Source: Candidatus Latescibacterota bacterium
Lineage (GTDB): Bacteria > Latescibacterota > UBA2968
DNA length: 64,000 bases
Assembly (NCBI GenBank): GCA_965207885.1
Contig: OZ242311.1
Coordinates: forward strand, 4,512,001-4,576,000
Reading direction: 5' to 3'
This document shows positions 1 to 64,000 of the stretch, one piece after another. The first letter of the stretch is position 1; the number at the start of each line of letters is the position of its first letter. The position numbers were made by a program, and so were the translations under genes. The notes below the pieces were generated by a model that saw nothing but the letters and a program-made list of their open reading frames with translations, did no database searches and was not told where the DNA came from.

Positions 1-255
1 GTCGATGAATTACACCGCGAGTTATACGCGCTTATAAGGCGACTATTTGAAAGTCGATTAGCCGACTATCACCGCATGACCGGCAAACTGGGATCGCTCA
101 GCCCCCTATCAGTACTCGCGCGGGGATTTGGCCTCGTACAACGCGAAGATGGTTCGGTCGTATCTGATGCCGGGATTTTGACACCCCGTGAACATCTACA
201 CATTCGGTTTGCAAAAGGCGAGGCGACCTGTCGGGTAGAAAAAATAAAAAGGTAA
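1..255 (+). CDS. xseA: Exodeoxyribonuclease VII large subunit, C-terminal part (runs off window)
   Basis: Frame 1 translates ...KLGSLSPLSVLARGFGLV...KIKR*, the XseA C-terminal motif, directly upstream of xseB. Confidence 0.9.
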   Translation, partial: VDELHRELYALIRRLFESRLADYHRMTGKLGSLSPLSVLARGFGLVQREDGSVVSDAGILTPREHLHIRFAKGEATCRVEKIKR

Positions 256-260
256 AGTCA

Positions 261-521
261 ATGGCAAAAAAAAAGATAGAAGAACCCACATTTGAAACAG
301 CTTTGAAACAATTGGAGACGGCTGTGGATCGTTTAGAAGAAGATGCACTGCCCTTGTCAGAGGCACTAAAAGTGTTTGAAGAAGGTCTAAAAGCATCCAA
401 TCAATGCCGCAGTTTATTAGAAGATGCGCGGCAACAGGTTGAAGTGCTGATACGCGATAGCGATGGTGAATTTGAATTGGTATCTATAGATTCCAACAGC
501 GAAGGGTTTGCAGACGAATGA
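261..521 (+). CDS. xseB: Exodeoxyribonuclease VII small subunit
   Basis: FETALKQLETAVDRLE...LSEALKVFEEG motif, 86 aa. Confidence 0.95.
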   Translation: MAKKKIEEPTFETALKQLETAVDRLEEDALPLSEALKVFEEGLKASNQCRSLLEDARQQVEVLIRDSDGEFELVSIDSNSEGFADE

Positions 522-1378
522 AGTCCATCGGTTTGTTTTCGAACCCGACCCAACCGGGCATGGGCGTTGCGGTCGATCAATTGGCCCAGCGCATCCATCA
601 AAGAGGCATTGGGGTACTGATCGCCGATAACTTGCGGGAAATTTGCACATCTGATTCCAAATGGTTTTGTCCGGTCAATGAGTTGCCCACACGCGCTGAC
701 ATCATTGTAGCGATGGGTGGCGATGGGACCTTGTTGCGCGCAGCCGATGTGGTTTATCCGCACAGCACGCCGATTTTAGGCGTAAACCTGGGGCGATTGG
801 GATTTTTGTCGGGCGCAGAACCCCGCGAATTGGACGATGGTCTGGATCGGTTGTTATGTGGCGATTATACCGTTGAAGAGCGGATCGCACTACACGCACA
901 AACCCGCACACAAAAAGCGTTTGCGCTCAATGAGGTCGTAATTGAACGCAGTGTCAAAGCGCGTCTGGTACAGGTCGTAATGCTGGTTGAAGGTCGGTCC
1001 GTAAGCTCCTTTTACGGCAATGGATTAATTCTGGCAACGCCGACGGGATCCACGGGTTACAGTCTGTCTTCTGGCGGCCCAATAGTACATCCAAATTTAT
1101 CTGTGCTCGTCGCCACGCCTATATGCCCGCATTCGCTATCTTTGCGTCCAATGGTGATGCCGGGCGGTCAATCGGTAACGGTTAAGGTGATAGCTGATCA
1201 GTCCGATGAAATCATGTTATCCACAGATGGACGCACAGTATGTTCGCTTTCCCCTGAAGAACCCGTTACAGTACAACGGGCCTCCGAACCCGTGCGCTTT
1301 ATCAATATGCAGGGGTTGACTTTTTACGATCTGTTGCAGCGCAAATTGGACTGGAGTCTGGATCGGCGAGACGAGTGA
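518..1378 (+). CDS. nadK: NAD kinase
   Basis: GGDGT, NE, TPTGSTGYSLSSGG motifs. Confidence 0.95.
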   Translation: MKSIGLFSNPTQPGMGVAVDQLAQRIHQRGIGVLIADNLREICTSDSKWFCPVNELPTRADIIVAMGGDGTLLRAADVVYPHSTPILGVNLGRLGFLSGAEPRELDDGLDRLLCGDYTVEERIALHAQTRTQKAFALNEVVIERSVKARLVQVVMLVEGRSVSSFYGNGLILATPTGSTGYSLSSGGPIVHPNLSVLVATPICPHSLSLRPMVMPGGQSVTVKVIADQSDEIMLSTDGRTVCSLSPEEPVTVQRASEPVRFINMQGLTFYDLLQRKLDWSLDRRDE

Positions 1379-1390
1379 AGGAGTTGTCCC

Positions 1391-3094
1391 TTGTTGTGTC
1401 AATTGCATGTGATAAATTACGCCCTGATCGACGACATGGAAGTCGCATTTGGTAAAGGGTTAAATATCATTACAGGCGAAACCGGTGCCGGAAAGTCCAT
1501 CCTGGTCGGGGCATTGGGGCTGATACTGGGTATGCGAGCAAGCCCTGATGTAATCCGCACAGGCGAAAAAAAATGTACGGTAGAAGCCATTTTTGAACTC
1601 TATCTTCAACATCCGGCTCTCAAACTCCTGAACGCCATGGGTATAGAGACAGAGGATGGCGAGTTGATTTTGCGGCGAGATGTACTATTAGAAGGGCGCA
1701 GTCGGTGCTACGCCAATGGCCTGTCTATTCCCGTGCGTACACTTCGAGAATTGGGCCGCGCGCTGGTCGATTTGCACGGCCAACACGACCATCAATCGCT
1801 TCTGAATACCGATCAGCATCTGGACTTTTTGGACGGCTTTGGCGGCTTGCACGCCGCACGCGCACAGGTCGAACAATCACATCACCAGGTAGTGCGATTG
1901 CAAAATCGGCTGATTGAAAAAACGGCTGTTGCCCAGCGCCAGCGAGAAAGGCGTGAACTACTGGACTTTCAGATCAAAGAAATCCATGCGGCAAAACCAG
2001 AGCCTGGCGAAGACGAACGCCTGCAACGCGAACAGTCCGTACTTTTACATGCAGAACGGCTACTCGAGATCGCCTATCAGATTGAACAGGTGCTTTATGA
2101 AAGTGAACAATCCGTGGCCGACCAACTCGGCGAAGGCGCGCACCTCCTGAATGAGGCCGCGCAAATGGACAGCAGTTTGGAGCCGATAGCTGAAGAACTC
2201 AATGGTCTGAGGTACGGTGCAGAGGAACTAGCTCGTGCCTTTGGCGATTACGCCAATCGCGTAGAACACAATCCCCAACGCCTATCAGAAGTAACAGAGC
2301 GATTAGAAACGCTGAACGCACTGAAAAAAAAATACGGCGGCGATCTGGAAAGCGTGCTATCTTACGAAAAAAAAGCTCAAAAAGAATTGGAACTGACCGA
2401 TGAACTCGAAGCATCTATAAAAAAAATTCAGATTAAAATTGACGATGCAATACAGACATTCGCACATTGTTGTGAGAAATTGTCAAAAGGAAGACACAAA
2501 GCCGCTGGCAAATTGTCAAAAGCGATATGCCGCGCATTGCGCGAACTGGGCATGCCCGATGTGCAGTTTGACGTACAATTGAATCGGCGTCCAGACCCCG
2601 AAGGCCTGATTGAATGCGACGGGCAGCGATTTGAAGCGGGACCACGGGGCATAGAGCGCGGCGAATTTTTTATTTCGGCCAACCCTGGCGAAGCCATTCG
2701 CCCGCTGGCAAAAGTGGCGTCGGGCGGTGAAATCTCGCGTATTATGCTGGCGATGAAAACCGTGCTGGCGCATACCGATTCGGTGCAGGTGTTAATTTTT
2801 GATGAAATCGACATCGGAATTTCCGGGCGCATTGCAGAGGTTGTGGGCAAGAAATTGCGCGAACTGTCAGAAACGTATCAAACCATTTCAATTACGCATT
2901 TGCCACAAATTGCCAAAATGGCTGATCGCCATTTTTCAGTCAGAAAAGAAGTAGTTGATCAGCGTGCAGTAACCCGGGTGATCTCGTTGGATGAAGAGGC
3001 GCGTGCTGGCGAACTCGCTTTGATGATGGGCGGCGAAGAGATTTCAGAACTGACCATGCAACACGCCCGTGAAATGCTGGCTGCAAAACCGTAA
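1391..3094 (+). CDS. recN: DNA repair protein RecN
   Basis: TGETGAGKS Walker A, ASGGEISR signature, FDEID Walker B, THLPQIA. Confidence 0.97.
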   Translation: MLCQLHVINYALIDDMEVAFGKGLNIITGETGAGKSILVGALGLILGMRASPDVIRTGEKKCTVEAIFELYLQHPALKLLNAMGIETEDGELILRRDVLLEGRSRCYANGLSIPVRTLRELGRALVDLHGQHDHQSLLNTDQHLDFLDGFGGLHAARAQVEQSHHQVVRLQNRLIEKTAVAQRQRERRELLDFQIKEIHAAKPEPGEDERLQREQSVLLHAERLLEIAYQIEQVLYESEQSVADQLGEGAHLLNEAAQMDSSLEPIAEELNGLRYGAEELARAFGDYANRVEHNPQRLSEVTERLETLNALKKKYGGDLESVLSYEKKAQKELELTDELEASIKKIQIKIDDAIQTFAHCCEKLSKGRHKAAGKLSKAICRALRELGMPDVQFDVQLNRRPDPEGLIECDGQRFEAGPRGIERGEFFISANPGEAIRPLAKVASGGEISRIMLAMKTVLAHTDSVQVLIFDEIDIGISGRIAEVVGKKLRELSETYQTISITHLPQIAKMADRHFSVRKEVVDQRAVTRVISLDEEARAGELALMMGGEEISELTMQHAREMLAAKP

Positions 3095-3114
3095 AACAGT
3101 ATAAGGAGCACAGC

Positions 3115-4262
3115 GTGAAACCGATAATTCCCGACGATCTCCGAGACATTGAAGAAAAAGTGAACCTGGGGCAACGACTTTCTGCCGAAGATGGCATGCG
3201 GCTTTACGAGACGCCCGACCTCAATGCCGTGGGATATTTGGCCAATATCTCGCGCGAACGCCTGTGTGGCAATGTAGCATGGTACGTGCGGAATCAGCAC
3301 ATCAACTATACCAACGTCTGCAACAAGCTGTGCCGGTTTTGCTCCTTTTATGTAAAGCCAAAAGACGAGCGGGGCTATGTATTATCGCCCGAAGATATAC
3401 AAAAGCGCGTATTGGAATACATCGACCTGCCCATTTCTGAAATCCACATGGTCGCGGGCATCAATCCCAACTCCCCTATTCGTACTATCTCGATATCGTG
3501 CGCGCCGTCAAAGACGTGCGTCCCGATGTGGCGATAAAAGCATTTACCGCAATTGAATGGGTGCAGATTGCGCGCATTGCAAAAAAGCCATTGAAAGATG
3601 TCATGACCGAATTAAAAGCAGCCGGCGTATCGTCAATTCCCGGCGGGGGTGCAGAAGTATTTAGCGATCGCGTACAGGAAGATTTATTCTGGACCAAAGC
3701 GGATTCCGAAGAATGGCTCGATGTAGCGCGCACGGCGCATGAAGTCGGCCTACCCACCAATGCGACGATGCTATATGGACATATCGAAAACCCAAAAGAA
3801 CGCATCGATCATCTCGTGCGATTGCGCGAATTACAGGACGAGACCGGCGGTTTTTTGACGTATATCCCCCTGTCATTTCATCCCGAACGCACAGAATTAG
3901 AGCATTTACCCGGCCCGACAGGTATCGCGGATTTAAGAGAAATTGCCGTGGGGCGATTGATGCTGGACAACTTCCTCCACATCAAAACATTCTGGATTAT
4001 GAATACCATCGAAATTTCACAGGTGGCTTTGTGGTACGGCGCAGACGATATCGACGGCACAATACAGGAATACGAAATTACGCGTCGTTCATATTCAGAG
4101 ACGCGGCAGGTACTCACGCGCAAGCAACTGGTCGAACGCGTTATAGAGTCCGGACGCGATCCCGTCGAACGAGATAATCTATACAATGTTTTATCGAGCG
4201 AGCGAGAAATTTTAGAAGAAACCCCCATCGGAATACCCGGTGAAATACCGATGATTTCGTGA
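3115..4262 (+). pseudogene. mqnE: Aminofutalosine synthase MqnE (radical SAM), split by a 1-nt frameshift near 3470
   Basis: ORF 3115-3537 has CxxxCxxC (CNKLCRFC); ORF 3498-4262 has SIPGGGAE and NATMLYGH. Adding one A at AATCCCAA|CTC restores ...GINPKLPYSYYLDIVRAVK. Confidence 0.85.
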
Positions 4263-5389
4263 ACTTCCCCATCCAAACGGAAAACGACATGATCGACGAC
4301 ATTATTGAAAAAATATATAACGACGAGCGCATTTCCACAGATGATGCCATGCGCTTGTTTGCACATCCCAATGTAACCGAATTGGGCTTATTGGCCGATG
4401 TGGTGCGGCGGCGCAAATGGCCCGAAGACACGGTGACTTATAATATCGGGCGAAATATCAATTACACGAATGTGTGCTGGGTAAGATGCGATTTCTGCGC
4501 ATTTTATCGCCCGCCGGGATCCGACGAAGGCTATACATTGCCCAGAGAACAGATCTTTGAAAAAATTGACGAACTCATTGCCGTGGGCGGCGACGTGCCA
4601 AAAGGCAGCGAAATTTTGATGCAAGGGGGCCTGAACCCAAAACTGCGCGTGGATTATTACGAAGACCTCTTTTCCTCAATACGCAATCGCTACCCACAAA
4701 TCCATCAGCACTGTTTGTCTGCCACAGAAATTATTTATATCGCGCATATCTCGCGTATGTCACTCGAAAAATGCATCCGCCGCTTACGCGATGCCGGGCT
4801 GGATTCTATCCCGGGAGCTGGTGCGGAAATTTTGTCGGATGAGGTCCGCGACATCATCGGTTTTCGCAAAGACCGCGTCCACGAATGGCTTGCGGTGCAT
4901 CGCATTGCACACGAATTGGGCATGCACACATCGGCGACCATGATGTATGGACATGTCGAGACCATTGAACAGCGAATAGAACATCTGGAACACATTCGCA
5001 ATTTGCAGGATGAGACGGGGGGGTTCACCGCATTTATCGCGTGGAATTTTCAGCCCGATTACACCGCCCTTGCCAACGACCAGGGGCGATGGAATGGCAT
5101 AAAAGCCACCGGATTTGACTATTTGCGAACCATCGCCATCGCGCGCCTATTTTTGGACAATATCAAAAGTTTTCAAGCATCGTGGGTCACGCAGGGAGCC
5201 AAGGTCGCGCAGGTCAGCTTAAAATACGGCGTAAATGATTTTGGCAGCACAATGATGGAAGAAAACGTAGTCAGTGCAGCGGGCACGAGCCATACGGATA
5301 CCATGACACTTCAAGAGATGCAACGGCTCATTCGGGATGCGGGATACGAGCCTGTAAGGCGAAATACACGATACGAGATTTTGAATTAG
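4259..5389 (+). CDS. mqnC: Cyclic dehypoxanthine futalosine synthase (radical SAM)
   Basis: RNINYTNVCWVRCDFC, ILMQGG, QASWVTQG, NDFGSTMMEENVV. Confidence 0.92.
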   Translation: MNFPIQTENDMIDDIIEKIYNDERISTDDAMRLFAHPNVTELGLLADVVRRRKWPEDTVTYNIGRNINYTNVCWVRCDFCAFYRPPGSDEGYTLPREQIFEKIDELIAVGGDVPKGSEILMQGGLNPKLRVDYYEDLFSSIRNRYPQIHQHCLSATEIIYIAHISRMSLEKCIRRLRDAGLDSIPGAGAEILSDEVRDIIGFRKDRVHEWLAVHRIAHELGMHTSATMMYGHVETIEQRIEHLEHIRNLQDETGGFTAFIAWNFQPDYTALANDQGRWNGIKATGFDYLRTIAIARLFLDNIKSFQASWVTQGAKVAQVSLKYGVNDFGSTMMEENVVSAAGTSHTDTMTLQEMQRLIRDAGYEPVRRNTRYEILN

Positions 5390-5401
5390 GGGTACGTAGC
5401 A

Positions 5402-6199
5402 ATGCGTGTGCGTTTGGGCGTGGTGTCATATTTAAACTCGCGGCCACTGGTTGAAGTGCTGCGCACGGGTGCGATTGATCGCGATTTTGAACTGATCTAC
5501 GGCGTGCCCTCGCGATGCGCCGAACGGCTGCACACCGGCGAAACCGATGTGGCATTGATCCCCGCTGTAGAAATTGGACGCGGACGTGACGCCTATCGGA
5601 TTGTGCCCAATATCGGCATTATTTCAAACGGGCCTGTTGGCAGCGTATTTATCGTGCTAAACAAAAAACCCGAAGAAATTCAAACACTGGCTCTGGATCG
5701 CGGATCGCGCACATCAGTCGTGCTGGCGCAGATCGTACTGGCGCGGCAATTTGGCTGCCAGCCAGAAGTGTTTTTTCATCCTCCAGATATAGACGCAATG
5801 CTCAAACGCGCCGATGCCGCCCTGTTGATTGGCGATCCCGCGCTGGCATTGTCCCGCAAACGCTATCGAATCCTGGACCTGGGCGAAATTTGGACGCAGA
5901 TGACAGGGTTGCCTTTCGTCTATGCCTGCTGGACCGGACGCCCCGATGCATTGGCGCCATATCACATTGACAAACTGATCGAGGCCAAAGAAAAGAGCAA
6001 GTCGCTCATCCCAAACATCGCAAAGGACTATGCCGCTGAAACCCGCACCCTATCGCCCGCATTTTATGCTGAATATCTAACCAGAAATATCCTCTACGAT
6101 TTGGGCGATACCGAACTGGAAGGCTTGAAGCGATTCTATGCTTATGGTGTAGAACTGGGATTGATGGACGCAGTGCCAGATATCCGCTTCTATGTTTAA
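5402..6199 (+). CDS. mqnA: Chorismate dehydratase (futalosine pathway)
   Basis: SYLNSRPL, SRTSVVL, LLIGDPAL, TGLPFVYACW. Confidence 0.92.
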   Translation: MRVRLGVVSYLNSRPLVEVLRTGAIDRDFELIYGVPSRCAERLHTGETDVALIPAVEIGRGRDAYRIVPNIGIISNGPVGSVFIVLNKKPEEIQTLALDRGSRTSVVLAQIVLARQFGCQPEVFFHPPDIDAMLKRADAALLIGDPALALSRKRYRILDLGEIWTQMTGLPFVYACWTGRPDALAPYHIDKLIEAKEKSKSLIPNIAKDYAAETRTLSPAFYAEYLTRNILYDLGDTELEGLKRFYAYGVELGLMDAVPDIRFYV

Positions 6200-6204
6200 A
6201 TTTG

Positions 6205-6233
6205 AAAAAATCGGCGATAGGCCGGTTTTTTTT
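6205..6233 (+). terminator. Probable intrinsic terminator after mqnA
   Basis: AAAAAATCGGC-GATAG-GCCGGTTTTTTTT hairpin plus T-run. Confidence 0.5.
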
Positions 6234-6255
6234 ATCGAAAACTGGAGAACTCGTG

Positions 6256-7506
6256 ATGCCCGAAAAAAACAAACCAATTCGCGTGGGCGTCGTCGGCGTG
6301 GGACGCGGGCGATCATTTATGCGGGCGGCAACACCGACGGGAATGGAACTCGTAGCAATTTGCGATACATGGGAAGAGCGACTAAGACCCGAAGGCAAAG
6401 AACTCGGCGTATCGACTTATGTAGATTACCATGCATTTTTGGAACACGATATGGATGCGGTGGTACTCGCCAATTATTTTCACGAACACGCGCCCTTTGC
6501 CGTTGCAGCACTGAACGCCGGAAAACACGTCATGAGCGAAACCGCTGCCTGCCATACATTGGGCGAAGGCGTCGCACTTGCGCGGGCGGTAGAGCGCAGT
6601 GGTAAAATTTATATGTTTGCCGAAAATTACCCCTACACGGCGTACAATCAGGAAATGAGGCGGCTCTACCAGAAAGGACACGTGGGAGAATTTAAATACG
6701 GAGAAGGCGAGTACGTGCATCCCGATCCACCGGAAGTAAAATTGGGGCGCAGTTGCGGGCGCAGTCACTGGCGCAACTGGATTCCCTCGACCTATTATTG
6801 CACGCATTCGATTGCACCGGTAATGTACATCACAGATACGCGCCCCGTAAAAGTGAACGGATTTGTCATACCCTACGATTTTGGCGATATGACCAAAACC
6901 CTGCACATGAACCGCGCGGATACGGCAGGCGTGATCATCTGCAGGATGGACAATGACGCCGTGATGAAATCCCTGCACGGCGCGTTGCGCGGGCACGGCA
7001 ATTACGTCAGAATACACGGCAACAAGGGCGTGATGGAAAACTGTCGAAACGGCGATAAATATCGGCTACGCATATGGAGAGAGCCGTGGGAAAAGCCAAA
7101 AGGAGAACCGGTAGAAACCGTTTACAGACCGGACTTTCCGGTACATCACGACCGCGCAACACAGGCCGGACACGGCGGCGGCGATTTCTTCACCAGTTAC
7201 CATTTCGCCGAAGCGATTCGCACGGGCGAGCAACCCTACCTCGATGTGTATCGCGGCATCGACATGAGCATCGCGGGCATCCAAGCGTGGCGATCAGCAC
7301 TCAGCGATTCGGCACCGATGGAAGTACCCAATTTTCGCGATGAATCCATAAGAAAGAAATACGAGCGCGATGATTGGTCGCCCGATCCCACGCGCAAAAA
7401 ATCGGGACAACCACCGAGCAGTATTCTGGGAGAAATCGAACCGTCCGATGGCGCCAAAGCACTGGCAAAAAAAGTTTGGGCAAGCCGAGGATACTTTGGA
7501 GAATGA
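6256..7506 (+). CDS. Gfo/Idh/MocA family oxidoreductase
   Basis: N-terminal Rossmann IRVGVVGVGRG, AGKHVMSE, GHGGGD; GGAG SD before ATG 6256. Confidence 0.85.
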   Translation: MPEKNKPIRVGVVGVGRGRSFMRAATPTGMELVAICDTWEERLRPEGKELGVSTYVDYHAFLEHDMDAVVLANYFHEHAPFAVAALNAGKHVMSETAACHTLGEGVALARAVERSGKIYMFAENYPYTAYNQEMRRLYQKGHVGEFKYGEGEYVHPDPPEVKLGRSCGRSHWRNWIPSTYYCTHSIAPVMYITDTRPVKVNGFVIPYDFGDMTKTLHMNRADTAGVIICRMDNDAVMKSLHGALRGHGNYVRIHGNKGVMENCRNGDKYRLRIWREPWEKPKGEPVETVYRPDFPVHHDRATQAGHGGGDFFTSYHFAEAIRTGEQPYLDVYRGIDMSIAGIQAWRSALSDSAPMEVPNFRDESIRKKYERDDWSPDPTRKKSGQPPSSILGEIEPSDGAKALAKKVWASRGYFGE

Positions 7507-7516
7507 GGATCTGATC

Positions 7517-7909
7517 ATGATTGAAATAGCACAAGTGGTACTGGCGATTTACGGCATATTGTTAATTGTCGGAGGAATTATTGGGAAGACGAAATCCGGG
7601 AGTTCTGCATCCCTATTCGCAGGCGCGATCTGCGGTATTGCCGCACTCATTGGATACTGGCAAAGCCTGAGCGATCCCGCCGTTGGATTTTTGACCGGTG
7701 GATTGGTCGGATTGTTGCTCACCGGCATATTTATGAGTCGATTTGTCCGCACGCGAAAATTTATGCCCGCGGGATTGGTGCTGCTGCTCAGTCTTCTGGT
7801 GGGTATTTTGACAATGATGGCGAGACAGGAATACCTGCTCAATCAGGACAAACCAGTGGAAGAACTGACAAAAAAGGGCCAGGAACAGTGTCCCTGGCCC
7901 AACGTCTGA
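7517..7909 (+). CDS. TMEM14 family membrane protein
   Basis: YGILLIVGGIIG...GSSASL...RKFMPAGL pattern, 4 hydrophobic helices. Confidence 0.8.
   Translation: MIEIAQVVLAIYGILLIVGGIIGKTKSGSSASLFAGAICGIAALIGYWQSLSDPAVGFLTGGLVGLLLTGIFMSRFVRTRKFMPAGLVLLLSLLVGILTMMARQEYLLNQDKPVEELTKKGQEQCPWPNV
7870..7900 (-). terminator. Intrinsic terminator on minus strand, overlapping the TMEM14 3' end
   Basis: GGGCCAGG...CCTGGCCC stem followed by TTTTTT on minus strand. Confidence 0.7.
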
Positions 7910-7927
7910 AGGGTCACAGCCTGAAAA

Positions 7928-7960
7928 TCAGGCGTTCACCTCCGAGTTAAAATGTTTCAC
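7928..7960 (-). CDS. Putative 10-aa micro-ORF (MKHFNSEVNA), or part of a small RNA
   Basis: AAAGGAGG SD 5 nt before GTG; own terminator downstream. Confidence 0.3.
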   Translation of the reverse strand: MKHFNSEVNA

Positions 7961-8065
7961 ATTAACCTCCTTTCGATATGCGCAATTCCGCTTCCGGAAG
8001 GCGTTTTGCGCGGTGGATGCCAATATATCAGCAAACCGCACCAACCCGTTGGCCCGGTTACATAA

Positions 8066-8087
8066 ACACCAGCATGGATGCAGTTTT
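8066..8087. repeat. 22-bp direct repeat copy 1 with GCAT-NN-ATGC palindrome
   Basis: ACACCAGCATGGATGCAGTTTT, 20/22 identical to 8787-8808. Confidence 0.75.
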
Positions 8088-8104
8088 ATCGCGTCTTTCC
8101 AACT

Positions 8105-8139
8105 AAAAACGCCTGAGCTATAACACTCAGGCGTTTTTT
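8105..8139. terminator. Intrinsic terminator (bidirectional form) of the sigma-region-4 gene
   Basis: AAAAACGCCTGAG-loop-CTCAGGCGTTTTT. Confidence 0.8.
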
Positions 8140-8512
8140 AATTTGTGATGGCAATGCCGTGTTTGCGGCAGAGCTTGCGAAGTTTTTTCACAGCACCGCC
8201 TATGGATTTTCCATTTCGCGTAATACCGAACAAGTGCTGGCTGACCACCCGGCGCGAAATACCCATAATCTCGGAGATTTCCCGCTGGGTCTTGCCGTAT
8301 TTGAAATACAAAACAGTAGCTTCAAATTGTCTTTGCGTAAGCGATTGATTTAAGAGCGTATCGATCTGTGGGATAAGACGTCTAACCCGATCTTCATATT
8401 TATAGCGCAAATTCTGGTCTTCGGGCGACTCGTACCACAGGCCAACATCATCCGGCATCATTTCCAGGTCTGATTGATCTAATTGAACTTCCCAAAAATC
8501 AGGATTATACAT
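8138..8512 (-). CDS. Stand-alone sigma-70 region 4-like HTH protein
   Basis: LTQRQFEATVLYFKYGKTQREISEIMGISRRVVSQHL HTH; only 124 aa, no region 2; GGAGG SD. Confidence 0.75.
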   Translation of the reverse strand: MYNPDFWEVQLDQSDLEMMPDDVGLWYESPEDQNLRYKYEDRVRRLIPQIDTLLNQSLTQRQFEATVLYFKYGKTQREISEIMGISRRVVSQHLFGITRNGKSIGGAVKKLRKLCRKHGIAITN

Positions 8513-8633
8513 ATGTCCGTTCGTCTCCTCCAGGGAATGAATATGTCGGGCGAAAAACCACCATACATACCAGACCCGCGGCTCCGGAGGGACGATAAAA
8601 CTGCGACGGACAGATAGTGAATGACCGAAGCAG

Positions 8634-8696
8634 CTACCTAACCGGAGGCGAACCGGGTATGTTATTTGTCGTAAATGCGAAAATTAAAGCCTCCAT
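8634..8696 (-). CDS. Putative 20-aa leader peptide MEALIFAFTTNNIPGSPPVR
   Basis: GAAAGGAGG SD 4 nt before ATG, upstream of the sigma-region-4 gene. Confidence 0.45.
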   Translation of the reverse strand: MEALIFAFTTNNIPGSPPVR

Positions 8697-8786
8697 GTTG
8701 CCTCCTTTCAAATAAATATACATAAACGATCACCCGTAAAACTGCGGGAATCTCGCTGCATTGTCAAGACATACCTCTTCGCCCTT

Positions 8787-8808
8787 ACACCGGCATGGAT
8801 GCACTTTT
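8787..8808. repeat. 22-bp direct repeat copy 2
   Basis: ACACCGGCATGGATGCACTTTT. Confidence 0.75.
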
Positions 8809-8818
8809 GGGCGCTCTA

Positions 8819-10150
8819 TCAAAAAGATTTTTTCTTTTTTAATTCATCCCACCAATCCATAAGCGCGCGAATGTGTTTTTCATAGCCGCGATCCGTGGGA
8901 TGATAATAGGTGCGGTCTCTCAAATTATCGGGAAAATACACCTGATCAATATAGCCATCCGGATCGTCATGTGCGTATTTATACCCCTTGCCGTAATCGA
9001 GATCTTTCATAAGCTTTGTCGGCGCATTGCGAATATGCAGGGGCACGGGCAGGTTCGGGTGTTTCTCAACATCGGAAAGCGCGTTATTATACGCGGCATA
9101 AACGGCATTGCTCTTGGGAGCTGTAGCGAGATAAACCGTCGCCTGAGCAATGGATAGATCGCCCTCGGGACTGCCCAGAAAATCGTACGCCTCGCGGGCA
9201 TTGAGGGCAACTTGCAAAGCGCGCGGATCAGCAGCACCCACATCTTCAGAAGCAAAACGAATCATACGCCTCAAAATATAGTGCGGATGCTCACCAGACG
9301 TCATCATACGCGCGAGCCAATACAGCGAGGCATGTGGATCGCTGCCGCGAAGGCTCTTGTGAAAAGCCGAAATGATATTGTAGTGTTCTTCCCCTGTCTT
9401 GTCGTAAAGATGAGCCTTGCGACCGAGAATTTCGCGCACCGTTTCGGGCGTAGGGTCGCAACCCGTAGCTTCAACAGCCGCAGCAACCGTTTCAAGCGCG
9501 TTCAGAGACCGACGGGCATCGCCCTCCGCAGTTTCGGCGACGAGATCTAAAGCCTGGTCCTGAATCTGAAAATCGGGAAAGCCGTGTTCCGAATCGGCAA
9601 TTGCGCGGTCCAGCACCTGGCGAATATGGGACGTATCGAGCAAATTGAGCACAAAAACGCGCGTGCGTGAAAGCAGGGCTGAATTAACCTCAAAAGAAGG
9701 ATTCTCAGTAGTGGCACCAATAAGCGTAATAACACCATTCTCCACATGGGGCAGAAAAGCATCTTGTTGCGCCTTGTTAAAACGGTGAATCTCATCCACA
9801 AAAAAGATGGTACGCCTGCCCAAACGTCTCTCTTCTCGCGCCCGCGCAATAATCTCTCGCGCCTCCCGGATACCCGCGGTAACCGCGCTAAAAGACACAA
9901 ATCGGCTCTCCGTCGTACCCGCAATAACCCGAGCCAGCGTTGTCTTGCCCGAACCCGGTGGTCCCCAGAAAATCATGGACGGCAAGCGGTCGCTCTCGAT
10001 AAGCACCCGAAGGGGCGCACCTGGCCCAACGAGATGATCCTGCCCCACAATATCGTCCAGCACCTGGGGACGCAGGCGTTCGGCCAGAGGCGCGTTTGCC
10101 ATCTCCTGCTCGGCTTGCGACACGGGTTTTAAAAAAAGGTCTTCATTCAT
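8819..10150 (-). CDS. rarA: Replication-associated recombination protein A (MgsA)
   Basis: [41 protein letters not shown]; GAGGTG SD before MNEDL. Confidence 0.95.
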
Positions 10151-10279
10151 CGGTCTCACCTCTCGCCAAAATATACTCAGATTCCCATACTTTCGCCAAT
10201 ACTCGGAAAAGTGCTTGTAGATGCGATTGAATTCGCTATTTTGAAATCCATTCTCCCATCCCAATCATGAAAGGACCTT

Positions 10280-12469
10280 ATGATAGAAAAACACGACCTG
10301 ACCGAGGAACAAATTCGCAGATATTACGGCTGGGCAGAAATTGATCCAGACCGCGCGGTTATCGCCGGAGAAACGGGCACATGGCGCATTGTATATCACG
10401 CGGGCAAATACGGAATAGACGACGGCGGCGTAATCAAAATCGCGTGGCGCGACGTGAGCGACTGGCAGCAACCGCAATTTGACGACCCCGCCGCACCCGC
10501 TTATGCATCGGTCTCGACCACGGGACCGGCGACCTTAAAGGCCGTATTCGACAGACAGCGCTATATTCGACCGTGGCGATATTGCGTGACCATCGATGTA
10601 TTTGACGACTCATTGTCAGAAGGCGACACCATAACACTAATACTGGGCGACACATCCGGCGGAAGTCCGGGCAGCCGCGCACAAACCTTTTGCAAAGATG
10701 CATTTGAATTTCGCGTATCGGTTGACTGGTGCGGCACATGGGTATATACAGAAGTACCATCCCCCAAAGTACCAATCATAAGCGGTGCGCCCAATAAACT
10801 CATCGCACTGGGATCTTCTGAAACAACGCCGAGAGAAGCGACCTGGATCGGAGTAAAAGCCGAAGACATCTGGGGCAACCCGTGTGCAGAATATCGAGGC
10901 ACGGTAAAAATCGACGCCGATGGCCTGGACGGATTACCCGAAACTTATGTATTTCAGCCAGAACATCGCGGCGTCAGGCGATTTGAAAATGTGACAGCCC
11001 CCAAAACGGGCATTTATCGCGTACGGATTCAGGATGAAAACAATGGTTTTGAAGCAGAATGCAATCCACTAATATGTATTGAAACGCGCAAAGACGCACA
11101 ACCCTTTTGGGGGGATCTACACGGACAAAGCGAAGAAACAGTGGGAACCAATCCGGTCTCATCCTACTTTCGTTTTGCACGCGAAAAAGCGTGGATGGAT
11201 TTTGCGGGACATCAGGGAAATGACTTTCAGATTACAGAAGCAATCTGGAATGAAATCAAACACCAGGCAAATACACAGAATACTGCGGGCAAATTCGTCG
11301 CCTTTGTCGGTTGGGAATGGTCGGGCAACACACCTTCAGGCGGCGATCACAACGTCTATTATCCCGGTGACGATGGACCATTGCACCGCTCCAGCCATGT
11401 CCTCATCGAAGACAAATCAGATATAGAAACAGATTGTCAGCACATAACCGACCTCTACCGCGCACTCAAGGGAAAAGACGCGCTGCTAATCCCCCATGTG
11501 GGCGGGCGCTATGCCAACCTGACCTGGCACGACCCAAACCTGGAGACTGTAGTCGAGGTTTTATCTGAATGGGGAGAATTTGAATGGTTCTTAAAAGAAG
11601 CCCTTGAAAAAGGCTATCGCATCGGATTCACCTGCGGCAGCGACGACCACAAAGGGCGCCCGGGTGCCGCACATCCGGGCAGTGGCGCATTCGGTATTTA
11701 CGGCGGAATCACATGCGTATATGCAAAAGAATTGACGCGAGAAAGCATCTGGGAAGCAATAAAAACAAGGCGGTGTTACGGCACCAGTGGACAGCGCATC
11801 CTCATAGATGTCACCGTAGGTGGACAGCCCATGGGATCGGACCTCGCAACGAACACACCACCTGAAATCGCTGTCAGTGTTTGGGGCACTGCGCCCATAG
11901 AAAAAGTGGATATCTTCAGAGGCACGGAAATCATCTACACACATCCCGAAACCATTCCCCGGCAACAAACAGACATACGCATTGCGTGGTCCGGCCAGCG
12001 CATTCGCGCGCGCAACCGACTCGTGCGCTGGGATGGCGAAGTAACAATAGACAAAGGGAGAATCACAGACGCCAGAGGCTTTGCCTTTGACTCGGCATCC
12101 GAAGGCATTCAATCTGCCGACGACCAATCAGTAACCTGGACATCGGTGACAACCGGCGATGCAGACGGCATCATTTTAACCCTGGACGCCCCGCCCGATG
12201 CAACAATCAAATTTGGAACACCCGTCTTGTCGCAAGCGTTAAAACTTACAGAGATCGCACAAGGACCAGTTGTAATCGACGCAGGTGGTATTGATATGAA
12301 GGTCGTATTCGAATACAATCCCACAGGCATTGGACGCGACATCGCATTTACTCATACCGAAAACCAGTTACATCCCGGCTGTCACCCCTATTGGGTGCGC
12401 GTAACGCAAATCGATGGCGGGAAGGCATGGGTGAGTCCGGTGTATGTGAAGTGTGAAAAGGAGATATAA
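10280..12469 (+). CDS. DUF3604-like / PHP-fold metallohydrolase
   Basis: WGDLHGQSEE, GWEWS, GDHNV, IPHVGG, GSDDHKGRPG, RRCYGTSG, AWVSPV. Confidence 0.7.
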   Translation: MIEKHDLTEEQIRRYYGWAEIDPDRAVIAGETGTWRIVYHAGKYGIDDGGVIKIAWRDVSDWQQPQFDDPAAPAYASVSTTGPATLKAVFDRQRYIRPWRYCVTIDVFDDSLSEGDTITLILGDTSGGSPGSRAQTFCKDAFEFRVSVDWCGTWVYTEVPSPKVPIISGAPNKLIALGSSETTPREATWIGVKAEDIWGNPCAEYRGTVKIDADGLDGLPETYVFQPEHRGVRRFENVTAPKTGIYRVRIQDENNGFEAECNPLICIETRKDAQPFWGDLHGQSEETVGTNPVSSYFRFAREKAWMDFAGHQGNDFQITEAIWNEIKHQANTQNTAGKFVAFVGWEWSGNTPSGGDHNVYYPGDDGPLHRSSHVLIEDKSDIETDCQHITDLYRALKGKDALLIPHVGGRYANLTWHDPNLETVVEVLSEWGEFEWFLKEALEKGYRIGFTCGSDDHKGRPGAAHPGSGAFGIYGGITCVYAKELTRESIWEAIKTRRCYGTSGQRILIDVTVGGQPMGSDLATNTPPEIAVSVWGTAPIEKVDIFRGTEIIYTHPETIPRQQTDIRIAWSGQRIRARNRLVRWDGEVTIDKGRITDARGFAFDSASEGIQSADDQSVTWTSVTTGDADGIILTLDAPPDATIKFGTPVLSQALKLTEIAQGPVVIDAGGIDMKVVFEYNPTGIGRDIAFTHTENQLHPGCHPYWVRVTQIDGGKAWVSPVYVKCEKEI

Positions 12470-13441
12470 ATGAACGAATATGCAGTCACATTCACCGAAC
12501 GCGAAACCGCCAAACTACTACCAGTTGAAATCGATACAGACGCGATCGGTGCAGACGAAGTCGCGGGTCATACCCTTGCAACCCTCATCAGCGCGGGCAC
12601 GGAATTAAACAGCGGGTATCTCGGCAACAATTTTCCCAGACAATCGGGGTACGCAGCGGCCTTCAAAGTTGAAAAAGTGGGGAAAAATGTCTCGGGCATT
12701 TCGCCGGGCGACCTCGCCTTCTGCCCGGGCAATCACGCCTCCTATCAGCGAAAACCCGCCTCGCAGGTCATTCGCCTGCCCGACAACCTCACGCCAGAAA
12801 TAGCTGTATTTGCCCGCATGATGGGTGTCTCAATGACCACCCTCACAACCACCTCGGCGCGGCCACCTGCCAAAATACTCATCACTGGACTTGGACTCGT
12901 TGGCCATCTCGCAGCCAAAAACTTTCAAGCCTGCGGCTACGAAGTCTATGCCAGTGACCCGGTTGCATCGCGGCGGCAAATTGCCTCAGAAACGGGGATT
13001 CACAATGTACTGGATGCTGTACCACTGGAAAATACCGAACTCTCGGGCCAATTCCACCTCGCCATTGAATGCTCGGGACACGAACAGGCCCTGCTCGACG
13101 CAGCAGGCGCCGTGAGAAAACGCGCCGAAGTCGTTTGCATTGCCTCCCCCTGGCGCCGATACACGGACCTGCTCATACACGACCTGCATCGCCTCATCTT
13201 CTTTAATTACGTCACCATTCGCAGCGGCTGGGAATGGGAACTGCCGCGCCAGCCAGAAGACTTTCGCACCAACAGCGTCTTTGAAAACTTTGCCGGTGCC
13301 CTCAAATGGTTGTCCGAGGACCGCGTCAATGTCAATGGCATCTACACAAAATACGATCCCGAAAGATGCCAGCAAGCATATCGTGACCTTTTGCACAAAA
13401 AAACCGAACGCCTCGCGGTCGTCTTTGACTGGACGACTTGA
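12470..13441 (+). CDS. Zinc-binding/MDR alcohol dehydrogenase family
   Basis: ISAGTE, GYAA, GLGLVG Rossmann, IECSG. Confidence 0.8.
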   Translation: MNEYAVTFTERETAKLLPVEIDTDAIGADEVAGHTLATLISAGTELNSGYLGNNFPRQSGYAAAFKVEKVGKNVSGISPGDLAFCPGNHASYQRKPASQVIRLPDNLTPEIAVFARMMGVSMTTLTTTSARPPAKILITGLGLVGHLAAKNFQACGYEVYASDPVASRRQIASETGIHNVLDAVPLENTELSGQFHLAIECSGHEQALLDAAGAVRKRAEVVCIASPWRRYTDLLIHDLHRLIFFNYVTIRSGWEWELPRQPEDFRTNSVFENFAGALKWLSEDRVNVNGIYTKYDPERCQQAYRDLLHKKTERLAVVFDWTT

Positions 13442-13554
13442 GATCCACAGTTAGACACAACCTTAAAATAAGGAGATGACAACCAAATAGCTCCGAGTTT
13501 GTTTTCCATTGTTTCACTCTTAGAGCCGGGGGAACTCTTACAAGGAGGGTTGTC

Positions 13555-15252
13555 ATGTCGAGATGTATTCGCAGTATAGTCGCCGTCTCACTCGCCGCAG
13601 GCGTGATGTTGAGCTGTGGTAGCGAGCGCGTGACCCAGTCGCAGGTAGCAGACGAGCAGGTCGGACAGCCATTGAGCAAATTGGCTGCGGACCACCATAC
13701 ATCATCTGCTGTAGTGATGGCTACGTTGCGACAGGATGACGCGCCCGTAAGCGATGCCACAGTCGAACTTTCGCGTTCTATTGCGGGTCAGGCCCCGGAT
13801 TACGCATGGTCTGGGACCACCGACGACAATGGTCAGGCGCGGGTGGAGATTATGTCACACAATGTGACGGGTTATTACCAGGCACGCGCCATGAAGGACG
13901 GGAACACAATCGGTTCCTGGTCGAGCATACCAATTAACGGAGGCTATGAAGTGATGCTCGACTTGCCCGTTGACGGAAAAGCACATGTGATGGGTTCGGC
14001 CCCAATAAGGCCAGAAACGCCACCAACCCAATTCACAGTGCGGATTGAGAACATCTCACCCGTCTTTCCCTTTATAGGTAGCGGTGCTTTTGCCGTGCCA
14101 TCGGGTGCAGATGGTCCCGGACCCCTCCCGCCGGGCCAGTCTTATGGATTCTCGTTTGAAGCACCGCCGGGAACCAAATTGTCCTTTGCCACGATGTTTG
14201 TGCAATCCAACGATCTATTCTATGCCCCCGATGAAGACGGCATCGCGCTCTGGGATGATGCGGGCAACAGAACATCGGGCGATATAACGGATCAGATCAT
14301 GTTGTGGGATTCGGGCACAGAAGTGAATCAACCCATCGGCATGGGGGCAGATCAGGCACCGCGTCAAAGTGGTGCAAACACGGGTGCGGCTGATGAAGAT
14401 AACACCGTCCGCATCATCATGGGCGACGACATTCCCGCGGTTGACAGCGTAATCCGCGTAACAATCACGCCGTCAGAAGATTCCGCTACGGGTTTTGGCG
14501 TACAGATTGAGAATGTGTGGACCGGAGAGCAGCCACAACTACTGGCACCGGGCGTATTTGTTATCCATACGGGGGCTGCGCCGCTATTTACATCGGGTGA
14601 ACCCGATATCGGAATGGGCCTCGAAGCACTCGCCGAAGATGGAGTCCCAGTGGGCCTCGCAGAAATGTTGAGCATACACACGGGCGTGACCGGGATACTG
14701 GCACCGGGCGTGTGTGCCGTTCATAGGGAAGCTGGCGTATTGTTCACATCGGGTTCGCCTGATCGGGGCGAGGGCCTCGAAGCACTCGCTGAAGATGGAA
14801 ACCCGGGTAGTCTAGTAGAAGCACTGGCAAGAAATGACCGTGTATCGACCAGTGAGGCATTTGCAGTGCCCGAAGGTGCAGATGGTCCCGGACCTGTGCC
14901 CCCTGGCGGCGCATATGTCTTTAGCTTCAGCGCATCAGCAGGCGACCGCCTGTCCTTTGCCACGATGTTTGTCCACTCCAACGACCTGTTCTTTGCTCCT
15001 GACGAGGAAGGTATAGCGCTCTTTGGAGAGGACGGATCGGCAATAATGGGCGATATTACGTCAATGGTCCAGTTGTGGTATGCCGGTACAGAGATCAACC
15101 AATCCCTCGGTGTTGGCCTCGACCAGGCACCGCGTCAATCTGGCCCCAACACGGGTGCGCCAGATCCGGACAATACCGTACGCATTGCCAATGGCGACCA
15201 CATCCCCGCGGTTGACAGCATAATCCGCGTGACGATCATGCCGGGCAATTAA
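13555..15252 (+). CDS. Spondin_N domain lipoprotein with duplicated spondin modules
   Basis: Lipobox-like MLSC; two copies each of LSFATMFVxSNDLF...GTE and LAPGV...LEALAEDG. Confidence 0.8.
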   Translation: MSRCIRSIVAVSLAAGVMLSCGSERVTQSQVADEQVGQPLSKLAADHHTSSAVVMATLRQDDAPVSDATVELSRSIAGQAPDYAWSGTTDDNGQARVEIMSHNVTGYYQARAMKDGNTIGSWSSIPINGGYEVMLDLPVDGKAHVMGSAPIRPETPPTQFTVRIENISPVFPFIGSGAFAVPSGADGPGPLPPGQSYGFSFEAPPGTKLSFATMFVQSNDLFYAPDEDGIALWDDAGNRTSGDITDQIMLWDSGTEVNQPIGMGADQAPRQSGANTGAADEDNTVRIIMGDDIPAVDSVIRVTITPSEDSATGFGVQIENVWTGEQPQLLAPGVFVIHTGAAPLFTSGEPDIGMGLEALAEDGVPVGLAEMLSIHTGVTGILAPGVCAVHREAGVLFTSGSPDRGEGLEALAEDGNPGSLVEALARNDRVSTSEAFAVPEGADGPGPVPPGGAYVFSFSASAGDRLSFATMFVHSNDLFFAPDEEGIALFGEDGSAIMGDITSMVQLWYAGTEINQSLGVGLDQAPRQSGPNTGAPDPDNTVRIANGDHIPAVDSIIRVTIMPGN

Positions 15253-15276
15253 CCAATCATGCAACAAACATATCAC

Positions 15277-15304
15277 AGGGCGAGTCTTCGGACTCGCCCT
15301 TTTT
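15277..15304 (+). terminator. Intrinsic terminator
   Basis: AGGGCGAGTC-TTCG-GACTCGCCCT-TTTT. Confidence 0.85.
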
Positions 15305-15311
15305 GTATATC

Positions 15312-16073
15312 TCAGATATGCATACGCAACATGGGACGGCCGAATGAAACGGGCATGTACTCCCCGGTATTCTGGCGTTTTGTACCTGGAATCATAAAAT
15401 GGATGGCAAAGGCCCTGCGCTGGCGGTCCGTGTGATTGGGCGGTGTGTAGTGCAGGGTTTGGCAATGGTGAAACATAACACCACCGGCGGGCAACTCGAT
15501 AATTTCGGCTCTGGATATCTCCACCTGATCTTCGAGATCAAACAGCGCATCGGTTTGAGATGAACGCTCATGGGTAAATGGCCGAAGATGAGAGCCGGGA
15601 ATGACGTGCATAGCTCCGTTCTCGACATCGGCATCGTCCAGCGTGAGCCAGCATGAGACGAGATTCGCCGGCATACATTGCCAGTACCCATTGTCTTGAT
15701 GCCAGAAAACCGCATCTCCATTATGTGCGGGCTTGAACAGCGCCTGATCGTGGAAAAGTTGAATATTTGGACCGATGAGCGACTCGGCAATATCGAGTAT
15801 GGGATCATAGTAGATCAGTTCCCGGTAGTGCAGATTGCGCTCACACATTTGCATAATTTGTAGCATTTGTGTGGGCGCCTTGTTTTTTTCACTGAGATCA
15901 TCGGTATTGCTAATAGCGAGATTGCGAAAGCGATTATTCTCCCGCGCGGCTTCAAATTCGCGATCGTATTCCCGGCGCAATATCTCAATGTGTTCATCCT
16001 CGAGAAGTTTGCCAATCGAGATATAGCCATTCTGAAAAAAAATTTCGACTTGCTCCGAAGATAACGCAGACAT
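15312..16073 (-). CDS. Phytanoyl-CoA dioxygenase (PhyH) family 2OG-Fe(II) enzyme
   Basis: WHQD, IPGSH, TLH, RRA; AGGAG SD before MSALS. Confidence 0.88.
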   Translation of the reverse strand: MSALSSEQVEIFFQNGYISIGKLLEDEHIEILRREYDREFEAARENNRFRNLAISNTDDLSEKNKAPTQMLQIMQMCERNLHYRELIYYDPILDIAESLIGPNIQLFHDQALFKPAHNGDAVFWHQDNGYWQCMPANLVSCWLTLDDADVENGAMHVIPGSHLRPFTHERSSQTDALFDLEDQVEISRAEIIELPAGGVMFHHCQTLHYTPPNHTDRQRRAFAIHFMIPGTKRQNTGEYMPVSFGRPMLRMHI

Positions 16074-16092
16074 GGTGTGCTCCTGATAAAAA

Positions 16093-17115
16093 CTAATCCA
16101 ACAACTCCTCTGTATAAGCAAATAACGCAGGTGTCCCTCCCGTATGCACCATCACCACTGTCTCATCTTTGCCAATCTCGCCACGATTCACCATATCGAT
16201 CAAACCCGCCAGCGTCTTGCCCGTATAAATCGGCTCCAGCAAAATCCCCTCTGTTTGCGCCAATAGCCGTATCGCGTCATTGCCCTCGGGTGAACAATAC
16301 CCATACCCCTCCTTACCGACATACCGATCCACATTTTCAATCATAGATTCATCAAACGCGACATCCATATCCAGAATCTCCGCCATTTTTCTCAATATAA
16401 CCAAAAATGCGTCTTTGAGATCATAAGACCACAAAATGGGCCTCACACCCACAATCCGCATATCCAGACCCAAAGCGGTCTTCCCAAAAATCAAACCCGG
16501 CTGTGTACAACTGCCCGAACACACAACAACAGTTGTAGGCGTTTCACCTATCGCATCAAACTGATCCATCATCTCGGCCATACACAGCGCGTAACCCATT
16601 GCGCCAAACGGGCGATTGGCCGGTTGCATCACCACAAAAGGCTTTCGCCCTCTGCGCTCAAATTTTTCGATCAACGCCTGCTTGGCATCGTCCAACAACT
16701 CCTGCGTTTCAACATCGATCAGTTCAAAGTACGCGCCCAATAAATTATCCAACAGCAAATTGCCCTGCGTACTGCCGCTCTTGTGATCCTTCACCAGAAC
16801 CAGCGCGCAATCCACCCCTATCTTTGCCGCTGCCGCCGCCAACTGCCGGCTGTGATTGGACTGAGACCCCGCACCTCCGATAAGCACATCCGCACCGCGA
16901 ACCAGACCCTGCGCGATCGTAAACTCCAACTGCCGCGTCTTATTGCCGCCAAATGCCAGACCCGTACAATCATCGCGTTTAATATAAATCTTTGGACCAC
17001 CAACTGCTTCAGACAACCGCTCACAAAACTCGAGCGGCGTGGGCAAATGCCCCAGAGACACACGCGGCACCTTACTGATGCGCGCTCTCAGTTCGTCACG
17101 AGAAATAACAGCCAT
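16093..17115 (-). CDS. PLP-dependent D-cysteine desulfhydrase / cysteate sulfo-lyase family
   Basis: KRDDCTGLAFGGNKTRQLE, QSNH, PIYTGK, HTGG. Confidence 0.85.
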   Translation of the reverse strand: MAVISRDELRARISKVPRVSLGHLPTPLEFCERLSEAVGGPKIYIKRDDCTGLAFGGNKTRQLEFTIAQGLVRGADVLIGGAGSQSNHSRQLAAAAAKIGVDCALVLVKDHKSGSTQGNLLLDNLLGAYFELIDVETQELLDDAKQALIEKFERRGRKPFVVMQPANRPFGAMGYALCMAEMMDQFDAIGETPTTVVVCSGSCTQPGLIFGKTALGLDMRIVGVRPILWSYDLKDAFLVILRKMAEILDMDVAFDESMIENVDRYVGKEGYGYCSPEGNDAIRLLAQTEGILLEPIYTGKTLAGLIDMVNRGEIGKDETVVMVHTGGTPALFAYTEELLD

Positions 17116-17154
17116 TATAAACCTCCTCAATCAAAATCAGAATGAAAGGCAAAT

Positions 17155-17195
17155 GCAACCACCGATAAACACAGATAAACGCAGATGAAAGGCAA
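17155..17195 (+). repeat. Dispersed 41-bp repeat built from ACACAGATAA-like decamers, copy 1
   Basis: 39/41 identical to the reverse complement of 54293-54333. Confidence 0.8.
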
Positions 17196-17368
17196 GTGCA
17201 GATCAGTGCTCCCGTACCCACCCGTTACACGTATGTATCAACGCAATTACGGCCTATGGAAAGGAATATACACGCATGAAGCAAGCGAAAATGCCATTGA
17301 CATTTCTCAAGATAGCGAATTATTTAACAGATAGTACATACAGAGTTTACGAAAAAAGGAAAGCGACA

Positions 17369-18457
17369 ATGCAGGCACTGAACGATTGGATCAAAGAAAT
17401 CAAAAACGATCCCAATATTTCCGCACTTAACGAGGCGCAGGCCAAGCGCTCAGTCATTGAACGCATCTTGGAGTTTCTCGATTGGGATATGTATAATTAC
17501 AATGAAGTCAAGCTCGAGTATGGCGTTGAAACTTTATGGGTTGATTATGCCTTGCTGATCAATGGCGAGAATAAAGTGTTTATCGAAGCTAAGAGGCCAA
17601 GTGAGAAATTGGAGACTCATCAAAAACAACTTCTTGATTATTCCTTTGGTGAAGGCGTTGCCTCGGCAATTTTGACAAACGGGATTGCGTGGTGGTTCTA
17701 TCTTCCTTTGAAAGAAGGTGCCTGGAATGATCGCAAATTTTATACTATCGATATCTTAGAACAAGAGATAGAAGATATCGTTGACAAATTTAGCCTTTTA
17801 CTTTCTCGTGAAAATGTTGCGTCTGGTGAAGCAGTTCGACAAGCTGAGTCTATTTTGAAGAGCCGTCAAAGAGAGAAAATTGTAAAAGAAAACCTACCTA
17901 AAGCATGGAATAAAATAATTAAAAATGCCGTCTCGCCTGATTCATTACTCGTAGATCTTTTGGCAGAGACAGTAGAGGAAGTGTGCGGCTTCCAGCCTGC
18001 AGGTGATGAAATTTTGGGGTTCATTCGTTCACACCAAGAAAAATGGCTTCTCTCCTCTGAATTAGAACAGGATTTTTCACCGCCTACAAACGGCCCTATC
18101 ACCACAACAGAACCCCAGGGGCCAACTGAGATACCCAGACGGATACAAATTGGAAGTGAGATTTATGAATTTAGTTATGGCAATGAAATTCTTGTAAATA
18201 CTGCGAATTGGTTGATCGATAAAGGACATTTGAAACACGCGGAGTGCCCAATAAAAATAAGTCCCCGTGCAAAGACTCGTATCTTAATTGGTAGCACACC
18301 AATACATCCAAGAGGTAATAAGTTTGTGTCAGCGAAGAAACTAAAAAACGGTCTCTATATTGAAACACATGCGAGCATTGAACAAATTATCGAATATGCC
18401 AAAAGATTGCTTGAAAAATATGGATACGATCCAGAAATACTAAAAATAGATTACTGA
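17369..18457 (+). CDS. HsdR N-terminal-like PD-(D/E)xK endonuclease with extra C-terminal domain
   Basis: NEAQAK, VDYAL...FIEAK, QLLDY, ILTNG; lower GC. Confidence 0.75.
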   Translation: MQALNDWIKEIKNDPNISALNEAQAKRSVIERILEFLDWDMYNYNEVKLEYGVETLWVDYALLINGENKVFIEAKRPSEKLETHQKQLLDYSFGEGVASAILTNGIAWWFYLPLKEGAWNDRKFYTIDILEQEIEDIVDKFSLLLSRENVASGEAVRQAESILKSRQREKIVKENLPKAWNKIIKNAVSPDSLLVDLLAETVEEVCGFQPAGDEILGFIRSHQEKWLLSSELEQDFSPPTNGPITTTEPQGPTEIPRRIQIGSEIYEFSYGNEILVNTANWLIDKGHLKHAECPIKISPRAKTRILIGSTPIHPRGNKFVSAKKLKNGLYIETHASIEQIIEYAKRLLEKYGYDPEILKIDY

Positions 18458-18484
18458 AATCCTGAAGTTTGAAGACCACCGCCC

Positions 18485-18656
18485 GCACAGCGCGTGAGTC
18501 CGTCTCGCACCGAACATTTTTATGGCATCCAACTCTGAAGGCCACTACATGGCTTGCTGCCACAAAAACGATTTGCGCTGTGCAAGCCCCCCGCAGGGGC
18601 GCCCTTTTTTTGCTTCATTTTTTTGGGCGCGCAAAAAAATGAAGTCGCCGAAGGCA
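18485..18656. repeat. Structured intergenic repeat-like element
   Basis: GCACAGCGC/GCGCTGTGC inverted pair and a 13-bp CTTCATTTTTTTG/CAAAAAAATGAAG hairpin. Confidence 0.55.
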
Positions 18657-18761
18657 TAAAAATTAAATAAAATAGAAACACCTCCGAAACTAACCGAAGG
18701 CAAAAAAAAATAATTCATCCCCAAACGAACAAAATCGTCCTAACGCAATAAGAGGCTCCCC

Positions 18762-19736
18762 ATGAAAATACTCATCACTGGCATCACAGGGCGCATCGGC
18801 GGCAATTTGGCGGCACAACTCGTTGAACAGGGGCATCAAGTTCGCGGGCTTGTATGGCCCAAAGACCCGCGCATAGAAAAATTTGAGGGCATTGACCTCG
18901 AACTCATCGAAGGCAGCCTCACCGAATACGAAGACGTGGAAAAAGTCACCGATGGCGTCGATATCATCTATCACCTGGGCGCGGCATTTCAGGGAGGCGG
19001 TCCATTTAAGGACAACGACTACTTTGAAATCAACCTGCGCGGCACATTCCACATGCTCAAAGCCGCACAACAACGCAACATCAAACAATTCATCTTTGCA
19101 AGCACAGACGCGCTCTATGCCAAATATCCCCCAGAAGGAATGGACGAACCCATCCGGGAAGACGAAATGCCCAGAGAACCGAGCGGTTGGTACGCCCTAT
19201 CCAAATCCGTCGGTGAAGAAATGTGCTACGGGTACTGGCGCGCTCACCAGTTGCCCATCACCGTCTTGCGCTTTTGCCTCGTCGTCGGAGCGGGTGAAAT
19301 CCTCGACTTCCGCCAATTTTACCTGAGCAAACTCAAAGGACTTCCCGAACTCAAAGCACTGTGGCGCGGCGAAGAACGCCTTCTCCTGCTCAAAGACATG
19401 AAAGGCCGCTCCTACAAAAAACACATCGCGGACGTACGCGACATTACGCACGGCTGTATCTGTGCCTTAAACAAAACACAAGCCGCCGGACACGCCATTC
19501 AACTCGGCGGACCGCGTCCATTCACCTGGTCCGAAGCCATCCCGTATTTATCCCAACGCCTGAACATCCCCTATCAGGAAGCCATCTTACACGGCGCGCC
19601 CACACATTACGAATACGACCTGACCAAAGCGCGCGACCTGATCGGCTTTAATCCGCAATACGACATCATCCGCATGATCGAAGACGCCATCGCCTATCGA
19701 GAGGGCAAAACCATCAACGTATTGCCCACGGAATAG
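18762..19736 (+). CDS. NAD-dependent epimerase/dehydratase
   Basis: TGITGRIG, YALSK. Confidence 0.9.
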   Translation: MKILITGITGRIGGNLAAQLVEQGHQVRGLVWPKDPRIEKFEGIDLELIEGSLTEYEDVEKVTDGVDIIYHLGAAFQGGGPFKDNDYFEINLRGTFHMLKAAQQRNIKQFIFASTDALYAKYPPEGMDEPIREDEMPREPSGWYALSKSVGEEMCYGYWRAHQLPITVLRFCLVVGAGEILDFRQFYLSKLKGLPELKALWRGEERLLLLKDMKGRSYKKHIADVRDITHGCICALNKTQAAGHAIQLGGPRPFTWSEAIPYLSQRLNIPYQEAILHGAPTHYEYDLTKARDLIGFNPQYDIIRMIEDAIAYREGKTINVLPTE

Positions 19737-19754
19737 GATGGCAGAAGGAAACAC

Positions 19755-21260
19755 ATGCCTCAACCCAACATACTCATGATCATCTCAGACCAGATGACGC
19801 CCTTTCTCACGGGTGCTTATGGCCATCCCGTCGTCCAAACACCTGCGCTAAACGCGCTGGCAGAAAACGGCATACGCTTTGACGCGGCCTATACGCCTTT
19901 CCCTCTCTGTTCACCTGCACGCGCCTGCTTCATGACGGGGAACAACGCCGCAAAAATCGGCGCGTATGACAACGGAGCTGAACTCCGCTCGGACATCCCC
20001 ACATTTGCCCACCACCTCACCCGCGCCGGATATGACACCGTCCTATCTGGCAAAATGCACTTCATAGGCGCAGATCAACTCCACGGCTTCAGCCGCCGTC
20101 TCACCACAGACATCTACCCGGAAGACTTCCGGTGGGTCAAACCCGAATGGATACACATCAAAGAAACCAGAGGAGAAAATTACCAGGCCGTCATGGAACA
20201 GCGGGGCAGGTATAACGCCGCAAATTACGACGGACACAAGCTCCAGATCGACACATGGCACGGTCCTCTTAGCTACGACGAAGAAACGCACTTCCGATCA
20301 CTGGAATACCTCCATGCAGTCGGCGCACAGAAAAATCCCAAACCCTTCCTCCTGTGCGCGTCTTACCACCATCCCCACGAACCCTTCTGGCCGCCTCAGT
20401 CCTATTGGGACATGTACGAAAATGCGGACATCGAAATCCCCGCCTTACCAGACAACCTGGACGACACATACTCCATGATGGACAAATGGCTCAACGCCTA
20501 TCACGGCACGCGCAAACACGACCTGCGCGACCCGGACGCGCTCTACAAACTCCGCCGAGCCTATTACGGACTCGTCACATACATGGACGACAAAGTCGGA
20601 GAACTCCTCGCCTCGCTAAAAGAAAATGGCCTGGACGACAACACCATCGTCATCTTCTTTTCCGATCACGGCGACATGCTCTGCGAAAAAGAAATGGTCC
20701 AAAAACGAACCTTCTACGACTGGTCCAGCCGCGTACCCTTCTTTATCCGCTTTCCAGACCATTACAAAGCCGGCAGCACAATCGACCAGCCCGTCTCGCT
20801 CATTGACCTGTTGCCCACCTTATGCGATATGGCAGGCACAGAAGACCACTACCCTTGCGACGGCACCAGCCTGATGCCCCTCATTGAAGGCGCGGAAACA
20901 GAAGACCGAGAAATTTTTGTTGAAGCTCACGAAGCAGTCGGCGCCCCCTGCGTCATGATTCGCAAAAACAATTACAAATACAACCACATCCACGGACACG
21001 AACCACAGCTTTTTGACCTCGACGCCGACCCGGACGAATGGAATAATCTCAGCGGTCAGCCAGACCATGCAAAAACCGAAACCTATCTTCGCACGCGCAT
21101 CCTCGACAACTACGACCTCGACGCCATAGCCGAAGCCAATTTAGACAGCCTGTATCGCAGACAACTCATCCACGGGGCAATGCAAGCCAATGGCACATCC
21201 TGGGCGTACAATCCGAGCTTTGACCCAACCAAAAGCGCACAGGCACAGTACCTTCCATAA
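19755..21260 (+). CDS. Cys-type sulfatase, choline-sulfatase-like
   Basis: CSPAR, GKMHFIGADQLHGF, SDHG. Confidence 0.9.
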   Translation: MPQPNILMIISDQMTPFLTGAYGHPVVQTPALNALAENGIRFDAAYTPFPLCSPARACFMTGNNAAKIGAYDNGAELRSDIPTFAHHLTRAGYDTVLSGKMHFIGADQLHGFSRRLTTDIYPEDFRWVKPEWIHIKETRGENYQAVMEQRGRYNAANYDGHKLQIDTWHGPLSYDEETHFRSLEYLHAVGAQKNPKPFLLCASYHHPHEPFWPPQSYWDMYENADIEIPALPDNLDDTYSMMDKWLNAYHGTRKHDLRDPDALYKLRRAYYGLVTYMDDKVGELLASLKENGLDDNTIVIFFSDHGDMLCEKEMVQKRTFYDWSSRVPFFIRFPDHYKAGSTIDQPVSLIDLLPTLCDMAGTEDHYPCDGTSLMPLIEGAETEDREIFVEAHEAVGAPCVMIRKNNYKYNHIHGHEPQLFDLDADPDEWNNLSGQPDHAKTETYLRTRILDNYDLDAIAEANLDSLYRRQLIHGAMQANGTSWAYNPSFDPTKSAQAQYLP

Positions 21261-21276
21261 CGAACAGGAGCAACCA

Positions 21277-22194
21277 ATGTCCAGCAACACACCATTCATC
21301 GTCGATAAAAACCTCGGCGTCAACATGACCGTCGAACCAGAAGACCTCACGCAAACCAACGCCGATGGAGAAGCCGTCATCGCGCCGACGCAAGAGGAAA
21401 AATACCTCTTTGATGCGCGCGGCTGGTTGCTTTTCCCGGGCATCCTATCCGATGACGACATACGCGACATGCGAGAATATGCGCTACAGGTCAAACACGA
21501 CCCGCAATCGCTGCCCGAACACGAACAATCCTACCTGGCTGGTCCTCTGCAAAAACTCGCTGACCACCCCAGAGTCGTCGGCTTTATGAACGAATTTGTC
21601 GCACATCCCCATCTCGCCAGCCCCGATGGATATGGCTTTCGCATGGAAGCATCCGGCATTCGATTTCGCTCGACACGCACCGGCGAAGTCGGCGGATTTC
21701 GCCCGCACAACGGCAACGGCCTGTTTCGCTTTGCAATCGACTCGCACCATTATCAGTGCATCCCCGGCAAAGCGTATAGCGGTCTAACCCGCGTAGTATG
21801 GGAACTCGCCCCTGTACAAAAAGGCAAAGGCGGAACACTGGTCGTCAGCGGCAGCCACAAAGCAGTTTATGCCGCGCCAGAATCCATCCACGCCCCAAAC
21901 TCACCCATCTGGGACACCTACGAATGTCCGGCTGGCTCACTGCTCTTCTTCACAGAAGCCATCACCCACAGCGCCACGCCCTGGACAGATGAAACAACCG
22001 ACCGCGTTGCCATCTTCAACCTCTACAACACCATCGGCGCCAAATGGAGCAACTGGCATCCACACCCGGACCTGCTCGCATCCATGCCGCCCAAACGCCA
22101 GAGCCTGTTTCGAGACGTGCGCTGTGCCGCCAATCGCATTGGCGGCAACGGACGCTATCACGGCGGAAATCTCAGTGACGTAAGGGTGAAGTAA
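21277..22194 (+). CDS. PhyH-family 2OG-Fe(II) enzyme with HxG iron motif
   Basis: FDARGWL, PHNG, VSGSHK, ITHS, DRVA. Confidence 0.75.
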   Translation: MSSNTPFIVDKNLGVNMTVEPEDLTQTNADGEAVIAPTQEEKYLFDARGWLLFPGILSDDDIRDMREYALQVKHDPQSLPEHEQSYLAGPLQKLADHPRVVGFMNEFVAHPHLASPDGYGFRMEASGIRFRSTRTGEVGGFRPHNGNGLFRFAIDSHHYQCIPGKAYSGLTRVVWELAPVQKGKGGTLVVSGSHKAVYAAPESIHAPNSPIWDTYECPAGSLLFFTEAITHSATPWTDETTDRVAIFNLYNTIGAKWSNWHPHPDLLASMPPKRQSLFRDVRCAANRIGGNGRYHGGNLSDVRVK

Positions 22195-22227
22195 AACTCT
22201 CACTTCTTACTTCTTTTGGAGTTTTAT

Positions 22228-23547
22228 ATGCCAAACCTATCTAACCGTCCCAACATTCTCTTCTTTTTTCCCGACCAACTTCGCTTTGATTGGATCGGCA
22301 GCAATCCCGACATTGCCGTACGCACGCCCAATCTGGATCGCCTTGAAAAAAACGGGGCGACATTCTCCAAAACCGTCTGCCCCGCACCTGTATGCGCGCC
22401 CAGTCGCGCTTGTGTTGCAGCCGGTACAGAATACGACAACTGTCCCGTCAAAGGAAACAGCGACGACTATCCCACAGACCGCGCCACTGTTTACAGCATG
22501 CTCCGCGACAGCGGATACCACACACTGGGGTGTGGAAAATTCGACCTCAACAAAGGCACCTGCACATCCAACCTGCCAGCCTGGGGACTGGATGGCAAAC
22601 GCCATTTGAACGAATGGGGATTCTCGGACGGCATCAACAACGAAGGCAAAATAGACGGCGCCAACAGCGGGCGCGAAAAACCGCAAGGACCCTATTTGCA
22701 ATACCTCGAAGAGCGCGGCCTGCGCCAGATACACCTCAACGACTTTGCCAACCGCAAAGGCCAGCGCAGTACCTTTCCCACGCCACTACCCGATGACGCC
22801 TATTGCGACAACTGGATCGGGCAAAATGGCCGGGACCTCATCCAATCAGTTCCCGAGGGCAAACCCTGGTTTATACAGGTCAATTTCAACGGCCCCCACC
22901 TGCCCCTGGACATCACGGAAAGCATGGCAAAACTCTACGAAGGTGTTGACTTCCCGCAGCCGAACCGCAACGACCAGCTCACGCCCGATGAACTCCTTGA
23001 AGCCAGACGAAACTACTCCGCCATGGTCGAAAACATTGACCATCAGGTTGGTCTCTACTTAGACCTGCTCGAAGAACGGGGCGAATTGGACAATACCCTC
23101 ATCGTCTTTTCCTCGGATCACGGTGAAATGCTCGGCGACCACAACTCCTGGGGCAAGGGCAAACCCCTGCACCCCTCGGCCAGCGTGCCCCTCGTCATCT
23201 CAGGTCCCGGTGTACAACAGGGCATAACCCATGACCTGCCCACGACCAACCTGGACCTCACCGCCACCTTCCTCGACTACGCGGGCCTGGACATCCCCGA
23301 CGACATGGACAGCCGATCCCTCCGCAATCTCCTCGAAGGCAATACCAGCACGCATCGGGACATCGTCCTATCCGGCCTTGGCAACTGGCGCATGGCTTAT
23401 GACGGCCGCTACAAATACATCGAAGGATTTGGCGACACACCCATGCTCTTTGATCTGGACACCGACCCCCTCGAAAACAACAACATCATCGACGACCCCG
23501 GCGTCTCAGCGCATATTGAGCGACTGAAAGCAGAGTTGATACAATGA
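22228..23547 (+). CDS. Cys-type sulfatase
   Basis: PNILFFFPDQ, CAPSR, SDHG. Confidence 0.9.
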   Translation: MPNLSNRPNILFFFPDQLRFDWIGSNPDIAVRTPNLDRLEKNGATFSKTVCPAPVCAPSRACVAAGTEYDNCPVKGNSDDYPTDRATVYSMLRDSGYHTLGCGKFDLNKGTCTSNLPAWGLDGKRHLNEWGFSDGINNEGKIDGANSGREKPQGPYLQYLEERGLRQIHLNDFANRKGQRSTFPTPLPDDAYCDNWIGQNGRDLIQSVPEGKPWFIQVNFNGPHLPLDITESMAKLYEGVDFPQPNRNDQLTPDELLEARRNYSAMVENIDHQVGLYLDLLEERGELDNTLIVFSSDHGEMLGDHNSWGKGKPLHPSASVPLVISGPGVQQGITHDLPTTNLDLTATFLDYAGLDIPDDMDSRSLRNLLEGNTSTHRDIVLSGLGNWRMAYDGRYKYIEGFGDTPMLFDLDTDPLENNNIIDDPGVSAHIERLKAELIQ

Positions 23548-24884
23548 CCAACCATCGTCCCAACATCCTCTTCTTCTGCTCAGACCAGCACCAGACCGCT
23601 GCATCGGGTTGTTATGGTCACGCAGAAGTACAAACCCCGAATATCGACCGCATCGCCGCATCTGGCATCCGCTTTAACAGAGCCTACTGCCAGTCTCCCG
23701 TCTGTGTGCCCGCGCGCGGCTCAATCATCACCGCGCAATACCCACACACACACGGCGCGCGCATCTTACAAGACGCACTATCCCCCAACACGCGCACCAT
23801 TGCCCATCACTTTGCCGAACACGGCTATCAAACCGGTGCCATAGGCAAAATGCACTTTGTGGATGAAACGCAGAAACACGGATTTGACTACCGCCTGGAA
23901 ATAGGGGACTTCAGAAAAACACTCACAGACGAAGAATGGCGGGAACTCCAGCGAGACCAGGGCGGCGGAGGTGGCACATCGGGACGACCGTCCAAATTAT
24001 CAGCGCGGTATTTTCAAGACACGTATTACGCTGACGAAACCGTGCGGTATCTGCGCGAAAAAAGGGACCCCAACAAACCCTTTATCCTCTGGTCATCCTA
24101 CTTTATGCCGCACACGCCCCTCGTCCCCATGCAGCAATACTTCGACCTCTACAATCCCGAAATCCTCACCCTGCCCGAACGCAGTGACAACGCGCTGGAA
24201 ACCGGCTTTGAAGGCCACCTCATGCGCGCCAAACAGCGGGGGTGGTACGCGCAAACAGACGAAGAACTCGGCCACGCACTCGCCGGATACTACGGCAACA
24301 TCAGCCAGATGGACGCGTGCATCGGCAAAGTACTCGACACACTCTACGACCTCGGCCTCGACCAGAACACCATCATCGTCTATACCTCAGACCACGGCGA
24401 AATGGCCGGTGCCCATCGCATGTGGACCAAACACAACATGTATGAACAATCGGTCTGCGTACCACTCATCATCCGCCTGCCCGGAGACATCAACGCCAAC
24501 ACCTCGCACAATCACCTCGTCGAACACGTGGATATCTACCCCACACTCGCCGAATTGTGCAACCTGCCCATCCCAGAAAACATCCACGGACGCAGTTTTA
24601 CCCCTCTGTTTGACAACCGAACCTACCAGCCGCGCGAATACGTTTACTCCGAATACGATTTTTGTCACAGTGTCTTCACCCGAGACAATCGGTATGTGGG
24701 CAACCCGCCAATCCTCATGGTTCGCACAGATCGCTGGAAACTCAATTATCTGAGTTGGGCACGCTCTGAACTCTTTGACCTCGAAAACGACCCGAATGAA
24801 TTTCGCAACGTCATTGACGACCCCGCAAATGTTAGTATCGCGCGCGAACTCACCGACATTGCGAAACGGATGTATGAAAACTGA
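23544..24884 (+). CDS. Cys-type sulfatase
   Basis: CVPAR, GKMH, SDHG. Confidence 0.9.
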   Translation: MTNHRPNILFFCSDQHQTAASGCYGHAEVQTPNIDRIAASGIRFNRAYCQSPVCVPARGSIITAQYPHTHGARILQDALSPNTRTIAHHFAEHGYQTGAIGKMHFVDETQKHGFDYRLEIGDFRKTLTDEEWRELQRDQGGGGGTSGRPSKLSARYFQDTYYADETVRYLREKRDPNKPFILWSSYFMPHTPLVPMQQYFDLYNPEILTLPERSDNALETGFEGHLMRAKQRGWYAQTDEELGHALAGYYGNISQMDACIGKVLDTLYDLGLDQNTIIVYTSDHGEMAGAHRMWTKHNMYEQSVCVPLIIRLPGDINANTSHNHLVEHVDIYPTLAELCNLPIPENIHGRSFTPLFDNRTYQPREYVYSEYDFCHSVFTRDNRYVGNPPILMVRTDRWKLNYLSWARSELFDLENDPNEFRNVIDDPANVSIARELTDIAKRMYEN

Positions 24885-24924
24885 CCGCAACAGAATAACC
24901 AACCAATGATATAAGGAGTATATC

Positions 24925-25848
24925 ATGCCTACTTTTCAAACACCCGACGGCACAAAAGTCAGAATGAGCGGAAAAGAACTCGTATTTGGAGAAACCATCT
25001 CCTCGCCGAGGGAATCCAACGACATCCTCGCAGACACGGAAGCATTGAGACAGCGGATGGAAGAAGACGGGTATCTCATCATCCGCAACTTTCACAACCG
25101 CGAAGACATCATGAAAGCGCGAAAAGAAGTTGTCGATCACATGGAAAGTCAGGGCCTGCTCGCCGAAGGATCGACACTTGAAGATGCCATCATCGGCGAT
25201 AGAAAACGCTCCATGCGCTTTAAAGACAGCCTGGTCAAAACATGGCCCGGCTTTCTCAACATCGTCGATGGCAAAAACACAATGGACTTCTTCGGTCGCT
25301 TTTTGGGTGGTCCCGCCCTCTCGCTCGATCACAAATGGCTGCGTGCCGTCAGAACGGGTGGCAATGCGGGAATGCACTGCGACATCGTATATATGGGCGC
25401 GGGCACCAACAATCTCTATACCATGTGGACAGCTCTGGGCGACATCTCACTCGACATGGGACCACTCGCCCTCTGCCTGGGATCGCACAAACTCGAACAT
25501 CTACGCAATACCTACGGCGCATCGGATGCACACGACGACTTGATCCAGGGCGCGTTCTCCAACGACCCCTACGATGTCATAGAAACCCTCGGCACCACAT
25601 GGGCAGCCACGCCATTTCAAGCCGGTGATGTCGTCATCTTCGGCATGTATTTCATGCACGCCTCTCTCGAAAACACCACCAATCGCTTTCGCATCAGCAG
25701 CGACACGCGCTACCAACTCGCCGCAGAAGCCACGGACCAGCGACACATGGGCAAAGACCCCGACGTAATACCCAAAGCAGACCTGTCCGAACGCAAGTCC
25801 ATCGAAGAATACCGCGTGGAATGGGGATTGGCGAAGGAGACCTCTTGA
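24925..25848 (+). CDS. PhyH-family 2OG-Fe(II) dioxygenase
   Basis: HCD, GSH, MHAS, RISSDTRYQ. Confidence 0.85.
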   Translation: MPTFQTPDGTKVRMSGKELVFGETISSPRESNDILADTEALRQRMEEDGYLIIRNFHNREDIMKARKEVVDHMESQGLLAEGSTLEDAIIGDRKRSMRFKDSLVKTWPGFLNIVDGKNTMDFFGRFLGGPALSLDHKWLRAVRTGGNAGMHCDIVYMGAGTNNLYTMWTALGDISLDMGPLALCLGSHKLEHLRNTYGASDAHDDLIQGAFSNDPYDVIETLGTTWAATPFQAGDVVIFGMYFMHASLENTTNRFRISSDTRYQLAAEATDQRHMGKDPDVIPKADLSERKSIEEYRVEWGLAKETS

Positions 25849-25849
25849 A

Positions 25850-26920
25850 ATGTCAGGCATCACACAGTACAAACCCGACAAAGCTTATGAAGGCTACACT
25901 CTTTTTTCAGAAACCTTCGCGGAACCAAACTGGGAAGTCGGCAAAGAAGCCGTGGTGTACCTCATCGACATGAACGGAGAACCAGCCCACACATGGCACC
26001 TCACGCAACACACCGTCCAGTCCCACTGCCGATTGCTGCCCAACGGCCATCTTCTGGTACCCACCCACGACCGCTCGGGCGTCACGCAGTGCAGCAACGT
26101 CGGCATTTTTGAATACGATCCCGACAGCACACTCGTCTGGCGCGTGCGCTGCCGCACCGACCACGACTATCAGGTGCGCGACAACGGCAATCTGCTCATC
26201 CACACACTCAACGAAACCATGTGTCCGCCCCTGGGACCTGAACTCAAGCGCCACCCATATATGATTGAGATTACGCGAGACAAAGAACTGGTCTGGGAGT
26301 GGAAAGGCGAAGAGCATCTGGAAGACCTCGAAGCCTGTCTATCCTCCGAAGCATGGCAACACGTTCTGGATCGCGCCACCGGACGATTTGCCTTTGACTG
26401 GGCGCACAACAACACGCTCCAGCTCATTCCACCTCATAAAAACGAAGGTGACGCGCGCTTCAAACCCGGCAACATCTTCTTCTCCTACCGCAGCAACGAC
26501 GTCATCGGCGTGATTGACTACGACACTGGCGACATTGTCTGGGCATGGGGACCCGGCATCATCGACGGGCAGCACAAACCCCACATACTCGCCAACGGCA
26601 ATGTACTGATCTTCGACAACGGCACCCTGCGCGGATATTCTCGCGTGATTGAACTCAACCCCCTCACCGAAACCACCGAATGGGAATACGTCGCAGATCC
26701 CAAAGAAGCGTTCTTCAGCGCGGCCATTTCCGGCGCCCAGCGCCTGCCCAATGGCAACACCCTGATATGCGAAGGCGGCAAGACCCGACTTTTTGAAGTC
26801 ACGCCAGATGGGGAAATCGTCTGGGAATTTATCAACCCCTATCGCCACGAAAACGGGCGCCCCGTCATCTATCGCTGCTTGAGATATTCACCTGAATACG
26901 TAGCCCCACTACTGTCCTGA
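25850..26920 (+). CDS. Arylsulfotransferase (ASST) family beta-propeller
   Basis: AHNN, GQH, IFDNG, SGAQRLPNGNTLI, IYR. Confidence 0.85.
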   Translation: MSGITQYKPDKAYEGYTLFSETFAEPNWEVGKEAVVYLIDMNGEPAHTWHLTQHTVQSHCRLLPNGHLLVPTHDRSGVTQCSNVGIFEYDPDSTLVWRVRCRTDHDYQVRDNGNLLIHTLNETMCPPLGPELKRHPYMIEITRDKELVWEWKGEEHLEDLEACLSSEAWQHVLDRATGRFAFDWAHNNTLQLIPPHKNEGDARFKPGNIFFSYRSNDVIGVIDYDTGDIVWAWGPGIIDGQHKPHILANGNVLIFDNGTLRGYSRVIELNPLTETTEWEYVADPKEAFFSAAISGAQRLPNGNTLICEGGKTRLFEVTPDGEIVWEFINPYRHENGRPVIYRCLRYSPEYVAPLLS

Positions 26921-26941
26921 AAGAAAGGAGTTCTTACACCT

Positions 26942-28654
26942 ATGCCTTCTCCCAACGTAGTCTTTGTAATTACCGATGATCAGGGCTATGGCGACCTTGG
27001 ATGCCACGGCAATGACATCATCCAGACGCCCAACCTCGACAAGCTTTATACCGAAAGCGTGCGATTTACCAATTACCACGTCGGTCCCACCTGCGCGCCC
27101 ACCCGGGCGGGCATTATGACGGGACGCTATTGCAACTGCACGGGCGTGTGGCACACCATTGCGGGACGCTCGCTATTGCGCCAAGACGAAACCACCATCG
27201 CAGACTTTTTCAAAGCAGCGGGATATCGCACCGGCATGTTTGGCAAATGGCACCTGGGCGACAACTATCCATTTCACCCGCACAATCGGGGCTTTGACAC
27301 GGTCGTTTACCACGGCGGTGGCGGTGTACACCAGACCCCTGACTACTGGGGCAATACCTATTTCAACGACACGTACTTCCGCAATGGCGTACCCGAAAAA
27401 TTCAGAGGCTACTGCACGGACATCTGGTTTGACGAAGCCAAAAAATTTATCGAAGACTGTGGCGACACGCCCTTCTTCTGCTATATTCCCACCAACGCGC
27501 CGCACGGTCCCTTCAACATAGCCGATCACTACCGCGAACTCTACAACGGCGACGACTTACCCGGCCAGCGCGACCGCTTTTACGGCATGATCACCAACAT
27601 CGACGAAAACGTCGGCCTCATGCGCGACTTCCTCCGCGAAAAGGAATTGGAAGAAAACACCATCTTCATCTTCATGACCGACAATGGCACGGCCAACGGC
27701 TGCAATCTCGACGGCAATGCCTATGTCACAGATGGTTTCAACGATGGCATGCGCGGCAAAAAAGGCTCGGAATACGAAGGCGGACATCGCGTCCCCTTCT
27801 TCTTTCACTGGCCCGCGGGTGGATACACCAGCGGACGGGACATCGACACCCTCATTGCCAACATCGACTTCTTACCCACCCTTTGCGACCTCTGTGATGT
27901 CCCCATCTCCGACGAAGCCCGCGAACGCATTAACGGCACCAGCGTGAAACCCCTTCTCGAAGGTACGGACCACTGGCCCGACCGCACAATCGTCACGGAC
28001 TCGCAGCGCGTGGAAAACCCCATTAAATGGCGCAAATGCGCGACCATGACACAGCGCTGGCGGCTCATCAACGGCGAAGAACTCTACGACATGGACAACG
28101 ACCATGGACAACTCCACAATGTCGCCGAGCAACACCCCGATATCGTCGCCGAACTGCGCCAACAATACGAAGACTGGTGGGCACTTGTCTCCGAACGCTT
28201 TGGCGAAGACGTGCCCATCATCGTCGGATCTGAAAGCGAACCCGTCTCTGTGATCACAACCCACGACTGGCACAACGAAAACAGTGATTCGGCCTGGAAT
28301 CAGGGTGCGATCCGCCGAGGGATGGAATGCAATGGACGCTGGGCAATTGACGTAGCCGAAGCGGGTGATTACACCTTTGAACTGCGCCGATGGCCCCGCG
28401 AAGAAGACCGCGCCATCACTGAAGGCATCCCCGGCAAACTCACGCCCTATTACGGTGGCAACGCAATTCCCGTCAGCACCGCCCGCATCAAAGTCGCGGG
28501 AGAAGAACAAGCACAATCCATCGGCTCAGAAGACAAAGGCATCGCCTTCACCTGCACCCTCCAGGCTGGTGAAACGAGCCTCGAAACCGAACTCACCGAT
28601 GGAAACGGCATTTCGCTGGGAGCGTATTACGTGTATGTGGAAAGGGCGGGATAA
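26942..28654 (+). CDS. Arylsulfatase
   Basis: DDQGYGD, CAPTR, GKWHLG, TDNG. Confidence 0.92.
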   Translation: MPSPNVVFVITDDQGYGDLGCHGNDIIQTPNLDKLYTESVRFTNYHVGPTCAPTRAGIMTGRYCNCTGVWHTIAGRSLLRQDETTIADFFKAAGYRTGMFGKWHLGDNYPFHPHNRGFDTVVYHGGGGVHQTPDYWGNTYFNDTYFRNGVPEKFRGYCTDIWFDEAKKFIEDCGDTPFFCYIPTNAPHGPFNIADHYRELYNGDDLPGQRDRFYGMITNIDENVGLMRDFLREKELEENTIFIFMTDNGTANGCNLDGNAYVTDGFNDGMRGKKGSEYEGGHRVPFFFHWPAGGYTSGRDIDTLIANIDFLPTLCDLCDVPISDEARERINGTSVKPLLEGTDHWPDRTIVTDSQRVENPIKWRKCATMTQRWRLINGEELYDMDNDHGQLHNVAEQHPDIVAELRQQYEDWWALVSERFGEDVPIIVGSESEPVSVITTHDWHNENSDSAWNQGAIRRGMECNGRWAIDVAEAGDYTFELRRWPREEDRAITEGIPGKLTPYYGGNAIPVSTARIKVAGEEQAQSIGSEDKGIAFTCTLQAGETSLETELTDGNGISLGAYYVYVERAG

Positions 28655-28744
28655 AGCGAGGGGCTGGGGACTAGTTGAGAGGATGTCTCACCTCTTGTGT
28701 CTTTGTGTGAGGTCCTCTCACCGTTCACTTATGAGAAAAACACA

Positions 28745-29158
28745 ATGGGCAAAGGATTATTACTCATCCTCGCGCTTTTCTTCGCGAGTGTCCCTTCCTG
28801 GAGTGCGGAATCTCAGCCCGATTCTCTCGCATCGGACCACCGCGTGCGCGGTGCGGTCTTGCGGTCCATCGCACTACCGGGATGGGGACAATTTTACAAT
28901 GGCAAGCGCGTAAAAGGCAGCGTGATTGCGACCGCAGAAGTAGCTTCGGCCATCGCATGGGTCGTGCGTCGCAAACAGATCAAAGATCGCGGCACTCAGG
29001 AACGGAACCTGTACCTCTTCTCAACTATCGGGATTGTGCTCTACAGCGTGGGAGATGCTTATGTGGATGCCCATCTCAGTCGAGTAGATTGGGCTGAAGT
29101 GGAGGCGGGTATCGATGAAAACGGCGCGGCAAAATTTCGCCTAAAATTTAAGTTTTGA
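28745..29158 (+). CDS. DUF5683-like exported/membrane protein
   Basis: Signal peptide, RSIALPGWGQFYNG, DAYVDAHL. Confidence 0.7.
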   Translation: MGKGLLLILALFFASVPSWSAESQPDSLASDHRVRGAVLRSIALPGWGQFYNGKRVKGSVIATAEVASAIAWVVRRKQIKDRGTQERNLYLFSTIGIVLYSVGDAYVDAHLSRVDWAEVEAGIDENGAAKFRLKFKF

Positions 29159-29182
29159 TATCGCTTTAACGCGGAGAGCACA

Positions 29183-29377
29183 TCAATCAACAGCATATTC
29201 AACGGCTTTGGGGTTCTTCACGCGCAAAGATGCATCCAAAACTTCGAGTCCAACGATATTTCCATCCTTATCATAATCCAGGATTAGACCCGGTTTTTCT
29301 TCATCACTTTCCTCAATCGGCGTATCCATAAAAATGATACGCAACACGTCGACTTCAGAATCGTAGTTCACTTTCAT
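29183..29377 (-). CDS. DUF2283 family protein (putative antitoxin)
   Basis: MKVNYDSEVDVLRI...DYDKDGNIVGLEVLDAS. Confidence 0.85.
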   Translation of the reverse strand: MKVNYDSEVDVLRIIFMDTPIEESDEEKPGLILDYDKDGNIVGLEVLDASLRVKNPKAVEYAVD

Positions 29378-29631
29378 GTTGGCCTCCAGTATTTCGCAAT
29401 TTTGCTCGTGAGATAAACCGTAACGACAACACATGGATCTTTATCATCAGCAACAATGACACGCACCAGATATTTCTTACCTTTCAGATCTCTTAAGGAT
29501 TGATATGCTTTCTTTTCTCCTCGAACAGGGACAATTTGCCCCGGGTTTTCCATAATATCACGAACCCAGGCTTCTGGAATCCCTCTTCGCAACATTTCAC
29601 GTCGCGCATGTGCTGAGATATTGAACATCAT
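29374..29631 (-). CDS. DUF4258 family protein (putative RelE-like toxin)
   Basis: SAHARREMLRRGI...VVVTVY; ATGA overlap with DUF2283. Confidence 0.8.
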   Translation of the reverse strand: MMFNISAHARREMLRRGIPEAWVRDIMENPGQIVPVRGEKKAYQSLRDLKGKKYLVRVIVADDKDPCVVVTVYLTSKIAKYWRPT

Positions 29632-29660
29632 AATGCAAAATTACACCTGTTTTTTTATTG

Positions 29661-30632
29661 TCATACATACCTTATATTCTTTCCCAGAGTCGCCACCATC
29701 TCACCACTTGATACCATCGGCAGCAAATTTTCCGACCAGAAAATCGACTCCTCTGGCGCGCGCAATGTCTCGAGCACATTGCCAAACGGATCGGTGATAT
29801 CCGCAACGGGATCGTCCTTTTGCAAATGATCGTAGTGCTGCGCGTGAAACTCTATAAATCCACCCCGATTGGCCAACACCGTCAAAAACCCATCCACCAC
29901 CACTTGCTTCCTGGGTATAAACGGCTCGCCCGGTATAACCCCGTAATACTTCAACACATTCTCGACACCCGTAATACCCTTTTGAATGCTCTCCCTATCC
30001 CAGCCGAGACACCCACCCAGTTCGGGATCAATCGTCGGAATCCCCTCATCGGGAGCAGAACGCGCGAGTTGGCCTTCGGGACCGCGCTGGTCGAGAATAT
30101 AGCCAATACCAAACACCTGAGCCATCTCCATACACACGCGGTGAATGCGCTTGCGCCGATCCACCCGCACGCGCACCTCGTCAATCATCGGCCGGCGCCC
30201 CCCCTGGTGCAAATCAATACAATAATCGGACTGCAGCACCGCATTGTGAAATAACCGATAGGCAATGCGCTCGCTCGACGTACCATCTTTACGCCCGGGA
30301 AAACACCGATTCATCTTTTTTTCATCAACCGGACTAAATGCCTGATGCGCGTGAAACGCGTGGAAATTGACAATCAACACCGCAATAACCCGTCCGCTCA
30401 TCACCGTTGGATCCAGCCGTTTCAACACCTGTCGAATCACGCTAATGCCATTTAACTCATCCCCATCGCTAATCGCCTGCAAATAAACCGTCGGTCCTTC
30501 CTCAGCACCATTGATCAGGGATACTGGAACTCGCGCAGGCGACCCATCCTGCATCTCAGCCACCTTCAAATAGCCATCCGTGCGCTGCCCAGACTCAGCC
30601 CGAAGATGTTCAACGCGAAGCAATTCACCCAT
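29661..30632 (-). CDS. Succinylglutamate desuccinylase/aspartoacylase family
   Basis: DGDELNG, MNRCFPG, IDLHQG, C-terminal biotinyl-like domain. Confidence 0.85.
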   Translation of the reverse strand: MGELLRVEHLRAESGQRTDGYLKVAEMQDGSPARVPVSLINGAEEGPTVYLQAISDGDELNGISVIRQVLKRLDPTVMSGRVIAVLIVNFHAFHAHQAFSPVDEKKMNRCFPGRKDGTSSERIAYRLFHNAVLQSDYCIDLHQGGRRPMIDEVRVRVDRRKRIHRVCMEMAQVFGIGYILDQRGPEGQLARSAPDEGIPTIDPELGGCLGWDRESIQKGITGVENVLKYYGVIPGEPFIPRKQVVVDGFLTVLANRGGFIEFHAQHYDHLQKDDPVADITDPFGNVLETLRAPEESIFWSENLLPMVSSGEMVATLGKNIRYV

Positions 30633-30744
30633 AATATTTATCGCTCCTCAAAAAAGCCGAATATCTCTTTATTTTCCCGTGTTAAAAAAACGAGTGATTC
30701 CATGTGCTGTCAACCGAAAAGAGCGTAATATTTTTTTGTTAGGT

Positions 30745-30773
30745 TTGACAACTGTCATGTGACACATTACATT
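30745..30773 (+). promoter_or_regulatory. Sigma-70 promoter of higBA with internal palindromic operator
   Basis: TTGACA-17-TACATT, TGTCA-TG-TGACA in spacer, ATG 7 nt after -10. Confidence 0.7.
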
Positions 30774-30780
30774 AAAAATT

Positions 30781-31062
30781 ATGATACGCACCTTTGCCAA
30801 TAGAGAAACTCAGGAACTCTTTACTGAAGGACGATCACGACGTTTACCACCTGATATAATTAGAAGAGCCATTCGCCGTCTGGAATACATCGATCTGGCC
30901 GACACTCTGGACGATTTAAAGATTCCGCCGAGCAACCGTCTTCATCCCTTAAAAGGACGCAGAAGAGGACAACATTCTATTTCCATTAACACACAATGGC
31001 GAATCTGTTTTCGATTCATTGATGGCGATGCTTATGATGTCGAAATCACTGACTATCATTAG
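30781..31062 (+). CDS. higB: HigB family toxin
   Basis: PPSNRLHPLKG...HSISINTQWRICFRF...DYH. Confidence 0.92.
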   Translation: MIRTFANRETQELFTEGRSRRLPPDIIRRAIRRLEYIDLADTLDDLKIPPSNRLHPLKGRRRGQHSISINTQWRICFRFIDGDAYDVEITDYH

Positions 31063-31073
31063 GAGAAACCAAA

Positions 31074-31391
31074 ATGTCCATACCCAACATCCACAAACGT
31101 GAAATCCCACCAACACATCCCGGCGAGATGCTTCGAGAAGATTTCATGCCCGATTATCATTTGACCCCAACTTCACTCGCCTCTGCTCTGGGTGTTTCGC
31201 GTCAAACGGTTCATGACCTATTAAAAGAAAAACGCGCTGTCACACCTCTCATGGCCCTTCGATTATCCCGTCTATTTGGCAATTCCCCAGAATTTTGGTC
31301 GCGGGCACAGCAGTCAAGAAACCTGTGGGAATCTGAACGACAATATTTCAATGACCTCGATCACATTCATCCGCTTACACCGCAGTATTAA
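31074..31391 (+). CDS. higA: HigA family antitoxin
   Basis: PTHPGEMLREDF, HTH, MALRLSRLFGNSPEFW. Confidence 0.92.
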   Translation: MSIPNIHKREIPPTHPGEMLREDFMPDYHLTPTSLASALGVSRQTVHDLLKEKRAVTPLMALRLSRLFGNSPEFWSRAQQSRNLWESERQYFNDLDHIHPLTPQY

Positions 31392-31396
31392 ATTTA

Positions 31397-31439
31397 AAAA
31401 GAGCCGATCCATTTCCGGACCAGCTCTTTCACTTATGAC
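31397..31439. repeat. ~44-bp direct repeat (terminator-like hairpin), copy 1
   Basis: AAAAGAGCCGATCCATTTCCGGACCAGCTCTTTCACTTATGAC, near identical to 33753-33796. Confidence 0.85.
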
Positions 31440-31488
31440 ACCAATGGCAAACCCGCTTGGACAGACGAATCAGAAATTTTCTAACGCA

Positions 31489-33726
31489 TCAAAACGCAAA
31501 TCCGATTGCCGTATAAATCCGGATATCCTTTTTTTCTGTGCTCACAATATCAATGCGAATGGGGCCAAAAATCTTTGTGCTGATATAACTACCAATACCA
31601 AAACCGTGGATACGGGTATATGGCTGATCCGGATTGGAAGGCAAATTGTAAAGACCGCCCTGATAGAAAATTCCAACAGCACTGCGCGGTATGGATTCCC
31701 AAAATCTCAGGTGGCTCCAAATAGAAATGCCTGCTGAGACGAACCTGAAAGCTGACAGTTCATCTCGCCGGAGACCGACAACGCGCAATGCTGCGTTACT
31801 CAAGTGTCCTGCACCACCTAATGCGAAATTTTCCTCAAACGGTGCAGGCTGTGTCACATAGCCTCCGTGAGACCAGAGGCCCACACTCAATTGCGGATGG
31901 GGGCTGGCGAAGTACGCGAGTTGTGTTTGCACCTGCTTATGTAAAAATGTCCGATGAACCCATTTCCCCTGAGTTTGAAAATAGATGCCTTGTCTTGGCA
32001 CAAATACATCGTCTCGGGTGTCAATGCCTGCAGATAACCAGAAGGCAGGGAGATATTCAGATTCCAGGACCTGGATCGCATCGCGAATGAGCATATGTTC
32101 AACTTGATACCCCACGTTGAAACCTCCCCAACTATGGAACAAAACCTGCATGCCCAATCGAGCGCGAAGACGCCTCTCATTATACACGCCCTGGGATTGC
32201 TCTTCAAAAAAAGCCACCCGCTCTTGATTCCAGCCCTGAATCTCCCCGAGAAAACTCAGGCCCTTAAATGAGCGAAAAATTAAATTCATTTCAGCAAACT
32301 TCATAGTAGTACCCAATAGGCCGCGCAAATAAAACTCTACTGCGCGACCATAAACATTTTGATGTGCAAGCTCGGCCAGTGCCGAAACCCCAAAATCGTT
32401 GTCGTAACGAAGTCCCATTTTCAACTCACTTGGGGGGTTTTCAAGCACCTGAAAAACCAATTCGGTATAGTCTTCATGGTAGATAACCTGATAATCCACC
32501 GTTTGAAATAATCCGGTCGCATATAACCGGCCAGATTCGCGTTCCAGTTCCCGAAACGATGTCGGCTTATTGATGAACTTTTCCAACTCTGCAATGGAAA
32601 TGCCTCTTGTGTAGCGCTCTAAACCCTCAATCCGTACCCTGTCAATCACAATATCCGATGGTATATCCGCCCAGGTTCTAAAATCAAAATCATCTGGCAA
32701 CATCGATGGTCTTGCCTTTTCAACGCGCTTTGAAATTCCAAGCACTTGCAGAGTTTTCCAGATTGAATCCAGATGTTTCTCGGCTTCTTCTTCACCAAGC
32801 GGAATCACTGTATGTGAGCGATTAAAATCGCCGCTATCAAATCCCTTTAAATCGGGCACCATCAACACGTGGGCGAGTTGTCGATGTGCCATTTTTTTTT
32901 CTTCAATTCGAAAACTAACAGCCTGATCAATGACGTCAATGATATCTTCAAATTCGTGTTTTTGAGTGCGCAAAGGCGTGGCACAATCCACGGCAATAAC
33001 AAAATCAGCACCAGCGTCTAATGCGACATCTACAGGCAAGTTATTGACAATGCCGCCATCTACGAGAAGAGTTTTTTCTGTACTCACTGGCACAAACACT
33101 CCCGGGATAGAAATACTCGCTCTGATTGCTGTGCCGAGCGAGCCATTTTTAATCACGACCTGTTCGCCAGCTACAATATCTGTTGCAATTGCGCGGAAAG
33201 GCGTTGGCAACCGATCAAAATCGTTTCGCGCCCGATAAGTTGCGCCAATAGTCAATTGATAGAGAAAATGCTGAATCTTTTGCCCCGCAAAAACCCCATA
33301 AGGCAATTTTAGATCAAATTTATCGAGGCGCAATGCAAGCATCTGGCGATCAACTATTGGTTTGCGATGCAAATTCAACAGACGGCGATCAGGGCTATTG
33401 CTGGTCATTTCCCCCCAATCTGTTTCTACAACAATGCGTTCAAGATCATCAACAGAATATCCGGCAGCATACAATCCTCCCACCAGAGCACCATAACTTG
33501 CGCCCACGATCAAATCAATGGGAATGCCTTCGCGCTCGAGCACGCGCAACACGCCGATATGTACCCCTCCACGCGCGCCTCCCCCGCTGAGCACCAGTGC
33601 GACCCGGGGCCTCTGTTTTGCAAAAGCAGGAAGCGCGATAGACGGAGCAAAACCGAAACACAACAAAAAAACAAATAGGCTTTGAACTATGCCGTATTTT
33701 GTTACATATAACTTTTTGCCTGTCAT
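31489..33726 (-). CDS. Patatin phospholipase-POTRA-Omp85 barrel protein (PlpD-like, type Vd)
   Basis: Signal peptide, GGGARG, GASYG, DGG, POTRA-like segment, C-terminal GPIR...IGFAF. Confidence 0.85.
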   Translation of the reverse strand: MTGKKLYVTKYGIVQSLFVFLLCFGFAPSIALPAFAKQRPRVALVLSGGGARGGVHIGVLRVLEREGIPIDLIVGASYGALVGGLYAAGYSVDDLERIVVETDWGEMTSNSPDRRLLNLHRKPIVDRQMLALRLDKFDLKLPYGVFAGQKIQHFLYQLTIGATYRARNDFDRLPTPFRAIATDIVAGEQVVIKNGSLGTAIRASISIPGVFVPVSTEKTLLVDGGIVNNLPVDVALDAGADFVIAVDCATPLRTQKHEFEDIIDVIDQAVSFRIEEKKMAHRQLAHVLMVPDLKGFDSGDFNRSHTVIPLGEEEAEKHLDSIWKTLQVLGISKRVEKARPSMLPDDFDFRTWADIPSDIVIDRVRIEGLERYTRGISIAELEKFINKPTSFRELERESGRLYATGLFQTVDYQVIYHEDYTELVFQVLENPPSELKMGLRYDNDFGVSALAELAHQNVYGRAVEFYLRGLLGTTMKFAEMNLIFRSFKGLSFLGEIQGWNQERVAFFEEQSQGVYNERRLRARLGMQVLFHSWGGFNVGYQVEHMLIRDAIQVLESEYLPAFWLSAGIDTRDDVFVPRQGIYFQTQGKWVHRTFLHKQVQTQLAYFASPHPQLSVGLWSHGGYVTQPAPFEENFALGGAGHLSNAALRVVGLRRDELSAFRFVSAGISIWSHLRFWESIPRSAVGIFYQGGLYNLPSNPDQPYTRIHGFGIGSYISTKIFGPIRIDIVSTEKKDIRIYTAIGFAF

Positions 33727-33752
33727 CTGGCTTTCTCGGCTTTGAAAGATTG

Positions 33753-33796
33753 AAAAGAGCCGATCCATTTCCGGACCGGCTCTTTTCAATTATGAC
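33753..33796. repeat. ~44-bp direct repeat (terminator-like hairpin), copy 2
   Basis: AAAAGAGCCGATCCATTTCCGGACCGGCTCTTTTCAATTATGAC. Confidence 0.85.
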
Positions 33797-33814
33797 CTCA
33801 ATAATAGGGCCTCT

Positions 33815-34561
33815 CTACCCCTCATCATAATCAGTCAATGGACGGATCCAGATATTCCGATAGCGCACGGGATCTCCGTGATCTTGTAGCATCAACGGCC
33901 CGGTAGGCCCGTGTGGCGTATCGTAATTCGACACATTCCTGTGCCCGGTCGGTCCCATAGCCTCTTTGCGGTTGTGCAACACGACACCATTCAAAAACAC
34001 CGTCAAATAAGCGGGCTTCACCAGTGAATCGCCATCGTATTCCGGTGTTTCAAAAACAATATCATAAGCCTGCCATTCACCCGGCGGACGCGTCGCATTC
34101 ACCAGCGGCGAAAACTGACTGTAAATCGCGCCCGTCGTACCATCGGAATACGTCGGATTGTCATATCCATCCAGCACCTGCACCTCGTATTTCCCGATCA
34201 AAAACACACCGCTATTTCCCCGCCCCTGACTGCTGCCGCGCACTTCTGATGGACAGGCAAACTCTATGTGCAACTGCACGCTCCCAAACTCATCTTTTGT
34301 CTGGATATTTCCCGTACGGGGATTCACCTCTACATACCCATTCTCCACTGTCCAGGTTGGATCTCCACCATCGCGACTCTGCCAACTGGACAAATCCGTA
34401 CCATCAAATAGCACCACGGCATCCGATGGCGCATCACCTGCACTTGCACCCGGCGTCACCACGCGCGGTGCTGGACGATTCTTATCGTGAACTCGCCACG
34501 GTTGATTGGGCAACATCGGCGTATCGTCATACCCCACCGGCGTGTGTTTTTCTGCTGCCAT
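33815..34561 (-). CDS. DUF1080 (3-keto-disaccharide hydrolase) family
   Basis: LFDG, GNSGV, YEVQVLD, LQDHG, YRNIWIR. Confidence 0.9.
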   Translation of the reverse strand: MAAEKHTPVGYDDTPMLPNQPWRVHDKNRPAPRVVTPGASAGDAPSDAVVLFDGTDLSSWQSRDGGDPTWTVENGYVEVNPRTGNIQTKDEFGSVQLHIEFACPSEVRGSSQGRGNSGVFLIGKYEVQVLDGYDNPTYSDGTTGAIYSQFSPLVNATRPPGEWQAYDIVFETPEYDGDSLVKPAYLTVFLNGVVLHNRKEAMGPTGHRNVSNYDTPHGPTGPLMLQDHGDPVRYRNIWIRPLTDYDEG

Positions 34562-34766
34562 TTCGTTTCCTTTCTAAAATGAAGTGAATATTTTATCGTG
34601 AAACCATGATCATAAAAATACAAAGATGTGTCAAGCGGGATTACAAATACAGATCGCGCTCGCAATTTATCGCATTAAATGAATCATTACCCCGTGTTTA
34701 CCTGTCCATATATTAAGACAGCCAAAATAATTTGGTTTATTGCCCAAACGCGCTTAAGGACAAATC

Positions 34767-35741
34767 ATGAAAATTCTCCGCACAGAACAAAACGTTCCAT
34801 CTCTTCCAAAACCCAACCAGTGTCGCGTTGTGTACTCCGATAAACTCCCACCCGTTGAACTAATTACCGCAACATTTGTATATGCATTCGACGGAGACCG
34901 CTTGCTCATGACACATCTCAAATCGCGCGGCTGGGACCTGCCCGGCGGCCATATTGAATCTGGCGAAACACCTGATCGTGCAGCCCGTCGAGAAGTCTAT
35001 GAAGAAACAGGCGCCCGTCTAAATCGAATAAGCATTTTCGCCCACATCCACATGCACATTGACGGACCTGAACCTGATAATTACGCTTATCCTTATCCCG
35101 ATTCCTACATGGTCTTTTACTGGGCACATATTGACACACTTGAAAATTTTAACGAAACCGACGAAGCATGCGAACGCGGTCTATTTGGCCCCGAACGAGC
35201 GCGACAAACCCATTATATCACGAACAACCGGGAACTCTATCACACTGCATTTGAATGCGCCGTTGACCTGACCCCCAAACCCGAAGCTTCCTGGAAATAC
35301 AAAGCCTTTGCTCTCATCCTCCGTCCAGATAATTTGGGATACAAACTCCTCGCCCTTCACTTTGAAGACACACCTGCAATGCCCCTGCGTTTTCCCGGCG
35401 GGAATTTGGACCCGGGCGAAACCCCAGAAGAAGCTATGTATCGCGAACTCTACGAAGAATCGGGCCTGGGGCGCTTAAAAATCCTTCGCAAACTCGGCGT
35501 TCACCACTATTACAAATACTATATCCAATCCAATGTCGAACGGCACGACTATCTCCTCCTCGCCCCGCGCAACACCCCCGACCAATGGGCCCATATCGTC
35601 ACAGGAGAGGACGCCGACGCCGATTACACCTTCAACTACCAGTGGATAGAAGCCGATGAAATCGATAGCCTCTCCGACGAACTCAACACATTTGTCACAC
35701 CCGAACACATTCCCGAACTATTCAATAATAAATCCCACTGA
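34767..35741 (+). CDS. Tandem double NUDIX hydrolase
   Basis: Two Nudix boxes: GGHIESGETPDRAARREVYEETG and GGNLDPGETPEEAMYRELYEESG. Confidence 0.88.
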   Translation: MKILRTEQNVPSLPKPNQCRVVYSDKLPPVELITATFVYAFDGDRLLMTHLKSRGWDLPGGHIESGETPDRAARREVYEETGARLNRISIFAHIHMHIDGPEPDNYAYPYPDSYMVFYWAHIDTLENFNETDEACERGLFGPERARQTHYITNNRELYHTAFECAVDLTPKPEASWKYKAFALILRPDNLGYKLLALHFEDTPAMPLRFPGGNLDPGETPEEAMYRELYEESGLGRLKILRKLGVHHYYKYYIQSNVERHDYLLLAPRNTPDQWAHIVTGEDADADYTFNYQWIEADEIDSLSDELNTFVTPEHIPELFNNKSH

Positions 35742-36510
35742 TATCCCACCCAAAGACAGACACATCTACCCATCCGTTACCGTCCCCTCCTGCATTGATC
35801 TCAACACCCTCGCACTCCAGCAACGCTCGCTGATTATCTACATGCGGTGTCAAATACCCTTTTGAATCCAAAATGCGATGCAGGGGATACGCCTGTCCTG
35901 TCACGCGCTTCATATAGGTGGGCAACACGCGGTAATACGAACGCGACACCCCCAGAACATCCACAATCTGCTTATACGTCATCACCTTCCCAAAGGGAAT
36001 CTGCTTTACAACCCAAAAAAATCGATTCGAAGTGCGATCGGGCACAGGATCATAACACCTGGACAAAACCCTGACCGGATCGCCTTCACAAACGACACCA
36101 CCCGTCAACACCACAGCCAAAAACCCCCTCTGATTCACCAATGACTGAATCGGTTTTACGCCCAACGTCCCGATATACTTGCACACCTCACAATGATACG
36201 TCAGCCGAACTGTAGCGGAATCCCCGAATTGCAACACCGACCCCGATGGCAAATCGTCCAGCGGCAACCCGGAGACAACTATATTCTCTCGCAAATCACC
36301 CGGCTGCAATTTGAACTTATTCAGAGTCTCCAGAGCAACCAAAAGCACCTGCCGCGGACCAACAACACCTGCATTCGCATCGCCTTCAATGCCAAACCGA
36401 GAGCGCAGCAAAAATTTACCATCGCGCGGTCTGGATAAAGGCATCCCCTTCTCTATCTTACTGAATAAAGAAATGACGCGCCCCTGTGTATCTATCTGCA
36501 CACTTTCCAT
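35722..36510 (-). CDS. MOSC domain fused to MGMT/ATL-like DNA-binding domain
   Basis: GIEGD...RQV...RENI...CEVC MOSC; VKQIPFGKVMTYKQI...PLHRI...QRALLECEGV ATL. Confidence 0.75.
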   Translation of the reverse strand: MESVQIDTQGRVISLFSKIEKGMPLSRPRDGKFLLRSRFGIEGDANAGVVGPRQVLLVALETLNKFKLQPGDLRENIVVSGLPLDDLPSGSVLQFGDSATVRLTYHCEVCKYIGTLGVKPIQSLVNQRGFLAVVLTGGVVCEGDPVRVLSRCYDPVPDRTSNRFFWVVKQIPFGKVMTYKQIVDVLGVSRSYYRVLPTYMKRVTGQAYPLHRILDSKGYLTPHVDNQRALLECEGVEINAGGDGNGWVDVSVFGWDISGIYY

Positions 36511-37175
36511 TATCCCGACATCCATCCACCTGCGACCCGTGCCAACTCTTCCATCACGGGTTCATCGGTATTTCGCCGCTTCAGAATTTTAAATCCGTGA
36601 TCCGCGGTATCCACCACCTGAAGCATCGCACCCTTCAGATTATCCACCACCGGTTGCAACAGTTCTAAATTCGCCATCTTATCCCGCTGACCCGATAAAA
36701 ACAGCATCGGTACGCGTACACCCTTCAAATGCTCGGCGCGCTCTGTATTTGGCTTACTCGAATACAGCGGAAAAGCGAAAAACACAATACCCTTCAGCCC
36801 GTCAACAGGTTCTTCGGCACAAGCCATTGACACCATCCGCCCGCTCATCGAATGCCCGCCGGCAAAAACCGGCAATCCGCGTGCCTGCTTCATCCCCATC
36901 TCTATAGCCGCCCGCACCGTTGCCAACCGCACCTTCTCCCCATCCATACCACCACCGCCCCTCTCGGAATAGGGATAATTGAAGCGCAAAGTCGCAATCC
37001 CCACATCGTTCAATGCATCGCTCAGTTCCTGCATAAAAAGATGCCGCATATTCGTCCCCGACCCGTGACCCAATACCAACAATGCCTTTGCCCCATGTGG
37101 TCGCGCGTACAAAGCCGACACCTCACCCTTTTCTTCGGTCGCAATAAATTTCAACTCCTTCGGTTCAACAGCCAT
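36510..37175 (-). CDS. Alpha/beta hydrolase (KANL3/Tex30-like)
   Basis: HGSG, GHSMSGR, GQRD, ADHGF. Confidence 0.82.
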   Translation of the reverse strand: MAVEPKELKFIATEEKGEVSALYARPHGAKALLVLGHGSGTNMRHLFMQELSDALNDVGIATLRFNYPYSERGGGGMDGEKVRLATVRAAIEMGMKQARGLPVFAGGHSMSGRMVSMACAEEPVDGLKGIVFFAFPLYSSKPNTERAEHLKGVRVPMLFLSGQRDKMANLELLQPVVDNLKGAMLQVVDTADHGFKILKRRNTDEPVMEELARVAGGWMSG

Positions 37176-37896
37176 TTAGGTCTCCTCTCCTATCCATGTA
37201 ATATGAGAAGCCCGCGGCGTAGCGCAAAGCGGGCCACAGCGATCATCCGTCAACTTTAGCTTTACCAAATAGCCCGTAAAGCCCACAGCCTTGATACACA
37301 AGCCCTAATCTCTCCACCAAAACGGGGTAACTCCAGAGATCTCAACGCGGCGATAAACATTCACAGGTGGGGACGTTCACCTATGCAGGAGGCCGCGTAA
37401 GACTGGGCTTGTATAGACAGCAACGGCTGTTGATCGCACAATCCCTGCTGAAGCAACGGGGTTTAGAATCCCACAGGCTTCAGACGTGGGAGTACGTCAA
37501 AACAATGGGATCACCCGACTCAACTGCCCGATTAACCTGTGCCCAATCGAGATGTCCCAGACGAATTTTGAGCCGCCGAAACATCTCAAAATCACCCGAA
37601 TCTCGCACCATCCCCCAGGAAAGATAAAAAAAGCGGTCCGCGGGCCTACCCTGTGCATAAGGACCCAAAAAATTGGGCGAACCATCGGGTTTCTCACCAA
37701 CCCTGAACTCGGGATAAAATACCACCTCGCGGCGATCTGCGGGTACCTGATCAATAACCTCTTTGCCATGCTGTATGCCGAGGTAAACAGGTTCTTTAAC
37801 CTCGGGATCGTGACCGTATGGATCTTCAAAACGCGTACCGGGCAATTCGGTACAAATCACTTTTAATTTCAAACATGTATTGGTTATTTTTCGCAT
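37176..37896 (-). pseudogene. DUF5990 family gene interrupted by an IS200/IS605-type element
   Basis: GPYAQGRPADRFFYLSWG...MFRRLKI; the frame resumes after the insert as VKLKLTDDRCGPLCATPRASHITWIGEET*, with the stop abutting the next ATG. Confidence 0.8.
37266..37500 (+). mobile_element. Non-autonomous IS200/IS605 (IS608-like) element with tnpB 3' remnant and likely omega-RNA scaffold
   Basis: Inserted 3' of TTTAC, ends in a TCCCAC/GTGGGA hairpin then GTACGTCAA, no TSD, encodes RDLNAAINI. Confidence 0.85.
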
Positions 37897-37921
37897 ACAT
37901 AGCTCCATTAATCTACTGGAA

Positions 37922-38248
37922 TTAGAAAACAGCGACCTGGATATATCCATCTTTTTGATTTTTGGGTTTCTGCTTTACGGTCAAGGTAACATTTTGATCG
38001 AGTTTGGTGAGCCAGCCCATCAAACGATCAAAAGTAAATCGTCGAAGTTCACGCCCTCGTTTTAGTTTTGAGATGTAAGACTGATCGGTGCCGAGAATTT
38101 GGGCTGCTTCGATTTGTGTTAGCCTTCGTTCCTCGATAAGCCTGAGAATGGCCACCGCGAGTTTGGCTTTTGCATGCATACCATCTGAATCCTCGACGTT
38201 GAGATCGGCAAAAATATTGCCACTACCGTTCTTAATTATATTTGCCAT
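37922..38248 (-). CDS. XRE/HTH_37 family regulator (orphan antitoxin-like)
   Basis: GSGNIFADL, LTQIEAAQILGTDQSYISKL. Confidence 0.85.
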   Translation of the reverse strand: MANIIKNGSGNIFADLNVEDSDGMHAKAKLAVAILRLIEERRLTQIEAAQILGTDQSYISKLKRGRELRRFTFDRLMGWLTKLDQNVTLTVKQKPKNQKDGYIQVAVF

Positions 38249-38348
38249 CGTTTATACTCCTTTGTGATATTTAATTATGTCCTAAAAGCCATAAAATTGC
38301 AAGGAATAAAAGAGCGATTTTGCCGTTTTCTATAAACAAAAACCATAC

Positions 38349-38377
38349 TTGCATCAATAGATAGAACTGCGTATAGT
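38349..38377 (+). promoter_or_regulatory. Sigma-70 promoter
   Basis: TTGCAT-17-TATAGT upstream of sulfatase. Confidence 0.55.
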
Positions 38378-38429
38378 GTGTATCTAAATAATTCGGCGCA
38401 GGCTCAACGCAATCATTCAAAGGAGACCT

Positions 38430-39788
38430 ATGCAACCCAACATCATCTTGATCAACTGCGACGACCTCGGCTACGGTGACCTCGGCAGTTACGGCTCAAC
38501 AATCAACAAAACGCCAGCACTCGACAAAATGGCTGCAGAAGGCATAAAATTCACCGACTTCTACATGGCATCTCCCGTTTGTTCGCCCTCTCGAGGAGCC
38601 ATGCTCACGGGCTGTTATCCTCCCCGCATTGGCTTTGGCTCTTTTGACGGGCGCTGGGTCCTCTTCCCCGGCCAGGGTGTGGGATTAAATTCCAGCGAAA
38701 TCACCATCGCCAAACTCCTCAAAAACAAAGGCTACGCCACCAAAATAGTCGGCAAATGGCACTGCGGAGATCAGCCAGAATTTCTGCCCACCCGTCACGG
38801 ATTCGACAGCTATTACGGCATCCCCTATAGCAACGACATGGGGATACAAAAAGAAGACGACAAAAATCCACCCCTGCCCTTATTGCGCGACGAGGAAGTC
38901 ATCCAGGCACAACCCGACCAGCGCGGCATCACCGAACGCTACGTCGAAGAATGCGTCCGCTTCATGCGCGACAACAAAGACCAGCCCTTCTTCCTCTACC
39001 TCGCCCACATGCACGTCCACCTGCCCCACTATCCCCCCGAAGCCTTTGTCCGCGAATCTGAAAACGGCGTATATGGCGCGGCCGTCGCCTGTATTGACTG
39101 GGCAGCCGCCGTCATCTTCGACGAACTCAAAACCCTGGGACTCGATGACGACACCCTCGTCATCTTCACCAGCGACAACGGCTCGCGCGCCCGCGACGAA
39201 GGCGGCAGCAACAGCCCTTTGCGCGCCACCAAAGGCACCACATGGGAAGGCGGTCAGCGCGTGCCGTGCATTATGCGATGGCCCGGCAAAATCCCCGCAG
39301 GCGAAGTGTGCAGCGAACTGACGATATCCATGGACTTTTACCCCACGCTTGCAGTTCTCGGTGGTGCAGAAGTACCCACCGACCGCATCATCGACGGCAA
39401 AGACATCCGCCCGTTCATGTTCGCAGAAAAAGGCGCAACATCGCAACACGAATCTTTCTTTTACTACAAACGCAACAGCATCGAAGCCGTGCGGAGCGGC
39501 AAATGGAAACTCCACATCCGTAAAGACGATCAAGAAATCAGGGAACTATACGACCTCGAAGCCGACATCGGTGAAACCAATGACATAAGCGAACAACACC
39601 CCGACATCGTGCGGGATCTCAGAGCGCAAATTGACGCCTGTCGCAAAGACCTCGGAGACGATGCCGCTGGCATAACAGGCGAAAACATCCGCCCCGCTGG
39701 CCGCGTTGAAAACCCCGATACCCTTACGCATCTCGACCGCGACCATCCCTATATGATCGCCATTTACGACCTCAAAGAACGGGGGTAA
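38430..39788 (+). CDS. Arylsulfatase A-like sulfatase
   Basis: [28 protein letters not shown]. Confidence 0.92.
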
Positions 39789-39789
39789 T

Positions 39790-40539
39790 ATGGTCCTCAC
39801 GCCCGAACAAATTGCCGAATTCAAAGCATTGGGATATACCCTCGTACCCAATCTAATCAATCCCCCGGTATTGGACAATTGGCGCACGCAAATTCGCGCT
39901 AAATTCGGCGATCTCTCTGACCCCGCCCAACAAAACGCCGCAGGACCGCCCCAACAACATCGCGAAGACATCACCATATTGAGAGGCTTTCGCTTTTCCC
40001 CAAAAGAAACACAACTCGTCAACCAGCCCAAAGTCAAAGCCATTGTCGATCACATGAGCGATGGACAATTTTGCGGAGAAGACGGCAACCTGCGCCTGCT
40101 CTTGCCCGAACCCGAATGCGAATGGTGCTTGCCAGAGCGCGGGCACATCGACGGTTATCTCGGCAGACGGCGCACCATGCCTTTTCTCCTCGGATTGGCG
40201 ACCTATATCTACGACGTGGAACCGCACGGCGGAGGCACGGTCTTCTGGCCGCGCAGCCATATCAAATCATGGGAATTTCTTCGCAAATACCCCGATCACC
40301 TCAACCACAGCTTTAGAGAACACCCCGAATATCTCAACCTGGTCAAAGATATTCAACCCGTTGAACTGCATGCAAAAGCGGGCGACGTCATCTTCTGGCA
40401 CTGCAACATCCTGCACGAAACCTCTCAAAACACCAGCAACAACATCCGCTATGGTCTTTTCGCCCGCCTGCCTCACAAAGACCAGGAGACATTCCGAGAC
40501 GAAATACCCGATGACCTCTGGAAACGTTGGCGAATATAG
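39790..40539 (+). CDS. PhyH-family 2OG-Fe(II) dioxygenase
   Basis: HID, PRSH, ILHE, IRY. Confidence 0.82.
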   Translation: MVLTPEQIAEFKALGYTLVPNLINPPVLDNWRTQIRAKFGDLSDPAQQNAAGPPQQHREDITILRGFRFSPKETQLVNQPKVKAIVDHMSDGQFCGEDGNLRLLLPEPECEWCLPERGHIDGYLGRRRTMPFLLGLATYIYDVEPHGGGTVFWPRSHIKSWEFLRKYPDHLNHSFREHPEYLNLVKDIQPVELHAKAGDVIFWHCNILHETSQNTSNNIRYGLFARLPHKDQETFRDEIPDDLWKRWRI

Positions 40540-40606
40540 GTAAGAGGTAAAAGGTGAGACGTAAGAGGTAAGAGAGACTTTGCCAAAGCCATCCAACCCA
40601 AAGGCG

Positions 40607-40641
40607 AAAAAAATAAAGCCAGGTTAGCTGGTTAACCTGGC
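40607..40641 (-). terminator. Intrinsic terminator
   Basis: GCCAGGTTA/TAACCTGGC stem followed by T-run on minus strand. Confidence 0.6.
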
Positions 40642-40679
40642 CGTTCAAAGAGCACTCGTATCAAAAAAACAAACCGCCA

Positions 40680-40973
40680 TTACCTTTCGTCTCTTTCTTC
40701 ACTCACGATCTTTGCCATAGACCCTTTGAACTTAGAAGTGATTCTAAGCACTTCCCTCATTGAAGCCGCGTCATCCGCAGTCTCTCGGCTCAAATCCAAT
40801 CCCCACAGGTCATCTTCATGCAGATCGCCCAATGGTTCCCGAGAATGATTGACTTCTTCAAGTTGCTTTTCAAGCCTTCGCTTAACTTCCTTCAGATCAT
40901 CGGGGGGAAGCTTACAGAGGGTATCAATGAGTTTTTCGAGGTTACGATCGGCGTCTTTGTCAATACCAGTCAT
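40680..40973 (-). CDS. Hypothetical, antitoxin-like small protein
   Basis: AGGAG SD; C-terminal SMAKIVSEERDER resembles VapB-type tails. Confidence 0.5.
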   Translation of the reverse strand: MTGIDKDADRNLEKLIDTLCKLPPDDLKEVKRRLEKQLEEVNHSREPLGDLHEDDLWGLDLSRETADDAASMREVLRITSKFKGSMAKIVSEERDER

Positions 40974-41411
40974 CTTTTCTCCTAAAAAATTTGGCAATGG
41001 CTTTATAGACCACCTTTAATACGATACCCTACTTCTGAAATGAAGCAACCAATAAACAAAAAGGATTCGCGCCAACAAGTAAATAGTTACTAACTCACGT
41101 TACGCAAGAACCACCACCACCTGGTCAAGCGGTACATATCTTTCACCTGACTGCCCATTCATGGCTCAAAATGTACCCTCTCGCCTTTCATCTGTGCCCT
41201 TCCCTGTTTTCACAAGGACATGCCTGAGGATTAAATTCAGGTTGTGAACAAGTGTGCAATACAGCATATTTAAAGCACAATGTAGTGTTCAGGCGTCTTG
41301 CCATGCCAATGCAACATCGCTCAATTCTGTGATAATTTCATTTTTGGCCTGATATTTGCTTTGTGTCTGACTGTCCCACGCACTCACCCCATCAGACGCG
41401 AGGCATATCAC

Positions 41412-42311
41412 ATGGCAGACATTGGCACCATATCCAAATACCTCATTCAACACTATCCCGACCACTTCACCCGCTTCGCCCTCGCGCGAGACGACGTCGA
41501 GGTCATTGAGATCATCGAAACAGAGCAACCCACGGTCAGAGCACGCCGCGGCGACAGCTTCATTCGCGTGCGAATCGATGGTCAGGAGGCATTAGTCCAC
41601 AACGAGTTTCAAACGACCGACAGCACCAATCCTCCCATGCCGCGTCGCATGGCGGGCTATATCGGATACGCCATTGAGCATCACGGTCTGCCGATCTATT
41701 CCAATGTCATCTACCTGCGTCCGAATGCGGGACAGAACGATCTGGGATATTACATTCAGGAGGTTCCCGGCTACGAAATCGCAATTCGGTATCGCGTGAT
41801 CAGACTGATCGAGATAGAAGGCCAACCCATCCTGAGCACGGGGCATTCGGGGCTGATCCCTTTCACGCCATTGATGAAACCACCTGAAGGGATGGCCTCT
41901 GATGCGTGGTTGCATCAGTGTATTCACACCGCTCGAACGCACCCCATCGCTCGGTCACCCAAAGCCGATTATCTGGCTGGGATGGTGGCGTTGAGCGAGT
42001 TGGTGTATGATTCTGAAACCATTTCTGCTGTTATTTTTCAGGAGGACATCATGGATCTCATCCGCGAATCATCACTTTTTCAACACCTGGCCCAACAAAG
42101 CAGAGAGGAAGCCAGAGAGGAAGGAGGCAGACAACGCGCCATTGAAGATCTCCTCGACGTGCTGGAGATTCGATTTGATATGCCCGAGACACACCCCCTA
42201 TCCACTCGCATTGCCGCCGCCATTGACGATTTACAACGCCTCAAGCAGTTGCTCCGTACGGCGGTCCAAGTGCCCAATCTCGACGCATTTCAGCGCGTAT
42301 TAGATGCATAA
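41412..42311 (+). CDS. Rpn/YhgA-like PD-(D/E)xK nuclease (recombination-promoting nuclease family)
   Basis: RGD...HNEFQT, MPRRMAGY, VIYL, C-terminal EEAREEG and LEIRF helical domain. Confidence 0.8.
   Translation: MADIGTISKYLIQHYPDHFTRFALARDDVEVIEIIETEQPTVRARRGDSFIRVRIDGQEALVHNEFQTTDSTNPPMPRRMAGYIGYAIEHHGLPIYSNVIYLRPNAGQNDLGYYIQEVPGYEIAIRYRVIRLIEIEGQPILSTGHSGLIPFTPLMKPPEGMASDAWLHQCIHTARTHPIARSPKADYLAGMVALSELVYDSETISAVIFQEDIMDLIRESSLFQHLAQQSREEAREEGGRQRAIEDLLDVLEIRFDMPETHPLSTRIAAAIDDLQRLKQLLRTAVQVPNLDAFQRVLDA
42051..42311 (+). CDS. Putative internally translated Rpn small C-terminal antitoxin (86 aa)
   Basis: In-frame AGGAGG-ACATC-ATG inside rpn. Confidence 0.6.
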   Translation: MDLIRESSLFQHLAQQSREEAREEGGRQRAIEDLLDVLEIRFDMPETHPLSTRIAAAIDDLQRLKQLLRTAVQVPNLDAFQRVLDA

Positions 42312-42370
42312 CGTGATTTCCATAAGCCTGACGAGGTACAGGGACACCGCTATAAAAATAGGAGGTGGTC

Positions 42371-42670
42371 ATGGACGTGAGTATAGAAGGCCTGGACAAA
42401 GAACAAGCTAATTTACGAGGAGAGTTCAATCAATTTGGTAAGCGGTTCGAGCGGTCACAATTAGAACCTGACAATACCCGGCGGGAATTGCTGGATGCAA
42501 TCAACGGGTTGCGGCAAGACAACAAGGGGCTGTCTGACCGTATGGATGCGGGGTTTTTAACGATGCGCCAGGAGTTTGGCACCGTTCATAAATGGATGTG
42601 GTCGTTCTTTGTCGCTGTGATTATAGCGTCGTGTGCTGTGGTCGGTCTGGTGACCAATTTGTTTGGGTAG
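42371..42670 (+). CDS. Coiled-coil protein with C-terminal TM helix
   Basis: AGGAGG SD, heptad-rich body, hydrophobic tail. Confidence 0.65.
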   Translation: MDVSIEGLDKEQANLRGEFNQFGKRFERSQLEPDNTRRELLDAINGLRQDNKGLSDRMDAGFLTMRQEFGTVHKWMWSFFVAVIIASCAVVGLVTNLFG

Positions 42671-42797
42671 CAGAAGAAGGCATAAAAATTGTGTGAGGCA
42701 ATTAGCCTCTCACGGCTTATTGGTTTGATATAACCCACAAAAACAAAAGATCGCCCCTTCCGAAGCGACCTCACGTCTTATCACCAATTTTGTTTGA

Positions 42798-43070
42798 TTA
42801 ATTCTGACCACTTAAAAATTTGTGGATTTTCCAACAATCCTCTTCGGTGATATAATCCAATAATAATTCTTTACCTTTGCTCATTCTCATCTGATCAAAC
42901 ATGCTAAAATCCCTTCGTATTTTCAAGACTTCTGTACGGCTGTTGTATTTATACCAGCCAATTACGTATAGCCTATCTATGTACGACTCTAATAAAACTC
43001 TTTTGAATAGATCACCGTTAATTACAGGGTTTGATATTCTGCCTAATTTGTCGCGTTCATAGTTTTTCAT
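42798..43070 (-). CDS. Hypothetical protein (low GC)
   Basis: AAGGA SD, 90 aa ORF. Confidence 0.5.
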   Translation of the reverse strand: MKNYERDKLGRISNPVINGDLFKRVLLESYIDRLYVIGWYKYNSRTEVLKIRRDFSMFDQMRMSKGKELLLDYITEEDCWKIHKFLSGQN

Positions 43071-43089
43071 AATTTTTCCTTTGAACGTG

Positions 43090-43121
43090 GTAGGATGGGC
43101 GAAATGGCACTCTGCCCATCC
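43090..43121. repeat. GTAG-type REP-like palindrome
   Basis: GTAGGATGGGC...GCCCATCC. Confidence 0.55.
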
Positions 43122-43204
43122 ACTAAATTTGTTGCTAAAATATAATAGGTAAATGTGTTGTTATTCGCAAGAGGAAGGCACAAGATTTTCATTCTTCAAA
43201 ACTT

Positions 43205-43650
43205 CTATATAACTTCTACGGTGATACTCGAATCAATAGACCTGATCTGTCTGGCTATATTGTTCAAATCCGATAGCCAAATTTCCCCGTTCTCAAATCT
43301 AACTTTGGAGATATAAGATGCCCCTAAGTAGAAATTTGAATTCTTCCGTGCAAGATTCGCAATCCAAGTTCCTTTGGTTGAATATAGATAGTTTCTACTG
43401 GGGTTGTTGGGGTCGTACATTCTTGTAAAAGTGCTCATATCTGTAACCGCGTAGCCACTTTCTCTGTTCATAAACTCGTTGAAGACGTTGAAGGAGAGTA
43501 GATTTATTTTTACTGCCACTACTTTCTGTGGTGATATATTGAGAAATGCAACTTTGTGATGAATCTCGTCTCTGCTGTAATTTCCTAATATGTGAGCTTC
43601 TTTGCACTCTGCCTCGTATTGAACAATCTTAATAGGAGAGTTGGGCTGAT
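43205..43650 (-). pseudogene. Hypothetical protein, 5'-truncated by IS3
   Basis: Open frame runs into the IS3 inverted repeat; its apparent start lies inside the IS. Confidence 0.55.
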
Positions 43651-43655
43651 TGGAG

Positions 43656-44507
43656 TTACCCCGTTTTAGTGGATAGTGTAGAACTTTCAACCCCGTCACC
43701 TTTTGCCATCAGTTTTTCATAGGTGATGGGCGATTGGTACCTGATCGCAGAGTGTCTGCGGTGTGGGTTATACCACCCTTCAATATACTCGAAGATAGAC
43801 AGTTTGGCCTGATTATGATTGGGGAAGCTATGCCGGTCTATCAACTCGCATTCAAGGGTAGCAAAGAAGCTTTCACACAAGGCATTGTCAAAGCAATCGC
43901 CAACCGATCCGACAGAGGGTTTGACCCCCATTCTTGCACAGCGTTGACCAAAGGCATAAGAGGTATATTGAGCGCCTTGATCTGAATGATGGATGACCCC
44001 ATCTGGTCGTCGGTTCCAAAGTGCCATATCCAAGGCATCTAAGACCAGTTGGGTCTTCAGATGCGAGGCCATTGCCCAACCAACTACGCGTCTGGAGAAG
44101 GCGTCGAGAACAACAGAGAGATACAAAAAGCCAGACCAGGTTTTTATGTAGGTAATATCAGCGACCCACAGCTTGTTGGGCTTATCAACCCTAAAGTCTC
44201 GCTTAACCAGATCAGGGGCTTTCTCGTCTGTGATAGACCGGTATGTAGTCAGGATACCTTTTCTTCGGCTCACACCACATATATTGGCTTGTCGCATCAG
44301 TCTTGCGACCCGTTTCTTGCTGATGTGGACACCTACTTCGCGCAGATCCTGAAAGATACGCGGTGCGCCATAGGTTCCATTAGAACGCTGATGAAAGGTG
44401 CTTATTTGTTCTGTTAACTTTTCATCGTCCTTTGCCCGTTTAGATAAAGGTCTATTACACCAGGCATAATACCCACTGGTGGAGACACCCAGCACGCGGC
44501 ATAGCAT
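43656..44507 (-). CDS. IS3 transposase OrfB (DDE integrase core)
   Basis: WVADITY, HHSDQGAQY, DNALCESFF. Confidence 0.95.
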   Translation of the reverse strand: MLCRVLGVSTSGYYAWCNRPLSKRAKDDEKLTEQISTFHQRSNGTYGAPRIFQDLREVGVHISKKRVARLMRQANICGVSRRKGILTTYRSITDEKAPDLVKRDFRVDKPNKLWVADITYIKTWSGFLYLSVVLDAFSRRVVGWAMASHLKTQLVLDALDMALWNRRPDGVIHHSDQGAQYTSYAFGQRCARMGVKPSVGSVGDCFDNALCESFFATLECELIDRHSFPNHNQAKLSIFEYIEGWYNPHRRHSAIRYQSPITYEKLMAKGDGVESSTLSTKTG

Positions 44508-44536
44508 GGTGATCGGATGGATGGCCTGATGCGCCT

Positions 44537-44848
44537 TTATGTATCTGAAGATTTTGGGGGTATCGCATCGGTCTCCGCTGCGAACCAGGCCGCGGCTTTT
44601 GCAAGGATCTCACGCTCTTGACGCAAGCGTTTATTTTCTTTGCGAAGCCGCTGAAGTTCTTCTCGCTCACGACTGGTCAACCCATCGTCCCGACGGCCTT
44701 CATCGCGGTCTGCTTGACGCACCCAGGCACTGATCGTCTGAGCGGTCGGCTCAAACTCTTTGGCCAAATCGCTGGCACTACGGCCTGATCTGACCAGCGC
44801 GACCATTTGCTGGCGAAATGCTGATGGATATGATCTTTTTCTTCCCAT
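44537..44848 (-). CDS. IS3 transposase OrfA
   Basis: HTH, ELQRLRKENKRLRQEREILAKAAAWFA. Confidence 0.95.
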   Translation of the reverse strand: MGRKRSYPSAFRQQMVALVRSGRSASDLAKEFEPTAQTISAWVRQADRDEGRRDDGLTSREREELQRLRKENKRLRQEREILAKAAAWFAAETDAIPPKSSDT

Positions 44849-44903
44849 TGCGGACTCCTTTCTCTGAAAGAGATAAGTTGTCCACTAAAACGGGTCAAGT
44901 CCA

Positions 44904-45580
44904 TCCCTCAACTTGAAAGATTCCTCAATTAGATCGTGGATTGTTTGTTTGAGAATAGGCGGTGGATTGGGAATCGGAATGTGGTTCAGGTGCTCTGGTT
45001 CAATATGTTTAATAACCGCCCCATAGTTGTTGGTATTGATGATAGAACAGCCGATTCTTGATTTCAAAAAAGCGTAAATGAATCCATTATATTCTTTTGG
45101 CTCGATCCTAATTAAATCATGACTGAAGATGAGACTGTCCAAAGTATTCCGCACATAAGTACAATTTCCAATCGTACCGGAGCAAGTTAATAACACGTGT
45201 CCCTTTTTTACTCTCAAACCATCTACATCTGTTTGGGTTAACTCAGAAATATATGCAGATGGTTTGGGACAAAGCTCGTTAACCTGCGCTGGTTGATAAA
45301 TCGGAAATTCTGATTTATCTACATATATTCTTTTAAATCGTGGTCTATGATAAGCGTTAGCAAGCCCTTCTTCACCACACAAATGAACAACATCCCACTT
45401 GCACTGTTCTAAATCCTCCCTCGCTCGTCTGCCGTCGTTACTGTAAACACTCGCCTCTAAGCGGTAGTCTTGTTCAACGACTTCTCGAACACCAACTGCG
45501 GTCCATTTGAGACCTGTGTCAGAACTCTGGGTTTCTTCGCTTTCTACTATTCGTGTAGATGGATAGGGGCTCGCTACCAT
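44904..45580 (-). pseudogene. R-M specificity subunit (HsdS-like), 3'-truncated by IS3
   Basis: RLEASVY, LLTCSGTIG, HDLIRI, IPIP then IS boundary; only one TRD. Confidence 0.75.
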
Positions 45581-47673
45581 ACAATACCCTCCTGTTGTTT
45601 CCACTCTCTAAAAACAGGGGGAACGTCAAGGCTCTGGTCGTCAATGATACGGGTTTTGCTTTCGGGTTGATAGGTAACATCTCCCTTTGATGTTCTATCT
45701 ATTTCTAACACATTGGGGTCTTCAGGTACCCAGATTTCATTGCCGTATTTATCCCGTTTGAATAGCGTATTCCCTCGTTTGTCGTGACCGACTTTCTCTA
45801 CCATTGCCATAAAAATATTGTATAGCCTGATTTCTCCTGAGCGCAGTTCTATTTCCATTTCTCTTTGTGTCTTTTTTTGAACAATCAAGACCGATGTTTG
45901 AGTTCCGTTTCTAGGTTGAAAGGTATCGACATGCAAATCCACACTGGCAATAATTCTCGTTTTCTCAATCAACCACTGGCGAATATATCCAAGTCCAGGG
46001 TTGCCTAAAATGGAATCAGGCAACACAATAGCCAACCGTCCACCCGGCTTGAGGAATTGCAAACAACGTTCAATAAATAAGTGCTCTGGTGGTGCCGAAG
46101 ATTGAAAATCCGAAGAAATTGTCCAGCCTGTCTGTCCTCTTGTATCATATTGCTCATTACGCCAAATGTAGCCGATCTCAAATTGTCCAAGAATGTGGCT
46201 GTCCTTAATGGGGATTCTGCTTCCAAAGGGAGGGTTGGTGATAATGACATCAAAGAACTCAATTGTGTTGGGATTTTTGATACTATCCACCTCAATATTC
46301 AACGCTTCTGCCAACGGTTTTTTGAGATCTATTGACCATTCATGGGGCGGTAATAGAGAATCATTACGATAGATATTACCGCTGCCATCATTATTCATTA
46401 CCATATTCATTTTTGTGGCTTTAACCAAGTCAGGGTTGATGTCAAAGCCATAGAAGTTTGATGCTGCAATCTGTTTTATTCTGTCTCTAAAAATACTCTT
46501 TTCGCTATCTGACCATTCATCTTCTGGTTTACCAAAATCCTTTTCAACCTCAATTTTTAATTGTTCAATCACATGGCTCATTGCCATGACCAGAAAGCCG
46601 CCTGTGCCACAGGAAGTATCACAAATCTTTTCGTCAGGTTTTGGGTTAATCATTTCAACGGCCATACGCATGATATTTCTCGGTGTGAAAAATTCCCCTC
46701 TATCTCCTCTTAAATTTGCACCGACTAATTCCTCATACGCCTTACCTTTTACATCAACATGGGTTTCCAACAGACTATAGGATTGAAGTTCTGAAACAAT
46801 CCAGGCAAGCGAGCGGGGTTGCAACCTGATCTTGTCATTTGCTTCAAATATCTGTGGAAACTGCTTTTTAACTTTCTCAAAAATTTTAGAAATTCGATTT
46901 TTGACTGTTAATTGCCCATCTGGATTAGAACGTTCCTTTGATGTTGTGTAAAACTCAAGTGCCTTTCCCAAATTTTGCTCATCGAGTGTTTTGCAGAAGA
47001 TGAGCTTTAACAATTCGAAAAATGCAGGCTGCTTTTGCAGGCCATCCGTCACATAGATGTGATCATGGCAGGTCTTGAAAACCATCAAAAGATTGTCTTC
47101 ATAAGCTCTTTTTAATTTGTTGCGTTTGGGCCGGTCCACATCTTCTAAAGAGCCATCCGCAGGAGGAATATCGTTGTATTCCGGAAAATCGTATCGCCCT
47201 TCTATTTTTACTTTTCTCAATACTTCCCTATACTTGCCGTTTGTCCACATGCCCCACTCGCAATTGGGGCATGCACTCATGTAAGACTTGAGTTGTTCAA
47301 CACCGTCCTTATTATGTTTGGGCTCTATTCTTTCACTCTTGCATTCAACAATCAGCCAAACATGATCTTGGGTAAGCTCAGGACTGTCTTTGGAGAAGAC
47401 GACAATATCCGCACGAGGACGACGGGAGCCCAGTTTCAGGCCAAATTCTATTTTGATTTGTTCCGGCTTATATTTGTGCTCATTGACCAATCTTTTTTCG
47501 ATGGTCTGGCGGACGTATTCTTCCGGCGTATCTCTTCGGAATTTACCGTCAATATAATCACAGATTTTGCCATCTGGCACTTGTATGATTTTTCTTTCAG
47601 ACTTGGTAATCATTTTTTCTATCATGTGTTGACACATCCTATTTATTTGTTGTGATATTTCCTGTAGTTCCAT
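45574..47673 (-). CDS. Fused HsdR_N endonuclease / N6-adenine methyltransferase (BcgI-like alpha subunit)
   Basis: PEEYVRQ, ADIV...IVECK, GEFFTPR, DTSCGTGGF, NPPF. Confidence 0.88.
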   Translation of the reverse strand: MELQEISQQINRMCQHMIEKMITKSERKIIQVPDGKICDYIDGKFRRDTPEEYVRQTIEKRLVNEHKYKPEQIKIEFGLKLGSRRPRADIVVFSKDSPELTQDHVWLIVECKSERIEPKHNKDGVEQLKSYMSACPNCEWGMWTNGKYREVLRKVKIEGRYDFPEYNDIPPADGSLEDVDRPKRNKLKRAYEDNLLMVFKTCHDHIYVTDGLQKQPAFFELLKLIFCKTLDEQNLGKALEFYTTSKERSNPDGQLTVKNRISKIFEKVKKQFPQIFEANDKIRLQPRSLAWIVSELQSYSLLETHVDVKGKAYEELVGANLRGDRGEFFTPRNIMRMAVEMINPKPDEKICDTSCGTGGFLVMAMSHVIEQLKIEVEKDFGKPEDEWSDSEKSIFRDRIKQIAASNFYGFDINPDLVKATKMNMVMNNDGSGNIYRNDSLLPPHEWSIDLKKPLAEALNIEVDSIKNPNTIEFFDVIITNPPFGSRIPIKDSHILGQFEIGYIWRNEQYDTRGQTGWTISSDFQSSAPPEHLFIERCLQFLKPGGRLAIVLPDSILGNPGLGYIRQWLIEKTRIIASVDLHVDTFQPRNGTQTSVLIVQKKTQREMEIELRSGEIRLYNIFMAMVEKVGHDKRGNTLFKRDKYGNEIWVPEDPNVLEIDRTSKGDVTYQPESKTRIIDDQSLDVPPVFREWKQQEGIVW

Positions 47674-47802
47674 TCGTCTTTTTGGGTATGTATATCCCTA
47701 AGATTTTACCCTCCAGAGAATGTCCGATAGACTCCGTTTAGACGCAAAATAAGAAAACGGTTAGAACTAAACCAGCTAAAAGCTATCTGTGGCGTATATT
47801 TT

Positions 47803-48009
47803 TTAAATTTTTTTACTTGCTTTTCTCTGTTCCATTGCATCGTTGCTTATCTCAGCGACATTTCTATCGGGCCAGAGGTTTTGTTGCCATTCCGTATAAT
47901 CGAATAGCTCTCGCAAGATCAAGCTGATGAATTTTTCAGCTTCAATAATACCCAGAGCATCTACCAGCACACGTAGTCCATGTATTCGTATTTCAGTATC
48001 GGTTCTCAT
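47803..48009 (-). CDS. Small hypothetical, antitoxin-like
   Basis: MRTDTEIRIHGLRVLVDALGIIEAEKFISLI...FDYTEW, a pattern seen beside PIN toxins. Confidence 0.6.
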   Translation of the reverse strand: MRTDTEIRIHGLRVLVDALGIIEAEKFISLILRELFDYTEWQQNLWPDRNVAEISNDAMEQRKASKKI

Positions 48010-48069
48010 GTCTGAGTTTCTCGTTGCCAGACCGCCACGCTTACGCCGTACGTGACGGCTCAAAATCTT

Positions 48070-48122
48070 CTGGATTACTGGCGTTGTGCTTCGCGTGGCG
48101 GCTAAAACCCTGCCGCAATGAC
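48070..48122 (-). repeat. GTCAT-type REP-like palindrome with 21-nt insert
   Basis: Reverse complement GTCATTGCGGCAGGGTTTTAGCCGC[21 nt]AATCCAG. Confidence 0.65.
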
Positions 48123-48187
48123 GGTTACAACTCTATAAATGTATAATCTGCACCAAAGGTTATTAGATAAGAGCAATAGCACTTAAA

Positions 48188-49048
48188 TCAACTATCACCC
48201 AATAACTTCTGTGCGTTTTGATATGTTATTTTGTCGAACGTTTCTTTTGGCAGGTTCAGGCGCTGGAGATAATCCATCAGGCGCGTGTCAAAATAATCCC
48301 GTCCAAATAACAGGCTATCTTGAAAGTCGATCAGGAATTGCCTGCCAAATGCTTCGTCTCTACTGATTGCGGTGAGTCCCGATCCCGCGGAGAGGTCGGC
48401 GTATAGATTGTCGTATTTTTTGAGCATCTGGGGGACTTTGCCGCCCGGCTCAACCGGACCTGTGGGATAGGCTTCTTTGTCAAATTTGCCGTCGCCGGAA
48501 ATGTGTGCCCAGAATCCCGGGGCGTGGCCGATAAAGTTGGTTTCGGGACATGCAATAATCGCCCGTTCAAATGCTTCGATGCTGCCGCCATACCACCAGT
48601 TTGGTCGCGGGTAATCCCCGCGTCCGTGATCGATGGGGTAGTCGAGATGGATTGTGATTGGCAGGCCCATGTCACCACAGGCGTGATACAGTCTGATGGC
48701 ATCCGGATCGTCAAATACGACTCTGACCTTTAATTCGCTGGCAACCCGAATCCCGTGAATTTCTACGGCTGCTTTCAAGCGGTCAATTGCGTCGGGCCGC
48801 TTTGGGTGTGGCATGTATCCCAGTACAAATCGGTCGGGGGCTGTGCGCCCTACCTGTATCACGTCTTCGAGGGGGATGCACACGCCTGTTGGGGGCAATA
48901 CATTGTGATAACTGGGACTGTATTCGTCTTCTGGTGCTTCCCAGGAGAATAGCCATAGCTGGTCGATGTTTTGCTCGTCCATGTTTTTCAATATTTTTTC
49001 GGCGTTGAATCCGTGCCAGTTTGGGTGATTGTGCGCGTCGATTAACAT
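48188..49048 (-). CDS. Amidohydrolase_2 family protein
   Basis: IDAHNH, ELK, IHL, FIGH, FGRD. Confidence 0.85.
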   Translation of the reverse strand: MLIDAHNHPNWHGFNAEKILKNMDEQNIDQLWLFSWEAPEDEYSPSYHNVLPPTGVCIPLEDVIQVGRTAPDRFVLGYMPHPKRPDAIDRLKAAVEIHGIRVASELKVRVVFDDPDAIRLYHACGDMGLPITIHLDYPIDHGRGDYPRPNWWYGGSIEAFERAIIACPETNFIGHAPGFWAHISGDGKFDKEAYPTGPVEPGGKVPQMLKKYDNLYADLSAGSGLTAISRDEAFGRQFLIDFQDSLLFGRDYFDTRLMDYLQRLNLPKETFDKITYQNAQKLLGDS

Positions 49049-49060
49049 GTGAATCTCCTT

Positions 49061-50134
49061 TCAAACCAGATATGCGCCATCCCGGATGATTTGACGTGTC
49101 CTCCCAGTTGCTGAAATCAACATGAGTGACGCCACTTGTATCGGGCTGTCTTTGGCATAGACGATGTCTTCGTGAACAATATGTGCGGGGGATTTGAATT
49201 GTTCTGGCCCAATTGTGCCGCCGAGATGTTCGCTGCGTCCATAAGCCCAGTGAAAGCCCGCTTTTTCATCTTCTAAGACATTGCCCCAAACAACGGCTTT
49301 GGGGTTACATCCCAGGGCGAGTTCGGCGATGTTGCCGCGTATTGGATCTTCTTCGAAATAGGCTTTGAAGCTCGCGGCCTGTGTTGTTTTTCCCGCGACA
49401 TCTACGATCCGATTGTTTTCGACCCGAAATACGATGACGTCGCCATTATCACTGACGGGTATTTCGCCTTCCGTGCGACTCGGGTCGCCCTTTCTTTCTC
49501 CTTCATAGGGGACCTGGAAACTCTCTCCACTCGGCAAGTTGATGATGGGAAATGCCGAGTTTGCCTTTTCTCGGGGCAGTTGTCCGTCGTCTTTGTGGGC
49601 TTCTCCGTAGCGCAGGTCAACGGTCCATTTGTGGCCGGTTGAAAAAATAACCCGTGCGTATTCTGCTTCGGAGAGGGCGTCCATTAATATCTGGCAGCGG
49701 CGCGCCACTTCGGTATAATCCGCAGAGAGCGCGGTTTCTTCCATGCGGCGCGCAACGCCGGGCAATGATGCGGCGCGAAAATCATTGTGTGAACGCGCCC
49801 ACATAGATAGGGGTGCGGTGGCGGAGAATTGCGTGAGTGCATTTACTATTGTGGCTTGCGTCAGGCCGTCGCGCAAGGGGATGGGTTCGCCTTTGTCGAG
49901 GGGCAAATTGCCATTGTGCGCACCGGTCGCGGGAAAGGTGATGAGCGGCAGGACGTCGAAGCCAATCTGTTCGCCGAACGATACCCAGGCTGCACGCCAT
50001 TCGGCGGCCATTTCTCTGCGCTCGCGCCAGGTCTCGCTATCGCGCAGTTCACCGTGCGGGACGTCGGCAATGACGGCTACTGTTTCGTCGGGTTCGGGAT
50101 GAAATACATCTGTGAATAATTTGTGTAAGTCCAT
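49061..50134 (-). CDS. M29-like (thermophilic) aminopeptidase
   Basis: NLPSGE, NIAELALG, LEDEKAGFHWAYG, HED. Confidence 0.75.
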   Translation of the reverse strand: MDLHKLFTDVFHPEPDETVAVIADVPHGELRDSETWRERREMAAEWRAAWVSFGEQIGFDVLPLITFPATGAHNGNLPLDKGEPIPLRDGLTQATIVNALTQFSATAPLSMWARSHNDFRAASLPGVARRMEETALSADYTEVARRCQILMDALSEAEYARVIFSTGHKWTVDLRYGEAHKDDGQLPREKANSAFPIINLPSGESFQVPYEGERKGDPSRTEGEIPVSDNGDVIVFRVENNRIVDVAGKTTQAASFKAYFEEDPIRGNIAELALGCNPKAVVWGNVLEDEKAGFHWAYGRSEHLGGTIGPEQFKSPAHIVHEDIVYAKDSPIQVASLMLISATGRTRQIIRDGAYLV

Positions 50135-50135
50135 T

Positions 50136-50948
50136 TTACAGGTTGTCCAATACAGCGCGCAGTTGTCGTACGCCTTTTAGCATGAGTTCTGGGGATCCCC
50201 AGTGTTCGATGCTCACATTGCCCGTATAACCGTCTGATAGGACCATTTTGAGCAGGTCTTCGTATTTTATATCGCTGTCGCGAATGGGGTCCAGTTCTTT
50301 GTCGGGGTTGGGTTTGACGTGGAGATGGGTGATTCGTCCTTTGATCTGTTCGTATCCATCTGGGATAGCCTGTTCGCCACATCCGATGCCGTTGTTCACA
50401 TCCCAGCAGAAGCTGAATCCCGATGTGTCTCCCAGGGCGTCGGCAACCATTCTCGCTTCCGCACAGGTGCCAGCAATGGTCGCGCCTTCGTTTTCCAGGG
50501 ATAGGGTGACGCCTTCGCGTTTGGCTGTTTTGGCTATGGGGCCGAGAAATGGCACGATGACGTCGAGATAGTTCTCAACACCGGGTCGATTTGCCCGGTC
50601 TCCTTTTCGTCGATTGGGGTTCCAGAGGGAAAATCCGCGGATGACGGTTGTATCAAATGCTTTTGCGAGTTCGATCATGCGGTCAAATATGCGTTGGTGT
50701 TCGGCTTTTTCTTGGTCGCTGTCGTGGGCGCATTTGCCCACGGGCGAGCCGACGGACATAACGGTTACATTGTATTTTGCCAGTACGTCCTGGACGCGCT
50801 GCAGTTCGTCGTTGTCGATTTCCTGGACGCGTTTGCCCCAGATGCCGCCGCGCAGTTCAATTCCCGTTGCACCCGCTTCTACGCCCAGGCGCACAGATTT
50901 ATCAAAGTCGGCTTTGTCGATTTCATCTGCAAAATAACACAGTTCCAT
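50136..50948 (-). CDS. Sugar phosphate isomerase/epimerase (AP endonuclease 2 TIM barrel)
   Basis: FADEI, LENE, WD, HLHVK, SIEH. Confidence 0.85.
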   Translation of the reverse strand: MELCYFADEIDKADFDKSVRLGVEAGATGIELRGGIWGKRVQEIDNDELQRVQDVLAKYNVTVMSVGSPVGKCAHDSDQEKAEHQRIFDRMIELAKAFDTTVIRGFSLWNPNRRKGDRANRPGVENYLDVIVPFLGPIAKTAKREGVTLSLENEGATIAGTCAEARMVADALGDTSGFSFCWDVNNGIGCGEQAIPDGYEQIKGRITHLHVKPNPDKELDPIRDSDIKYEDLLKMVLSDGYTGNVSIEHWGSPELMLKGVRQLRAVLDNL

Positions 50949-50971
50949 CCCTTCCTCCTGTAAATGGTTAT

Positions 50972-51027
50972 ACGAATCAACGAATCAACGAATCAACGAA
51001 TCAACGAATCAACGAATCAACGAATCA
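50972..51027. repeat. Tandem repeat (ACGAATCA)x7
   Basis: Seven perfect octamers. Confidence 0.95.
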
Positions 51028-51054
51028 ATGAAACAGGTAATGTACATGAAAGCC

Positions 51055-51086
51055 GTCATTGCGGCATGGTTTTAGCCGCAATCCAG
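51055..51086 (+). repeat. GTCAT-type REP-like palindrome
   Basis: GTCATTGCGGCATGGTTTTAGCCGCAATCCAG. Confidence 0.7.
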
Positions 51087-51109
51087 AGGTTTTGGGTGGC
51101 GGGGTAGGG

Positions 51110-51138
51110 TTCGTCTATTCGTCTATTCGTCTATTCGC
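51110..51138. repeat. Tandem repeat (TTCGTCTA)x3.5
   Basis: Reverse complement unit is ACGAATAG, a variant of the upstream octamer. Confidence 0.85.
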
Positions 51139-51273
51139 GCTTTATACAAGGTCGTATATTTCTTTTTTCTCGTGCTCTTCCCACAATAAATATAATATCT
51201 CCCCTCACAGTCAAAGAAAAACGCGACCCACGCGAGTTTATTTTTCGTTTTTAATTTTCGATTTTTAATTATC

Positions 51274-51603
51274 ATGCGTTTTATGAATGAACAGACGCGA
51301 AAGAAAATTCTGCAATCCACACCGCACCCAAAGGGAATTCGCAAGGTGGATAGAAAACGCCTGATAGCGCAGTTGGCCCGCGCTGAGCCACCGCTCGATT
51401 ACGACCGGTATATTCGCTCTAAATCATGGCAGATTAAGAGGCAGAAGTTTCTCGCCCATTACAATTGCCAGTGCGTTTTGTGCGGGAGCAAAGAGCATTT
51501 GCACGTCCACCATCTGCACTACAAGACGCTGGGGAATGAGGGCGTGGAAGATGTTATCGTTTGCTGCAGGCGTTGTCATTTTATAGAGCATTTTAAGAAG
51601 TGA
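51274..51603 (+). CDS. Small HNH endonuclease
   Basis: YIRSKSW, CVLCG, HVHHLHY, CRRCH. Confidence 0.85.
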   Translation: MRFMNEQTRKKILQSTPHPKGIRKVDRKRLIAQLARAEPPLDYDRYIRSKSWQIKRQKFLAHYNCQCVLCGSKEHLHVHHLHYKTLGNEGVEDVIVCCRRCHFIEHFKK

Positions 51604-51619
51604 TCCAGTGGTTTTGTCT

Positions 51620-51683
51620 GTCATCGCGGCATGCTTAAAGCCGCGATCCAGTATTTTGTAGGGGCGGGTCCCGTGCCCGCCCG
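51620..51683 (+). repeat. GTCAT-type REP-like palindrome followed by GTAG-type palindrome
   Basis: GTCATCGCGGCATGCTTAAAGCCGCGATCCAG and GTAGGGGCGGGTCCCGTGCCCGCCC. Confidence 0.7.
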
Positions 51684-51700
51684 CACTTCCGGAGATTTTT

Positions 51701-52981
51701 ATGCCGAATATTATCATTATTACCACGCACGATACGGGGCGGCATTTTGGGTGTTATGGTGTCGATACGGTACATACGCCCGCGATTGATGCGATTGCCG
51801 ATGATGGGTTCAAGTTTACCAATTATTTTACGACGAGTCCGGTGTGTAGCCCCAGCCGGGGAGCTATGCTTACGGGACGCTATCCGCAGAGCAATGGGTT
51901 GATTGGATTGACGCATTCGCCGTGGGATTGGTGTTTTAATGAGGGGGAGCGACATCTTTCGCATATTTTGCGGGATGCGGGTTATTATACGGCTCTTTTT
52001 GGGTTGCAACACGAGGCGTCTAATACCGAGGATTTGGGTTTTGAAGCGACTTTTGCACAGCGCGATGATACTGGCCGCCGCGCAAACGCGCTTGTGGTTG
52101 CCGAGGCTCTGGGGAATTTTCTCAGGGCTAACGCGGGTTCTAAGACGCCGTTTTATGCGCAAGTCGGGTTTTTTGAGACGCATCGTCCGCACGATTTTGG
52201 CGATGTGGGACCCGATGATAGCAAGGGTATTGATGTGCCGTCTTATCTGGTTGATGACGAGACGTCGCGACGAGAACTCGCTCTACAACAGGGTGCGATC
52301 CGCCGCGTGGATGAGGCGGTTCAGATTATTGCCGATGCACTGAGAGAAAGTGGTTTGGAAGACGATACGCTGCTGGTGTTTACGGTTGATCACGGTATTG
52401 AATTTCCGAGGGCGAAGTGGTTTTGTTATGACGCGGGTATTGGCGTTGCATTGCTTATGCGCTGGCCCGGTGGGGGTGTTCGGGGGGGACAGTGCTGTGA
52501 CCATCTGCTCAGTAATGTCGATTTTTTGCCCACGCTTATGGATCTCATACAGCATCCCGTTCCGGATAATGTGGAGGGTTTGAGTTTTGCCAGTGTGTTC
52601 AAAGATCCCGATGCGGATCCCACGCGAGATGCGGCTTTTTCGATTTTTCAGGGTAGCGATAGTCGCAGTGTTCGCACCGATCGCTACAAGTTTATTCGCA
52701 ATTTCAGCCCGCGGCGCCTGATAGATGTGCCCGTGGATATGACCGATCCCCCCAGGCCGCGCATCAAACAACCGGTGGCGCAACTCTACGATCTGGAAAA
52801 TGACCCTAACGAATTTGAGGATGTAGCCGATAAACCCGAATACAGGGATGTGTATAATGCGTTGAGCCAGCGTCTGTGGCAATGGATGGAAGATGTGAAT
52901 GATCCTTCGCTCCAGAGTCCGATTCCCACGCCGTATTATTGGGAGGCGATGGCGGAATATAACACGAGAAAGGAAGGGTAA
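51701..52981 (+). CDS. Cys-type sulfatase (sulfamidase-like)
   Basis: HDTGR, CSPSR, ETHRP, DHG, PRAK. Confidence 0.9.
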   Translation: MPNIIIITTHDTGRHFGCYGVDTVHTPAIDAIADDGFKFTNYFTTSPVCSPSRGAMLTGRYPQSNGLIGLTHSPWDWCFNEGERHLSHILRDAGYYTALFGLQHEASNTEDLGFEATFAQRDDTGRRANALVVAEALGNFLRANAGSKTPFYAQVGFFETHRPHDFGDVGPDDSKGIDVPSYLVDDETSRRELALQQGAIRRVDEAVQIIADALRESGLEDDTLLVFTVDHGIEFPRAKWFCYDAGIGVALLMRWPGGGVRGGQCCDHLLSNVDFLPTLMDLIQHPVPDNVEGLSFASVFKDPDADPTRDAAFSIFQGSDSRSVRTDRYKFIRNFSPRRLIDVPVDMTDPPRPRIKQPVAQLYDLENDPNEFEDVADKPEYRDVYNALSQRLWQWMEDVNDPSLQSPIPTPYYWEAMAEYNTRKEG

Positions 52982-54186
52982 TGTCGAAAGGAAAAATTGT
53001 AAATCTCGCGCTCGTCGGCTGTGGCGGTATTGCCGGTGGGCATCTTCGGCGGTATGGAGAGCTTATCGACAGTGGTGAAGACCGTTTTCGCATTGTGGCT
53101 ACGGTTGATAGCGATATCAGTCGCGCGCAGGCATTTGCCAATCAGATTAATGGCAAGACCGGACGGGAGGTCAATAGTTATCCTTCGGTTGAGGATCTGC
53201 TCAATTCAGAGTCCAATCTCGATGGGGCCGATATATGCAGTCCCCACGGTCTGCATCATGTGCTCGCCTGCGAGTTGCTCGAAGGCGGTGTGAATATTTT
53301 GTGTGAGAAGCCCATTGGTATAACTGTTAAAGCTACGCAAAGAATTATCGATACAGCCAGGCGTTGCAATAAGATCGCCGCGAATGCCGAACAGTGTCGC
53401 CGCAGTGTTGGGCAGCGCACGATTCACTGGGCGTTTAATGGTGGTCCGCTCGGTGAACCCAGATTGTGGTACGCCATCAGGTCGGGGTGGCAGGATCCCG
53501 CGAATTATCCCGATTGGCACTGGCGCGTGGATCGCAAACTCGGCGGTTGCGGAATGGTTATGGATAGCGGTGCGCACTGGGTAGATACCATGCGCTACTG
53601 GTTTGGGGAAGTGGAGAGTGTTTATGCGCGTGTGGAGCAAATGGAACAACGTCCACATAAGAAAGGCGAGGATCTGGTCGATGATAGTCGCGAGGATTTT
53701 TGGACCAGTATTTTCAATTTTGAAAGTGGCGTGATCGGCACGTGGTCGTGGACGGTTAGCGCGCCGGGGAAGGGTTTTACACAACTCAATCTCACGGGGA
53801 GCAAGGGCACGATTGTCGAGAGCGATATTTTTCATCCGGCGGCTTCTCAGGCGCGCGGCGAGTGCCATTTTGTTGATGGCACGGCTTATGGCGTGTCCCA
53901 GCTTCAGGATATGTTTCTGGGTTCACTGAGTCAGGGCGAAAAGGATCGCCTCTTTCCCTATGGGCTAACCGATGGCATGGCGATTGAGTTGTGGGATTTT
54001 ATCGATGCTCTGAGTATTGGACGCGGTGTGGAAATCGATGCCGAAGAGGGGCTTAAGAGCAAGGCCGTGAGTGAGGCTATTTACGAGTCTGGGAAAAGCG
54101 GACAGGTCGTCAAGGTGGGCGATGTGATATCCGGCGAGGTTTGTGCGTATCAGCAGGATATTGATCAGATGTGGGGGTTGGCGTAA
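52981..54186 (+). CDS. Gfo/Idh/MocA family oxidoreductase
   Basis: VGCGGIA, CEKP, DSGAHWVD. Confidence 0.9.
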   Translation: MSKGKIVNLALVGCGGIAGGHLRRYGELIDSGEDRFRIVATVDSDISRAQAFANQINGKTGREVNSYPSVEDLLNSESNLDGADICSPHGLHHVLACELLEGGVNILCEKPIGITVKATQRIIDTARRCNKIAANAEQCRRSVGQRTIHWAFNGGPLGEPRLWYAIRSGWQDPANYPDWHWRVDRKLGGCGMVMDSGAHWVDTMRYWFGEVESVYARVEQMEQRPHKKGEDLVDDSREDFWTSIFNFESGVIGTWSWTVSAPGKGFTQLNLTGSKGTIVESDIFHPAASQARGECHFVDGTAYGVSQLQDMFLGSLSQGEKDRLFPYGLTDGMAIELWDFIDALSIGRGVEIDAEEGLKSKAVSEAIYESGKSGQVVKVGDVISGEVCAYQQDIDQMWGLA

Positions 54187-54207
54187 GGGTTGGATGGGTG
54201 ACTGCTG

Positions 54208-54250
54208 AAAAAACAGGCCGCGATCCCTTGAGACCGTGGCCTGTTTTGTT
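54208..54250. terminator. Bidirectional intrinsic terminator
   Basis: AAAACAGGCCGCG...CGTGGCCTGTTTT between convergent genes. Confidence 0.7.
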
Positions 54251-54292
54251 TCCTCTCATTTGGCTGTACCACTCAACACTAACTCAGGTTTG

Positions 54293-54333
54293 TTGCCTTT
54301 CATCGGTGTTTATCTGTGTTTATCGGTGGTTGC
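54293..54333 (-). repeat. Dispersed 41-bp decamer repeat, copy 2
   Basis: Matches 17155-17195. Confidence 0.8.
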
Positions 54334-54336
54334 TTT

Positions 54337-54729
54337 TCACGCCTTTCCCGGACGACCTATTTCGATGAGGTTGCCATCCGGGTCGTGTACAAAAACATAG
54401 CGCGTGCCGTCGTGTGGGCGCACGCCGGGACCGGAGGCAACGCGCACGCGTTCGCGGTCGAGCGAGGTGATGACGCGATCGAAGTCGGCGACTTCAAAGG
54501 CGATGTGGCGTCGCGAGGGACGGGGGTATTCTTCTGCGAGGATCAGGTGGATTTCGATGTCGCCACAGCGATACCAGGCACCAGCAAAGTCGTAATCTGG
54601 CCGGGGAATGGGTTGCAGCCCCAGGAGCTTTTCGTAAAATGCCGATGCGCGCTCGAGGTTACCTGTAACCAATGTGATATGGCTGACGCGCGTGATGCCC
54701 AGGCCAGCCGATTCCATGCGATTGGCCAC
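54337..54729 (-). CDS. VOC/glyoxalase family protein
   Basis: SHITL, FYEKLLGL, HIAFEV, DPDGNLIE. Confidence 0.9.
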   Translation of the reverse strand: MANRMESAGLGITRVSHITLVTGNLERASAFYEKLLGLQPIPRPDYDFAGAWYRCGDIEIHLILAEEYPRPSRRHIAFEVADFDRVITSLDRERVRVASGPGVRPHDGTRYVFVHDPDGNLIEIGRPGKA

Positions 54730-54733
54730 CGGA

Positions 54734-55615
54734 TCAATTCTCCATCAATAAGGTTCTCATTTTACGCATGCGCGAGGGATGTTTGAGTGCTGCCAGGGCT
54801 TTGTCGCGTATTTGGCGCACGCGCTCTTTGGTCAGGTTGAGGATGTTGCCAATTTGCTCCAGTGTCATTGTTTCACCGCTGTTAATGCCAAAATAGAGGC
54901 GTAACACGCGGGCGTCGCGCGGAGCCAATGTGTTGAGTGCGGTGCGTATTTCCTCAGCCATAGAGCTTTCGAGCATGGCCTCTTCAGGGGTTTCCTGATC
55001 GTTGTCTGACAACATTTCCAGCAAGCTGGTGTCAGGGCCGTCTTCAAGGGGCATGTCGTATGAGATATGCCACCGCGAAGCGCTGAGGAGGTCTTGCACT
55101 TGTTTGGGTTGAAGTTCGGCCTGTGCAGCGATTTCTTCAACACGCGGTTCGCGCCCCAGCGATTGTTTGAGTTCTGAGGATATGCGTTCCAATTTGCTCA
55201 GGTGTTTGATTTTGTTGACGGGCAGTCGCACCATGCGGGCTTTTTCTGCCAATGCCGATAAGATGCCCTGCCGAATCCACCAGACTGCATACGTGGTGAA
55301 TTTGACGCCAACGGTTTCGTCATAGCGGGTGGCTGCGCGAACAAGACCCATGTTGCCTTCGGCGATGAGGTCTTCCAGGAGCAGGCCGCGTCCCTGATAT
55401 TCTTTGGCTATGGTAATGACGAATCGCAAATTGGATTCGATCATTTTATTGAGACTTTTGCGGTCTCCTTTGCGAATGCGCTTGGCCAGGTCAATTTCTT
55501 CTTGTGGCGTGAGCAATTCGCTATAGGCGATGTCTTTGAAATAGAGTTCCAGTGCGGAACTACTGCCTCCATTTGTTCCGTTTGAGGTCCTGTAACTCAT
55601 AAGTGCGGCAGACAT
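54734..55615 (-). CDS. RpoD/RpoS-like group 1-2 sigma factor lacking region 1.1
   Basis: LELYFKDI, SNLRFV, KFTTYAVWWIRQ, TLEQIG...TKERVRQI. Confidence 0.93.
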   Translation of the reverse strand: MSAALMSYRTSNGTNGGSSSALELYFKDIAYSELLTPQEEIDLAKRIRKGDRKSLNKMIESNLRFVITIAKEYQGRGLLLEDLIAEGNMGLVRAATRYDETVGVKFTTYAVWWIRQGILSALAEKARMVRLPVNKIKHLSKLERISSELKQSLGREPRVEEIAAQAELQPKQVQDLLSASRWHISYDMPLEDGPDTSLLEMLSDNDQETPEEAMLESSMAEEIRTALNTLAPRDARVLRLYFGINSGETMTLEQIGNILNLTKERVRQIRDKALAALKHPSRMRKMRTLLMEN

Positions 55616-55922
55616 GTATTTCCCCCGTGACTGAGATATCGACTCTCTTGATCGAGTGTCTTGTGTTTCAACTCGTCAAAGGTTCACAATAAGTACTGTG
55701 ACACCTTCCGACTCCTGTATGGGAGAGAATCGGTTGTTGCCAGAATATACGGCGCATCGATCATGGGGATACCAATGGCCCGATTATATGACAACTTAGA
55801 TAAGGGGAGTGTCGCTTTGGGGAGTTGATCTGGATGGGGAAACGACCACGGGCCGCAGGGGAGCGGTGTGCTCGACCAAATCACAGTGTGTGGGCAAGTA
55901 TTGAGGGGAAAGATAATACTTG
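55616..55922 (-). promoter_or_regulatory. Long structured 5' leader (or sRNA) with six UCCCC motifs
   Basis: Six GGGGA on plus strand in 55765-55909; hairpins with UCCCC loops on minus strand. Confidence 0.55.
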
Positions 55923-55929
55923 AGCAGAC

Positions 55930-55958
55930 AAGATAGCGGATTCAATTCTGTAATGCAA
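55930..55958 (-). promoter_or_regulatory. Sigma-70 promoter for the sigma-factor leader
   Basis: TTGCAT-17-TATCTT; predicted start coincides with first hairpin. Confidence 0.55.
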
Positions 55959-56101
55959 CTATTTTTCTATGCCATTCTCCTGATATTTTGCAACGCAAAG
56001 CCATATTTTTAGATGAAATACTTATTGGCATATTGAGAGAAAATAATAAATAGAATTTCATTTGTCAATAAATAACTCTTGTTTAACGAGTTACAGGCTT
56101 G

Positions 56102-56620
56102 CTACTGGTCCTCGGCAGTAGAGGTGCCGTTGAGTTGTCGCTGGGCGAGGTCGCGGTCGAGCAAAAACAAACCATTGCCCTCTATGCCGACCAGCTTGAT
56201 CGTGTCGATTAATTCCCTGACAATGGCTTCTTCTTCGACCTGTTCGGCAATAAACCACTGGAGAAAGGTATGGGTGGCGTGGTCGCGTTCGGACAGGGCG
56301 AGATCGGCGATGTTGTAGATGCTTTGAGAGACTCTTTGCTCCTGGGCAAGGGAATCTTCAAATACTTCTAATGGGTTGTCCCAGCATTGTTTTGGGGTAT
56401 CAATGGCGCTAAAACGTATATCGGCCTCCCGGTCGTCGAGAAAATCGTATATCTTCATTCCATGGGTGAGTTCTTCCTGGGCTTGAACGCGCATCCAATG
56501 GGCAAAGCCATTGAGATTTTGCGTGAGAAAATACGCGGACATCGCCAGATAACTATAAGCCGAGTAATATTCCATATTGAGTTGCTCATTGAGCGCGGCG
56601 TTTATGTTTGTGTTAATCAT
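56102..56620 (-). CDS. ftnA: Non-haem ferritin
   Basis: EQLNME..S..Y, QAQEELTH, WFIAEQVEEE; AGGAGG SD. Confidence 0.93.
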   Translation of the reverse strand: MINTNINAALNEQLNMEYYSAYSYLAMSAYFLTQNLNGFAHWMRVQAQEELTHGMKIYDFLDDREADIRFSAIDTPKQCWDNPLEVFEDSLAQEQRVSQSIYNIADLALSERDHATHTFLQWFIAEQVEEEAIVRELIDTIKLVGIEGNGLFLLDRDLAQRQLNGTSTAEDQ

Positions 56621-56675
56621 GGTGTCCTCCTGTTGCGAGAGGGAGAAAAAAGGAGTATCCAAAAGGGGGGGGATA

Positions 56676-56703
56676 AGTATAAGAAAAATATGGATTTTGT
56701 CAA
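56676..56703 (-). promoter_or_regulatory. Sigma-70 promoter of ferritin 1
   Basis: TTGACA-16-TATACT. Confidence 0.6.
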
Positions 56704-56883
56704 CCTATTAAAATAACTGATTGATTATACTTTGGTTATAGAAGAAATTCCCAATGGTGTAGTGAATTTTTCTGTTGATTCTTTTTGAGAAATTGCGTAA
56801 AACTTTAGTAACTTCTAAACACGGAGCATTTGATTACCCCAGTGTGGCCCATAAGTCACCCAACAGGAGGTTTGTTTTTTGTT

Positions 56884-57366
56884 ATGATTCCCAAGAAGGT
56901 CCTCATGGCTTTGAACGAGCAACTCAATTTTGAGTTCCATTCGGCATTTCACTATCTCGCCATGGAGACGTATTTTCACGAGGTAAATCTGCACGGGTTT
57001 GCCCATTATATGCGCGAGCAATACAAAGAAGAACGGCAGCACGCGCTCAAGATTGTGGATTATATCAATGCGCGAAACTGTCGGGTCCTGCTCAAGCAGA
57101 TCGCCGAACCGCCTTCTGAGTGGGCATCACCTCTGGAGGTTTTTGAAGATGCGCATCAGCAGGAGCAGAAATCCAGTGGGATGATCAATGATCTGGTCGA
57201 TCTCTCACTGAATGAGCGCGACCATGCAACGGAGATTTTCTTGAAGTGGTTTATCGAGAAACAGGTAGAAGAGGAGGCGCAAATCAGCAGTATTGTGCAA
57301 AAGTTGAAGCTGGTGGGCGATGACGCTTATGGTCTGTTTTTACTGGATCGAGATATGGGGGGATAG
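56884..57366 (+). CDS. ftnA: Non-haem ferritin, second paralogue
   Basis: EQLNFE..S..Y, QYKEERQH, WFIEKQVEEE. Confidence 0.92.
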   Translation: MIPKKVLMALNEQLNFEFHSAFHYLAMETYFHEVNLHGFAHYMREQYKEERQHALKIVDYINARNCRVLLKQIAEPPSEWASPLEVFEDAHQQEQKSSGMINDLVDLSLNERDHATEIFLKWFIEKQVEEEAQISSIVQKLKLVGDDAYGLFLLDRDMGG

Positions 57367-57404
57367 ATACTTGTGTCCACAGGCAGACTGAATACAGAAG
57401 CACT

Positions 57405-57580
57405 AAAGAGAAGCACCCTCAGCATATCGGAGGGTGCTTTTTTTCAGGTATTATAAATAGCGTTAGGATCCGTCCAGTATTTACAGATGGAAGGCCAGTG
57501 ACAGACCCCATTTGTAACTGTCACTGGCCCCGGGCCGGGCATTGAGTGTAAGAGGAGGCTTGCTTTTGCCCGGCTTATAC
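57405..57580 (-). ncRNA. Candidate trans-acting sRNA in the hmuV 3' region
   Basis: Two perfect stems (8 bp and 12 bp); first loop carries an anti-SD complementary to the ferritin 2 RBS. Confidence 0.45.
57411..57444. terminator. Intrinsic terminator after ferritin 2 (possibly bidirectional)
   Basis: AAGCACCCTC/GAGGGTGCTT stem plus T-run. Confidence 0.85.
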
Positions 57581-57612
57581 AATGGCAAAATATTCGATAT
57601 AATTTCCTTTTT

Positions 57613-58395
57613 TTAGATGGGTACAATGAGTGGAAATTTTTTAACGGGATGGATAATTTGCTGTACGCGAATATCAAATGCATCTGAAACTACGTCTGGC
57701 GTCAATACCTGATTGGGAGCACCACTGGCCACTTGTTCGCCATTTTTCAACACATGTACCTCGTCGGCATATTGGGAAGCTAAGTTGAGGTCGTGCAACA
57801 CGCAGAGTACACCTGTTTCATTGCTGGCCCATTTTCGTGCCAGTTGCAATACCTGATGTTGATGCGATAAATCCAGGCTTGTCGTTGGTTCGTCCAGCAG
57901 CAGATATCGCCCTGCGGTGAGATGTTTGTCCCAAATTTGGGCCAGTACGCGTGCAAATTGCACCCGCTGTTGCTCTCCTCCCGATAGTGTTGGATAAACG
58001 CGCTGTTCCAGGTGCGCCACGCCTACCCATTTCAAAGCCTCCTGTGCAATTTCATAATCCCGCGCGCTTTCTATGCCTTTTACGTGTGGGAAGCGCCCCA
58101 TGAGCACCACGTCTAAAACGCGGAAGGGGAAAGTCAAAAAAGATTGCTGCGGCAAGATCGCGCGCTGTTTCGCACATTCAACAGGTGTTAAATCGGCAAT
58201 CGGACACCCATCTATCCTGACCGTTCCCTCAGAGGGGACCCACTCACCACACATCACTTTTACCAATGTGGATTTGCCCGCGCCATTTGGTCCGAGCACG
58301 GCTACAACTTTGCCCGGTGCGATCTGGATCGAAACGCGTTTGAGCAGATGGTGCCCATCTATTAGAACAGAAACCTGGCGCGCTTCAAACATCAA
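57613..58395 (-). CDS. hmuV: Haem ABC transporter ATP-binding protein
   Basis: GPNGAGKST, LSGGEQQRVQFARVLAQ, LDEPT, HDLNLA. Confidence 0.93.
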   Translation of the reverse strand: MMFEARQVSVLIDGHHLLKRVSIQIAPGKVVAVLGPNGAGKSTLVKVMCGEWVPSEGTVRIDGCPIADLTPVECAKQRAILPQQSFLTFPFRVLDVVLMGRFPHVKGIESARDYEIAQEALKWVGVAHLEQRVYPTLSGGEQQRVQFARVLAQIWDKHLTAGRYLLLDEPTTSLDLSHQHQVLQLARKWASNETGVLCVLHDLNLASQYADEVHVLKNGEQVASGAPNQVLTPDVVSDAFDIRVQQIIHPVKKFPLIVPI

Positions 58396-59492
58396 AACAC
58401 CTGTCGGTTGCGATTTTGTAGTAATAAAAAGAGGAAAAAGGGTACGCCGATGACTGCTGTTACAATGCCTATGGGCAATTCGGCAGGTGCGACAAGCGTG
58501 CGTGCTACCAGATCAGCGGCCATCAATAGAGAAGCTCCCAGGAGTGCTGCCCCCGGGATTAAGTAGCGATGATCTGGCCCAATTGACAACCGCAGAAGGT
58601 GCGGCACCACCAGGCCGACAAATCCGATTATGCCCACCACAGAAACCGATGCACCCACAGCCAGTGCAGCCAGTGTCACCACTTCGCGCTTCATGCGTTC
58701 GATAGATACGCCCAGATGTCTGGCTTCGGCTTCGCCCAATAAAAAGATGTTGAGCGCGCGTCCATAGAGACCGAGCAAACAGACCGATATAATAATAAAA
58801 GGCGTTACTACGCTCACCGAGGTCCAGGTCGCGCCACCCATGTTGCCCATGCTCCAGAATGTGATATTGCGCAACTGGGCATCTGTTGCCACAAATGTCA
58901 ATAAACCCGTTAATGCACCGCTCAACGCATTGATGGCAATGCCGGCCAACAGCATTGTTGCCACAGCTACGCGTCCACTTGTCGCGGACAATTGATAGAC
59001 CAATAGTGTTGCAGCGACTCCACCGATAAATGCGGCAATGGGCAGTGTATAGTCGCCCAAAATCTCCGATAGGCCCTTCAGTACAGTCGCGCCCAGGACA
59101 ATTACCGATACCGCAGCTAATGCGGCGCCACTTGACACGCCGATCAAACCGGGGTCGGCCAATGGGTTGCGGAAAAGCCCCTGCATGGCAGCGCCTGATA
59201 CAGCCAATCCGGCTCCGACGAGCACATTCAACAGGACTCTCGGCAGCCGAATGGCGACGACAACGGCTTCCTGGTGCGATTGAAATGTTTGCTCAACAGA
59301 AAACCCCATTCGTTTTGCAAAGATCGACAAAACCTGTGCGGGTGTAACGGATACTGCGCCAATGCCCACCGAGGCCACTACCAGTACGCATAGCAATACG
59401 CACAGTGCCAGCAATATCAGAGAGGTTCGTTTTATTTGTAAGCGAGAAATGCGAATACCATCCCGTTGTAAAACTGTTGGTGCCGCGCTCAT
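58392..59492 (-). CDS. hmuU: Haem ABC transporter permease (FecCD family)
   Basis: IRLPR, QGLFRNPLADPG, GEAEARHLG, IGFVGLVVPH. Confidence 0.93.
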   Translation of the reverse strand: MSAAPTVLQRDGIRISRLQIKRTSLILLALCVLLCVLVVASVGIGAVSVTPAQVLSIFAKRMGFSVEQTFQSHQEAVVVAIRLPRVLLNVLVGAGLAVSGAAMQGLFRNPLADPGLIGVSSGAALAAVSVIVLGATVLKGLSEILGDYTLPIAAFIGGVAATLLVYQLSATSGRVAVATMLLAGIAINALSGALTGLLTFVATDAQLRNITFWSMGNMGGATWTSVSVVTPFIIISVCLLGLYGRALNIFLLGEAEARHLGVSIERMKREVVTLAALAVGASVSVVGIIGFVGLVVPHLLRLSIGPDHRYLIPGAALLGASLLMAADLVARTLVAPAELPIGIVTAVIGVPFFLFLLLQNRNRQVF

Positions 59493-60346
59493 GACCCATC
59501 TTTCAATTGTGGGTGTAATAGATGAGACAGGTCGCGCACTGCATCGGCCAATCGGGGACCGAATCCCAACAGATAAATGCCATTCATCGTCACAATGCGC
59601 CGTTCCTGTCCGGCCGGTGTCAATGCTACGCCGGGTACTTTGAGCAGATCATCTATATCACCCAGGCTTTCCAGTCCGCTTTCGAGCATCAAAATGACAT
59701 CGGGTGCCGCAGCGACTACTGCCTCAGATGTTAAAGGTTTATATCCGTCGTATTCGGTCACGGCATTCACGCCACCTGACAGATTGATCATGGTATGGGC
59801 AGATGTATTTTTGCCCGATACTAACATTGTGCCCTGTCCGCGTGCATAGATAAATAATACGCGGGGACGCGGAGATACTTTCGCGAGCAATTGGCGCGTT
59901 TGTTGCATATCGTCAGATAATTTTTGTGCGAGAGCCTCCCCTTTTTCCGTCTTTTCTATCGCGCTGGCAATCACACGGATCTTTGTTAAAGCCACATCTA
60001 CGCTATGTGAGTCGGGCAGTACCACGACCCGTACGTCGGCCTGGCGAATTTGTTCCAGGGCCGCGGGTGGTCCAGCATCTGCACTGACCAATACCAGGGT
60101 CGGATTTAGAGACAGCACGCCTTCGGCTGAGAGCCGACGCTGGTATCCCACTTTGGGCAGGGATGTCGCGGCTTCGGGATATTGGCTGGATGTATCTACA
60201 CCTACCAGGAGTGAATCGGCGGCGAGTGCGTACACAATCTCTGTGACGTCGCCACCTACCGATACGACGCGCTGTACGTGTTCATCGGTATGGCCTTGTG
60301 TGAATAATCCACAACACAGGATTAGAAGAATGATTACGCGACGCAT
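59489..60346 (-). CDS. hmuT: Haem ABC transporter substrate-binding protein
   Basis: VTEIVYAL, DTSSQYP, VGYQRRLSAEG (Tyr haem ligand), LGFGPR. Confidence 0.9.
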   Translation of the reverse strand: MRRVIILLILCCGLFTQGHTDEHVQRVVSVGGDVTEIVYALAADSLLVGVDTSSQYPEAATSLPKVGYQRRLSAEGVLSLNPTLVLVSADAGPPAALEQIRQADVRVVVLPDSHSVDVALTKIRVIASAIEKTEKGEALAQKLSDDMQQTRQLLAKVSPRPRVLFIYARGQGTMLVSGKNTSAHTMINLSGGVNAVTEYDGYKPLTSEAVVAAAPDVILMLESGLESLGDIDDLLKVPGVALTPAGQERRIVTMNGIYLLGFGPRLADAVRDLSHLLHPQLKDGS

Positions 60347-60669
60347 TAGACCGTCTCCTTGCGCTCAGAGTCCAGAAAAACCTCGTGAATCTCCAATTGG
60401 TTTGAACCTGTAAACGCCTCTTTGGGCAACGATCCCGACCTGGCATGGCCTTTTTGAAATGCCTCGGAATTGACCCAGTTTTTGAAATGCTCGTGCGATT
60501 CCCAAAAGGTGAGCACGATATAGGGGTGATCCTTTTTTTTGGGGCGTAATACTTTGTTGGAGATAAAACCCGGCATGCCATCCACCAGGTGTGCTCGATT
60601 GCGAAAACGCTCTTCAAATTGCTCGGCGTATTCTGGATTTACAAAAATGCGATTGGCAACGGCTACCAT
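60346..60669 (-). CDS. IsdG/ABM-family haem-degrading monooxygenase
   Basis: Conserved Asn (VANRI), Trp (NWVNS) and His (FQKGH). Confidence 0.85.
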   Translation of the reverse strand: MVAVANRIFVNPEYAEQFEERFRNRAHLVDGMPGFISNKVLRPKKKDHPYIVLTFWESHEHFKNWVNSEAFQKGHARSGSLPKEAFTGSNQLEIHEVFLDSERKETV

Positions 60670-60695
60670 AACAGACCTCCTGTCTCGTGTTTCAA

Positions 60696-61982
60696 TCACC
60701 GAAGCGAGCGCGACCCGTCGGGTTGAAACGTGTAAGTGAAATTGTAATAACGCGATTGTGCACCGGTAGATGGTACTGCGTCACCGCCTTTGTAATAGCT
60801 CGTAAACTTGAGCTTGGCATAACGGCCATCTGCTGTGCGGATAACCAGTACGACCCCCGGGTTCATCAGGATAGCATGGGGTGGAAAACCCTCAGGCCCG
60901 GTATATGTGTACCGGGCTCTGCCGATAGCGGGAAGACCGGGCTGATCCTGTACATATCCCGATTCGGGCGCTGTTGAAAGGGTGTCGTAATCTGTTGCTG
61001 TGAAAATGATTGCACCGCCTTGACCGGGACCATTGATGCCGCTGTTGGTTAAGACGGTCGTGGATTTAAACGCGAGATCCCATTTTGTGGAATTGGAATC
61101 TGCTGGCGATACAACGGCGCTGTCTCGAAGGCTATAATACGTGAAGGCGTCCTTCCTGTCTGGATCGGCGGGAATATCGCGCGCGTTCACTTCTGTTAGT
61201 GTTGTGATTTCGGTGGATGGAGGCGGTTCGGCAAATAAACGCGATCCGTCGGGTTGGAATGTGTAGGTGAAATTGTAAAAACGCGATTGTGCGCCAGCAG
61301 ATGGTGTTGCTTCACCGCCTTTGTAATAGCTCGTAAATTTGAGCTTGGCATAGCGTCCATCTGCGGTGCGGATGACCAGTACGACCCCAGAGTTCATCAG
61401 GATGGCATGGCTTGGCGGGCCGGTATATGTGTACCAGGCTCTGCCAATAGCGGGTTGACCGTCCTGATCCTGTACATATCCCGATTCGGGTGCTGTTGAA
61501 AGGGTATCGTAATCAGTTGCTGTGAGTATGATTGCACCGCCTTCACCTGGACCGCTGCTGCCGCTGTTGGTTAAGACGGTCGTCCCCTTAAACGCAATAT
61601 CCCATTTTGTGGAGTTGGAATCTGCTGGCGATACAATAGCACTGTCTCGAAGGCTGTAATACGTGAAGACGTCCTGCCGATTCGGGTCGGCGGGTATATC
61701 TTGGACGACCACTTCTGTTAGCGCTGTAATCGGCTCAGGGGCTGGCGCGGCTTCACTGCCGAATACCTGGACGAAGAGTAAGAAGTCTGCAAAATCAACC
61801 GTTCCACTGTTGTCGAGGTCGTATAAGGCCTCTGTTGTGCCAAAAGCCTGGGCAAACTGGAGAAAGTCGGGGAAATCGACTGTGCCACTGCCGTCAAAAT
61901 CGGCATTGGACGATGTTTTTGCCAGGGCTGGCGCTGTTGCTAAAACAAAAATACAAAGGGCCAGCAGGTTTAAAGTTTTCAC
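60696..61982 (-). CDS. Secreted protein with EF-hand/dockerin-like module and two tandem HmuY-like domains
   Basis: ADFDGSGTVDFPDFL x2; duplicated WDIAF...NSG..G.G.GG...IRTADGRYAKL...YY. Confidence 0.82.
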   Translation of the reverse strand: MKTLNLLALCIFVLATAPALAKTSSNADFDGSGTVDFPDFLQFAQAFGTTEALYDLDNSGTVDFADFLLFVQVFGSEAAPAPEPITALTEVVVQDIPADPNRQDVFTYYSLRDSAIVSPADSNSTKWDIAFKGTTVLTNSGSSGPGEGGAIILTATDYDTLSTAPESGYVQDQDGQPAIGRAWYTYTGPPSHAILMNSGVVLVIRTADGRYAKLKFTSYYKGGEATPSAGAQSRFYNFTYTFQPDGSRLFAEPPPSTEITTLTEVNARDIPADPDRKDAFTYYSLRDSAVVSPADSNSTKWDLAFKSTTVLTNSGINGPGQGGAIIFTATDYDTLSTAPESGYVQDQPGLPAIGRARYTYTGPEGFPPHAILMNPGVVLVIRTADGRYAKLKFTSYYKGGDAVPSTGAQSRYYNFTYTFQPDGSRSLR

Positions 61983-62012
61983 GACGGTATCCTCCCTGAA
62001 AATTTGAAGTGA

Positions 62013-64000
62013 TTAGAAGCTTTTTGTCAATCCCGCATAGAGTGTTCGCCCGGGCAGTGAAGGGGTGTAGTCCAGTCGCTTTTCATCGAATATGTTGTCG
62101 ATGCCCAATTGAACTGTCGCGACTTTGCGGATGTGTTGGGATATGGAGATGTGCCAGAGGTCATAACCCGGCGCATATTCTTCTGGTGCGTCTAAGATGG
62201 TATTTAAGTTGCGGTCGCGATAACCGTATCGCCCCCGATAAATACCGCGCAAACTTCCACTAAAACCGAGTTTCTCATTGTGAAAAAAGAATCGCATCGT
62301 GGCCATGTGTTTTGAGCGGTTGTACAAACCGCCGTATTCGGATATTTCAACGTGGCGCAGCTTGTTGGTTTCAGTGTCAATTTTTACAATTTGATCGGCT
62401 TCGATTTTGTCCAGGACTTCTTCGTCTCCGGTTTCCAAATACTGATAGCCCGCGGATAAGGACACGCCTGAGAAGGGGTTTAGTGTGAGGTCGCTTTCTA
62501 TGCCTTTTGTAAAGACGCGATTGAGGTTGAAATAGGTATAGACACTCTGGCCGCTCATTTTGCGCGCGATGGGCGAGGCTTCGATGAGGTCCTGTACGTT
62601 ATTGCGGAAGAAATTGATTTTGGCGGATATACTGCGTAGGGGGGCGATTTCAATGCCTCCGTTATATGAAACCGCACTTTCGGCGCGAATCTGTTCCATG
62701 GATTCAACATCTTGCAAGATGGCGGCAATACGGCCTTCGCGTTGTAGTAATGCCAGGCCTTCGCGCATGTATGTTGATCCCAGAACAGAATAACCCACGG
62801 AGGGATTTGTAAAATCCAGATACAATTGCTGAAAGGTAGGTGCTTTGAAACCACTGCCGATAGAGGCGCGGAGACGCAGAGAAGGTATCGGTTTGATGAG
62901 GAGTGCAGCTTTGGGGCTTAAACGGGTTGCGTAATCGCTGTGTGCATCAATGCGTCCGCTGAGGACGATGTTGAGATAGGTGGTGGGCAACCATTCTTCT
63001 TGCAAAAAAGCAAAGGTGTTTTGCGAGGTTTGTCGTCCACCTGTGATGCGGTCTGCTTTGACCGATTCCCAAATGCCTCCTGCGCCCACTGTGATCAGAT
63101 TTGTTTTTCCTATGAGCTTTTGGGCCTGTACTTCGGCTTTGTGATAGTTTTGGGCAAAAGTTGAGGCAGAGTAGGTCTCGCCGTTGTTGCGATAGGTGAG
63201 CTCGCTTTTTGTGTGGTACCTGGTGGTGTAAAATTTTCCCGTTATCTGGAAATCGGGTGTCCATTGGAAGACGATTTTGGGATTGATATTCCAATCCGTC
63301 AGTCGCGCATCGCTGTGGATGGCCTCTATCGCACCGTTTGAGTAGATCTCATCCAGGCTGTACTGGTCTTCTACAAATACCCGCGCTACAAGCGATAGCG
63401 TGGTTCGTTGATTGGGGTGGTAAACGATTTTGGGATTTAACGTGTAGGTGACATATTCTGGCGTGGTTGGAGAAATCGTTTCGGGGGTGTGGTCATATCC
63501 GTCACTTTGGCTTCTGTCAATAAAGAATGAGGTTCCAATCTCGCGTTGGTGGGTTTCTAATTCGCCAGTGAAATTCAAAGAGCCGAAGCTGCCATAGCGC
63601 GGGCGCACAGATATGGAGAATGGTTTTTCAGGCATTCGCGTGATGAGGTTAATCACACCGGCGAGTGCCTCACTGCCATAGAGCGACGATGTAGGTCCTT
63701 TGACGATTTCTACTTGCTCGAGATTGTTCACCAAAAAGCGGTCCAGGTCGAGCGTTCCCGCTGTGCGTCCGATGATGGGTTCGCCATCCAGGAGAATAAG
63801 CGTATAATCGGGGTCAAAGCCCTGCATCTGAACGCCCATGCCGTGATCGGATATGACGGCCAGCCCGGTTTGTTCGGCCAGTAAAGCTCCCAGATTTATT
63901 ACGCCAGACGCATCGATTTCTCGTTTGGTAATGACCTGGGTTTGGATGGGCGCATTTTCGACTTTGCGAGACGATTTGGTGCCTGTGACAACAATCGGTG
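62013..64000 (-). CDS. TonB-dependent haem receptor (HmuR-like), N-terminus off window
   Basis: Frame open to window edge (PIVVTGTK), VEIVKGPTSSLYGSEALAGVINLIT plug, C-terminal F. Confidence 0.92.
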   Translation of the reverse strand, partial: PIVVTGTKSSRKVENAPIQTQVITKREIDASGVINLGALLAEQTGLAVISDHGMGVQMQGFDPDYTLILLDGEPIIGRTAGTLDLDRFLVNNLEQVEIVKGPTSSLYGSEALAGVINLITRMPEKPFSISVRPRYGSFGSLNFTGELETHQREIGTSFFIDRSQSDGYDHTPETISPTTPEYVTYTLNPKIVYHPNQRTTLSLVARVFVEDQYSLDEIYSNGAIEAIHSDARLTDWNINPKIVFQWTPDFQITGKFYTTRYHTKSELTYRNNGETYSASTFAQNYHKAEVQAQKLIGKTNLITVGAGGIWESVKADRITGGRQTSQNTFAFLQEEWLPTTYLNIVLSGRIDAHSDYATRLSPKAALLIKPIPSLRLRASIGSGFKAPTFQQLYLDFTNPSVGYSVLGSTYMREGLALLQREGRIAAILQDVESMEQIRAESAVSYNGGIEIAPLRSISAKINFFRNNVQDLIEASPIARKMSGQSVYTYFNLNRVFTKGIESDLTLNPFSGVSLSAGYQYLETGDEEVLDKIEADQIVKIDTETNKLRHVEISEYGGLYNRSKHMATMRFFFHNEKLGFSGSLRGIYRGRYGYRDRNLNTILDAPEEYAPGYDLWHISISQHIRKVATVQLGIDNIFDEKRLDYTPSLPGRTLYAGLTKSF

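Follow-up and report, generated by a model that had tools for sequence, protein, structure and literature searches.

The sigma-factor gene and its leader

The window, a 64,000-nucleotide stretch of a Latescibacterota genome, contains on its minus strand a gene for a sigma-70 family protein, preceded by 486 nt of intergenic DNA that includes a leader and two promoter-like elements. The features of this region are the following.

54734..55615, minus strand: sigma-70 family gene, 293 aa, an open reading frame with Pfam domains Sigma70_r1_2, r2, r3 and r4
55595..55625, minus strand: translation start region, comprising the ribosome-binding site, the AUG and codons 2-7; pairing with 55836-55864 is predicted
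55616..55923, minus strand: 5' leader of about 308 nt, with the 5' end inferred from the promoter
55621..55626, minus strand: ribosome-binding site GGGGGA, 5 nt before the ATG and invariant in 20/20 genus members
55930..55958, minus strand: promoter-like TTGCAT-17-TATCTT, in 20/20 genus members, with TTGCGT in 3 and otherwise invariant
56040..56068, minus strand: second promoter-like element, TTGACA-17-TATTTT (10/12 matches), just after the ferritin gene

The sigma gene product comprises regions 1.2, 2, 3 and 4 and is RpoS/RpoD-like, falling below every equivalog cut-off (best NCBIfam hits RpoD, 272.7 bits with a cut-off of 572, and RpoS, 261.5 bits with a cut-off of 378.7). Orthologues at E<=1e-95 are present in 30/30 genomes of family f1, 21/22 of f2 and 3/3 of f4, and in 0/112 genomes of 11 other families in the phylum; by this sequence criterion the gene appears confined to one lineage of Latescibacterota. 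The preliminary description tied the leader to iron-storage genes, a connection that does not hold across orthologous loci: a ferritin gene lies upstream in only 16/20 genus loci with the sigma gene, and in four other genera the gene upstream ends in a sigma-54 activator tail (confirmed by Pfam in two). An iron link was rejected because ferritin adjacency is restricted to part of the genus.

Both the TTGCAT-17-TATCTT element and the GGGGGA site of the sigma gene are present as originally described. The former scores below the promoter-scan threshold, and a TATCTT block is also seen ahead of the orthologous genes of other genera and of family f4. Transcription of the region is supported by contigs from RNA libraries of three studies, which cover the leader (spanning 54518-56748 in X1 and 54546-56096 in X3) and pass through the second promoter-like site; one of these studies has two runs in which leader and coding sequence are linked on one contig, with a depth of 25-27 versus 0-3 in the neighbouring bin. 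Such contigs are blind to RNA strand and ends, and uncovered parts of the window in runs X5 and X6 were not counted as evidence.

The leader is present once in the genome and is conserved at 72-97% identity in 20/20 other genomes of the genus (g1). Its sequence is unalignable in orthologues of other genera and of the second family, while UCCCC is kept in the leaders of other genera, bearing out the conservation expected for the motif. No Rfam 15 family matches the window between 50000 and 64000 on either strand at E<=1, and within the literature searched on Latescibacteria small RNAs and on anti-Shine-Dalgarno C-rich sigma leaders, no such leader is described. A terminator scan of the minus strand of the leader gave no terminator-like site. 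Coding potential, including a leader peptide, was rejected, as a 66-codon frame at 55684-55884 is not kept; the leader is probably non-coding, because it carries frame-breaking indels of 1, 2 and 5 nt and its open frames differ between species.

A repeated UCCCC word and an atypical ribosome-binding site

The leader carries six copies of UCCCC on the strand of the sigma gene, which read as GGGGA on the plus strand at 55765, 55804, 55819, 55836, 55858 and 55905; all six had been placed correctly in the preliminary description. From the 5' end of the leader, the motifs are the following.

55905..55909, minus strand: UCCCC motif 1, in the 12-nt loop of hairpin 1; loop shortened to UCCUC in 4/20 genus members
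55858..55862, minus strand: UCCCC motif 2, in the 6-nt loop of hairpin 2; invariant in 20/20
55836..55840, minus strand: UCCCC motif 3, predicted partner of the ribosome-binding site in this genus and the most variable motif
55819..55823, minus strand: UCCCC motif 4, locally unpaired; CCCC invariant in 20/20
55804..55808, minus strand: UCCCC motif 5, locally unpaired; CCCC invariant, U replaced by G in one species
55765..55769, minus strand: UCCCC motif 6, in a hairpin loop; UCCCCA invariant in 20/20

The sole minus-strand GGGGA of the region, at 55621-55625, lies within the ribosome-binding site of the sigma gene. The window as a whole is not enriched in GGGGA (118 hits on both strands versus 122.6 in shuffles), and the six copies form a local cluster because only about 0.13 hits are expected per 145 nt per strand, in agreement with the earlier estimate of about 0.14 per 145 bp. 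Across the 6.2-Mb genome, GGGGA occurs at 0.00094 per nt per strand, and 40 clusters have at least 4 copies in 160 nt, only two of them with 6 copies; the other 6-copy cluster falls within a 676-codon open frame, and the sigma leader is the densest non-coding UCCCC cluster of the genome. By sense-strand UCCCC count it ranks first among 2,566 upstream intergenic regions taken from crude gene calls, and such regions in general show no enrichment (0.78 sense versus 0.85 antisense per kb).

The word was then examined in a set of 14 representative leaders that spans several genera and two families, with dinucleotide composition allowed for. TCCCC is the top over-represented 5-mer (52 versus 15.8 expected, z 9.2) and occurs in 14/14 leaders, always in the sense orientation, with 0 sense-strand GGGGA in the same set. 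The base after CCCC is A in 23, U in 27, G in 2 and C in 0 of the 52 copies, giving the consensus Y-UCCCC-(A/U), with Y at -1 and A or U, never C, at +5. Spacing is irregular, at 7 to 159 nt. The copies are locally unpaired in 39/52 cases, versus 160/378 for other intergenic UCCCC, and lie in good hairpin loops in 15/52, versus 35/378; in L023, which represents this genus, 6/6 motifs are locally unpaired, 4 of them in hairpin loops, and in the leader of the window three copies are displayed in such loops.

These data bear on the strand of action, for which the preliminary description had proposed the minus strand. The minus strand folds better than shuffles (z -3.49, with 0/100 shuffles as good), and the count of 52 UCCCC to 0 GGGGA, together with G-U pairs in species-variable stems, supports the proposal. 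A signal on the plus strand or in the DNA itself, in the form of a CsrA GGA sponge, a G-quadruplex or a set of repeated protein sites, would draw on the fact that each of the six GGGGA contains GGA and that two lie in possible hairpin loops, but it is highly improbable: all orthologues have the motif in sense orientation relative to the sigma gene, the G-U pairs of the variable stems become A-C mismatches on the plus strand, and the spacing is irregular. The sponge was rejected because no PF02599 protein (CsrA) was found in the single-contig, 97% complete genome, in a search that matched 3 control genomes, and because the plus strand folds no better than shuffles (z -0.42, with 32/100 as good). 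The G-quadruplex was discarded, since a number of orthologue leaders hold only 1-3 copies, fewer than the four it would need.

The complementarity of the word to the gene's own ribosome-binding site, also part of the initial proposal, stands, since UCCCC matches GGGGGA and this site is itself unusual and conserved. The usual site of this organism is AGGAGG and its 16S tail has the canonical CCUCC, and GGGGGA fits UCCCC better than it fits this tail. Among 5,064 crude gene calls of the genome, GGGGGA occurs in the -20..-4 window of 23, while AGGAG occurs 850 times. At orthologous loci, GGGGA lies 9-11 nt before the start in 48/52 cases, and at two more with corrected starts (50/52). In family f4, UCCCC is absent downstream of the conserved TATCTT block from two orthologues whose site is GAGGU, which favours a tie between word and site, and also from one orthologue that keeps GGGGGA, which speaks against it. 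The two paralogous sigma genes have canonical ribosome-binding sites and 0-1 UCCCC.

Hairpins and predicted pairing with the translation start

The three stems quoted in the preliminary description are all found in the sequence, and the hairpins of the leader are the following.

55895..55922, minus strand: hairpin 1, CAAGUAUU[12 nt]AAUACUUG, at the predicted transcript 5' end; 8 pairs
55853..55866, minus strand: hairpin 2, CCGC[UCCCCU]GCGG; the 3' arm can alternatively pair with codons 3-4
55756..55777, minus strand: hairpin presenting motif 6; 8 pairs, 2 with compensatory changes
55708..55733, minus strand: hairpin CCGAUUC...GAGUCGG, with one U-G pair

The 8 pairs of hairpin 1 are all invariant in 20/20 genomes, and there is thus no covariation for or against it. 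It could be a DNA operator instead of an RNA hairpin; in its place, related genera have another palindrome, C-rich at its centre and located on the upstream side of the TATCTT block. The consensus fold pairs UGCGGC with GCCGCA instead of forming hairpin 2. In the motif-6 hairpin (columns 165-172 with 180-187), G-U pairs correspond to A-C mismatches on the plus strand. In 2/20 species a deletion has removed the 3' arm of the CCGAUUC...GAGUCGG hairpin together with ~60 nt beyond it, so this part is dispensable.

The leader carries UCCCC copies that match its own ribosome-binding site, and it probably controls the amount of sigma factor. As the preferred reading, to which we assign a probability of roughly 40%, the leader is a cis-acting, multi-copy anti-Shine-Dalgarno element of the sigma gene. 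In this reading, the ribosome-binding site would be paired with a single UCCCC copy of the folded-back leader, and translation would stay low until some signal opens the structure; pairing, translational repression and opening signal are all inferred. In genus g1 the partner would be motif 3, aided by flanking helices over the AUG and codons 3-4, while the remaining copies may act as spare or competing partners and would thereby allow alternative conformations.

Structural predictions are partly consistent with this reading. The consensus folds of two genera, built separately, both close the leader through pairing of the site with a UCCCC copy. In genus g7, the partner is the most conserved UCCCCU (12/13), which encloses a domain with 8 compensatory pairs. 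In genus g1, motif 3 and GGGGA are paired in both the single-sequence and the consensus fold (columns 95-99 with 332-336), and C-to-U changes in motif 3 preserve G-U pairs in 1-4 sequences per pair. The consensus fold of the start region comprises 19 pairs in four short helices; 8 of the pairs show one-sided changes that keep pairing, and 0 are changed on both sides. Compensatory pairs occur in a local hairpin and in the g7 domain, the long-range helices of g1 show no compensatory change, and no lineage-specific covariation was found.

Comparisons with shuffled sequences speak against the cis-acting element. For the G-run of the site, pairing with leader sequence further upstream has P 0.87-1.00 in the predictions for 12/12 lineages, and 38/144 dinucleotide shuffles (12 leaders, 12 shuffles each) sequester the site at least as well as real leaders; composition accounts for most of the predicted site pairing. 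Leader-to-start duplexes computed with RNAduplex gave z -2.46 to +1.27 against dinucleotide shuffles, with one of 19 leaders below -2, and in a 17 x 17 leader-start matrix a leader's own start was not paired better than others (permutation p 0.70). Extended leader-start complementarity was rejected, as these two analyses support nothing beyond the core word; L041 is the only lineage with a long private leader-start duplex. The word also has the look of a fixed recognition signal more than of plain complementarity: 0/52 motifs have C after CCCC, even though the site offers 5-6 G and such a C would pair with the fifth of these. Finally, one UCCCC copy would suffice for cis pairing, and the presence of six is left unexplained by the cis model. 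Of the original proposal of an anti-Shine-Dalgarno RNA acting in cis, the strand, the conservation and the complementarity are thus retained, while predicted pairing is no better than in shuffles and shows no lineage-specific fit.

The UCCCC word in other RNAs and in relation to known systems

The same word recurs in two further conserved RNAs of this order, the leader of smc and a structured small RNA.

G000:C1:325569-325781, minus strand: small RNA of ~215 nt with 5 UCCCC copies, supported by covariation

The smc leader has 4 copies of UCCCC in this genome, 2-4 in each of 10 g7 genomes examined, 3 in each of two g9 and two g10 genomes and 2 in g11, and the smc leaders of g2 and g6 have none; g7 and g10 present the loop UCCCC on different stems. 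The word reaches 11.6 per kb in sigma leaders and 8.3 per kb in smc leaders. Since smc has the canonical ribosome-binding site AGGAGG, the smc motif is not tuned to its site, and CCUCC is no commoner in smc leaders. When three g7 genomes were scanned for sites with three UCCCC copies close together, the smc leader was recovered in all three, among 70 hits with coding and non-coding unsorted. In the small RNA, the hairpin-1 loop CUCCCCA is invariant in 20 aligned sequences, with a stem that is wholly different between genera; the RNA has its own terminator-like stem and U-run, and its G-rich segment GUGGGGAG shows complementarity to motifs of the CUCCCCA(C) type. With strict filters, which a diverged form may escape, it was not found in 23/53 genomes of the order and found in 0/15 of genus g7.

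Because the motif recurs in the smc leader and the small RNA, a shared reader of UCCCC is a serious rival to the cis-acting element, and the platform for a C-rich RNA-binding factor, offered as an alternative in the preliminary description, has gained weight from this conservation. Tentatively, the UCCCC(A/U) words may be binding sites of a trans-acting reader, either an RNA-binding protein or a G-rich RNA, which would also bind the smc leader and the small RNA in a Csr/Rsm-like logic, with the small RNA titrating the reader; binding would set sigma translation or stability, possibly by freeing or blocking the masking of the site by UCCCC. The sharp definition of the motif at -1 and +5, its presentation in single strands or hairpin loops, its occurrence in three unrelated conserved RNAs against no general enrichment in upstream regions, and the AGGAGG site of smc all favour such a reader. 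Against it, no candidate reader was found: searches of the single-contig, 97% complete genome yielded no CsrA, no Hfq and no KhpA/B-type KH or RRM_1 domains, and a KH-type or RRM-type reader was rejected on the latter ground. Moreover, a reader leaves the retention of the rare GGGGGA by the sigma gene unexplained, the smc leaders of g2 and g6 are without UCCCC, and genus g7 keeps the motif in its sigma and smc leaders although the strict search detected no small RNA there. A broader and rather unlikely extension is a UCCCC(A/U) post-transcriptional network in this one order, in which small RNA, sigma leader and smc leader share one reader that decides whether a UCCCC copy can mask the matched GGGGGA of the sigma mRNA.

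Two other alternatives are less probable. In one, the C-rich, G-poor stretch would be a Rho loading (rut) site causing early termination in the leader unless masked. Rho is encoded in the genome, the genus leaders between -330 and -100 have C 0.27-0.36 and G 0.13-0.17, and the motifs are mostly unpaired in a leader without an intrinsic terminator. Rho is known to need less specificity than an exact 5-mer with a fixed flank, however, and just such a 5-mer is enriched here after dinucleotide correction; family f2 leaders keep the motif yet are not G-poor (C about 0.30, G 0.20-0.27), three motifs lie in hairpin loops, the small RNA with its own terminator-like end has the same word, and RNA contigs continue through the leader into the gene. 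Rho loading is thus improbable as the function of the motif. Still less probable is a leader that acts in trans, whole or processed, in the manner of RsaE/RoxS, LhrC or the cuckoo RNAs, with its UCCCC loops masking G-rich sites of other mRNAs, for which the 23 genes with a GGGGGA site would be possible targets. In RsaE and RNAIII, ribosome-binding sites are bound by UCCC motifs that are unpaired (PMC2790875); such Gram-positive cases are Hfq-independent, and Hfq is absent here. Cuckoo RNAs hold CCUCCUCCC in each of 2-4 hairpin loops (PMC4615179). The sigma leader, by contrast, has no evident terminator or separate transcript, its contigs running from leader to gene; it occurs once in the genome, which already has a dedicated small RNA with the same motif.

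Almost nothing is known of gene regulation in Latescibacterota, a phylum represented here by metagenome-assembled genomes alone; the present organism occurs in sponge communities. If the cis-acting element is real, this lineage controls an alternative sigma factor at translation through a repeated C-rich word and a site altered to match, and its long leader could be tested in a surrogate host. Of greater importance is the wider pattern, as the same word is present in the mRNA of smc (chromosome condensation) and in a new structured small RNA: the three RNAs form a bounded set in which to seek a new global RNA-binding factor, or a class of regulation between RNAs that is new and lies outside the model phyla. 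The network, if it exists, would be a C-motif counterpart of Csr/Rsm in an organism without CsrA, Hfq, KhpA/B or RRM proteins.

Several known systems resemble the leader in part. In E. coli, the 5' UTR of rpoS is cis-inhibitory, and the small RNAs DsrA, RprA and ArcZ open it. The present leader, about 308 nt from a promoter-like site conserved in the genus, would likewise be a long 5' leader of a stress-type sigma-70 family gene, with its ribosome-binding site predicted to be masked by an upstream complementary segment, and a Rho site is possible in both. The sigma leader differs in having no sequence or Rfam relationship to it, in the six-fold repetition of the masking word, a defined 6-mer, before an atypical site, in the absence of Hfq, and in encoding a sigma factor below the RpoS cut-off. 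For the rpoS leader, Rho-dependent control has been proposed (PMC12360218). In the cuckoo/CcsR RNAs of Alphaproteobacteria, modular arrays of hairpins with variable stems keep a C-rich, anti-Shine-Dalgarno-like loop word, and CCUCCUCCC is located in 2-4 adjacent hairpins of a separate small RNA (PMC4615179). By contrast, the sigma leader is an mRNA leader from a different phylum with UCCCC(A/U), about half of the copies being in loops and the hairpins not forming adjacent modules.

The sigma leader also recalls the Csr/Rsm system (CsrA, CsrB/RsmZ), in which one short word is likewise repeated in loops or single strands of target leaders and in a multi-site small RNA. The word there is GGA rather than UCCCC, CsrA has no gene here, and the motif in the sigma leader is complementary to the ribosome-binding site instead of overlapping it. 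The C-rich-motif small RNAs of Firmicutes include LhrC besides RsaE/RoxS and RNAIII. They share with the sigma leader several unpaired UCCC(C) words, often in hairpin loops and complementary to G-rich sites, and an independence of Hfq that matches its absence here. They are separate trans-acting small RNAs, whereas the present words lie in an mRNA leader and match its own site; furthermore, the leader has no Rfam match and no terminator of its own, and contigs, in which RNA ends are not visible, run into the gene. The small RNA at G000:C1:325569-325781 is the closer analogue of these Firmicutes RNAs. Two further resemblances are noted: UCCCCA resembles the complement of the tRNA-Pro(GGG) anticodon loop, a link that nothing supports, and the UCCCC word resembles the target of the KH domains of eukaryotic hnRNP K and poly(C)-binding proteins.

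The sigma gene and its neighbourhood

The features around the sigma leader, in window positions, are as follows.

54734-55615, minus strand: sigma-70 family gene (ORF), 293 aa
55616-55923, minus strand: sigma leader, its 5' end inferred from the promoter
55930-55958, minus strand: promoter-like TTGCAT-17-TATCTT
within 56040-56101, minus strand: promoter-like TTGACA-17-TATTTT (10 of 12 matches)
56102-56662, minus strand: ferritin gene, on the same strand as the sigma gene

The sigma protein contains regions 1.2, 2, 3 and 4 (Pfam), and its best NCBIfam scores are to the RpoD and RpoS models, all under their cut-offs. At E<=1e-95, orthologues are present in 30/30, 21/22 and 3/3 genomes of families f1, f2 and f4 of the phylum, and in 0/112 genomes of 11 other families. 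The gene is separated from the ferritin gene by a 486-nt gap, of which 55616-55958 is the portion between the start codon and the TTGCAT-17-TATCTT site. The second promoter-like site lies in an AT-rich stretch (56040-56101, minus strand) directly after the ferritin stop codon; because RNA-library contigs cross it, transcription into the sigma gene may also come from there or from the ferritin gene.

A link to iron storage, drawn in the preliminary description, did not survive comparison with related genera: in four of them (extracted loci L039, L040, L041 and L060; positions ~1-1180) the sigma orthologue is preceded by a gene whose end encodes a sigma-54 activator tail, with Sigma54_activat and HTH_8 confirmed by Pfam in L041 and L060. 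The iron-storage context is incidental, and the sigma-54 activator neighbour may hint at an older regulatory context. In the window, two divergent ferritin genes (56102-56662, minus; 56830-57366, plus) are ~48% identical to each other, and adjoin three minus-strand ORFs (57613-60346) that by eye resemble an ABC importer (ATPase, permease, binding protein).

A conserved, RNA-level word in the leader

All six plus-strand copies of GGGGA, the complement of UCCCC, previously listed at 55765, 55804, 55819, 55836, 55858 and 55905 are present, as are the three stems quoted with them, which include CCGC[UCCCCU]GCGG and CCGAUUC...GAGUCGG. A seventh GGGGA, on the minus strand (55621-55625), is part of the sigma gene's GGGGGA ribosome-binding site. 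GGGGA occurs 118 times in the whole window against 122.6 in shuffles, which makes the six within 145 nt a local cluster. Across the genome (6.23 Mb; 0.00094 GGGGA per nt per strand), 40 clusters reach four or more copies within 160 nt and only two contain six; 36 of the 40, including the other six-copy cluster, lie inside open frames of at least 216 codons. The sigma leader ranks first among 2,566 upstream intergenic regions, which were delimited by our own crude gene calls; such regions show no overall enrichment (0.78 sense versus 0.85 antisense per kb).

Leader DNA was found in 20/20 other genomes of the genus (72-97% identity) and, by BLAST, in 0/40 genomes of other genera; leaders of sigma orthologues in other f1 and f2 genera are not alignable to it. 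An alignment of 20 sequences shows no variation in CACGGGGGAAA (the ribosome-binding site and its flanks), in hairpin 2 (55853-55866, minus) or in the CCCC of motifs 4, 5 and 6 (the six UCCCC copies being numbered 5' to 3'). Motif 3 is variable, and four species have a shorter motif 1 loop, with UCCUC. The TTGCAT-17-TATCTT site is retained in 20/20 genus members, as TTGCGT in three. Two members (G002 and G013) lack ~70 nt of the proximal leader (about 55653-55725, minus), which removes the 3' arm of the CCGAUUC...GAGUCGG hairpin; there CCGAUUCU can pair with downstream AGAGAGUCG instead, giving two alternative partners in the full-length leader.

The expectation that the motifs recur upstream of orthologous sigma genes was borne out beyond alignable DNA. 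TCCCC is the most over-represented 5-mer in 14 representative leaders (52 seen versus 15.8 expected under a first-order model; z 9.2), occurring in all 14, and the word reads Y-UCCCC-W, followed by A (23), U (27) or G (2). GGGGA stands 9-11 nt upstream of the start at 48/52 orthologue loci, and at two more with corrected starts; loci with GGGGA at the start carry 1-8 UCCCC, counting those with the full 450 nt upstream. UCCCC is locally unpaired in 39/52 cases in sigma leaders versus 160/378 for other intergenic copies of the genome, and in hairpin loops in 15/52 versus 35/378, ratios that overstate independence since the leaders are akin to one another.

The assignment to minus-strand RNA was upheld: the minus strand folds with z -3.49 against shuffles and the plus strand with z -0.42, species-variable stems contain G-U pairs that would be A-C mismatches on the plus strand, and all 52 occurrences of the word in the 14 leaders are sense, with none antisense. 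It is thus highly improbable that the signal belongs to the plus strand or to DNA. Individual inverted repeats could be DNA operators rather than RNA hairpins, namely hairpin 1 (55895-55922, minus; motif 1 in its loop) and those of related genera. In the latter (L040-L042 and L069, upstream of position 1501), AUUUGAU and AUCAAAU flank a 7-nt spacer with a C-rich centre, making a perfect palindrome immediately 5' of the TATCTT block; in the window's genus, hairpin 1 is 3' of that block. A coding leader was rejected: open frames are not conserved, with indels of 1, 2 and 5 nt and a different reading frame open from one species to another.

The leader is covered by RNA-library contigs in sponge metatranscriptomes of three studies. 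Two runs of one of these studies each have a single contig (54518-56748 in one, 54546-56096 in the other) that spans leader and coding sequence at a depth of 25-27, versus 0 and 1.25 in the bin 54404-54507. The contigs come without strand or ends and may include DNA carry-over, and are therefore moderate evidence that the leader is transcribed. The feature is real, conserved and active at the RNA level. Action of the leader in trans, whole or after processing, seems most unlikely. A scan of the minus strand of the leader found no terminator-like site, and Rfam has no matching family.

The ribosome-binding site and its predicted masking

The 16S rRNA 3' end is ...GGAUCACCUCCUUUCU, and the canonical site is in use in this genome: in the -20..-4 interval of 5,064 crude gene calls, AGGAG occurs 850 times and GGGGGA in only 23 genes. 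Both of the closest sigma paralogues use a canonical site, with 0-1 UCCCC upstream. Of the three orthologues in family f4, all of which lack UCCCC downstream of a conserved TATCTTTTGC block, two have a GAGGU site and the third has GGGGGA, giving two points for a strict site-motif link and one against.

The proposed anti-Shine-Dalgarno pairing is predicted but does not exceed chance. Single-sequence and genus consensus folds both pair GGGGA with motif 3 and add helices across the AUG and codons 3-4 (55836-55864 with 55595-55625). A separate consensus fold, built from 13 g7 leaders (family f2), pairs GGGGGA with that genus's most conserved UCCCCU, kept in 12/13, closing a domain. Predictions for 12/12 lineages have the site's G-run paired with leader sequence upstream of it (P 0.87-1.00). 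However, 38/144 dinucleotide shuffles do equally well, leader-to-start duplex energies are unexceptional, leaders fit their own starts no better than those of other lineages (p 0.70), and a fifth C after CCCC occurs in 0 cases. Covariation, the check suggested earlier, was likewise divided: the inner stems of the g7 domain have 8 compensatory pairs, but the long-range helices of the window's genus show one-sided changes only. Masking of the site in cis is plausible, at a probability of roughly 40%, and the predicted masking would be the simplest account of an atypical, conserved site.

The same word in other conserved RNAs

Three other non-coding UCCCC clusters of the genome were inspected, and two are conserved (contig-wide coordinates of the window's own genome, both outside the window).

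G000:C1:4922743-4923000, minus strand: smc leader, upstream of smc
G000:C1:325569-325781 (L126:1621-1833, minus strand): candidate new small RNA, ~215 nt

Before the smc leader stands a strongly conserved promoter, TTGAC(G)-17-TATTAT. The leader contains 3-4 UCCCC words, one of them in a hairpin loop, and four UCCCC-like words are present in all 21 genus genomes. Within f2, the g7 genomes examined have 2-4 copies, g9 and g10 have 3 and g11 has 2; among other genera of the order there are none in g2 and g6 and 1-2 in g3, g5 and g8. The stem around the loop co-varies between g7 (GCAACGGAUU[AUUCCCC]AAUCUGUUGC) and g10 (CCAAGGGUU[UCCCCA]ACCUGUUGG). UCCCC density is 8.3 per kb in smc leaders versus 11.6 in sigma leaders; CCUCC is no commoner in smc leaders, and the smc ribosome-binding site is canonical AGGAGG.

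The small RNA candidate follows a conserved TTGACA-17-TATATT promoter, ends in a stem with a U-run, and matches no Rfam family. Several stems are supported by covariation (within the genus, 7 of 65 predicted pairs have compensatory changes). It contains five UCCCC copies, one in the 12-nt loop of its first hairpin and two in a 3'-domain loop; the core CUCCCCA of the former is invariant in 20 aligned sequences, and its stem is rewritten in other genera. Most members have the loop sequence CUCCCCAC, to which an internal G-rich stretch (GUGGGGAG) is complementary. With a covariance model the RNA was detected, as one copy, in 30/53 order genomes (g1, the window's genus, 20/20 plus the window's genome; g5 1/1; g6 3/3; g9 2/2; g10 2/2; g11 1/1) and, under strict filters, in none of g2, g3, g4, g7 and g8.

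The smc leader and the small RNA candidate show UCCCC to be a functional RNA word in this lineage. Its conservation in both raises the standing of an alternative in which all three RNAs share a reader, which we still consider rather unlikely; the genome encodes no CsrA, Hfq, KhpA/B-type KH or RRM_1 domain. It does encode Rho, and Rho loading in the sigma leader appears improbable.

The functionally closest systems are the rpoS leader, a cis-inhibitory sigma leader opened by small RNAs and with a possible Rho site (PMC12360218), and the C-rich small RNAs, which offer unpaired UCCC words to ribosome-binding sites (PMC2790875). By membership, the sigma leader belongs to neither, nor to the cuckoo RNAs, where one loop word is retained on variable stems (PMC4615179). 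New here are the repetition of UCCCC within an mRNA leader, the alteration of the sigma gene's own ribosome-binding site to match it, and its recurrence in a few other conserved RNAs. Elsewhere in the genome, outside the window, G000:C1:2000367-2000452 consists of non-coding imperfect tandem units of ~21 nt, each with (C/U)CCCCUGUAUCCG.
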